Assembly (NCBI GenBank): GCA_036758885.1
Contig: DAIOVT010000001.1
Coordinates: 1 to 39,723 of the forward strand
DNA: 39,723 bases
Source: Kineosporiaceae bacterium
GTDB lineage: Bacteria; Actinomycetota; Actinomycetes; Actinomycetales; Kineosporiaceae
Direction: 5' to 3'
Under the pieces are notes generated by a model. It was not told the origin of the DNA and searched no databases. It saw nothing but the letters and a program-made list of their open reading frames with translations. The position numbers were made by a program, and so were the translations under genes. Position 1 is the stretch's first letter, and each line of letters opens with the position of its first letter. Positions 1 through 39,723 of the stretch are shown piece after piece.

Positions 1-2
1 TC

Positions 3-536
3 GAGTTCATGGAGATCGAACTGGCCGTGCTCGAGGGCATGGGGCTCGACTACGAACGCAGCGACGAATACCTCGCCGCCAACGGACACACCCGACTGGT
101 CGACATCGTGACCCGCAAATCGGTGCTGCACGCGCCGATCGACAAGATCCACCCGATGCCGTTCCCCGGCCTGAACATCGACAACCTGCCGTTCTTCGCG
201 GTGATCGCCGCGACCGCGCAGGGCCAGACCATGATCCACGACTGGGTCTACGAGAACCGCGCCATCTATCTGACCGAGCTGAACCGGCTGGGCGCGCAGG
301 TCACCCTGATGGACCCGCACCGGGTGATGATCAAGGGCCCCACCCGCTGGTCGGGCACCGAGGTGGTCTGCCCGCCCGCGCTGCGTCCGGCGGTGGTCAT
401 CCTGCTGGCGATGCTGGCGGCCAAGGGCACGTCGGTGCTCCGCTCGGTCTACGTGATCAACCGCGGCTACCAGGACCTGGCGCAGCGGCTGAACGCCCTG
501 GGCGCCGACATCGAGATCTTCCGCGACGGCCTCTGA
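3..536 (+). CDS. murA: UDP-N-acetylglucosamine 1-carboxyvinyltransferase, C-terminal part (5-prime end lies outside the window)
   Basis: The frame is open to the window edge. The translation (..PFPGLNIDNLPFF..HDWVYENRAIYLTEL..INRGYQDLAQRL..) reads as the MurA C-terminal domain. Stop TGA at 534-536. Confidence 0.9.
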   Translation, partial: EFMEIELAVLEGMGLDYERSDEYLAANGHTRLVDIVTRKSVLHAPIDKIHPMPFPGLNIDNLPFFAVIAATAQGQTMIHDWVYENRAIYLTELNRLGAQVTLMDPHRVMIKGPTRWSGTEVVCPPALRPAVVILLAMLAAKGTSVLRSVYVINRGYQDLAQRLNALGADIEIFRDGL

Positions 537-607
537 TCCGCCACACCTCTGCCGGCCGGCTCTGGCTCGGGCTGGGCCTGCTCGCTGCGCTGAGTTTCAA
601 CAGCTGG

Positions 608-1282
608 TTGTTGGCGTACCCGCTGACCGGTTCGACGGCCGTGTTCGGGGGCTTCCTCTCCGAACTGGCCGCCGACGACCAACCGCACCGGTTCCTCTTC
701 CGGGGCTGTGAGGTGGTCTCGGGCATGTGCGTGCTGGTGCTGGCGCTGCGGGCCCGGGTCCTGGGCAGGCACTTCTGGTGGGGCATGCTCTGGACGGCGC
801 TGGCCGCGTTCTCGCTGTGCACCCTGCTCGACGTGATCTTCACGATGGACTGCGCGCCGACCCTGAGCGCCGAGTGCCGCGCTCTCGAGCGCAGCGGCGC
901 GGTCTCGCTGAAGCACCGGATCCACACCCTCACCAGCAGCGGTGCCCAGGCGGGCATCAACATCTCGCTGTTCGCCGCACTGTTCCTCTCCCGGGTCACC
1001 CTGGCCCGCTCGGGAGCCGCCGCCGGAACCACCGGAACGGTCGGGCCGGGTGCCTGGACGCCGGCCCGCAGGAAGCGGCTGCGACTGGTGGTGTTTCTGC
1101 TGACCCTGGGTCAGACCCTGGCACTCGCGGTGTGCCTGATCATGTACGCGGCCCGGATCCCCGGGGTCGGTGTGGCCCAGGCGGTAGCGGTGCTGCTCGC
1201 CTCGATCTGGTTCCTGGTCTTCGGCCGGGTGCTGGCCCAGGTCGACCCCGCCCCGGCACCGGTCACGGGGACGACGCGATGA
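608..1282 (+). CDS. DUF998-like multi-pass membrane protein
   Basis: Hydrophobic ORF with the pattern NSWLL..FLSELAADDQP..FRGCEVVSG typical of DUF998. TTG 608 is the first canonical start, but a TM-like reading frame stays open upstream to CTG 533 (see findings). Confidence 0.6.
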   Translation: MLAYPLTGSTAVFGGFLSELAADDQPHRFLFRGCEVVSGMCVLVLALRARVLGRHFWWGMLWTALAAFSLCTLLDVIFTMDCAPTLSAECRALERSGAVSLKHRIHTLTSSGAQAGINISLFAALFLSRVTLARSGAAAGTTGTVGPGAWTPARRKRLRLVVFLLTLGQTLALAVCLIMYAARIPGVGVAQAVAVLLASIWFLVFGRVLAQVDPAPAPVTGTTR

Positions 1283-2133
1283 GCGCCCCGCCCGAGGGCG
1301 AGGTGCACCGGGTCGGCGACCGGGTCTTCCGGGTGATCTCCCGTCCGGGCACCGGCCCGGCCGTGCTGCTGCTCGGCGGCTGCGGCGTGCCGGGATTCGT
1401 CTGGGCCGGGGTCGAGCACCGGCTGGCCGGGCGGCGGCTGCTGCGGATCGAACGGCCCGGCATGGCCGGCACCCCCTGGCCGGGGCGCGCCCCGCACCTG
1501 GCCGAGGAGGTGGCCACGATCGTCGCCGCGCTGCGATCCGTCGACGGTCCGGCGGTGATCGTCGCCCACTCGATGGCGGCTTTCCATGCCGAGGCGCTCG
1601 GTCGTGAGCATCCCGATCTGGTGGCGGGTCTGGTGCTGCTCGATCCCAGCGTCGAGCGCGCCGCCAAGCGGGTGGCCACCGACCGTTCGGTGCTCGGACT
1701 CGCCCGCTCGATGCCTCGTCTGTTCCGGGTGCCGTTGCTGGGCGGCCTGCCGGCGGCGGTCGCCGTCCGGTTGATGAACGCCCAGTGCCACGACGGCCTG
1801 CCGGCCGGGATGCGCGCGCAGGCCCGGCGCACCTTCTCCGCACCGGACGCCGTCGCCGCCGTGTTCGCCGAGCTCGCCGCCTATCCCGCGCAGGCCGGCG
1901 ACCTGGCCCGGCTGCGCTCGCGTGGCGTCTGGCCCGATCGGCCTGCGATCGTGCTCAGCGCCATGGACGGACCGCTCGCCGGCCGCGAGCATCTCGCGCA
2001 CACCTGGCTGGCGAAGGTGCTGGACGCCGAGCATCGGAGCCTGGACGACAGCCGTCACCTGATGATGGTCGACCGCCCCGATGCGGTGACCGACGCGGTG
2101 CACCGGCTGATCGCTCGGATCGAGACGGCCTGA
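1279..2133 (+). CDS. alpha/beta-fold hydrolase
   Basis: ATG 1279 overlaps the upstream stop (ATGA). It has the LLLGGCG oxyanion-type segment, the AHSMAA nucleophile elbow and a C-terminal D..H region (DDSRHLMMVDRP). Confidence 0.75.
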   Translation: MSAPPEGEVHRVGDRVFRVISRPGTGPAVLLLGGCGVPGFVWAGVEHRLAGRRLLRIERPGMAGTPWPGRAPHLAEEVATIVAALRSVDGPAVIVAHSMAAFHAEALGREHPDLVAGLVLLDPSVERAAKRVATDRSVLGLARSMPRLFRVPLLGGLPAAVAVRLMNAQCHDGLPAGMRAQARRTFSAPDAVAAVFAELAAYPAQAGDLARLRSRGVWPDRPAIVLSAMDGPLAGREHLAHTWLAKVLDAEHRSLDDSRHLMMVDRPDAVTDAVHRLIARIETA

Positions 2134-2160
2134 GGCCCGTTCGGCGGACGACGTGCGCGA

Positions 2161-2208
2161 CTCAGTGCGCGTAGGTCTCAGTGCGCGTAGGTCTCAGTGC
2201 GCGTAGGT
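2161..2208. repeat. 3 x 16-bp perfect tandem repeat CTCAGTGCGCGTAGGT
   Basis: Read directly: 2161-2176, 2177-2192 and 2193-2208 are identical. The last copy carries the final codons and the stop of the PEBP gene on the minus strand (ACC TAC GCG CAC TGA). Confidence 0.95.
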
Positions 2209-2727
2209 ACCGTGCACGATCGCCCGGCCGAGGGTGTGGAACGCCAGGTTGAACGAGAGCACGGCGGGCGAGGCGGCGCCGTCCACGGGCAGCTCCTCGA
2301 CGTCGACGGCGTGCACGACGAAGTAGTAGCGGTGCGGGACGTCGCCCGGGGGCGGTGCGCAGCCGTCGTAGGCCGCGTCGCCGAAGTCGTTGCGCAGATG
2401 GAACCCGCCGGGCAGCGCGTCGTCGTCCGCCCCTGCCCCGGCGGCGAGCGCGGTGACCCCGGCCGGGATGTTGGCGACCGCCCAGTGCCAGAAGCCGGAC
2501 GGCGTCGGCGCGTCCGGGTCGAAGCAGGTGACGCAGTAGGACCTGGTGCCCGCCGGGGCACCGCTCCAGCTCAACTGCGGCGAGACGTTCTCGCCGCCCG
2601 CCGAACCGTGCACGAACTGCAGATCCATCGCAGCGCCGGCGGCGAAGCTCTCGGTGCTCACACCGAACGATTCCGCTTGCGGCAGAAGCTCGTACGGGTT
2701 CGGGGCGGTAGGCCGGTCCAGGCTCAT
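2194..2727 (-). CDS. YbhB/YbcL family Raf-kinase-inhibitor-like (PEBP) protein
   Basis: 177 aa with the CFDPDAP..GFWHW..N..G....YDGCAPPPGD.PHRYYF signature of bacterial PEBP proteins. A GAGGAGG Shine-Dalgarno sequence precedes ATG 2727. Confidence 0.85.
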   Translation of the reverse strand: MSLDRPTAPNPYELLPQAESFGVSTESFAAGAAMDLQFVHGSAGGENVSPQLSWSGAPAGTRSYCVTCFDPDAPTPSGFWHWAVANIPAGVTALAAGAGADDDALPGGFHLRNDFGDAAYDGCAPPPGDVPHRYYFVVHAVDVEELPVDGAASPAVLSFNLAFHTLGRAIVHGTYAH

Positions 2728-2802
2728 CGATGCTCCTCCTCGAGTGAATTGCCTGGACCGAACCTACCTTGCAGCCGAATACCGATCAGGGTCGGCGACC
2801 GC

Positions 2803-4200
2803 TCAGAACTCGGGCCCGGGGGGAGGCGCGGTGGCGATCTCGTCCTCGTCGAGCTGGATCTTCAGCGGTGCCCGCAGACCCTTGGTCAACCAGAGCATCA
2901 GCAGGACCCCGATGCCGAGCCAGATGGCTCCGTACCGCATCGACTCACCGGAGAGATTGACCCAGAGCACGATGGTGCAGAACAGGCCGATCAGCGGCAG
3001 CACGACGTTGCGGAAGATCTGGCTGAACCCGTTGGTCTGCTTCTGCCTGATCGCGAAGTGCACGATCACGGTGATGTTCACGAAGCTGAACGCGATCAGG
3101 GCGCCGAAGTTGATCAGGGACGCCACGAAGTCCAGGTTCAGCGGGATGGCGAGCAGCGAGACCGCGCCGACGATGATCACGGACCAGATCGGCGTGTGGA
3201 ACCTCGGGTGGATGTTGGACAGCGTGCGGGCGATCGGCCCGGTTCCGTTGCGGCCCATCACGAACAGCATCCGGGAGACCGACGCGTGCGAGGCCAGGCC
3301 CGAGGCCAGCGTCGCGGCGAACGCCGCTGCGGTGAGGAACGCCTTGAACAACGACCCGCCGACCTCGAAGGCGATCTGCGGCAGCGCGCTGTTCTCGAGT
3401 GAGTCCTCGGAGAAGATGTTGAAGTCGGGGAACAGCGACTGGGTGAACCAGCCGGCGACGAAGAACAGTGCGCCACCGATCAGCAGGGTGACCACGATGG
3501 CCTTCGGCACCAGGGCCGGGTCCTTCGCCTCCTCGGTGTACATGGTGATCGCGTCGAACCCGATGAACGAGAAACAGACGATCGTGGCACCGGTGATCAC
3601 CAGACCGAGATGGACGTCGTCGTGCCACAGCGGCTGGGTCGAGAAGATGGTGCCGTTGCCCTCGCCCCGGGAGAGTCCCCGCCAGGCCAGGACGACGAAG
3701 ACCACCATCAGCACGATCGAGAAGCCGACCAGCAGACCGTTGACCCGCGAGGTGTTGCTCATGCTGGTCATCACCAGGGTGGTCACCGCGAAGACCACGA
3801 TGACGACCCAGATCCACGCCGGCACGTCCGGGAAGAAGGCCTCCATGTACGAGCGCAGGATCAATGCGTTGACCAGGGGCAGCAACAGGTAGTCGAGCAG
3901 TGACGACCAGCCGATGACGAAGCCGACGTTCGGGTGGATGGTGGCCGAGGTGTACGTGTAGGCCGAACCGGCCGAGGGGAACACCCGGGTCATCCGGCCG
4001 TAGCTGAGAGCGGTGAAGAACATCGCGATCAGAGCCAGCACGTACGCGGTCGGGACGACGCTGTTGGTCTCCTCCGCGACGATGCCGAAGGTGTCGAAGA
4101 TGACCGTCGGCGTCATGTACCCGAGGCCGAGGCCGACGATGGCCCACAGTCCGAGTGATCGAGACAGATGCCCGGTCTCGTTGCTGGTGCCTTGCGCCAT
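2803..4200 (-). CDS. APC-family amino acid/polyamine permease
   Basis: About 12-TM protein with typical APC N-terminal motifs (LGLWAIVGLGLGYM.P, SAGSAYTY). I prefer ATG 4200 (MAQGTSNE) because a GGAAGGG SD lies 8 nt upstream. The ORF-track start at 4254 adds 18 non-hydrophobic residues. Confidence 0.85.
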   Translation of the reverse strand: MAQGTSNETGHLSRSLGLWAIVGLGLGYMTPTVIFDTFGIVAEETNSVVPTAYVLALIAMFFTALSYGRMTRVFPSAGSAYTYTSATIHPNVGFVIGWSSLLDYLLLPLVNALILRSYMEAFFPDVPAWIWVVIVVFAVTTLVMTSMSNTSRVNGLLVGFSIVLMVVFVVLAWRGLSRGEGNGTIFSTQPLWHDDVHLGLVITGATIVCFSFIGFDAITMYTEEAKDPALVPKAIVVTLLIGGALFFVAGWFTQSLFPDFNIFSEDSLENSALPQIAFEVGGSLFKAFLTAAAFAATLASGLASHASVSRMLFVMGRNGTGPIARTLSNIHPRFHTPIWSVIIVGAVSLLAIPLNLDFVASLINFGALIAFSFVNITVIVHFAIRQKQTNGFSQIFRNVVLPLIGLFCTIVLWVNLSGESMRYGAIWLGIGVLLMLWLTKGLRAPLKIQLDEDEIATAPPPGPEF

Positions 4201-4352
4201 GGCAGGACCCTTCCACTGGGAATCAAGGTGCGACCGCTCAGCCGTCACGAACACCGTCCTTGGTGATCCCCCTGACGCGGATGCCGCATGTTATTGCGCA
4301 AACGGCACTGTTGGGGGCCGTTTGTCGGACGATTGCCGCCACAGGCGGTGTC

Positions 4353-5210
4353 TCAGCGGAGCTTCTCCACCTCGAACTGCAGACGCGGCTCGGCGATCTC
4401 GGCCTGGGCCTGCACCAGTTGCAGCTCGCGGCGGCCCGAGTCGAGGGTGCGCTGCAGCAGGTCGTGGACGCTCGAGATGGTGCGCGCCAGCGCCGTGCCG
4501 GCGTCGCCGGTGTCGAGCAGGTGCGCGGTGAACAGAGCGGCGGTGACATCGCCGGATCCGTTGGCCTTCAACGGAAGTCGCGGCGTTCGCAGCAGCCAGG
4601 CGCCGTCCCCGTGCACGGCGATCGAGCCGATGGTGCCCTCGGCGAACTCCGGGGAGAGCACCGAGGTGACCAGCACGGTGGCCGGGCCCATCGCCCGCGC
4701 GGCGTCGACGGCGGCCAGTGTCTGCTCGACCGTCACCGGTTCGGTACCGGTGAGGAAGCCCAGCTCGAACTGGTTCGGTGTGATCAGATCCGCTTGCGGC
4801 ACAACACGTTCGCGTAACAGAACCGGGATCGCCGGCGCCACGAAACACCCGGATGCCGCATTGCCCATCACCGGGTCACAGGCGTAAAGGGCGTTCGGGT
4901 TGGCGGCCTTGACCTTGGTCACCGCCTCGAGGATCACCTCACCGATCTGCTCCCCGCCCTGATACCCGGAGAGCACGGCGTCGATCTCGGCGAAGGCGTC
5001 ACGTTCGCCGATCCCGGTGATCACCTCACGCACGTCGTCCGGGGCCATCAGCGGTCCCCGCCAGGCGCCGTAACCGGTGTGGTTGGAGAAGTGGACGGTG
5101 TGCACCGGCCAGACCTCGACACCGAGCCGCTGCAGCGGGAACACCGCGGCGGAGTTGCCGACATGGCCGTAGGCGACCGAGGACTGGATCGACAGAATGG
5201 TCAGATTCAC
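4353..5210 (-). CDS. pdxY: pyridoxal kinase
   Basis: 285 aa. ILSIQSSVAYGHVGNSAA.FPLQ..G..VW.V.TV.FSNHTGYG and the C-terminal NGSGD motif are typical of PdxY-type ribokinase-fold kinases. GTG start. Confidence 0.85.
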   Translation of the reverse strand: MNLTILSIQSSVAYGHVGNSAAVFPLQRLGVEVWPVHTVHFSNHTGYGAWRGPLMAPDDVREVITGIGERDAFAEIDAVLSGYQGGEQIGEVILEAVTKVKAANPNALYACDPVMGNAASGCFVAPAIPVLLRERVVPQADLITPNQFELGFLTGTEPVTVEQTLAAVDAARAMGPATVLVTSVLSPEFAEGTIGSIAVHGDGAWLLRTPRLPLKANGSGDVTAALFTAHLLDTGDAGTALARTISSVHDLLQRTLDSGRRELQLVQAQAEIAEPRLQFEVEKLR

Positions 5211-5237
5211 GCCGCCATTGTGGCCCCGGGGCCGCTG

Positions 5238-6293
5238 CTACAGCTCGAAACCCTCGGGGAACGGGTCGGCCGGGTCGAGATGCCATTGCGCGGTACCGGT
5301 CACCCACGCCCGCCCGGTGATGGTCGGCACGATCGCCGGGATCGGCTGTGCGGCCGCACCTTTGGCGCCGGCGTCCTCGGCGCCGGCGTTCGAACTGCCG
5401 CCGACCGTCGTCCGCTCGATCGCCCGGCCGACGAACTCGGTGCCGATGAAGGACAGATTGACGAAGTCGGTGTCGAGGTCGAGCTCGCCGCGGGCGACCA
5501 ACTGGGCCACCCGGGCGCTGGTGCCGGTGCCACAGGGGCTGCGGTCGAACCAGCCGGGGTGGATCGCCATCGCGTGCTGGGAGCGGCGCGCGTCGGACCC
5601 CGGGGCGACCAGCTGGGCGTGATGGCACACCGCGATCTCGGGGTTCTCCGGATGCACCGGACGGCGCTGCGCATTGATCGCGTCGAGCAACGCCAGCCCC
5701 GCGGCCAGGATCTCGTCCTTGCTCTTGCGCTCGAACGGGATGCCCAGGTCGGCCAGCGGCAGGATCGCGTAGAAGTTGCCGCCGAAGGCCATGTCGTAAC
5801 GCACCTCGCCGAACCCGGGGACGTCGACGGTGGCGTCCTGCTCGAGCAGGAACGAGGGCACGTTGGTCAGCGTGACCGCGCGGGCGGCGCCGTCCTGCAC
5901 CTCGACGGTGGCGATCACCAGCCCCGCCGGGGTGTCCAGCCGGATGGTGGTCACCGGTTCGGTGACCTCGACCATCCCGGTCTCGACCAGCACCGTGGCC
6001 ACCCCCATGGTGCCGTGCCCGCACATCGGCAGACAGCCGCTGACCTCGATGTAGAGCACGCCGAAATCGGCGTCCGGGCGGGTGGACGGTTGCAGGATCG
6101 CCCCACTCATCGCCGCGTGCCCGCGGGGTTCGTTCATCAGCAACCGGCGCAGGCCGTCCATGTTCGCCATGAAGTGGCGGCGGCGGTCGAACATCGTCTC
6201 CCCGGGGATCACCCCCACTCCCCCGGTGACCACGCGGGTGGGCATGCCCTCGGTGTGCGACTCGACCGTGTGGATCACGCGACGCGACCTCAT
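5238..6293 (-). CDS. proline racemase / 4-hydroxyproline 2-epimerase family enzyme (both catalytic Cys present)
   Basis: It has IHTVESHTEGMPTRVV, LPMCGHGTMG and DRSPCGTGTSA motifs. The Cys/Cys pair points to a racemase/epimerase rather than the dehydratase subclass. Start is ATG 6293, or GTG 6302 as in the ORF track. Confidence 0.85.
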   Translation of the reverse strand: MRSRRVIHTVESHTEGMPTRVVTGGVGVIPGETMFDRRRHFMANMDGLRRLLMNEPRGHAAMSGAILQPSTRPDADFGVLYIEVSGCLPMCGHGTMGVATVLVETGMVEVTEPVTTIRLDTPAGLVIATVEVQDGAARAVTLTNVPSFLLEQDATVDVPGFGEVRYDMAFGGNFYAILPLADLGIPFERKSKDEILAAGLALLDAINAQRRPVHPENPEIAVCHHAQLVAPGSDARRSQHAMAIHPGWFDRSPCGTGTSARVAQLVARGELDLDTDFVNLSFIGTEFVGRAIERTTVGGSSNAGAEDAGAKGAAAQPIPAIVPTITGRAWVTGTAQWHLDPADPFPEGFEL

Positions 6294-6327
6294 GCCCGTC
6301 ACTGTAGGACGGGCATGAGGTCGCGTC
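6281..6327 (-). terminator. perfect 20-bp stem / 7-nt loop hairpin between the peptidase stop and the racemase start
   Basis: GACGCGACCTCATGCCCGTC (6281-6300), loop ACTGTAG, GACGGGCATGAGGTCGCGTC (6308-6327). It begins 29 nt after the upstream stop on the minus strand. There is no U-tract, so this is a high-GC I-shaped type. Confidence 0.55.
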
Positions 6328-6355
6328 AGGATCGCGCCGGCGGGGCGCCGCTCGG

Positions 6356-8053
6356 TCAGCCCCGCAACAGCTGGGCCACCATCCGGGCCGAGCCGGACGA
6401 CGACCCGGACGGCGAGGCCGTCTTGGCGGTCGGGTCGGGCTGGGGCAACGGGGCGCAGGTCGCGTCCCAGGCGCCGTGCCGGTCCCGGTTGGGCAGGCTG
6501 CCGTCGATCAGGAACTTGGCGATCATCCCGTCCTCGCAGACGTTGCCGTACATCGACCCGGAGTGCGTGGTACCCCCGGGGAGCGCCAGCAGCCGGCTGT
6601 TCGGGAACAGCTTGCGCGCCTGCACCGCACCGCTGAACGGCGTTGCGGCGTCGAGGGTCTCACCGACCATCAGGATCGGTGGCACCTTGTGGCTGCCGAC
6701 CTTGACCGGGGTGCCGCCCTTGACCGGCCAGAACGCACACGGCGCGTTGAACCAGGCGTTGCTCCAGGCCAGGAACGGCGCCTTCGCGTAGACCTTCCAG
6801 GTGTCCTTGCGCCAGACGTTCCAGTCGCGCGGCCACTTGGCGTCGGTGCACTCCACCGCGGCGTACATCGCGTAGCCGTTCTCCGAGCCACCACCGCCGT
6901 AGGCGTCGATCAGCGGCTTGGCGTCCTTGTGCTCGGCGTTCCAGGTCGCCCACATGTCGGCGATCTCGAGCCAGGTCACCTGGTAGTAGGGCGGCTGGTT
7001 GAAGATGTCGTTCCACTCCGAGGCGCCGATGACGCCGCCGGCCGGGTTCTTCGCCAGCCTGGCCCGCTCGGCGTTCCACAGCTTCTGCACTTCGGCCGCG
7101 GTCTTGCCCAGGTGGTAGACCGAGTCGTACTTGGCCACCCACGCGAACCAGATCTTGATGTTGCGGTCGAAGGCGTAGTCCTGGTCGATGTTCGACTGGT
7201 ACCAGACCCGGGTCGGGTCGACGACGCCGTCGAAGACGAACTTGCGCACCTGCTTCGGGAACAGGGTGGCGTAGACCTGGCCGAGGTAGGTGCCGTAGGA
7301 GAAGCCGTAGTAGTTGATCTGCTTCTGCCCCAACGCCTTCCGAATCAGGTCGAGGTCCTTGGCGGCGTCGATCGTGGTCAGGTGGCGGAGCAGTTGCGGC
7401 TGCGCCTCGGCGCAGTCGGCGGCGTACCCCTTGGCCCGGGCCAGCCACTGCCTCTCGGTCTTCTTGTCGAACGGCTCGTACACCGGCCGGGGACCGTTGT
7501 TGTAGTCCGGGTCGCAGGTCAGCGCCGGCTTGCTGGAGCCGACCCCCCGCGGGTCGAACCCGATCCAGTCGTAGGCGGCACCGGCCTTGTCCGGCAGCAC
7601 CCCCTGCAACACCGACAGGGTCAGTCCGCTACCACCCGGGCCACCCGGGTTGATCAGCATCACGCCCTGGTACTTGTCCTCGGCGACGGTGTGCTTCATG
7701 CGTGAGACGGCGAGCTGGATCTGCTTGCCACGCGGCCGGTCGTGGTCCAGCGGAACGCTGACGAAACCGCATTGGGCGCCGCGCGACTTGAGCGTGGCGT
7801 TGGTACAGGTGCCCCATTTGATCGTCGACGGTCCGGAGCTGAGCGCCTTGGCGCCGGTCGGGTAGGTGGCCGCACCCGTCCCGGAGGATCCGCCTCCGCC
7901 CGAGGTCGCCGCCGGCTGTGCCGCCGCCGAGGCCACCGGCGCCAGCGCGCCGAGCGAACCCACGGTCAGGGCCGCCGCAGCGACACCGACCGTCGTCCTG
8001 GTCAACCTGCCGAGTCTTCGCGAGCTTCGTCCTGCCGAGCTGGGGTCGCGCAT
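6356..8053 (-). CDS. secreted alpha/beta hydrolase, tripeptidyl aminopeptidase-like (S33 family)
   Basis: N-terminal signal peptide (RRLGRLTRTTVGVAAAALTVGSLGALAPVASA), INPGGPGGSG, the GFSYGT nucleophile elbow, and conserved C-terminal Cys residues as in Streptomyces Tap-type peptidases. A GGAAGGAG SD precedes the ATG. Confidence 0.8.
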   Translation of the reverse strand: MRDPSSAGRSSRRLGRLTRTTVGVAAAALTVGSLGALAPVASAAAQPAATSGGGGSSGTGAATYPTGAKALSSGPSTIKWGTCTNATLKSRGAQCGFVSVPLDHDRPRGKQIQLAVSRMKHTVAEDKYQGVMLINPGGPGGSGLTLSVLQGVLPDKAGAAYDWIGFDPRGVGSSKPALTCDPDYNNGPRPVYEPFDKKTERQWLARAKGYAADCAEAQPQLLRHLTTIDAAKDLDLIRKALGQKQINYYGFSYGTYLGQVYATLFPKQVRKFVFDGVVDPTRVWYQSNIDQDYAFDRNIKIWFAWVAKYDSVYHLGKTAAEVQKLWNAERARLAKNPAGGVIGASEWNDIFNQPPYYQVTWLEIADMWATWNAEHKDAKPLIDAYGGGGSENGYAMYAAVECTDAKWPRDWNVWRKDTWKVYAKAPFLAWSNAWFNAPCAFWPVKGGTPVKVGSHKVPPILMVGETLDAATPFSGAVQARKLFPNSRLLALPGGTTHSGSMYGNVCEDGMIAKFLIDGSLPNRDRHGAWDATCAPLPQPDPTAKTASPSGSSSGSARMVAQLLRG

Positions 8054-8354
8054 GGTGGCGCTCCTTCCGCGCGGGTATCGCGTCGGGCCGGTGCCGGATG
8101 TCTTTCGTCCGGCTTTCGGAGGTATGCCCGGTCAGTCCTACTCCCACAGGCGTCGCACAGCAACGGTTTGCCGGGAATCTGTGGATCTTTCCCCGGGATC
8201 TGCTGCCCGGCCCCGGCGACCCCGGGCGGGAGTTCACGCCGGGCCCCGTCCGTTGCACTGTGTGCGCAGTCCGGCTCACGCCACTCGCGGAAGTCGATCG
8301 ACGATCACCGGACGGCGCGTGCAAGGATCGGAGCGACCCCTCGGAGGAGACAAG

Positions 8355-8747
8355 ATGCGGAACCTGCTGATCAGACTCGTGGTCAACACCGCGGCGTTGT
8401 GGGTGGCGATGCTGGTGATCCCGAACTTCGGGGTGACGGCCGGCAAGTTCGGCAACCAGTTCACCACACTGCTCGTGGTCGGCCTGATCTTCGGGCTGGT
8501 CAACGCGGTGATCAAGCCGATCACCAAGTTCTTCACGCTGCCGTTCTACGTGATCACCCTGGGCCTGTTCGCGTTCATCGTGAACGCCCTGATGCTCAAG
8601 GTCGTCGACTGGATCTCCGGTCAGATCGGCCTGCAGTTCAGTTCGGGTCAGTTCTTCTGGACGACGGTCGGCGCCGCAGTCGTGATCACCTTCGTCTCGA
8701 TGGTGCTCAATCTCGTTCTGCCGGAAGGCAAGAGCGCCGACGCCTGA
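8355..8747 (+). CDS. 4-TM phage-holin-family (superfamily IV) membrane protein, chromosomal housekeeping type
   Basis: MRNLLIRLVVNTAALWVA..LIFGLVNAVIKPI.K..TLPF.VITLGLF.F.VNALML matches the actinobacterial holin_4_2-type pattern. A GGAGGAG SD precedes ATG 8355. Confidence 0.7.
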   Translation: MRNLLIRLVVNTAALWVAMLVIPNFGVTAGKFGNQFTTLLVVGLIFGLVNAVIKPITKFFTLPFYVITLGLFAFIVNALMLKVVDWISGQIGLQFSSGQFFWTTVGAAVVITFVSMVLNLVLPEGKSADA

Positions 8748-8772
8748 CGCCTGAGCAACCGGCCGAGCAGAC

Positions 8773-9501
8773 GTGAGCCCCTACGCAGCCCTGACCACGG
8801 TGGTGGACGCCGTGCTCGGCATGGCCACCCGCCGGACCTACCGGAACCTCGACCGGATCCCGCGTACCGGACCGGTGATCGTGGTCTCGAACCATGTCTC
8901 GATCAGCGATCCACTGGTGCTGGTGTGCGCTCTGCGCCGGGCCGGACGGCGCGCGAGCTTCCTGGTGAAGGCCGACGTCTTCACCTGGCCGGTGGTCGGC
9001 ACGCTGATCCGCCGCACCGGCCAGCTTCCGGTACGTCGCGGCGCCGATCCCCGGGCGACGCTCGAGCCCGCGCTCCGGGCCCTGGCCAACGGCTGGGTGG
9101 TCGCCCTGTATCCCGAGGGCGGCATCACCACCGAACCCGACTACCGGCCGCTGCCGCAGGCGCGTACCGGCGCCGTCCGGCTGGCCCTGGCCGCGGACTG
9201 CCCGATCCTGCCGGTGGCCCAATGGGGTGCGCACAAGCTGGTCACCCGCGAGCACACCTCGTCGCTGACCCGGCCGCTGCGCTGGCTGGGCCGGCTGCGG
9301 CCCGGCCGGGTGCCGCGCCGTCCGAGGGTGGATCTGAGCGTGGGAGAGGCGATCACGGTCGGCGAGCTGCTGGCCGCCGCAGGCGGATCCGCGGACGGCG
9401 ACCCGGGAGATCTGGGCGCCGCCACCGATCTGGTGATGCGGCGGATCAAGGTGCTGCTCACCGAGATCGCGGCCGACGACCTGCCCGACCTGATCAGCTG
9501 A
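8773..9501 (+). CDS. lysophospholipid (1-acyl-sn-glycerol-3-phosphate) acyltransferase family protein
   Basis: It has the NHVSISDP (HX4D) catalytic motif and the YPEGG motif. GTG start. Confidence 0.8.
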   Translation: MSPYAALTTVVDAVLGMATRRTYRNLDRIPRTGPVIVVSNHVSISDPLVLVCALRRAGRRASFLVKADVFTWPVVGTLIRRTGQLPVRRGADPRATLEPALRALANGWVVALYPEGGITTEPDYRPLPQARTGAVRLALAADCPILPVAQWGAHKLVTREHTSSLTRPLRWLGRLRPGRVPRRPRVDLSVGEAITVGELLAAAGGSADGDPGDLGAATDLVMRRIKVLLTEIAADDLPDLIS

Positions 9502-9542
9502 TGATCGCCGCGAGAGTCGCGATCTTGGTCGACCGGCGGCAC

Positions 9543-9803
9543 TCAGTGCGAGACCGGAGGGTGGTCCTTCGGGTCGAAGTCCTCGGGGACGGCGACGGGC
9601 CGGGCCCGGGCCCAGATCGCGAAGACCGCGCCGGCCACGAGCAGTGCCAGCCCGGCCCACAGGTTGGCGTTCACGCCGCCGGTCTTGTCCAGTTCCTTGT
9701 CACCGAACAGGCCCATGGCGGTGAGGACGACGCCGTAGACCAGCAGCAGCAGGCCGATGATGTTGCGGATGTCGAGGGCGCCCGCACTGTGCGAGGAGGC
9801 CAT
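9543..9803 (-). CDS. small two-TM membrane protein, hypothetical
   Basis: 86 aa with two clear hydrophobic helices. A strong AAGGGGGTGG SD is present. It lies 36 nt downstream of the symporter gene on the same strand. Confidence 0.5.
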   Translation of the reverse strand: MASSHSAGALDIRNIIGLLLLVYGVVLTAMGLFGDKELDKTGGVNANLWAGLALLVAGAVFAIWARARPVAVPEDFDPKDHPPVSH

Positions 9804-9839
9804 CCGGCCACCCCCTTTCCGAGGTCTTCAGTTGCGCGA

Positions 9840-11537
9840 TCAGAACAGCAGGTTGAGCACGATCACCATCGCCGCGGCCAGACCGGCCAGCGGCACCGTG
9901 CGCCGGTACCAGGGCAGGGTGTGTTCGTGCGGGTCGGTGAGTTGCTCCTTCGGGGTCTCGGAGTAGACCAGGCCGACCAGTTCGGCGTCGGGTTTCGGGC
10001 GGGTCACCATGCTCACCACGTAACTGACCACCACGTCGACGACAAAAGCCGTTGAGGCAGAGAGGAATGCGGCTCCCTGACCGGGCAGATCGAGCGGTCC
10101 CCACTCGTTCGTCGCCCATACCGCGATCGCCGAGAGCGTTCCGGCGACCAGACCGGCCCAGCCCGCCGTCGGGGTCATCCGCTTCCAGAACATGCCGAGA
10201 ATGAAGGTGGCGAACAACGGTGCGTTGAAGAAGCCGAAAAGGGTCTGCAGATAGGCCATCACGTTGCTGAAGTTGCCGGCGATCGACGCGGTCAGGATCG
10301 CGATGAACGTCGCCGCCACGGTCGCGAACCGGCCGATCCTGAGGTAGTAGTCGTCACCACGGTCCTTGACCGCATATCGCTGCCAGAGGTCGTAGGAGAA
10401 CACCGTGTTGAAGGCGGAGATGTTCGCCGCCATACCCGCCATGAACGCCGCCAGCAGACCCGTGATGGCAAGCCCCAGAAGGCCGTTGGGAAGAACGTCG
10501 CGCATCAGCAGCAGCAGCGCGTCGTTGTAGGTGACGTCGCCGCTGGAGCCGCCGGGAACCGCCTGCCCGGCCTTGGTGCGGGCGATCTCGCTGACCAGGA
10601 CTGCCGCGATCATGCCCGGAATGATGGTGATGAACGGGATGAACATCTTCGGGAAGGCACCGATGATCGGTGTCTTGCGGGCCGCCGAGATCGAGTTCGA
10701 CGCCAGCGCCCGCTGCACCTCGACGAAGTTCGTCGTCCAGTAGCCGAAGGAGAGCACGAAGCCGAGGCCGAAGACGATGCCGATCACCGACAGGAACGAG
10801 GAGTCGAACCCCGAAAGCGCCTGTCCCGGCCAGGAGTTGAGCTGCTGCTCGGGCGGCGGGCCGACGCCGGAGTTCGCCGAGGCGGTGATCTTCTCGGTGA
10901 GGCCGCTCCAGCCACCGACCCGGTGCAGACCGATCAACGTGATCGGCAACAGCGAGGCGACGATGACGAAGAACTGCAGCACCTCGTTGTAGATCGCCGC
11001 CGACAGCCCGCCCAGGGTGATGTACGACAGCACGATCAGCGCGGCGACGATCAGCGCCAGCCACATCGGCCAGCCGAGCAGCGCGACCACGATCGAGCCG
11101 AGCAGGAACAGGTTCACCCCGGCGATCAGCAACTGCGCCAAGGCGAACGAGATCGCGTTGACCAGGTGTGCCCCGGTGCCGAACCGGCGGAGCATGAACT
11201 CCGGCACCGACCGCACCTGCGAGCCGTAGTAGAACGGCATCATCACGACGCCGAGGAACAGCATCGCCGGAATGGCACCGACCCAGAAGTAGTGCACCGT
11301 GGGCAGGCCGATCTCGGCACCGGTGGCCGACATGCCCATGATCTCGACGGCACCGAGATTCGCCGAGATGAACGCCAGCCCGGTGACCCAGGCGGGCAGT
11401 GATCGCCCGGAGAGGAAGAAGTCGAGCGAGTCCGAGACCTGCCGCCGCGCCATGAACCCGATGCCGAGCACGAACCCGAAGTAGGTGATGAGAATCAGGT
11501 AGTCGACGGCATTGGCCTTGATCAAAGTGTCGCCCAA
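9840..11537 (-). CDS. sodium:solute symporter (SSS/SGLT-type), probable inositol or sugar importer
   Basis: 565 aa with about 13-14 TM segments. The N-terminus FFLSGRSLPAW..G.AF.SANLGA.E..G is typical of the SSS family. TTG start with a GAGGGGG SD. It is co-oriented directly downstream of iolD. Confidence 0.85.
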   Translation of the reverse strand: MGDTLIKANAVDYLILITYFGFVLGIGFMARRQVSDSLDFFLSGRSLPAWVTGLAFISANLGAVEIMGMSATGAEIGLPTVHYFWVGAIPAMLFLGVVMMPFYYGSQVRSVPEFMLRRFGTGAHLVNAISFALAQLLIAGVNLFLLGSIVVALLGWPMWLALIVAALIVLSYITLGGLSAAIYNEVLQFFVIVASLLPITLIGLHRVGGWSGLTEKITASANSGVGPPPEQQLNSWPGQALSGFDSSFLSVIGIVFGLGFVLSFGYWTTNFVEVQRALASNSISAARKTPIIGAFPKMFIPFITIIPGMIAAVLVSEIARTKAGQAVPGGSSGDVTYNDALLLLMRDVLPNGLLGLAITGLLAAFMAGMAANISAFNTVFSYDLWQRYAVKDRGDDYYLRIGRFATVAATFIAILTASIAGNFSNVMAYLQTLFGFFNAPLFATFILGMFWKRMTPTAGWAGLVAGTLSAIAVWATNEWGPLDLPGQGAAFLSASTAFVVDVVVSYVVSMVTRPKPDAELVGLVYSETPKEQLTDPHEHTLPWYRRTVPLAGLAAAMVIVLNLLF

Positions 11538-11710
11538 GGCGGCCCCCTCGCTTGCCCAGGGGTCGGCGGCGCCCGCTCGAGGTGTCCCGGCCCTGCGATC
11601 TGTCGAAGGTCACTGCACATCGCAGGCTAGACCCGGACGACTACCTATGGAACGGCTCAATGCGGCGCAAACTGGACAATCGGGGATTGGTGGTTCTCGG
11701 ACTCCCGCGA

Positions 11711-13630
11711 TCAGTTGAGCCAGCGCACCTGCTCTGGCTTGTGCGCGAGGTAGTCGGCACGACCCGAAAGGCCCTCGGGCACGCCGACCTCCCACCAGGC
11801 ACCGGCCTCGGTCCAGGTGGCCGGATGCGTCCGGCAGAGCACCGCCACCGGACGGCGCGTGCGCCGGGCGGTCTCCTTGGCCCGCAGGTAGGCCGCGCGC
11901 AGGGCCTCGGTGTCCGAGCCCTCGGGAACGTCCTCGACCTCGACACCGACCGCGCGGGCGTGCGCGGCGAAGTCGACCCGCAGCTTCGACTCCGCGCCGG
12001 GACCGCGGGCGTCGTCCAAGAGGTTGTTGAAACCCTTGGCGCCCTGGCCGGTCTGCAGGCGGTGGATCACCGCGTAACCGCCGTTGTCGCAGAGCACCAT
12101 GACGAACGGATTGCCGGCGAAGGCCGCCGAGTAGAGCTCGGTGTTGAGCATCAGGTACGAGCCGTCGCCGAGCAAGGTGGTGACGATCCCGTCGGGATGG
12201 GTCAGCGCCCGGGCCATCGAGGCCCCCCACGGACCGGCCACCTCGTACCCCATGCAGGAGAAGCCGTACTCGAGATCCATCGTGGCCCCGATGGCATCGC
12301 CCCCTCCTGGGCCGGCCGTCGTCCGCCAGCCGCCGTGCACCTCGCCGGGGTAGCCGCCCGAGGAGGAGAGCACGTAGTCGTCGGGGCCACTCTCGTCGTT
12401 GACCACGCCGAGCACCTGGGCATAGCTCAGCGCCCCGTCCGGCGCGACCCCCTTGCGCAGGGTGTCGATGTGCGCGTCCCAGGCGGCCTTCTCGGTGGCG
12501 GCCCGAGCCGTCCAGTACGCATCGGCACGCCAATCCCCCAGTGCCGCAGTGAGTTCCGCCAGCACCTCGCGGGCGTCACCGACCACGGCATGGGCGTTGT
12601 GCTTGACCGCGTCGAACCGGGCCGCGTTCACCCCGATCATCGTCGCGGCCCCGTCGAAGGCGCTCCACGAGGCCGTGGTGAAGTCCTGCAACCGGGTGCC
12701 GACGGCGATCAGCACATCGGCCGCGGCGGCCAGGTTGTTCGCACCGGTCGAGCCGATGATGCCCAGGGCACCGCCGTACAGCGGTTCCCGGTGCGCGACC
12801 ACGGTGCGTCCGGCAGGGGTCTCCACCACCGGAATCCCGTGTGCCCGAGCGAGTTCCAGCAGCTGATCGGCCGCTCCCGAATAGCGCACACCGCCACCGG
12901 CGATCAACAGCGGACGGCGCCCGGCCCGGATCAGCTCGACCGCCTCGGCCAGCGCGGATGCGTCCGGACGGGGCCTCGGCACCCGGTGCAGTCTGCGCTC
13001 GAACAGCGCCACCGGGAAGGGGTAGGTCTCGGCCTGGACGTCCTGCGGCAGTGCGAGCACCACCGGGCCACAGTCGGCCGGGTCGGTAAGCACCCGGGCC
13101 ACCTGAGGCAGGGTGGACATCAGTTGTTCCGGCCGGGTGATCCGGTCGAAGTAGCGTGAGACCGCCCGGAAGGCGTCGTTCGCCGTGGTGCCCGGATCAC
13201 CGAAGTGCTCGACCTGCTGCAGCACCGGGTCGGGGCCGCGCCCGGTGAAGGTGTCCCCCGGAAGCAGCAACAGCGGCAACCGGTTCGCCAGCGCCAGCCC
13301 GGCCGCGGTGACCATGTTCAGCGCCCCGGGACCGATGGACGACGTCGCCGCCATCACCTGGCGCCGGTCGACGGCGCGGCCGTACGCCGCGGCTGCCAGG
13401 GCCATGCCCTGCTCGTTCTGCCCACGCCAGGTCGGCAGCTCCGCACGGGCCTCTTCGAGCGCCGTCCCGAGGCCGAGCACGTTGCCGTGCCCGAAGATCG
13501 CGAAGACGCCCGGGAACAGCGGTACCTCGGTACCGTCCAGCAGTTCCGAACGCTGGGCGATCATCCAGCGCACCAACGCCTGGGCGGTGGTCAGGGTGAG
13601 GGTGCGCCCCTCGGCGTGGTCAGCGCTCAT
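11711..13630 (-). CDS. iolD: 3D-(3,5/4)-trihydroxycyclohexane-1,2-dione acylhydrolase (ThDP-dependent)
   Basis: 639 aa ThDP-enzyme architecture. The N-terminus LTTAQALVRWM..Q........PLF.GVFAIFGHGNV is characteristic of IolD, and the gene sits in an iolC/iolB context. Confidence 0.9.
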   Translation of the reverse strand: MSADHAEGRTLTLTTAQALVRWMIAQRSELLDGTEVPLFPGVFAIFGHGNVLGLGTALEEARAELPTWRGQNEQGMALAAAAYGRAVDRRQVMAATSSIGPGALNMVTAAGLALANRLPLLLLPGDTFTGRGPDPVLQQVEHFGDPGTTANDAFRAVSRYFDRITRPEQLMSTLPQVARVLTDPADCGPVVLALPQDVQAETYPFPVALFERRLHRVPRPRPDASALAEAVELIRAGRRPLLIAGGGVRYSGAADQLLELARAHGIPVVETPAGRTVVAHREPLYGGALGIIGSTGANNLAAAADVLIAVGTRLQDFTTASWSAFDGAATMIGVNAARFDAVKHNAHAVVGDAREVLAELTAALGDWRADAYWTARAATEKAAWDAHIDTLRKGVAPDGALSYAQVLGVVNDESGPDDYVLSSSGGYPGEVHGGWRTTAGPGGGDAIGATMDLEYGFSCMGYEVAGPWGASMARALTHPDGIVTTLLGDGSYLMLNTELYSAAFAGNPFVMVLCDNGGYAVIHRLQTGQGAKGFNNLLDDARGPGAESKLRVDFAAHARAVGVEVEDVPEGSDTEALRAAYLRAKETARRTRRPVAVLCRTHPATWTEAGAWWEVGVPEGLSGRADYLAHKPEQVRWLN

Positions 13631-13678
13631 CGGGTCTCCAAAGCGGTTGAGCTACAACGGTCCGGGCGGCGGTATCGG

Positions 13679-14662
13679 TCAGTCTCCGGTGCGGCCCTCG
13701 GCCGTGGTGACCGGGCAGCGGGGGTCGAGCGGCAGGTCGGCCCAGGAACCCCGGATCCAGGTGTGGGCCGGGTCGTCACAGAAGGCCATCGACCGTTCCG
13801 GGTCGGGGCCGGCCATCACGTTGAGGTAGTACATCGGGTAGCCGTGCGCGGCGACGCACGGGCCGTGGTAGCCGTGCGGCACCAGTGCGACGTCACCGTC
13901 GCGAACCTCGAGGAACACGTCGAGTTCGGCCAGGCCGGCCGCCGTGTGCTCGGCACCGGTATAGGTGCGGTGATAGCCGAAACCCTCACGGCTGGGGGTG
14001 ATCTGGTCGGGTCCGGCGATCTTGAAGAAGTAGATCTCCTCGTTCACCACGGGGCACGGCGCCGAGGCGTCGTGCTTGTGCGGCGGGTAGCTCGACCAGT
14101 TGCCGGGCGGCGTGATCAGCTCGACAGCGATCAGCTTCTCGGCGTGGTCCCACAGCCCCGGGACGCCGAACCCGTTGACCTGCCGGGTGGCGGTGCCGGA
14201 TCCGCGGAGCTCGACCGCCACCGCGTCGGCCGGCCCGTAGCGCGACTCGAGCCGGCCCTCGCAACGGGAGGACGGCAGGGCGATCTCGGCGTCCGTCGAC
14301 GAGACCAGGGTGACGTCGCTGTCGCGGCCGACATAGACGAAGTCGGTGACCCGGGTGAAGACCGAGTCGCGGCCGGTCACCCGGTAGCTCGCCTCGACGG
14401 AGCCGGCACCGAACGGGGAGATCTCCACGCTGAACCCACCGGCCAGGGGCAGCAGGAACATCTCGTTCTCACCCGTCGAGAACCGATGGGCCACACCGGC
14501 TTTCAGCTGGAGCACGGAGAGCCCGCAGTACGTCCAGCCGGCCTTCTGCGGGCTCAGCGAGATCGGCTCCCCGGCGTCCGGGCCCGGCACCGACCCCCAG
14601 GGCAGGTGCAGGTCACTGGGGCCCGCCGGGCTCGCAGCCCCCGTCGGCGTCGATCCGGTCAT
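13679..14662 (-). CDS. iolB: 5-deoxy-glucuronate isomerase
   Basis: Cupin-type sequence (..SYPPHKHD....EE.YFF..). ATG 14662 overlaps the upstream stop (ATGA). The 46-residue Arg/Gly-rich extension in the ORF track is rejected. Confidence 0.85.
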   Translation of the reverse strand: MTGSTPTGAASPAGPSDLHLPWGSVPGPDAGEPISLSPQKAGWTYCGLSVLQLKAGVAHRFSTGENEMFLLPLAGGFSVEISPFGAGSVEASYRVTGRDSVFTRVTDFVYVGRDSDVTLVSSTDAEIALPSSRCEGRLESRYGPADAVAVELRGSGTATRQVNGFGVPGLWDHAEKLIAVELITPPGNWSSYPPHKHDASAPCPVVNEEIYFFKIAGPDQITPSREGFGYHRTYTGAEHTAAGLAELDVFLEVRDGDVALVPHGYHGPCVAAHGYPMYYLNVMAGPDPERSMAFCDDPAHTWIRGSWADLPLDPRCPVTTAEGRTGD

Positions 14663-15570
14663 CCGTTCTTCTCCTTCGCTGCCCGTAGCACCCGGGCCGC
14701 CGCGTCCACCGCGCCGGCCACGTCGCCGTCCGAGGGGTACAACAACGAGCGGCCGACCACCAAACCGCGTACGACGTCCGACCGCAACGTCGAACCCCAT
14801 GCCTCCAGATCGCTCTCCAGATCGGGGCCGGGAACCCCGCCGAGCACGACGCAGGGCAAAGTCGTTGCGGCATAGACCACTTCGGGCTGATCACAAGCCG
14901 GCAGCTTCAACCAGGTGTAAGCGCTAGAGGTACCCAGGGCCGATGCCACCGTCACCGCCCGGACCAGCGACTCGGCATCACGCAGCAGCTGTAGTCCGCC
15001 GGCCGGGTCCCTGGTGTAGGGCAGCGGCTCGACCATCGCGATCAGCCGGCGTGAGGCGAGGTCGCCGACGGCCGACGCACAGGCCTGAATCGTCGGTGCC
15101 ACACCGGGATCTGCGTCATCGATGCGGAGCAGCATCTTTCCGCCCTCGAGCCCGAACGCCTCGATCGAGGCGGCGTCGTAGCCGGTGAACCGATCGTCCA
15201 TGGTCCAGACGGCACCGTCGAGACCACCCCGGTTCATCGAGCCGATCACGATCTTGTTCTCGAGGGCACCGAGCAGCAGCAGCTCCTCCACCACATCCGG
15301 CGAGCCGAGTACGCCGTCGACGTCCGGGTGGGCCAGCGCGGTGAGCAGCCGGTCAAGCATCACCCGCCGGTCGGCCATCGCCATCGGGTCGCCGCCGCTG
15401 CGCAGCGCCCCCCGCGCGGGATGATCGGCCGCGACCAGGAACACGGTGCCACGCTGGTTGAATCGAGCAGCTGGACGGCGCCGCGCGGCGTAGGCCTGGG
15501 CGATCCGCTCGGGCTCGAAAGTGCGCTGTCTGAGCAGCTCGGCCCACTGCGCGTCGGATATCGCCGTCAT
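14659..15570 (-). CDS. Cgl0159/DeoC-LacD-like (beta/alpha)8 protein, probable 5-dehydro-2-deoxyphosphogluconate aldolase (IolJ role)
   Basis: 303 aa class-I-aldolase-like barrel (..AYTWLKLP..). It sits between iolC and iolB, as in other actinobacterial iol clusters. The role is inferred from position. Confidence 0.65.
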   Translation of the reverse strand: MTAISDAQWAELLRQRTFEPERIAQAYAARRRPAARFNQRGTVFLVAADHPARGALRSGGDPMAMADRRVMLDRLLTALAHPDVDGVLGSPDVVEELLLLGALENKIVIGSMNRGGLDGAVWTMDDRFTGYDAASIEAFGLEGGKMLLRIDDADPGVAPTIQACASAVGDLASRRLIAMVEPLPYTRDPAGGLQLLRDAESLVRAVTVASALGTSSAYTWLKLPACDQPEVVYAATTLPCVVLGGVPGPDLESDLEAWGSTLRSDVVRGLVVGRSLLYPSDGDVAGAVDAAARVLRAAKEKNG

Positions 15571-15580
15571 CGCCGCACCG

Positions 15581-16564
15581 TCACCGTTCGCCGTTCATCG
15601 CCGCACCGGCCCGGGCCAGTTGCTGCTCGAGCTCCTCGATGGTCGGCATCGCGTCGGCACAGGCCAGCCGGGAGGCCACGATCGCACCGGCGGCGTTGCC
15701 GTACTCCGCGCTGCGGGCCGGGTCCCAGCCGCTGAGCAGTCCGTGCACCATCGCCGCCCCGAAAGCGTCTCCGGCACCGAGCCCGTTCACCACGTCGATC
15801 CGTTGTGGCGCAACGGTTGTCATGGCTTCATCGGTGGCCACGAGCACGCCGTCCGCACCCATCTTCACGATCGCGATCTCGACACCGCGATCGAGCAACC
15901 GGCGCGCAGCCTCGCGCGGCTCGGCGGTGCCGACCGCAACCTCCACCTCGGCGCGGTTGCCCACCGCCACGTTGACGAAGTCGAGCATCCGGCCGTACTC
16001 ACCGCGGGCCTGTTCCACCGAGATCCAGAACGAGGGCCGCCAGTCGAGGTCGAGAACCGAGAAGCGTCCGGACCCGGCCGCCGGCCGGCCACGCCGGGCC
16101 AGCATCTCCAGCTGGGTCGACCGCGAGGTCTCCATCGAGGCCCCGGTCGCGGTGACCCACAGCAGTCGTACCGATCCCACCTCGGGCCAGGGCACGTCGT
16201 CCGGGGTCAGGGTGAGATCGGGCGCGACCGGCAGCCGGTAGAAGGTGAGCGGGGGATCCTCCGGCGGGTTGAGTTCGCAGAAGGCGATCGGGGTCTGCAG
16301 CCCGGGGGCGTCGCCGACGTACTGCGGGTCGACCCCGAAACCGAGCATCGCCTGACGCACGAACGAGCCGAACCCGTCGCGGCCGACCTTGGTCAGTACC
16401 GCACTGCGATGCCCGAGCCGAGAGGCGCCGACCGCGACGTTGGTCGCCGTGCCACCGAGGAACTTGGCGAACGTCCGCACCTCGGCCAGCGGCACCCCGG
16501 ACTGTTCCGGGTAGAGGTCCACCCCGACCCGCCCCACGGCCAGAACGTCCAGCGATTCACTCAC
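15581..16564 (-). CDS. iolC: 5-dehydro-2-deoxygluconokinase (PfkB family)
   Basis: It has LDVLAVGRVGVDLYP, GGTATNVAVG and the C-terminal GAGDAF motif. The ORF track starts at ATG 16615. I prefer GTG 16564 because 16565-16615 forms a complete operator/-35/-10 cassette (see promoter feature). Confidence 0.85.
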   Translation of the reverse strand: MSESLDVLAVGRVGVDLYPEQSGVPLAEVRTFAKFLGGTATNVAVGASRLGHRSAVLTKVGRDGFGSFVRQAMLGFGVDPQYVGDAPGLQTPIAFCELNPPEDPPLTFYRLPVAPDLTLTPDDVPWPEVGSVRLLWVTATGASMETSRSTQLEMLARRGRPAAGSGRFSVLDLDWRPSFWISVEQARGEYGRMLDFVNVAVGNRAEVEVAVGTAEPREAARRLLDRGVEIAIVKMGADGVLVATDEAMTTVAPQRIDVVNGLGAGDAFGAAMVHGLLSGWDPARSAEYGNAAGAIVASRLACADAMPTIEELEQQLARAGAAMNGER

Positions 16565-16615
16565 GGACCCATCCAACGCGGCGACCGCGCGACTGTCAAC
16601 ACTTTGTCCTAACAT
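16565..16615 (-). promoter_or_regulatory. iolC promoter with upstream TGT-N4-ACA operator (leaderless arrangement)
   Basis: Minus strand reads ATGTTAGGACAA-agtg-TTGACA-17 nt-TTGGAT-6 nt-GTG(16564). Confidence 0.45.
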
Positions 16616-16623
16616 TACGACAC

Positions 16624-17029
16624 CCCGTGATCATGCAGAACCGCACGCCAACCCCGGCGTGATCATGCAGAACCGCACAACCCACCCGAGCGTGATCATG
16701 CAGAAGTGCACGGAGAAGGTGAGCATGCCCTGAAGGCGCGGCCCTCAACCTCCCCGTGATCATGCAGAACTGCACGTCGAGGCGTTCAGTAGCGGCGCTC
16801 GCACGACCAACCTCTGCCACCGTGCACTTCTGCATGATCACGAAGGCGTTGGTGGCTGCGGACCCACGGTACGGGCGTCGAGCTCCGCGCATTTTCTGCA
16901 TGATCACGGGTTGGTGGTGTGGTCACGCACGCGTGAGAGGCAGGGCATTCCGTGCACTTCTGCATGATCACGCCGGGGCTTTGCGGTTCTGCATGATCAC
17001 GCTGGGGTGCGGTTCTGCATGATCACGGG
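16624..17029. repeat. palindromically organised array of nine copies of the motif C-GTGATCATGCAGAA-NN-GCAC
   Basis: Forward copies are at 16627-46, 16659-78, 16692-711 and 16756-75. Inverted copies are at 16822-41, 16887-907, 16952-71, 16981-17000 and 17007-26. The 15-mer CGTGATCATGCAGAA is invariant in all nine. Degenerate copies lie between them, for example at 16719-38. Confidence 0.95.
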
Positions 17030-18039
17030 TAGAGGGGTGGCTTGGGCATCAGTTCGACGGTGGCGCGCTCCCCGGAGGCGAGGGCGGTGAGGCCGGCGTC
17101 GGCGACCACCTGGGCCGCGTAGCCGTCCCAGGCGCTGGGGCCGGAGGCCGGCCGGCCGGCGGCCACGCCGTCCACCCATTCCTGCAGTTCGATGTCGTAG
17201 GCCCGGGCGAACCGCTCACGCCAGTCGTCGGGGACCGATCCCGCCACGGTGCCTCCTGCCCGTACGGCCACCGGTGAGGAGTCGTTGAGCGCGACGGTGC
17301 CCTCCTCGCCGACGATCTCGCCGCGGATGTCGTAGCCGTAGCGGATGTTCACCGATACCTCGACGTCGACGATCGCACCGCCGGCCATCTCGAAGAGCAC
17401 CAGCAAGGGATCCTGCAGGTCCCCGCCGTTCTTGCTCTTGCGCGGAACCAGGACCCGGACGGCGCTGATCTCCTCGCCGAAAAGCCACCGTGCCAGGTCG
17501 ATCTCGTGCACCGCGGTGTCGACGATCATCATTTCCTTGACGTAGTGCCCCGGCACCGAGGGGTTGCGGTGCGCGCAGTGCATCATCAGCGGGGCGCCGA
17601 TGCGTCCGGCGTCGAGCACTTGTTTCATGGCGCGATACTGCGGGTCGTAGCGGCGCATGAAGCCGACCTGCACCAGACGTGACCCGTGCGCCTCCTCGGC
17701 CTCGACGATCCGGGCGCAGGCGTCGCGGGTGTCCGCCAACGGCTTCTCGCAGAACACCGGCTTGCCGGCCGCGATCGCGGCGGTGACGTACTGCTCGTGA
17801 CTGCCGCCCCACGAGGTGACCAGCACCGCATCGACGTCCGGCGCCTCGATCGCCTCCTCACCGGCGGCGTAGGCCTTGGCCCCGACCCCGGCGGCGACTT
17901 CGCGCGCCCGGTCGGCGTCGACGTCGCTGACCGCCACGACCGACACCCCGGCCAGCACGCTCGACAGCCGGCGGATGTGGTCCTGACCGATCATGCCGAC
18001 ACCGATGACCGCTACCCGAACTGGCTCCCGCGCACCCAT
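17023..18039 (-). CDS. iolG: inositol 2-dehydrogenase (Gfo/Idh/MocA family)
   Basis: It has VRVAVIGVGMIGQDH (Rossmann fold), FCEKPLA, and the GFMRRYDP and HEID motifs typical of IolG. The stop TGA lies inside repeat copy 9. I prefer ATG 18039 over ATG 18048, which lies inside the putative -10. Confidence 0.85.
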   Translation of the reverse strand: MGAREPVRVAVIGVGMIGQDHIRRLSSVLAGVSVVAVSDVDADRAREVAAGVGAKAYAAGEEAIEAPDVDAVLVTSWGGSHEQYVTAAIAAGKPVFCEKPLADTRDACARIVEAEEAHGSRLVQVGFMRRYDPQYRAMKQVLDAGRIGAPLMMHCAHRNPSVPGHYVKEMMIVDTAVHEIDLARWLFGEEISAVRVLVPRKSKNGGDLQDPLLVLFEMAGGAIVDVEVSVNIRYGYDIRGEIVGEEGTVALNDSSPVAVRAGGTVAGSVPDDWRERFARAYDIELQEWVDGVAAGRPASGPSAWDGYAAQVVADAGLTALASGERATVELMPKPPLYP

Positions 18040-18092
18040 GGGGCACATTCGATCCGATGCCCAGTACTGCGGTCAATCGTTTGTGCATACAT
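18040..18092 (-). promoter_or_regulatory. iolG promoter with upstream TGT-N4-ACA operator (leaderless arrangement)
   Basis: Minus strand reads ATGTATGCACAA-acga-TTGACC-18 nt-TCGAAT-7 nt-ATG(18039). Confidence 0.45.
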
Positions 18093-18141
18093 TCTCAATA
18101 TTTACCGAAGACCGAGGGACGCGGCGGCCGATCCGCCCGGG

Positions 18142-19188
18142 TCAGGTACGGCCCGGAACCGGCCCGGTCGAGGTTCTCACGGTCAGCCGCGGAGTGATCA
18201 CCACATCGGAAACATCCTGTGGTTCAAAAGATTCGGCGCCGTCCAGCAGCTGAGCCATCAGTGAGATGCCCGCCTCCGCGAGGCCGTGCGGATCCTGGCT
18301 GACCGAGGTCAGCTCCACGGTCCCCAGCCGCGCGATCGGACTGTCGTCGTACCCGACCACCGAGACCAACTGGGGCACTCCCACCCCCGAGCGGCGCAAT
18401 CCGTCGAGCAGACCGATCGCGCAACGGTCGTTGAACGCCGCCACCGCCGTCGGACGAACCCCCGGACGGCGCCCCATCAGGTCGGCGGCGGCCGCCCGCC
18501 CCTCCTGCTCGGTCTGCCCACCGGCCAGCACCTCGATGTGCTCGCCCAGACCGCGACGGGTCATCGCCCGCCGATAGCCCTTGCGACGGGAGGTGGCGAT
18601 ACTGCCGCGCGGGCCGTCGAGGTAGGCGATGCGCCGGTGCCCGAACGAGACCAGGTGCTCGACCACCAGATCGAGACCCTGCTCGTCGGAGGCGAGAACA
18701 CCCGGCACCCGACCCACTCCGGAGCGTCCGATCAGCACCGCGGGGCACTGCCCGGCGAGTTCGTCGAGGTCCGCCCGAGGCATTCTCGAACCGAGCAGAA
18801 GCACTCCCTCACAACGGAAGTCGAGCAGGGTCTCCAACGCGCGGCGCTCGTCGCGGCGCGGCGTGACGGTGCTGAGCACCAGGTCAAGGCCGCGATCGCC
18901 GGCCGCCGCATCGAGCACCGCCACCATCTCGGCGTGGAACGGACTGCTCACGTCGAGCAGCACGCCCAGCAGGTGGCTACGGCGGCGGGCGAGCAGGCTC
19001 GCCGTGCGATCGGGGCGATAGCCGAGCTCGGCCGCCGCGGCCCGGACCGCGGCGCGGGTCTGGGCGCTCGGGCCGGGACGATCGCGCAGCACCAGCGATG
19101 CCGTGGCACTGGAGACACCGGCACGGGCCGCCACGTCGACCAGACGCGGGCGGGTCACCCCTCGCCCGTCATGACCTGAGGCGCCCAT
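18142..19188 (-). CDS. LacI-family transcriptional regulator
   Basis: N-terminal HTH (RLVDVAARAGVSSATASLVLRD) followed by a periplasmic-binding-protein-like sugar-binding core. ATG 19188 (MGASGHDG) is preferred over the upstream TTG/ATG at 19218. Confidence 0.85.
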   Translation of the reverse strand: MGASGHDGRGVTRPRLVDVAARAGVSSATASLVLRDRPGPSAQTRAAVRAAAAELGYRPDRTASLLARRRSHLLGVLLDVSSPFHAEMVAVLDAAAGDRGLDLVLSTVTPRRDERRALETLLDFRCEGVLLLGSRMPRADLDELAGQCPAVLIGRSGVGRVPGVLASDEQGLDLVVEHLVSFGHRRIAYLDGPRGSIATSRRKGYRRAMTRRGLGEHIEVLAGGQTEQEGRAAAADLMGRRPGVRPTAVAAFNDRCAIGLLDGLRRSGVGVPQLVSVVGYDDSPIARLGTVELTSVSQDPHGLAEAGISLMAQLLDGAESFEPQDVSDVVITPRLTVRTSTGPVPGRT

Positions 19189-19245
19189 TTCGATCCCCCA
19201 CGTCTGTCGGCCAAGCATCGATCGGTGCCCGCGAAGGCTACATCT

Positions 19246-19257
19246 TAAATCGCTTTA
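19246..19257. promoter_or_regulatory. LacI-type operator candidate O1 (TAAATCGCTTTA)
   Basis: Near-palindrome with a central CG, 58 nt upstream of the LacI start. It is related to the perfect palindrome at 19604-19615. Confidence 0.4.
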
Positions 19258-19554
19258 GGCGCAGTGTCGCCGGTCTGCGGTCTGGAATTGCGCCGGAGAA
19301 GACCCGACGCCCAACGGGAACAGCCGCTGACCCGCCTGGGCATGGCACAGCGCAGGTGAAGAACAGTGCGGCGACGACCTCGGCCTTGGTCCGAAATCCC
19401 CAGATGATCATCATTCCCCCGATGACTCGCCGACCGCGCCTCACGGCCGGACAGCCAGTCAATGTAGCCGAGTCGCACACCGGCAAGCAGACCGGACCCC
19501 AGGCCGGGCTCCCCACGCCTGACCGGTCCCCTGCACACCCTCTGCACGACGGAT

Positions 19555-19576
19555 TTGTTCGAACATTTGCTTGACG
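19555..19576 (+). promoter_or_regulatory. TGT-N4-ACA operator plus -35 hexamer upstream of the Gfo/TIM operon
   Basis: TTGTTCGAACAT-ttgc-TTGACG. The core TGTTCGAACA is a perfect 10-bp palindrome. The N4 spacing to -35 is the same as at iolC, iolG and the ABC promoter. The -10 is weak (CACCAT). Confidence 0.4.
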
Positions 19577-19603
19577 CCGGGCCTCAGCGAGGACACCATC
19601 GCT

Positions 19604-19615
19604 TAAAGCGCTTTA
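19604..19615. promoter_or_regulatory. LacI-type operator candidate O2 (TAAAGCGCTTTA, perfect palindrome)
   Basis: Perfect 12-bp palindrome with a central CG, located downstream of the putative promoter and 52 nt upstream of ATG 19667. Confidence 0.5.
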
Positions 19616-19666
19616 TTATGCGCGTCGCCTCTTCCTCTCCCGAACTGATGAACCGAGGAGCCACCT

Positions 19667-20857
19667 ATGCCCCAGAACCCCATCGGCGTCGCCGTCATCG
19701 GTGCCGGCATGGCCGGGCGGGCACACTGCGCCGGCTACCGCACCGCGCCGACCCTGTTCGACCCACGCCTGCCCCCGATCGCCCGGGTGGCCGTCGTCGA
19801 CGCCGACGAGAAGGTCGCGGCGGACGCCGCCGACCGCTACGGCTTCCGTTGGCATGCAACCGATTGGCGCCGGCTGCTGGAGGCCGAAGACGTGCACGTG
19901 GTCAGCGTCGTCGTGGCCAACTCGCTGCACCGGGAGATCGTCGAGGCACTGCTGGACGCCGGCAAGCACGTGCTCTGCGAGAAGCCGCTGGCCGATTCCC
20001 TCGAGGACGCCGCGGCGATGGCCGCCGCCGCGGCCGCGCACCCGGAACTGGTCGCCGGGACCGGCTTCGTCTATCGCCGCCAACCGGCGGTCGCCGCGAT
20101 CGCCGAGCTGGTGCGCTCGGAGTTCGGGGACGTGTCGCATTTCAACGGCCGGTACTGGTGCGACTACGCGAACAGCCGGCTCACCCCGATGGCCTGGCGC
20201 TACCGGGGACGACCGGGGACGGGCGCCCTGGCCGACATCGGCAGCCACCTGATCGACCTGGCCGAGTTCGTCTGCGGGCCGATGACCGCCGTCGGCGGGG
20301 CGGCCTTCACCACCATGATCGACGAACGCTTCGTCGCCAAGGGCACCACCTATGGCCACGCCAAGGCCGAACTGACCGACCGGCGGGAGAAGGTCGAGAA
20401 CGACGACGCCGCCACCTTCACGGCACACTTCGCGAGCGGCGCGATCGGCACCTTCTCGGTGTCCCGGGTGGCGCCCGGTTTCGCCAACTCGATGGCCTTC
20501 GACGTCATGGCCGAGAAGGGCGGCGCGCGCTGGGACATGGACCGGCCCGCCGAGTTCTCCGTGATCCGGCAACAACGCGGCGACGGCCTCGACGGCTACA
20601 ACCAGGTGCTGATCGGCCCGGACCACCCGTACCTCAAGGGAGGCGTGCCGATGGACTTCCCGGGCGTCTCCTTCGGCATCGGCGATCTGTTCGCGTTCCA
20701 GGCCCGGGCATTCCTCGAACAGGTCGCCGGTATCGAGGGCGGCCTGCCGGCGGTGGCCGGCTTCACCGACGGGCTGCGTGACCTGACCATCGTCGACGCC
20801 ATCTCCCGTTCGGCACGCAGCGGCGGCGCCGTCGTCGAACTGCCTGCGCCCCAATGA
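19667..20857 (+). CDS. Gfo/Idh/MocA-family sugar/cyclitol dehydrogenase (396 aa)
   Basis: It has IGVAVIGAGMAGRAH (Rossmann fold) and LCEKPLA. The long C-terminal alpha/beta domain is of the type seen in 3-keto-forming sugar dehydrogenases. A GAGGAG SD is present. Confidence 0.85.
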   Translation: MPQNPIGVAVIGAGMAGRAHCAGYRTAPTLFDPRLPPIARVAVVDADEKVAADAADRYGFRWHATDWRRLLEAEDVHVVSVVVANSLHREIVEALLDAGKHVLCEKPLADSLEDAAAMAAAAAAHPELVAGTGFVYRRQPAVAAIAELVRSEFGDVSHFNGRYWCDYANSRLTPMAWRYRGRPGTGALADIGSHLIDLAEFVCGPMTAVGGAAFTTMIDERFVAKGTTYGHAKAELTDRREKVENDDAATFTAHFASGAIGTFSVSRVAPGFANSMAFDVMAEKGGARWDMDRPAEFSVIRQQRGDGLDGYNQVLIGPDHPYLKGGVPMDFPGVSFGIGDLFAFQARAFLEQVAGIEGGLPAVAGFTDGLRDLTIVDAISRSARSGGAVVELPAPQ

Positions 20858-20947
20858 ATCCCGTCACCTGACCCGGAACCACACACCTGCACCAGCCGTA
20901 CGCCGTCAACCAGCGGCACGCGCCGTCCAACAAACAAGGAGCCAGCC

Positions 20948-21934
20948 ATGCATCTCGGCGTCTACAACGCCTGCCTCGCCGACAAGTCGCTGCCCGAGGC
21001 CCTCGACATGATCGCGGGCCTGGGCCTGACCAGTGTCGAGGTCAACTCGGGAGGCTTCCTGCCCCCGATCCACCTCCCGGTGGCCGAACTGCGCGCCGAC
21101 GAGGACGCGCGTCAGGCCTACCTGGGCGAGTTCGCTTCTCGGGGACTGACTCTCACCGCGCTCAACTGCAACGGGAACCCACTGTTCCCCCGGGCCGGCT
21201 TCCCGCACGCGAAGGATCTGCACGACTCGATCGAACTCGCCGCCCTGCTCGGGGTGAAGCGGGTGATCACCATGTCGGGGTCGCCGGCGGGCAGCCCCAC
21301 CGGGACCAACCCGGTCTGGAACCCGCTGCCCTGGTGGAGTCCGCTGCTCGACGTCCGCGACCATCAGTGGGAGGTCGCCGTCCCCTTCTGGAAGGACATC
21401 CAGGCCCGGGCGGCCGATGCCGACGTCAAGGTCGCCGTCGAGATGCACCCCGGCAACATCGTCTTCAACCCCTCGACGATGCACCGGCTCGCCGAGCAGA
21501 TCGACGCCACGCACGTCGGCGCGGAACTGGACCCGAGCCACCTCTTCTGGCAGTGGATCGATCCGGTCGCGGCGATCAGGAACCTCGGCTCACTGGTGTT
21601 CATGGCCGCGGCGAAGGACACCCGGATCAACGAGGCCGCCGCGGTCAACGGCGTTCTGGACGACCGGTTCTCGCGGGTGCGTGAGGGCGAGCCCGGCTAT
21701 CTGGCCATGGGGGCGGGAACCTCGCTCTCGGGCTGGCCGGAGGACTCCTCGTGGGACTTCGTCGCCGTCGGCCGGGGTCACGACGTCGGCTTCTGGACCG
21801 AGTTCCTCCGCGCGCTGCGCGACGTCGACCCCGGCATGGCGGTCAACATCGAACACGAGGACGCCGAACTCGACCAGTCCGCCGGCTTGCAGCAGGCCGC
21901 GCAGACCCTGCTGGAGGCCGCGAAGTACCTCTGA
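20948..21934 (+). CDS. xylose-isomerase-like TIM-barrel protein (sugar phosphate isomerase/epimerase family)
   Basis: The metal-ligand pattern ..VEMHPGN..ELDPSH..NIEHED.. is typical of the AP_endonuc_2 / IolE-IolI-LgdB type fold. An AAGGAG SD is present. Confidence 0.85.
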   Translation: MHLGVYNACLADKSLPEALDMIAGLGLTSVEVNSGGFLPPIHLPVAELRADEDARQAYLGEFASRGLTLTALNCNGNPLFPRAGFPHAKDLHDSIELAALLGVKRVITMSGSPAGSPTGTNPVWNPLPWWSPLLDVRDHQWEVAVPFWKDIQARAADADVKVAVEMHPGNIVFNPSTMHRLAEQIDATHVGAELDPSHLFWQWIDPVAAIRNLGSLVFMAAAKDTRINEAAAVNGVLDDRFSRVREGEPGYLAMGAGTSLSGWPEDSSWDFVAVGRGHDVGFWTEFLRALRDVDPGMAVNIEHEDAELDQSAGLQQAAQTLLEAAKYL

Positions 21935-21954
21935 ACCCGTTCTCGCAGAACGAG

Positions 21955-21987
21955 GATGACCCCGCGGCCGTCGGCCGCGGGGTCATC
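21955..21987. terminator. bidirectional terminator hairpin between convergent genes
   Basis: GATGACCCCGCGGCC-gtc-GGCCGCGGGGTCATC, a perfect 15-bp stem. Confidence 0.7.
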
Positions 21988-22003
21988 TGTCGTACCGGTC
22001 CAA

Positions 22004-22870
22004 TCAGATCTCGGGAGCCTTGACCGCCCCGTGCTCCACCTCGCCGGGCTCGACGACCTTGCCCGGATCGGCGGCCCGCAGCTCGTGGCTGAGCTCGTCG
22101 AGTTCCTGACCGCCGGCCATCTCGGCGGTCAGCTGTTCGAGGGTCAGCTCGTCGCGGTGAGCGTCGAGCACCACCCTGCCCAGCTTGAGAATCACGAAGT
22201 GGTTGCCCACCAGATAGGCGTGGTGCGGGTTGTGGGTGATGAAGATGACCCCGAGCCCGGCATCGCGCATCTTCACGATGTACTTCAGGACGACGCCGGA
22301 CTGCTTGACGCCGAGCGCCGCCGTCGGCTCGTCGAGAATGATCACCCGGGCACCGAAGTAGATCGCCCGGGCGATCGCCACGCATTGACGCTGCCCACCG
22401 GAAAGACCACCGACCGGCCGGTCGAGATCGGGGATGATGATCCCCATCTTGGCCAGCTCCTCACCGGCGACCTGCTTCATCCTGCCGACGTCGAGAGAGG
22501 GTCCCTTGCGGATCTCGTTGCCCAGGAAGAAGTTTCGCCAGACCGACATCAACGGGGCCAGTGCCAGGTCCTGGTAGACCGTGGCGATGCCGAACCCCTG
22601 GGCGATGCGCGGCGAATTGAACCGGCGCACGATCCCGTCGACCCTCATCGAGCCGTCGGTGTAGTCGTGCAGACCGGCCACGATCTTGATCAGCGTGGAC
22701 TTCCCGGCACCGTTGTCACCGAGAACGCAGGTGACCTCGCCCTGGCGGACCGAGATGTTCACCCCGCGTAGGGCGTGCACGTTCCCGTAGCTCTTGCCGA
22801 TGTCCTCCAGTTCGAGGATCGCCTCGGTGGTGCCGACCGTCTCCTCGGTCCTCTGCGCCAGTTCACTCAT
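22004..22870 (-). CDS. sugar ABC transporter ATP-binding protein
   Basis: It has Walker A (GDNGAGKST), the signature LSGGQRQ and Walker B (ILDEPTAALG). ATG 22870 overlaps the permease stop (ATGA). The longer ORF-track form (to 23158) is rejected. Confidence 0.9.
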   Translation of the reverse strand: MSELAQRTEETVGTTEAILELEDIGKSYGNVHALRGVNISVRQGEVTCVLGDNGAGKSTLIKIVAGLHDYTDGSMRVDGIVRRFNSPRIAQGFGIATVYQDLALAPLMSVWRNFFLGNEIRKGPSLDVGRMKQVAGEELAKMGIIIPDLDRPVGGLSGGQRQCVAIARAIYFGARVIILDEPTAALGVKQSGVVLKYIVKMRDAGLGVIFITHNPHHAYLVGNHFVILKLGRVVLDAHRDELTLEQLTAEMAGGQELDELSHELRAADPGKVVEPGEVEHGAVKAPEI

Positions 22871-23907
22871 CGCGCGTCCGCCTTCCGCTTGACGTACATG
22901 TTCACCAGCACGGCGCCGATGAGCATCACCCCGAGGAAGGTCTTCAGCCAGTCGACGTCCCAGTTGGCGTAGGTGATCCCGAGCAGGGTCATGCCGTAGA
23001 TCAACGCACCCACGGCCGCGCCGGCCACCGAGCCGTAGCCACCCGTGAGCAGGCAACCCCCGATCACCGCCGCGATGATGTAGATGAACTCGTTGCCGAG
23101 GCCGGCGGCCGATTGCACGGTGTTGTACTCGAACAGCATGTGCATGCCGACCAGCCACGCGGCGAACCCGGTGCCCATGAACAGCGCCGTCTTGGTCGCC
23201 GTCACCGGCACACCGACGGCGCGCGCGGCCGGTGCGTCGCCGCCGACCGCGTAGATCCAGTTGCCGTACTTGGTCCGCAGCAGCACCCAGGAGAGCACCG
23301 CGGTGAGCACCAGCCAGTAGACGACCGGGATCTTGATCTCCACCGAGCCGATCTGGAAGCTGGACGCGAAGATCGCCTTCGCGCTGTCCCAGCCGTCCAT
23401 GTCACCGATGTTGTTCGACGACACCCCACCGGTGATCAGACGGGTCATCGCCAGGTTGATCCCTTGCAGCACGAAGAACGTGCCGAGGGTGACCAGGAAG
23501 CTGGGTAACCCCGTCTTGTGCAGCAGCCACCCGTTGAACGCCCCGATGGCGAGCGAGACGATCAGCGCGATCAGCACACCCAGCCAGACGTTCAGCCCCA
23601 GGTACCAGGACAGGTGCGCCGCGGTGAGCGCCGAGGTGGTCACCGCGACACCGGTCGAGAGGTCGAACTCGCCACCGATCATCAGCAGCGCCACGAAGAT
23701 GGCCATCAGGCCGATCGTGGAGCAGTTGTAGAGGATCGTGCCGATGTTCGCGACGCTGCGGAAGGCCGGAGCGACGCTGGCGAACAGGACGGCGACGGCG
23801 ACCGCACCGATGACGGCGCCGACCGCGGGCATCCCCAGCAGCACCGACACCGCGGACTTGGTCGCAACCCGATCGTCGGCGGGTGCGGTGGTCGTTGAAG
23901 CAGTCAT
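22867..23907 (-). CDS. sugar ABC transporter permease (RbsC/BPD_transp_2 type)
   Basis: 346 aa with about 10 TM segments. The GGEFDLS.G and YAVGG...AAR..G motifs are typical of monosaccharide permeases. Confidence 0.9.
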   Translation of the reverse strand: MTASTTTAPADDRVATKSAVSVLLGMPAVGAVIGAVAVAVLFASVAPAFRSVANIGTILYNCSTIGLMAIFVALLMIGGEFDLSTGVAVTTSALTAAHLSWYLGLNVWLGVLIALIVSLAIGAFNGWLLHKTGLPSFLVTLGTFFVLQGINLAMTRLITGGVSSNNIGDMDGWDSAKAIFASSFQIGSVEIKIPVVYWLVLTAVLSWVLLRTKYGNWIYAVGGDAPAARAVGVPVTATKTALFMGTGFAAWLVGMHMLFEYNTVQSAAGLGNEFIYIIAAVIGGCLLTGGYGSVAGAAVGALIYGMTLLGITYANWDVDWLKTFLGVMLIGAVLVNMYVKRKADAR

Positions 23908-23922
23908 CTCAACTCACCCGGA

Positions 23923-24921
23923 TCAGCGAGTGCCGTTGGCCGCGAACTTCGAGACCGCGTCGATGTTGGAGGAGTCGATGAACGACGGTCCGGTGGCGAC
24001 GTTGCTGCCGCCGCCGAGGGTGTTGCCGTTGTTCACGTAGAGCCAGAGCGCGTCGACCGCCAGGTACCCCTGCAGGTAGGGCTGCTGGTCGATGGCCCAG
24101 GCGATCTTCCCGTCCTTGATCGCGTCGACCAGGCTCTTGTTGGTGTCGAACGTGCCGATCTTGGCCGAGCTCCCGGCGCCCTCGACCGACTTGACCGCGT
24201 TGAGCGCGAACGGGGCCCCCAGGGTGAGCACGAAGTCGATGCTCTTGTCCTGGGTGAGCTTCGCCTGGATCGTGGTGGTGACCTGGGCGTCGTCGCGGCC
24301 GTTCACGTAGACCCGCTCGACCTTGGCCCCGGCGGCACCCTTGGTCACGCCGGCGCAGCGGTCCTCGAGCTGCTGCTGACCCTGTTCCTGGATGACGCAG
24401 ATGATGTTCTTCGCGCCCTCGTCGACCGCCTTCTTGCCGGCGCCGATCCCGGCGTCCGTCTCACCCTGACCGAAGTAGCCGATCGCGCCCAGCTCCATCG
24501 CGTCCGTGCCGCCGGCGTTGAACATGGTCACCGGGATACCGGCCGCGACGGCCTTCTTGATCACCGCGCCGAGGGCGCCGGTGTTCGGGTCGGTGACGGC
24601 GATACCGGCGACCTTCTTGTCGATCGCGGCCTGCACCAGCTGCGCCTGCTTGGTGGCGTCGGGGTCGTTGGTGTACTCGAGCTGGATGTTGTCCTTCGCG
24701 GCCGCGGCCTCGGCTCCCTTGCGGATGATGTCCCAGAAGGTGTCACCAGGAGCCTGGTGGGTGATCATGGCCACCGAGATCTTGGGGGTGTCCGCGACTC
24801 CGGCCGCGCCCCCTGCGGACGAGGATTCCTGCCTGCCCCCCGAGGACGAGCACGCGCCGAGAGCAAGGGCCGCGACGGCCACCGTGGCGATGGCGCCGAA
24901 ACGGCGTCCAGTACTGAACAT
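23923..24921 (-). CDS. sugar/inositol ABC transporter substrate-binding lipoprotein
   Basis: It has a lipobox (LALGAC) and a type-I periplasmic binding fold (ISVAMITHQAPGDTFW). An AAGGAG SD precedes ATG 24921. Confidence 0.85.
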   Translation of the reverse strand: MFSTGRRFGAIATVAVAALALGACSSSGGRQESSSAGGAAGVADTPKISVAMITHQAPGDTFWDIIRKGAEAAAAKDNIQLEYTNDPDATKQAQLVQAAIDKKVAGIAVTDPNTGALGAVIKKAVAAGIPVTMFNAGGTDAMELGAIGYFGQGETDAGIGAGKKAVDEGAKNIICVIQEQGQQQLEDRCAGVTKGAAGAKVERVYVNGRDDAQVTTTIQAKLTQDKSIDFVLTLGAPFALNAVKSVEGAGSSAKIGTFDTNKSLVDAIKDGKIAWAIDQQPYLQGYLAVDALWLYVNNGNTLGGGSNVATGPSFIDSSNIDAVSKFAANGTR

Positions 24922-24973
24922 GACTCTCCTTGTGGGTCGCCGGCCGGCAAGCCGGAGGTATGGACGTGAGCTG

Positions 24974-25018
24974 AGTCTCACGAGCGCACCCCACTGAGTC
25001 AATAGTTTGTAACAACAT
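24974..25018 (-). promoter_or_regulatory. ABC transporter promoter with upstream TGT-N4-ACA operator
   Basis: Minus strand reads ATGTTGTTACAA-acta-TTGACT-17 nt-GAGACT. A related half-like site, CGTAACAAT, is at 25035-25043. Confidence 0.45.
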
Positions 25019-25207
25019 TCTGACTCTAAGATTTCGTAACAATCGGAACCCGCGGCGTCCGCGCCGAGCCTCGCCGGGGGCCTGTACGAGGTGGACGGCG
25101 CCGATCGGATCATGCCATTCCCGGTGCCGGGGCACACCGATCCGCACCGGCCGCCGCAGGTCGGGGAGGAGGCGGCCGGATCGGTCCGGCGCCCCCGTAC
25201 CTCCCCT

Positions 25208-25231
25208 GTCAATGCAATGTATTTACATTGC
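25208..25231. promoter_or_regulatory. extended palindromic TGT-N4-ACA operator upstream of the GntR gene
   Basis: GCAATGTA-tt-TACATTGC has perfect 8-bp arms (25214-25231). On the minus strand it reads ATGTAAATACAT-tgca-TTGACA. Confidence 0.5.
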
Positions 25232-25272
25232 CAGTAGCTGACTTTGGTCCCGCCAATGCGCATACTGCATAC

Positions 25273-26061
25273 GTGCCAGCGTCCAGCGATCAGTCGCGTA
25301 CCGAGGACTCGAACCAGGTTCTCGCCAGCGTGCGCCTGGACCGGTCCAGCCCCGTACCGCTCTACTTCCAGGTGGCACAGGGCCTGGAGGAGGCGATCAT
25401 CGACGGGCGGTTGCCGCCGGGCAGCAGGCTCGACAACGAGGTGCTGCTGGCCGAACATCTGGGACTCTCCCGGCCGACGATGCGCCGGGCCATGCAGCAC
25501 CTGGTCGACAAGGGCGTCCTGGTACGCCGCCGCGGCATCGGGACCCGCGTCGTGCAGCCGAAGGTGCGCCGTCCGCTCGGCCTGAGCAGTCTCTTCGAGG
25601 ACCTCGCCCAGAGCGGGCAGGCCCCGACCACCAAGGTGCTCTCGATGGACGTCGAGCAGGCCTCGGCCGAGCTCGCCGAGACCCTGCAGGTACCGGCGGA
25701 CACCCAGGTCAGCGTGCTGGTGCGGTTGCGGTCGGCGGCCGGCACCCCGATCGCCCGGATGACCAACTACCTCCCGCACACGATTCCCGGACTGGCCGCG
25801 GCGCTGGCCGCGGCCGACCTCGAGCACCGCGGTCTCTACCAGGTGATCCGGGCCTGCGGCGTGCAGCTGCACGCCGCCGATCAGACCATCGGCGCGCGGA
25901 CCGCCACACCGGCCGAGGCCAAGCTGCTCGACGAGCGCCGCGGGGCGGCACTGCTGACCATGAACCGGACGGCGTTCGACGACCACGGCCGGGTGGTCGA
26001 GTACGGCTCCCACATCTACGCGGCGTCGCGGTACAGCTTCTCTCTCAGCATGCTCGCCTGA
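25273..26061 (+). CDS. GntR/HutC-family transcriptional regulator (IolR-like candidate)
   Basis: It has a winged-helix N-terminus (PLYFQVAQGLEEAI..G.L..G..L..E..LAE.LG.SR.T.R.A...L) and a UTRA-type C-terminal domain. GTG 25273 is preferred over TTG 25228. Confidence 0.8.
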   Translation: MPASSDQSRTEDSNQVLASVRLDRSSPVPLYFQVAQGLEEAIIDGRLPPGSRLDNEVLLAEHLGLSRPTMRRAMQHLVDKGVLVRRRGIGTRVVQPKVRRPLGLSSLFEDLAQSGQAPTTKVLSMDVEQASAELAETLQVPADTQVSVLVRLRSAAGTPIARMTNYLPHTIPGLAAALAAADLEHRGLYQVIRACGVQLHAADQTIGARTATPAEAKLLDERRGAALLTMNRTAFDDHGRVVEYGSHIYAASRYSFSLSMLA

Positions 26062-26086
26062 CCGGATCCGGCAACACTGCTCCCAC

Positions 26087-27208
26087 TCACTTGTCCGGGT
26101 CGGGCACCACGACGTCGCGCACCAACGCCTCGAGATCGTTGTTCGCGGCCAGGAACTGGCGCAGCGTGCGACGCGTGGCCCCGAACGAGTCGAACTCGGC
26201 GACGCTCATGCCGTCGACGTCGTAGGCCTTGCGGAACTCCTCGAGCTGACTGTGCAGCGCCTCGACGATCCGCGGCTCGACCGGTGTGTCGATCCGGACG
26301 ACGGGCTCGATACCGCTCATGTTGAACCGCTTCTGGAATCCGAACGGCGGTGAGATGACCATGTCGGCACCGACGAACTCGCTCCAGTGCAAGTGGTTCC
26401 GGAACGCTGCGGACAGCAACCGGGTGCGATAGCCGCGCTCCCGGTAGAGCGCGTAGGCCCGCTTCATGGCCGCCACACCGGCCCATTCGTAGTAACCGGG
26501 GTCGAGACTGACCTGGGCCTGATCGGCGCTGACCTTCATCCAGTCGTCGAGCCGGCCGACCATGATCGTGCACACCGGGCCCATCGTGGCGACGTCCAGG
26601 CCCTCGGCCTCACGACGACGCAGGCCGTTCTCGACCGCCTCTCCGACGGCGAGCGCCTGCGGCACCGTGAACGACACCGTGGCGTTGACGCTGACCCCGC
26701 GATAGGTGACCTCTTCGATCGCCGGGATACCGGCCGCCGTGGCCGGGATCTTCACGATGATGTTCTCGGCGAGCCGGTCGAACTGCAGGGCCTGCTCGAT
26801 CAGCGCCTCGGTGTTGCGGTGCAACCGGGGATCGGTCTGCACCGAGAGCCGGCCGTTGCGGCCCTTGTGCTGGTCGAAGATCGGCTTGAGCAGCGCCGCG
26901 GCCTCGACCGACACCTCCTCGACCACCTTCCAGCCGATGGCGTCCTCGGTGGCGGTCGGGTTCTCGGCGGCGAGCTCACCGATGCGGGCCCGCCAGCGCG
27001 GCAGGTCGGCCTTGATCGCGGCCAGCGCGATCACCGGGTTGCAGGTGGCCCCGACCGCGCCGAAGCTGATCGACTCGGCCAGCTCCGAAGGGGTCGCCGA
27101 GTCGTTCCACAACACCGTGGGCGTGGTGCGGGTCATCGTCAGCAGCGGCGACCGTTCCGCACCACCGGCCGCGCCGGAGACTTCGGTCGGGGTCACGGTC
27201 TGCGTCAT
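26087..27208 (-). CDS. transaldolase-family protein
   Basis: 373 aa. The motifs TVLWNDSA, GATCNP and IVKIPAT (Schiff-base Lys region) are typical of transaldolases. A GAGGAG SD precedes ATG 27208. Confidence 0.85.
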   Translation of the reverse strand: MTQTVTPTEVSGAAGGAERSPLLTMTRTTPTVLWNDSATPSELAESISFGAVGATCNPVIALAAIKADLPRWRARIGELAAENPTATEDAIGWKVVEEVSVEAAALLKPIFDQHKGRNGRLSVQTDPRLHRNTEALIEQALQFDRLAENIIVKIPATAAGIPAIEEVTYRGVSVNATVSFTVPQALAVGEAVENGLRRREAEGLDVATMGPVCTIMVGRLDDWMKVSADQAQVSLDPGYYEWAGVAAMKRAYALYRERGYRTRLLSAAFRNHLHWSEFVGADMVISPPFGFQKRFNMSGIEPVVRIDTPVEPRIVEALHSQLEEFRKAYDVDGMSVAEFDSFGATRRTLRQFLAANNDLEALVRDVVVPDPDK

Positions 27209-27307
27209 GGCTTGCTCCTCGTGGATCTGCCGCATCGAAGGCTGACGATGCATTACGCCTAATGATAGGACAAAGTAACTGCTATGCGGAAGGGGCGCGG
27301 ACGACCC

Positions 27308-28213
27308 TCACCCAGCCACCTCGGACAGGTGCGCGAGCGAAATGCCCGTGTCCTGCCGCGGCTTGGCGGTCGCCACCGGGTCCGGACCGGGCAACGAGGT
27401 GTCCTGCTCGAGCACGTACCAGCCGGTGTAACCGGCCTTCTCCAGCAGCGCGACGATCTCGCCGACGGCGACATCGCCCCGGCCGAGCGGGACGTACATG
27501 TCCTGCTGCACCGCCTGCATGTACGACAGTTCCTCGGACCGCACCCGGACGGCGACCGAGTCGTCGACGTCCTTGAGGTGCACGTGTCCCACCCGGGCGC
27601 CGTGATCGCGGGCCAGGGCGAGGGGGTCGGTGCCGCCGATCAGCAGGTGCCCGGTGTCCAGGCAGAGGTCGAGGTCGCTGTCCCGCAGGAACGCCTCGAC
27701 CTCGTGCCGCTGTTCGACATGAGTGCCGACGTGCGGGTGCAGCGTCGTCCGCAGACCGAACCCCGCGGCGACGTCGCGGATCGCGGCACAGGTGGAGATC
27801 AGGGTCGACCACTCCTGTTCGCTCAGCGCGGGCCGCTCGTCGTAACCCTCCAGCCCGGTGGCGGCCGCCAGCACCAGCACCTCGCCGCCCGCCGCCGCGA
27901 TCTGGGCGCTCGCCCGCCGGGCCTGCTCGAGCGTCGCCTCGGTCTGCGCCGGGTCGTGCAGCAGCACCGCGAGGAAGGCGCCGACCAGGGACAGGTCGAA
28001 TCGGGTGAGCAGGTCGCGCAGACCCTGCGGATCCTCGGGCAGGAACCCCGGCGGGCCGAGCTCGGTGCTGCGCAGTCCGAGCTGCGACATCTCGGCGAGC
28101 ACCTGCTCGACGTCGAGCACATGACCCCAGCCGGGCACCTCACACACACCCCAGCTGATCGGGGCGCCGGCGACCCGGCCACCCAGCAGGGACTCGACAG
28201 GAATCTGGCTCAT
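27308..28213 (-). CDS. iolE: myo-inosose-2 dehydratase-like TIM-barrel protein
   Basis: The order of motifs, APISWGV...LHPHVGT...DTGH...HVHLKDV...PLGRGDV....GY.GWYVLEQD, parallels B. subtilis IolE as I recall it. A GGGAGAA SD is present. Confidence 0.75.
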   Translation of the reverse strand: MSQIPVESLLGGRVAGAPISWGVCEVPGWGHVLDVEQVLAEMSQLGLRSTELGPPGFLPEDPQGLRDLLTRFDLSLVGAFLAVLLHDPAQTEATLEQARRASAQIAAAGGEVLVLAAATGLEGYDERPALSEQEWSTLISTCAAIRDVAAGFGLRTTLHPHVGTHVEQRHEVEAFLRDSDLDLCLDTGHLLIGGTDPLALARDHGARVGHVHLKDVDDSVAVRVRSEELSYMQAVQQDMYVPLGRGDVAVGEIVALLEKAGYTGWYVLEQDTSLPGPDPVATAKPRQDTGISLAHLSEVAG

Positions 28214-28304
28214 GGAACTCGTTCTCCCTTGCGTCGCAACGGTTCTGGGGTTCATCTGGGGTTCGGTGGTGCGTGGGTCGCTGGAGCGGGGTCTTCAGCG
28301 GGTC

Positions 28305-29348
28305 TCAGGGACGCAGCCGCTCCGGGTCGACCTGAACCGGCACGCCGCCGCGCAACGACTCCTCGCAGGCCTCGGCGAGAACCAGCGAGACCAGGCTGTC
28401 GGTCACCGGCGAGGGATTCTTGACCCGGCCGGCGATCACGTCGAGGAAGACGTCGATCTCCCGCGCGTAGGCGGGGGCGAACCGTTCGGCGAAGCTGGGG
28501 TGCGCGTTCGGGCCGGGGTCGGGACCCCCGGGCTCGGCGCTGACCAACGGCGTGGACGCATCGAGGCCGGCCGCCATCGCCCGGCGGCTGCCCAGCACCT
28601 CGAGCCGGCAGTCGTACCCGGTGCCCTGGCGCCGTCCACCGGCGAGCTGGGCGAGCACCCCGCCCTCGAAGACCAGTTGCACGATCGCGGTGTCGACGTC
28701 CCCGGCGTCGGCGAAGCCCGGGTCGACCAGAACCGAGCCCCGAGCCTGCACCTCGACCACGTCGCGCCCGACCAGCCAGGGCACGCAGTCGAGGTCGTGC
28801 ACGAAGAGGTCGCGGAAGATGCCGCCCGAGCCGGCGATGTACTCCAGCGGTGGCGGCAGCGCGTCGAAGGCCGTCGCCCGGACGTAATAGACGTCGCCGA
28901 TCTCGCCGCTCAGGATGCTCTGCTTGATCCGCCAGGTCGCCGGATCGAACCGGCGCTGGAACCCGACCAGCACCGGCACTCCGCTCGCCTCCACCCGGCC
29001 GATCAGCCGGCGAACGGTGGCGATGTCGCCAGCCAGCGGCTTCTCGACCAGTGCCGGGACCCCGGCCTCCACCGCTGCCTCGACCACCTCGGGGTGGGTG
29101 CCGGTGGGTCCGGCGATCAACACACCGTCGACCCCGGCCAGCACCGGGGACAGCCCCGAGGTGGCGACGCTGACCCGCGCCCCGTCGCCCCCCGCACGCG
29201 AGGGGGTGCCGGCGATCATCGCAGCGACCTTGTCGGCGCGGCCGGGCAATGCGTCGAACAGCACGACCTCGTCGACACCGGGCGTCGCCGTGACGTTGTG
29301 CGCGTGCATCTGCCCGATACGGCCTACTCCGACAACGGCAATGCGCAT
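28305..29348 (-). CDS. Gfo/Idh/MocA-family inositol dehydrogenase paralogue
   Basis: It has MRIAVVGVGRIGQMH, LVEKPLA and GFQRRFDP motifs. A GGGAGAG SD precedes ATG 29348. Confidence 0.85.
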   Translation of the reverse strand: MRIAVVGVGRIGQMHAHNVTATPGVDEVVLFDALPGRADKVAAMIAGTPSRAGGDGARVSVATSGLSPVLAGVDGVLIAGPTGTHPEVVEAAVEAGVPALVEKPLAGDIATVRRLIGRVEASGVPVLVGFQRRFDPATWRIKQSILSGEIGDVYYVRATAFDALPPPLEYIAGSGGIFRDLFVHDLDCVPWLVGRDVVEVQARGSVLVDPGFADAGDVDTAIVQLVFEGGVLAQLAGGRRQGTGYDCRLEVLGSRRAMAAGLDASTPLVSAEPGGPDPGPNAHPSFAERFAPAYAREIDVFLDVIAGRVKNPSPVTDSLVSLVLAEACEESLRGGVPVQVDPERLRP

Positions 29349-29460
29349 CCGACTCTCCCGATCTCCCACACTGCGCGCCCGATCGCCGACCGATCCACCC
29401 CCGGTCCAGCGGCACGGCACCGGCACGGCCAGGGACTACGCTGCTGCGCCATTAGCCAGT

Positions 29461-29472
29461 TTGTCAATACAT
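29461..29472 (-). promoter_or_regulatory. TGT-N4-ACA operator upstream of the dehydrogenase-iolE-transaldolase operon
   Basis: Minus strand reads ATGTATTGACAA, which embeds TTGACA. It lies 6 nt after the stop of the upstream hydrolase gene. Confidence 0.4.
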
Positions 29473-29477
29473 ACCAA

Positions 29478-30998
29478 TCACCTCCCTACTGCCGGGACCG
29501 TAGCGGCACTGGATCCGGGTGGCCCGGTCCGCTGGACGACCATGTTCCAGCTGTCGGTACTGACCCCGGGACCGTCCAGGTAGGGCGCCAGCTGCTGCCG
29601 GGCACCGAGCAGTACCGGGTCGGCCGAGGTATCGATGCGATCGGCGGTGCGGCGGTACTCGTCGACGTCGTGGGAGTGCAGCGGATCGGCCACGTCGGCC
29701 CGGACGAGAACCCGGTTCGGCTCGGACGGCGCGGGACGCCCGTCGAGCCAGGGCGTCGGGTCCTGGGCGTGCTCCAGCGACATCATGAACACGTTGCGCG
29801 GCATGGTGACATGACCCACCGGCGAACCCGCGGTGATCACATGGGTGGGCCGCGGTAGATCGGCCGGCCCGGGCTGCGACGCCATCCGCGCGGCGACGAT
29901 CCCGCCGAGGGAATGACCGACGACGAGCACCTGGTCGCCGGGCCTCGCCCCCAGCCGGCGCAGCCCGTGCGCCGCGGCGGTCGCGATCGCGGTGGGCCGG
30001 CCGGTGTAGGCCGCGGCGTCGGCGGAGAGGTCGAACGGGTTCCGGCCCGCCGTCCGGGACCAGTCCTGGGTGCCCGGAACGTGCACCACCCAGGTCGTCG
30101 TCCGCGACCCGGCCGCACCTCCCGGCCGGGTCACGCGGTCGATGCGCATGCTGCCCGGGGCAGCACCGGCGCCCGGTGACAACGCTCCGGTGGCGTTCAG
30201 CAGATCGCCGACGCCGCGGGCGGTGGGCACCCGGCGCCCGGGGGAGATGCCGACCCGTACCGCACTCGACTCGCGAGCCACCCCGGCGTGCTGGGCGAAC
30301 GCGACGAGGCCCCGGGCCCCGGCCCGGGCCAGGACCGGCAGCCCGAACGCCCCGGCGATGACGGCCGGCAGCATGTTCACCGCGGCGTCACCGGCGCCGG
30401 GCGCCGCGGCGAGCAGACGCAATGTGCTGCGCCCCAGCGCCTGCGGGCCGGCCTGCACGAGCCGGCCGAGCGAGGCCCCGCCCCCGAACCGGACGACGGT
30501 CACCAGCACGGCAGGCAGCCTCTCGATGCCGACCAGGCCCACCGCACCCACCGCACCCACCAGCAGCGTGGCGCCGGAGAACGTGATCAGCCGGCCGATG
30601 GCGTAGCCGGCGGTCAGCTCGAGCTGGGCGAAGGTCGCGGCGGTCAGGGCGTCGACACCGCGGTAGGCCGCCGTGGCCAGCCGCAGCCCGGCACCCAGGG
30701 CACCACTGGCGGCGGCGATGCCGAACAGACCCGGGTGTCCGAGCAGGACGGCGCCCAGCGCGGCCTCGAACCGGGCGAACGCGACCGGCGCCTCGAACAC
30801 GGCACCGGCGAACCGCAGATCGAGGCCGATCTGTTTGACCTGCAGGGCGACGACGCCCAACCGTGCCGCGCAATCGAGCAGCAGCCCGGCGGCGTGGTCG
30901 AGGTCCTCCAGGACGGCCGACGTCGACCCGGCACCTCCGCTCACGGTCAACCCGTCGCGCGGGTCGCGATCAGGCACCGGCGGCACCCCCGTTCTCAT
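29478..30998 (-). CDS. multidomain protein: N-terminal Ala/Leu-rich helical region, hydrophobic central segments, C-terminal lipase/PGAP1-class alpha/beta hydrolase
   Basis: It has the VVGHSLGGIVAA nucleophile elbow, downstream D and H candidates (HSHDVDEY), and AAYRGVD (YxxxD) about 115 residues in. The start is uncertain: ATG 30998, GTG 31010 or GTG 30977. Confidence 0.7.
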   Translation of the reverse strand: MRTGVPPVPDRDPRDGLTVSGGAGSTSAVLEDLDHAAGLLLDCAARLGVVALQVKQIGLDLRFAGAVFEAPVAFARFEAALGAVLLGHPGLFGIAAASGALGAGLRLATAAYRGVDALTAATFAQLELTAGYAIGRLITFSGATLLVGAVGAVGLVGIERLPAVLVTVVRFGGGASLGRLVQAGPQALGRSTLRLLAAAPGAGDAAVNMLPAVIAGAFGLPVLARAGARGLVAFAQHAGVARESSAVRVGISPGRRVPTARGVGDLLNATGALSPGAGAAPGSMRIDRVTRPGGAAGSRTTTWVVHVPGTQDWSRTAGRNPFDLSADAAAYTGRPTAIATAAAHGLRRLGARPGDQVLVVGHSLGGIVAARMASQPGPADLPRPTHVITAGSPVGHVTMPRNVFMMSLEHAQDPTPWLDGRPAPSEPNRVLVRADVADPLHSHDVDEYRRTADRIDTSADPVLLGARQQLAPYLDGPGVSTDSWNMVVQRTGPPGSSAATVPAVGR

Positions 30999-31626
30999 CC
31001 GGTTGCTCACCCGGTTGCTCAGCGGGTGGCTCGGTCAGTTGCTCGGTCAGATGCTCGGTCAGTTGCTCGGTCAGTTGCCGCAGCAACGGATCCCGCGGTG
31101 GCTGAGGGCCGGTGCCCGGCGTCCACTGCTGAAGCAGCGTGCGCCGAACCGGCGCGCCGGCCTCGCGCCGGGTCAGGGTGATCCGGGCGTGCCCGCCCGG
31201 CACCGGGTCCTGTGGCGATCCGGTGTTCGGCTCCGGCAGCCAACTCAGCAACTCCTCGGCGGCGGCGCCCTGGGGCAGCAGCGCCAGTTGCACCCAGTCC
31301 AGCGAACGGGACTCGTCGCGGTAGCCGATCCTGATCAGCACGGCGTCCAGACCCGCGCCCCGGCAGGCATGCACCACCAGGCGCAGCCCCGCGTCGGTCA
31401 GTTCCAGACTGACCAGCCGGCGGGCCTGCCCGACCGTCGTCAGCACCGCGGCCGCCGCCGGTGGCAGCACCGCCTCCTCCTCGCTCGCCGGCGGCAACGG
31501 CGGCGGCAGGTTGAAGCCGTTCGCGATGCCGTCGCCCGGCGGCCGGACGCACCACTGCGAGAACAGCGCCGGCGCCACGGTCAGCCGCACCTGCTCGGCG
31601 GGCTCGCCGGACGACGGCCCGGTCAC
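30970..31626 (-). CDS. hypothetical protein, possibly EspG-like chaperone; C-terminal (LTEQ)n/Pro-Glu-rich tail
   Basis: Its GTG 31626 overlaps the stop of the upstream small gene (GTGA), and it overlaps the downstream hydrolase gene. The EspG likeness rests only on size, position and loose sequence feel. Confidence 0.45.
   Translation of the reverse strand: MTGPSSGEPAEQVRLTVAPALFSQWCVRPPGDGIANGFNLPPPLPPASEEEAVLPPAAAAVLTTVGQARRLVSLELTDAGLRLVVHACRGAGLDAVLIRIGYRDESRSLDWVQLALLPQGAAAEELLSWLPEPNTGSPQDPVPGGHARITLTRREAGAPVRRTLLQQWTPGTGPQPPRDPLLRQLTEQLTEHLTEQLTEPPAEQPGEQPDENGGAAGA
31030..31077. repeat. 4 x 12-bp tandem repeat CTCGGTCAG(T/A)TG, coding LTEQ/LTEH on the minus strand
   Basis: Read directly. 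Three copies are identical and one has a single substitution. More degenerate copies flank it at about 31000-31029. Confidence 0.9.
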
Positions 31627-31904
31627 CGCCACGGCCGCACCCCGACCACCCAGGAGATCGGCGAACCCTGCGCCGCCTCCGTCTGCCGATGCAGCTCCGT
31701 CGCCAGACCGGACGCCTCACGCACCGACGCGGCCACCGCCCGGACCTGGGCGGCCAACTCTCCCAGTCGTTCCCGGTAACGGTCCGCGGCCAGCGACGAC
31801 CAGTTGCCGCAGCCGCCGGCGGCCAGCCGTTGCGCGGCATCGTCCACCTGATCGGCCAGCGCCGCGAGCCGATGTGCGGCCGCCAGCGAGACGTCGTCCG
31901 TCAT
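31623..31904 (-). CDS. small helical-hairpin protein, WXG100/EspC-like superfamily candidate
   Basis: 93 aa with two Ala/Leu/Arg-rich helices joined by ..GGCGNWSSLAADRY.. (a WxG-like turn). A GGAG SD is present. It is the first gene of the three-gene overlapping set. Confidence 0.5.
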   Translation of the reverse strand: MTDDVSLAAAHRLAALADQVDDAAQRLAAGGCGNWSSLAADRYRERLGELAAQVRAVAASVREASGLATELHRQTEAAQGSPISWVVGVRPWR

Positions 31905-32075
31905 CTTCCGCTCCCCGATCCCCTATCGGCCCGGTGGTTCCCGGACCGTCGGCCGCCGACGCTACGAACCCGGACGGCGGCTTGGCGAGCGGCGTCGTCC
32001 AGCCTGTGGACAACTGCACGCGAAGTCGGTCCGGGGACGCGACGAGCGGCTCGTCACGCACGTAAGGTCACCTAT

Positions 32076-32609
32076 GTGTTCCGGCCGCCGACCGTCGACC
32101 AACCGCTCCGTGTCTGTTTTGTCTGCACGGGAAACATCTGCCGCTCGCCGATGGCCGAGGCGGTGTTCCGCCGGCAGATCGACGAGGCCGGCCTGACCGC
32201 CCTGGTACACATCGACTCGGCCGGCACCGGCGGCTGGCACGCCGGCGACCAGGCCGACCCGCGCGCCCTGAACACCTTGCACCGCAACGGCTACGACGCC
32301 TACAGCCATCGCGCCCGGCAGTTCGATGCGTCCTGGTTCGACGACCGCGACCTGGTGATCGCGCTGGACCGCAGCCACCGGCGCACCCTCACCGGCTGGG
32401 CACCCGACGAGGCAGCGCGCGCCAAGATCCGGCTGCTGCGCTCCTTCGACCACGATCCGGGCGACCCGGACCTCGACGTGCCCGATCCCTACTACGACGG
32501 CGACGAGGCGTTCGTGCACTCGCTGCGCCTGATCGAGGCGGGCTGCGCCGGACTGCTCGACCGGTTGCGGGATCACTTGCCGCACAACGAGAATCGGGAC
32601 GACGGCTGA
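32076..32609 (+). CDS. low-molecular-weight protein-tyrosine phosphatase
   Basis: It has the VCFVCTGNICRSPMAE (CX5R-S P-loop) and DPYY motifs. I chose GTG 32076 (AAGG 8 nt upstream). The ORF track extends to 31689, which I consider unlikely. Confidence 0.85.
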   Translation: MFRPPTVDQPLRVCFVCTGNICRSPMAEAVFRRQIDEAGLTALVHIDSAGTGGWHAGDQADPRALNTLHRNGYDAYSHRARQFDASWFDDRDLVIALDRSHRRTLTGWAPDEAARAKIRLLRSFDHDPGDPDLDVPDPYYDGDEAFVHSLRLIEAGCAGLLDRLRDHLPHNENRDDG

Positions 32610-32610
32610 C

Positions 32611-33417
32611 GTGAGCGCCGCGGAGACGTTCCGCAAGCACCGCCCGCAGGCGCCGTCCGGACTGCTCGCGGCCGAGGCGGCCGGGTTGCGCTGGCTGGCC
32701 GGGGCCACCGGCGGCGTGCGGACCGTGCTGCCGCTCAACGCGATCGACGAGTCGAGCACCGAGATCCTGCTGCCGCGAGTGCCGCACACCCGGCCGGTCC
32801 GGCCGGCGCACGCCCACGAGTTCGGACGCCGCCTGGCCCGCACCCATGCCACCGGCGGCCAATGGTTCGGCCGCCCGCCCGCCGACCGTGACGCCGGCTC
32901 GCCCGGATTCATCGGCGACCTGCCGCTGACCTACGTGACCCGCCAGGACGCATCGGCGCACTGGGGCACCTTCTACGCCGAGCACCGGCTGCTGCCGTAC
33001 GCACGGCAGGCACTCGCCCAGGGCTCGGTCTCGCCGTCCGCCATGGATCGGATATCGGTTGCGGTGCAACGACTTCAGGACGGCGACCCGCGGCTCTGCG
33101 GGCCGCCCGAGCCGCCGGCGCGGATCCACGGCGACCTCTGGTCGGGCAACGTGATGTGGGACGACGACGGCGCGGTGCTGATCGACCCGGCGGCGCACGG
33201 CGGTCATCGCGAGACCGACCTGGCGATGCTCGCCCTGTTCGGCCTGCCCGACCTGGACGCGGTGCTCACCGGCTACCAGCAGGAGAACCCACTGGCCGAC
33301 GGCTGGCCCGAGCGGGTGGCGGTGCATCAGCTGCACCCGGTCCTGGTGCACGCCGTGCTGTTCGGCGGAAGGTACGGACAACAGGCCGAGGACCTGCTCG
33401 CGCGCTTTCTTGACTGA
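32611..33417 (+). CDS. fructosamine/ketosamine kinase family protein
   Basis: It has HGDLWSGN...D.....IDPA..GGHRE.DLAM motifs. The GTG start is 1 nt after the PTP stop, a common PTP-kinase gene pair. Confidence 0.85.
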   Translation: MSAAETFRKHRPQAPSGLLAAEAAGLRWLAGATGGVRTVLPLNAIDESSTEILLPRVPHTRPVRPAHAHEFGRRLARTHATGGQWFGRPPADRDAGSPGFIGDLPLTYVTRQDASAHWGTFYAEHRLLPYARQALAQGSVSPSAMDRISVAVQRLQDGDPRLCGPPEPPARIHGDLWSGNVMWDDDGAVLIDPAAHGGHRETDLAMLALFGLPDLDAVLTGYQQENPLADGWPERVAVHQLHPVLVHAVLFGGRYGQQAEDLLARFLD

Positions 33418-33444
33418 ATCCAGAAAAGCATCCAGACTCGTGGT
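33408..33444 (+). promoter_or_regulatory. furA promoter with FurA-box-like AT-rich element (leaderless)
   Basis: TCTTGACTGAATCCAGAAAAGCA overlaps the -35. The layout is TTGACT-17 nt-CAGACT-6 nt-GTG(33445). It closely resembles the mycobacterial furA operator as I remember it. Confidence 0.5.
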
Positions 33445-33873
33445 GTGAGTATCGAGTTCGCCGCCGAGCCGTTGTTGCGCAGCGCATCGCTGCGTGTCAC
33501 CCGGCCGCGTCTCGCCGTCCTCACCGCCGTGCACGAGAACCCGCACGCCGACACCGACTCGATCATCCGGACGGTGCGCGACAAGCTTCCCGAGGTCTCC
33601 ACGCAGGCGGTCTACGACGTGCTCCGGGCACTCACCCAGGCCGGGCTGTTGCGGCGCATCGAACCGGCCGGATCAGTGGCGCGCTACGAGACCCGGATCC
33701 ACGACAACCACCACCACCTGGTGTGTCGCAGCTGCGGCGCGATCGAGGACGTCGACTGCTCGATCGGCCCGGCCCCCTGTCTCACCGCTTCCGATGATCA
33801 CGGCTACGTGATCGACGAGGCGGAGGTCGTGTACTGGGGCATCTGCCCCCGGTGCGCGGCCAGCAAGTCATAA
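33445..33873 (+). CDS. furA: Fur-family peroxide-responsive regulator
   Basis: It has TRPRLAVL, HHHHLVC..CG and C.RC motifs, and lies immediately upstream of katG. Confidence 0.9.
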   Translation: MSIEFAAEPLLRSASLRVTRPRLAVLTAVHENPHADTDSIIRTVRDKLPEVSTQAVYDVLRALTQAGLLRRIEPAGSVARYETRIHDNHHHLVCRSCGAIEDVDCSIGPAPCLTASDDHGYVIDEAEVVYWGICPRCAASKS

Positions 33874-36096
<2,223 letters not shown>

Positions 36097-36176
36097 AACA
36101 CTTTGCGCACCGACCGGTTCAGCTGACCGGTTCGGTGTGCAACCGCAGCACGCATCACCGCTGCTTGCACCACCCC

Positions 36177-36208
36177 AGGGCCCGGACGCCGCGCAGCGTC
36201 CGGGCCCT
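36177..36208 (+). terminator. GC-rich hairpin downstream of katG
   Basis: AGGGCCCGGACGC-cgcgca-GCGTCCGGGCCCT, a perfect 13-bp stem. A weaker imperfect hairpin lies at 36105-36140. Confidence 0.6.
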
Positions 36209-36370
36209 CCCCGTGATGCCGAAACTGCCGTATCGAAAAACTGCGGTGACCGGGCGCCGTCCGGCGTGCTAAGAAGTTCCTGCGAACCGCTGCCGTCCGG
36301 AAGAGGCTGACCGTTGCTCCTGTGAACCGACCGTCGACGTCCTGTCGTTCCGTCTGTTCCGGGAGTGCCC

Positions 36371-37966
36371 ATGTCCGCTCAACCCTGCGTCGTCTGCACC
36401 GATCTCCGGTTCGCCTGGCCCGACGGGGCGATGGTCGTCGATCACCTCAGCACCACGTTCGGCGGCGGCCGCAACGGCCTGGTCGGGGTCAACGGCTCGG
36501 GCAAGTCGACCCTGCTCCGGCTGATCGCCGGTGAACTGGCTCCGAGCGCCGGCAGCGTCACGGTCCGTGGCTCGCTGGGGTTCCTGCATCAGGACGCCGC
36601 GCTCGAAGCGTCCCTGCGGGTGGACGAGGCGCTCGGCATCGCGCAGATCCGGACGGCGCTGCGGGCCGTCGAGGCGGGCGAGAGCGCCGAACAGCTCTTC
36701 GCGGCGATCGGCGACGACTGGGACGTCGAGGAACGGGCCCGCGCGACGCTCGACCGTCTGGGTCTGGACGGCGTCGGCCTGGACCGCCGGATCGGGCAGC
36801 TCTCCGGCGGCCAGGCGGTACTGCTGCAACTCGCCGCGCAACTGCTCCGATCCCCCGACGTGCTGCTGCTGGACGAACCGACCAACAACCTCGACCTGGC
36901 AGCCCGGGCCCGGTTGTACCAGGCCGTCGACGACTGGCGCGGCAGCCTCGTCGTCGTCTCGCACGACCGCGGCCTGTTGCGGCGGATGGATCAGATCGGC
37001 GACCTGCGCTCGGGTGAGATCCGTTGGTACGGAGGCGATTGGGACGACTACGTGGCCGCGGTGGCCGCTGAGCAGGAGGGTGCGGAGCGCGAGGTGCGCA
37101 ACGCCGCTGCGGATCTGCGCCGGCAGCGCCGGGAACAGGCCGAGGCGCAGACCCGCATCGAACGCCGGGCCCGGCAGGGGCAGAAGGTGCAGGACAGCGG
37201 CAGTCTGCCGAAGATCCTTGCCGGACGCCGGAAACGGGGCGCGCAGGTCTCGGCCGGCAAGGAACGCACCCTGCATCAGGCCAGGGTCGAGGCGGCACGG
37301 GAACGCCTGGACGAACGCGAGACGCAACTGCGCGAGGACCGAGAGATCCGGATCGATCTGCCGGACACCACTGTCCCCGCCGGCCGCACCGTACTGTCGC
37401 TCGAGGGTCTGCGCACCCGCTACGACGAGGCGATCGACCGGGCACCGCTCGACCTGGAACTGCGTGGCCCGGAACGGGTCTGCCTCGCCGGGCCGAACAG
37501 CTCGGGCAAGTCGACCCTGCTGGAGACGATCGCCGGCCGGCTGCCCGCTTCGGCCGGACGCGTCCGGGCGCAGGTACCGCTGCGGTATCTGCCGCAACGG
37601 CTCGACGTGCTCGACCCGCGCTCGAGCGTCGTCCAGAACGTCGCCGCCTTCGCACCCGACGCCACCGCGAACGAGGTCCGGGCCCGGCTGGCCCGCTTCC
37701 TCTTCCGTGGCCGGCGCGCCGACCAGCTGGTCGAAACCCTCTCCGGGGGAGAGCGTTTCCGCGCCACCCTGGCCGCGCTGCTGCTGGCCGAACCCGCGCC
37801 GCAGCTGCTGTTGCTCGACGAGCCGACGAACAACCTCGACCTGGCCGGCGTAGCCGAACTGGTCTCGGCGCTGACCGCCTACCGCGGCGCCCTGGTCGTG
37901 GCCAGCCACGACCCGGAGTTCCTCGCCGGGATCGGGATCACCCGGCAGCTGGATCTCTCGGGTTAG
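36371..37966 (+). CDS. ABC-F family ATPase (two NBDs, no TMD; translation factor / possible ribosome-protection type)
   Basis: It has two Walker A motifs (GVNGSGKST, GPNSSGKST), two LSGG signatures, two LLLDEPTNNLD motifs and a basic interdomain linker of about 90 aa. A GGGAG SD precedes ATG 36371. Confidence 0.85.
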   Translation: MSAQPCVVCTDLRFAWPDGAMVVDHLSTTFGGGRNGLVGVNGSGKSTLLRLIAGELAPSAGSVTVRGSLGFLHQDAALEASLRVDEALGIAQIRTALRAVEAGESAEQLFAAIGDDWDVEERARATLDRLGLDGVGLDRRIGQLSGGQAVLLQLAAQLLRSPDVLLLDEPTNNLDLAARARLYQAVDDWRGSLVVVSHDRGLLRRMDQIGDLRSGEIRWYGGDWDDYVAAVAAEQEGAEREVRNAAADLRRQRREQAEAQTRIERRARQGQKVQDSGSLPKILAGRRKRGAQVSAGKERTLHQARVEAARERLDERETQLREDREIRIDLPDTTVPAGRTVLSLEGLRTRYDEAIDRAPLDLELRGPERVCLAGPNSSGKSTLLETIAGRLPASAGRVRAQVPLRYLPQRLDVLDPRSSVVQNVAAFAPDATANEVRARLARFLFRGRRADQLVETLSGGERFRATLAALLLAEPAPQLLLLDEPTNNLDLAGVAELVSALTAYRGALVVASHDPEFLAGIGITRQLDLSG

Positions 37967-39003
37967 ACGGCGGTCAGCTCGCGGGCCGTGGCCAGGAACA
38001 GGTCGACCTGCTCGGCGGTGGTGTCCCAGGAGGCGAGCAACCGGATCTCACCGATGCTCTCGTCCCAGACGTAGAACGGCGAGACCTGTTGCAGCGGTTC
38101 GATGATCTCGGCCGGGACGACGGCGAAGACGTGGTTCGCCTGGCGGGCCTGGGTGATCTTGAACCCGGGCAGTTCAGCCAGTCCCTGGTGCAGCCTGGCC
38201 GCCATCGCGTTGGCGTTGCTCGCGTTGCGCAGCCACAGCTGATCGGTGAACAGCGCCAGGAACTGGGCGGCGAGGAAGCGTCCCTTCGAGCCCAGCTGCA
38301 TGAACTGCTTGCGCACGAAGGGGATCTGGCCGTGCAGCTCGGGGTTGAACACCACCACGGCCTCGGCCCCGAGCAACCCGTTCTTGGTGCCACCGAACGA
38401 CAGCACGTCGACACCGGCCGTCGACTCGGAGAGCGGAATCCCCAGGGCCGCAGTGGCATTGGCGATCCTGGATCCGTCGAGATGCAGGTACATGCCCAGC
38501 TCGTGGACGACCTCGGAGATCTCCCGCAACTCGGGCACGGAGTACACCGTGCCGTACTCGGTGGACTGGCTGATCGAGACCGCTCCGGGCTGGGTGGCGT
38601 GCTGGTCGCCGATCCGGACGTGGGCCGCCCGGATCAGCTCCGGGGTGAGCTTGCCCTCGGGAGTGTCCACGAGCGCGAGTTTGGCGCCGACGATGCGCTC
38701 GATCGCGCCGCACTCGTCGACGGCGATGTGCGCCGTCCGGGCACAGATCACGTGCTGCCAGGGCCGCAGCAGCAGTTGCAGCCCGACCACGTTGGCGCCG
38801 GTTCCGTTGAACACGAAGGCGATCTCGGCGTTCGCGCCGAGTTCGCCGCGCATCGCCGCGACCGCGGCCGGCGTCACCGCGTCGTCACCGTAGGGCCGGG
38901 AATGCCCCTGGTTCGCCGCCGTGATCGCGGCGAGCACCTCGGGATGCACCGGCGCGTAGTTGTCGCTGGCCAGGGAGAAGACCGGATCACTCACGACACT
39001 CAT
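37963..39003 (-). CDS. ltaE: low-specificity threonine aldolase / beta-eliminating lyase family (PLP)
   Basis: It has SDNYAPVHPEVL, NGTGANV and SFGGTKNG (PLP Lys) motifs. ATG 39003 overlaps the upstream stop (ATGA). Its stop overlaps the ABC-F stop (TTAG). Confidence 0.8.
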   Translation of the reverse strand: MSVVSDPVFSLASDNYAPVHPEVLAAITAANQGHSRPYGDDAVTPAAVAAMRGELGANAEIAFVFNGTGANVVGLQLLLRPWQHVICARTAHIAVDECGAIERIVGAKLALVDTPEGKLTPELIRAAHVRIGDQHATQPGAVSISQSTEYGTVYSVPELREISEVVHELGMYLHLDGSRIANATAALGIPLSESTAGVDVLSFGGTKNGLLGAEAVVVFNPELHGQIPFVRKQFMQLGSKGRFLAAQFLALFTDQLWLRNASNANAMAARLHQGLAELPGFKITQARQANHVFAVVPAEIIEPLQQVSPFYVWDESIGEIRLLASWDTTAEQVDLFLATARELTAV

Positions 39004-39722
39004 CCTGGCACCTTCGCCGGTGTCGGCTCGGCCACGCCACTCGAGCGCCACAGGCGCCGTCCGAGAAGGGCCACGAGCACGGCCACCGGCAGCACCATGA
39101 CGATGGCCGTGAACGATCGCACCGGCCCGCCGGCGTCCACGACGAAACCGGCGATCGCCGTGCCCGCCGCCGCACCCCCGGTGAACGCGGTGCTCAGCCA
39201 GCCCTGCGCCTCGTTCAACCGGTCGCGATCAGCATGCGCATCAACCAGATTGGCCAGCATGATCAATGCCGGGGCGATGCTCAGCCCGGTGATGAACAGG
39301 GCCGGCATCAGCACCGCCGCCGACCTGACACCGGAGTTGAGCAGCACGGTGACGATGATCGCGCCGATCAGGAACCCGGTCAGCGACACCGCCACCAGCG
39401 AGCGCTCCGGCCAGGGCAGACGTAGGGCGCCGAAGACCGTGCCGCCGATCGCGCTGCCTCCGGCGACCGCCATGAACAGCAGACCGACCAGCTTCTGATC
39501 ACCCAGCACGGTCTGCGCGGTGGCGGCCAGTGAGACGTCCAGCAGGCCGAAGGCGAGCGCGACCATCAGCGCCACGGCGATCGCCATCAGCACCCCGATC
39601 GAGCGCAGCGGCGAGCGACCCCGGTAGCTGCCGCCGTCGGCGTGCGGTTCCGGACGCCACCGGCGCGCGGCCCCGGTCAGCGAGTAGCCCGCCGCGCCCA
39701 CGGCGAGCAACGCCGAGGTGAT
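39000..39722 (-). CDS. MFS transporter, C-terminal half (5-prime end lies outside the window)
   Basis: Six hydrophobic helices, and the frame is open to the window edge. Confidence 0.7.
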   Translation of the reverse strand: MTSALLAVGAAGYSLTGAARRWRPEPHADGGSYRGRSPLRSIGVLMAIAVALMVALAFGLLDVSLAATAQTVLGDQKLVGLLFMAVAGGSAIGGTVFGALRLPWPERSLVAVSLTGFLIGAIIVTVLLNSGVRSAAVLMPALFITGLSIAPALIMLANLVDAHADRDRLNEAQGWLSTAFTGGAAAGTAIAGFVVDAGGPVRSFTAIVMVLPVAVLVALLGRRLWRSSGVAEPTPAKVPG

Positions 39723-39723
39723 C

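Follow-up and report, generated by a model that had tools for sequence, protein, structure and literature searches.

Much is known about small, dispersed palindromic repeats in Proteobacteria, whereas descriptions from Actinomycetota are scarce. The closest described systems are the RAYT-associated REP sequences and BIMEs of Enterobacteria and the REPINs of Pseudomonas (PMC3116915, PMC2817692, PMC3733652), and what they have in common with the repeats reported here is that each genome has hundreds of short copies, nearly all of them extragenic and most of them 3' of genes. Head-to-tail dimers have been called negligible in classical REPs (PMC3733652), and Actinobacteria are not mentioned in those REP/RAYT surveys in which we looked for the term, including the GTAG/CGTC survey. 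A second class with shared features is that of the MITEs, for example the Correia elements of Neisseria, in which terminal inverted repeats of ~22 nt, an overall length of 44–550 bp, an intergenic location and possible effects on transcript ends are all points of resemblance. Within the actinobacteria, the MIRU elements described by Supply et al. in 1997 are reportedly head-to-tail tandem units between co-oriented genes, sense-biased and overlapping the flanking stop codons; the individual units are said to be 46–101 bp long and to carry short ORFs, with no inverted runs after them.

Here we analyse a window of 39,723 nucleotides from a Kineosporiaceae bacterium (contig DAIOVT010000001.1 of assembly GCA_036758885.1) in which nine units of a palindromic repeat occupy the space between the inositol genes iolG and iolC. 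With good confidence, we consider this array to be the largest local cluster seen of a non-autonomous, selfish-type repeat family of REP/BIME/REPIN-like character, whose copies are numerous, dispersed and extragenic in Kineosporiaceae-type Actinomycetota, and not a regulator of the inositol genes. The family is apparently undescribed so far, as our search of the literature found neither the exact 14-mer GTGATCATGCAGAA nor any repeat family of the Kineosporiaceae.

Results

Nine repeat units between iolG and iolC

The flanking genes are iolG and iolC, as first stated in an earlier note on this stretch. Both lie on the minus strand, so that the array comes after the iolG stop codon and before iolC. 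The features of the locus are as follows.

15581..16564, minus strand: iolC, 5-dehydro-2-deoxygluconokinase, from its likely GTG start; the frame 15581-16615 scores above the IolC equivalog curated cut-off
16601..16617, plus strand: operator-like 17-mer ACTTTGTCCTAACATTA, in the gap that separates the cluster from the start of iolC
16616..17032, no strand assigned: whole repeat cluster, four forward then five reverse units, an imperfect 406-bp palindrome
16626..16646, plus strand: unit 1 (CGTGATCATGCAGAACCGCAC), partner of unit 9
16658..16678, plus strand: unit 2, CC subtype, partner of unit 8
16691..16711, plus strand: unit 3, GT subtype, partner of unit 7
16718..16734, plus strand: possible eroded unit GGTGAGCATGCCCTGAA, not significant in the profile search
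16755..16775, plus strand: unit 4, CT subtype, partner of unit 5 in the fold and of unit 6 in the mirror alignment
16822..16842, minus strand: unit 5, GT subtype, extra central copy
16888..16908, minus strand: unit 6, exact 15-mer whose inner end diverges to AATGCG; no partner in the fold
16952..16972, minus strand: unit 7, GT subtype
16981..17001, minus strand: unit 8, CC subtype, GCAA end
17007..17027, minus strand: unit 9, CC subtype; its TGA (17025-17023, minus strand) is the iolG stop codon
17023..18039, minus strand: iolG-like inositol 2-dehydrogenase (P0001), 338 aa as called in an open frame of 341 aa (17023-18048), Gfo/Idh/MocA family, below the NCBIfam curated cut-offs

The 15-mer CGTGATCATGCAGAA is present in nine exact copies within positions 16626-17027 of the window, four of them forward (15-mer starts at 16626, 16658, 16691 and 16755) and five reverse (starts at 16828, 16894, 16958, 16987 and 17013), just as the earlier note had counted them. 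In dinucleotide shuffles the chance expectation at three mismatches or fewer is 0.66 matches, and none of 100 shuffles reached 11; the only other matches in the window are those at 3041 and 8544, with 2–3 mismatches. Searching the 39.7 kb with a profile HMM of the repeat family adds no copy outside the array, in line with the note, which had found no other copy either. The GCAC tail that the note had included in its motif applies to eight of the nine copies in the form NN-GCA(C/A) and breaks down at copy 6, which has AATGCG instead and which is also the array unit with the weakest profile score (E = 1e-4).

Start-to-start distances between the copies are 32, 33 and 64 nt on the left and 66, 64, 29 and 26 nt on the right. 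The note had fitted these to a lattice of 32.5 bp; three recurrent unit types of 32, ~55 and ~65 nt, described below, explain the spacing better. As for the eroded copies that it placed at empty lattice points, the spacer between units 3 and 4 does hold GGTGAGCATGCCCTGAA, which agrees at 12 of 15 positions and has a 2-nt insertion, but it receives no score in the profile search. Similarly, the 44-nt spacers that had been called homologous do have GGA...ATGCCCTG in common but are otherwise poorly alignable. The ATGCCCTG that lies within the possible eroded unit has its mirror counterpart at 16941-16948.

The mirror symmetry seen in the earlier note is real: the two halves align in register as 1:9, 2:8, 3:7 and 4:6, with copy 5 extra. 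The inverted arms are 21–33 nt long and 91–100% complementary, and paired arms have matching subtypes (CC/CC/GT). When folding, proposed in the note as a check, was carried out, the minimum-energy fold predicted for either strand was one nested hairpin with the pairs 1:9, 2:8, 3:7 and 4:5, with energies of -270 and -277 kcal/mol (z = -14.4 and -15.7). No Rfam 15 covariance model matched either strand of positions 16000-17600 at E <= 1, and there is no target-site duplication around the cluster, again as the note had said.

A dispersed family in Kineosporiaceae

A metagenome scan recovered the motif on at least 119 contigs, 105 of which come from Ga0209793. The Ga0209793 contigs carry at least 327 copies of CGTGATCATG, at least 309 full 15-mers and at least 133 clusters in 344.5 kb, where the figure of at least 327 describes a related population, the window organism itself being known from one cluster in 39.7 kb. 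The two are close in base composition (69.9% GC for the Ga0209793 repeat contigs, 69.5% for the window), and PcnA encoded on a Ga0209793 contig is 78–81% identical to that of Kineosporiaceae MAGs and 72% identical to that of Spongisporangium, which identifies the carrier population as Kineosporiaceae. PcnA homologues P0122 and P0124 (81–83%) are from the same samples as L002 and L003, two of the three relatives whose iol loci are compared below, with P0124 on the L003 contig itself. These links would place the window organism, too, probably among the Kineosporiaceae.

Elsewhere the units lie beside pcnA, genes for DUF2332, patatin, ApbE and hydrolases, and many others unrelated to inositol. 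Hundreds of dispersed copies, in at least 133 clusters on 105 contigs of one population and next to unrelated genes, support the REP/REPIN- or MITE-like option among those that the earlier note had offered; they are also the very finding that it had set against a locus-specific device. A device or protein platform peculiar to the iol locus is not supported.

The scan of a genome collection returned at least 43 stretches, most of them chance or coding look-alikes. One such candidate, which encodes FNVIMQNGT within a permease conserved across Streptomyces, Amycolatopsis and Saccharopolyspora, was rejected as coding and not a family copy. Among the matches listed, intergenic hairpin copies with the same core are found, at low copy number, in Spongisporangium, Georgenia and Klenkia. 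Spongisporangium articulatum (Kineosporiales) has TTCGTGATCATGCAGAAACGCACC followed after 40 nt by the inverse, and besides this one copy that is truncated and a variant whose inner arm differs; Georgenia wangjunii (Allobogoriellales) has two forward copies and one reverse copy as well as a singleton; and Klenkia marina (Geodermatophilales) has an intergenic element carrying the family core.

In general form, a unit consists of a C-rich leader, ~CCCACCCCGG, and the core CGTGATCATGCAGAA-YY-GCACG; the consensus of 338 copies is ~CCCaCCCCnC followed by CGTGATCATGCAGAA-C-T-GCACG. The 15-mer is 97–100% conserved over hundreds of copies, and in a 3'-anchored alignment the 5' ten bases of the core are 93–99% conserved and the leader 40–80%. 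Family-wide, then, core positions stand at 93–100% and flanks at 40–80%, and the note's impression from nine copies that the 20-mers are preserved while the rest decays extends to the family. The core, CGTGATCATGCAGAACTGCACG, starts with CGTG(A) and has only 4 bp of terminal complementarity (CGTG...CACG) along with a weak TGCA/TGCA dyad.

Neighbouring units in the same orientation are spaced at 32 nt (30–34 nt, ~58 pairs), 53–56 nt (35 pairs) or 63–67 nt (17 pairs). The 32-nt unit type is the core plus a 10-nt spacer, the ~55-nt type is the core plus a small GCACG...CGTGC hairpin and the leader, and the ~65-nt type is either a longer version of the ~55-nt form or two 32-nt units of which one has decayed. 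Units 1–3 of the window form a block of three 32-nt repeats, and a dozen or more loci in Ga0209793 have three-unit blocks to which the segment 16625-16712 is 84–92% identical. Between neighbours at short range (32–78 nt), forward-then-reverse pairs outnumber reverse-then-forward pairs by 45 to 9. In the usual pattern, forward units come first and reverse units after them, so that a cluster can fold into a single long nested hairpin, and ~50 clusters run in one direction; the loops between inverted units vary in length from 0 to over 100 nt, and their sequences are unrelated. With its ++++----- arrangement, the window cluster is the largest of those sampled.

The location of the units is strongly extragenic: 308 of 343 copies (~90%) fall outside GC3-supported frames, which cover 66.5% of the DNA (p = 3e-105). 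Of the flanking gene pairs, 27 are convergent, 29 tandem and six divergent, a bias to gene 3' ends that amounts to a trend only (chi-square p = 0.053). We also considered a CRISPR array and rejected it, as the 10-nt spacers are themselves conserved, half of the copies are inverted and the repeat is present at more than 130 loci.

Units share stop codons with upstream genes

The core contains TGATCA, and a TGA is therefore available on both strands. In the window, the stop codon of iolG is supplied by copy 9 (TCA at 17023-17025), as the earlier note had recognised. The same arrangement prevails in the family at large: there are 39 frames whose 3' part enters a core, and 34 of these end at the core TGA and five read through in another frame, whereas one third would be expected to stop there by chance (p = 5e-12). 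In the two cases that have orthologues for comparison, the stop codon has kept its position, since iolG ends with CTC TAC CCG TGA in the window and its orthologue with CTC TAC TCG TGA in L003; likewise the position is unmoved in pcnA, where the element-bearing gene ends in ...RGQSS* and that of a relative in ...RGQGH*.

Two explanations fit the sharing of stops, namely integration at or next to a TGA, and strong selection in favour of those insertions by which a stop is restored at once. It is a tentative and, in our judgement, unlikely proposition that the family represents an unrecognised actinobacterial mobile repeat that homes to TGA stops and then multiplies head-to-tail in 32-nt steps by means of an enzyme other than a classical RAYT. 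If it did, the first bases of the core, (CG)TGA, would be the integration target or overlap it, and the element would repeatedly land on the stop codon of a gene and assume its function. Stop-codon sharing, should it be due to targeting, would represent a new integration preference.

Sister genomes contain a second, unrelated-looking palindromic repeat that also begins with GTGA and that supplies the iolG stop in L002. The GTGA start common to both repeats hints, at the level of sequence, at a wider 'GTGA-tagged' superfamily.

How the units might spread

We looked for a mobilising enzyme in several ways. An all-against-all BLAST of 318 predicted proteins revealed no multi-copy protein family on the repeat contigs, the genes bracketed by arrays are ordinary genes, and a crude Y1-transposase motif scan of ~830 kb, in which a single-copy gene would be easily missed, found no ORF of the YxxNP/HUH type to which RAYTs belong. 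BLAST of the whole array against plasmids and phages gave no match, and the 30-nt consensus compared with plasmids gave only chance or coding matches, for example in branched-chain amino-acid permeases and a Micrococcus SAF-domain gene. The units would be expected to spread in trans, through an enzyme that recognises the invariant 15–22 nt, and because no target-site duplication is seen, a hairpin or single-stranded DNA route of the HUH type is our favoured guess.

A different kind of mobility would be that of a miniature derivative of a DDE transposon, whose left end would be the four forward 22-bp sites and whose right end the five reverse ones, with no cargo between them, in the style of Tn7, Mu, Tn402 or IS21. 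Several direct 22-bp sites on each side that are inverted between the sides, a block of three 32-nt repeats that recurs as a unit at many loci, and the TG...CA inside the core termini (TGATCA...TGATCA) are what would be expected of such an element. Nevertheless, we judge it improbable: there is no target-site duplication in any of 37 forward-then-reverse clusters, the window's included, the number of sites per side varies freely from one to five and the period between 32, 55 and 65, and ~50 unidirectional clusters have no partner end. Furthermore, conserved bases, namely a CG and the C-rich leader, extend beyond the putative TG terminus, 430 kb of repeat-bearing contigs yielded no transposase gene, and there were zero copies in plasmids, phages and viral contigs, the scan of viral contigs giving 0 matches.

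Conservation of the core raises the alternative that it is a binding or recognition sequence selected by the host, for a nucleoid protein, as an uptake-signal-like sequence or for RNA processing, in which case the iol array would be a cooperative platform. Selection would then keep the sequence invariant, and it would gather as inverted pairs after genes, as DUS do in Neisseria. The near-invariance of the 15-mer while its flanks drift would suit such a role, as would its identity in three orders (Kineosporiales, Allobogoriellales and Geodermatophilales), the closeness of the dominant 32-bp period to three helical turns, and the 15:4 bias to the sense orientation of one-directional runs between co-directional genes (p = 0.02). 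Against this, the distribution is patchy, with no copy in the window's closest relatives (46 kb) or in an unbiased 21.5 kb of Spongisporangium, and no candidate protein has emerged. In addition, the composite 32-, 55- and 65-nt units recur as blocks, spacers included, which looks like copying and not like convergent selection. We consider a host-selected site hardly probable, and return to the dispersed repeat family to ask how its largest cluster arose at the iol locus.

The iol locus and its history

Homology to the relatives stops exactly at the iolG stop codon and picks up again at the iolC start. Its resumption at ~16552 suggests that iolC starts at the GTG at 16564, which from the sequence is a likelier start than the ATG at 16615, and the distance from the array to this GTG is then 61 nt, a stretch that contains ACTTTGTCCTAACATTA. 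In three relatives, L002, L003 and L171, whose IolG proteins are 79–82% identical to that of the window, iolG is followed by a 288-aa AP_endonuc_2 gene; it lies between iolG and iolC in L002 and L003, and the L171 contig ends within it. AP_endonuc_2 proteins are xylose-isomerase-like TIM barrels. The repeat motif is absent from all three relatives, including the orthologous site, and tblastn found no AP_endonuc_2 remnant inside the window array.

That the array is a device specific to the inositol operon, be it a set of operators bound by IolR or by the adjacent LacI-type repressor, or an attenuator dedicated to the operon, is very improbable: it does fill the iolG-iolC spacer and abut an operator-like 17-mer, and a gene for a LacI-type regulator lies directly upstream of iolG, but the units flank unrelated genes elsewhere, the iol clusters of three relatives are without the motif, and the separate 17-mer ACTTTGTCCTAACATTA recurs with 16 of 17 positions at 27260-27276, in a second intergenic promoter region of the iol cluster, and so is preferable to the repeat as a candidate operator. 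We give equally little credence to an assembly artefact, in the form of a repeat-induced mis-join or a collapsed or expanded array in a metagenome-assembled contig: the array interior is supported by one assembly, the MAG contig, and the independent Logan assembly of run SRR21773983 ends inside unit 7, but the latter is identical over iolG and copies 9, 8 and 7, from which it follows that the iolG-array junction is real, both flanks are collinear with the relatives in the same orientation, exact repeats within the array are no longer than 33 nt and thus below the usual assembly k-mers, and clusters of this kind agree at 99.98% identity between two independent assemblies, L092 and L166, of the related Ga0209793 population.

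How did a dispersed repeat come to form so large a palindrome at this site? ATGCCCTG adjoins units 3 and 7 in mirror positions and is found beside the motif nowhere else in 829 kb. Together with the subtypes common to the paired arms, this locus-unique sequence points to local growth by duplication or conversion. Family-wide, tandem neighbours have the same subtype in 64 cases versus 45 +/- 5 expected. The 4+5 palindrome may therefore have grown in place, through tandem duplication plus either inverted duplication or conversion from arm to arm, and its growth might be tied to the loss of the AP_endonuc_2 gene. One could speculate that recombination between clusters that once flanked AP_endonuc_2 would explain both the loss of the gene and the unusual size of the array. 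Compensatory co-variation between hairpin arms is weak (23 versus 18 +/- 2.5), and for this reason we do not claim that pairing is selected for outside the invariant core.

A probable role at the end of the iolG transcript

Transcribed from iolG, the array would form a hairpin of ~-270 kcal/mol that would end or stabilise the iolG message. The predicted role of a long RNA hairpin that terminates or stabilises the transcript is plausible because of the fold, the position after the stop codon and the trend of the family to gene 3' ends. A hairpin at the end of iolG would also insulate iolC, which seems to have an operator and promoter of its own in the 61 nt downstream. Given the location of the cluster after iolG and the operator-like sequence and plausible promoter belonging to iolC, a very stable transcript-end hairpin is the most likely effect, and the cluster probably acts as one between iolG and a separately promoted iolC.

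A scan for promoter and terminator consensus sequences called nothing, and there is no intrinsic terminator (no U tract) in 16300-17300; what comes after hairpins of the family is G-rich sequence. By our own reading, which the consensus scan did not call, TTGACA-N17-TTGGAT is a plausible iolC promoter, ending 6 nt before the GTG.

Discussion

The repeat family provides a sequence-defined actinobacterial example of small dispersed palindromic repeats, with Spongisporangium articulatum, Georgenia wangjunii and Klenkia marina as cultured carriers. For annotation, its recognition matters in that so striking a structure might, without it, be misread as a regulatory device, as a CRISPR-like array or as the end of a transposon, and the family also accounts for assembly breaks at such sites. 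At the iol locus itself, the transcription units of iolG and iolC are likely to be divided by the array, which stands where the relatives have a gene that the window lacks.

It remains to set the family beside the known systems. The multi-site ends of transposons, such as the TnsB sites of Tn7 and the ends of Mu, Tn402 and IS21, look close at first sight with their several direct 22-bp sites per side, inverted between sides, but here there is no duplication, no fixed number of sites and no transposase, and many arrays are one-sided. The MITEs are set apart by other features, as the elements here make no duplication, conserve neither their interior nor their length and have a variable number of terminal units; nor was a parent insertion sequence with the same ends seen in the sampled DNA. 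With MIRU the overlap with stop codons is shared, whereas the main period of 32 nt is not a multiple of three and the palindromic form is dominant here.

The strongest likeness is to REPs, BIMEs and REPINs, with which the family shares inverted neighbours that fold into larger structures, variable spacers, the lack of a target-site duplication and clusters of several units. As in REPINs, two inverted units form a larger hairpin. The single unit, however, is not that of a classical REP as defined in PMC3733652, for it has no stem of 8 bp or more and neither a GTAG nor a CGTC tag. In BIMEs the orientation of units alternates, whereas here units commonly keep one orientation, at a period of 32 nt, before an inverted run sets in, and it is a further difference from REPs and REPINs that the repeat's own TGA serves the upstream gene as its stop codon. 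The array that separates iolG from iolC is a genuine and striking structure, and the kind of explanation that it calls for is an ordinary one: it is an exceptionally large cluster of the dispersed palindromic repeat class, in which the sharing of stop codons and the head-to-tail runs of 32 nt are the features that stand out.

The iolG-iolC junction in relatives

Directly after iolG, three metagenomic relatives that lack the motif (L002, L003 and L171; IolG 79-82% identical) carry a gene for a 288-aa AP_endonuc_2 protein (xylose-isomerase-like TIM barrel), which in L002 and L003 sits between iolG and iolC. This gene is missing from the window and has left no remnant there (window interval 16553-17025, against L002 11027-12135, L003 11018-12073 and L171 1059-1954).

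The sister genomes contain a palindromic repeat distinct from the window family, approximately GGCACGGCGTGACGTCGTGCCCGTCTAG... with CTAG/ATTGA at its centre, which lies 3' of iolG, of the AP_endonuc_2 gene and, in the relative's contig L169, of pcnA. In L169 it is flanked on either side by short tandem repeats, CCACAACTTGGGCGA in two to three copies and CCCCAGGCCGTTGTG in four.

L002 11020-11057 and 11996-12033: GGCACGGCGTGACGTCGTGCCCGTCTAG-type palindromic repeat
L003 11955-12015: GGCACGGCGTGACGTCGTGCCCGTCTAG-type palindromic repeat
L169 3020-3080: GGCACGGCGTGACGTCGTGCCCGTCTAG-type palindromic repeat
L169 2988-3030 and 3075-3135: short tandem repeats

Just as unit 9 of the window cluster supplies the iolG stop codon, that of L002 is supplied by GTGA of the GGCACGGCGTGACGTCGTGCCCGTCTAG-type repeat. 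In another metagenomic relative (L172 1735-1800; IolG 82% identical), the gene after iolG is convergent and the iolG stop falls within CCTGATCAcggactcTGCAGACTGCACG, which resembles a core unit that has diverged or been interrupted, in the position that the core has in the window.

Family members and look-alikes elsewhere

Two further metagenomes, Ga0210109 and Ga0055441, hold family members (L081 1588-1680, L106 650-690); here two reverse units lie only 19 nt apart, start to start, tighter than the 32-nt norm. A Spongisporangium variant (L017 6781-6869) keeps the outer TTCGTGATCATG, while its inner arm differs yet stays complementary (GAAACTTCTAGT); AACTAGAG comes after both elements of that contig. 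The two assemblies of the repeat-rich Kineosporiaceae population, L092 and L166, are 99.98% identical; an indel of ~35 nt separates L092 5583-5591 from L166 6385-6429, away from the repeat clusters.

Pattern searches for the motif can be contaminated by a coding look-alike, TTCAACGTGATCATGCAGAACGGCAC: in Streptomyces, Amycolatopsis and Saccharopolyspora it is part of the gene for a conserved membrane permease, where it is translated as FNVIMQNGT.

L005 3211, L015 1008, L025 2535, L033 3941: TTCAACGTGATCATGCAGAACGGCAC look-alike sites

The iolC start and upstream region

Because homology to the relatives begins at ~16552, the true start of iolC is probably GTG 16564 rather than ATG 16615. With this start, a leaderless promoter is possible immediately upstream, although the consensus scan did not call its TTGACA-17 nt-TTGGAT arrangement.

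16564-16599, minus strand: possible leaderless iolC promoter (TTGACA 16599-16594, 17 nt, TTGGAT 16576-16571, 6 nt, GTG 16564)
16601-16617: operator-like 17-mer ACTTTGTCCTAACATTA, immediately upstream of iolC
27260-27276, reverse strand: second 17-mer site, 16/17 match to ACTTTGTCCTAACATTA, intergenic, beside the transaldolase-like gene of the iol cluster

The 17-mer is a candidate operator for IolR, a regulator of the GntR type.
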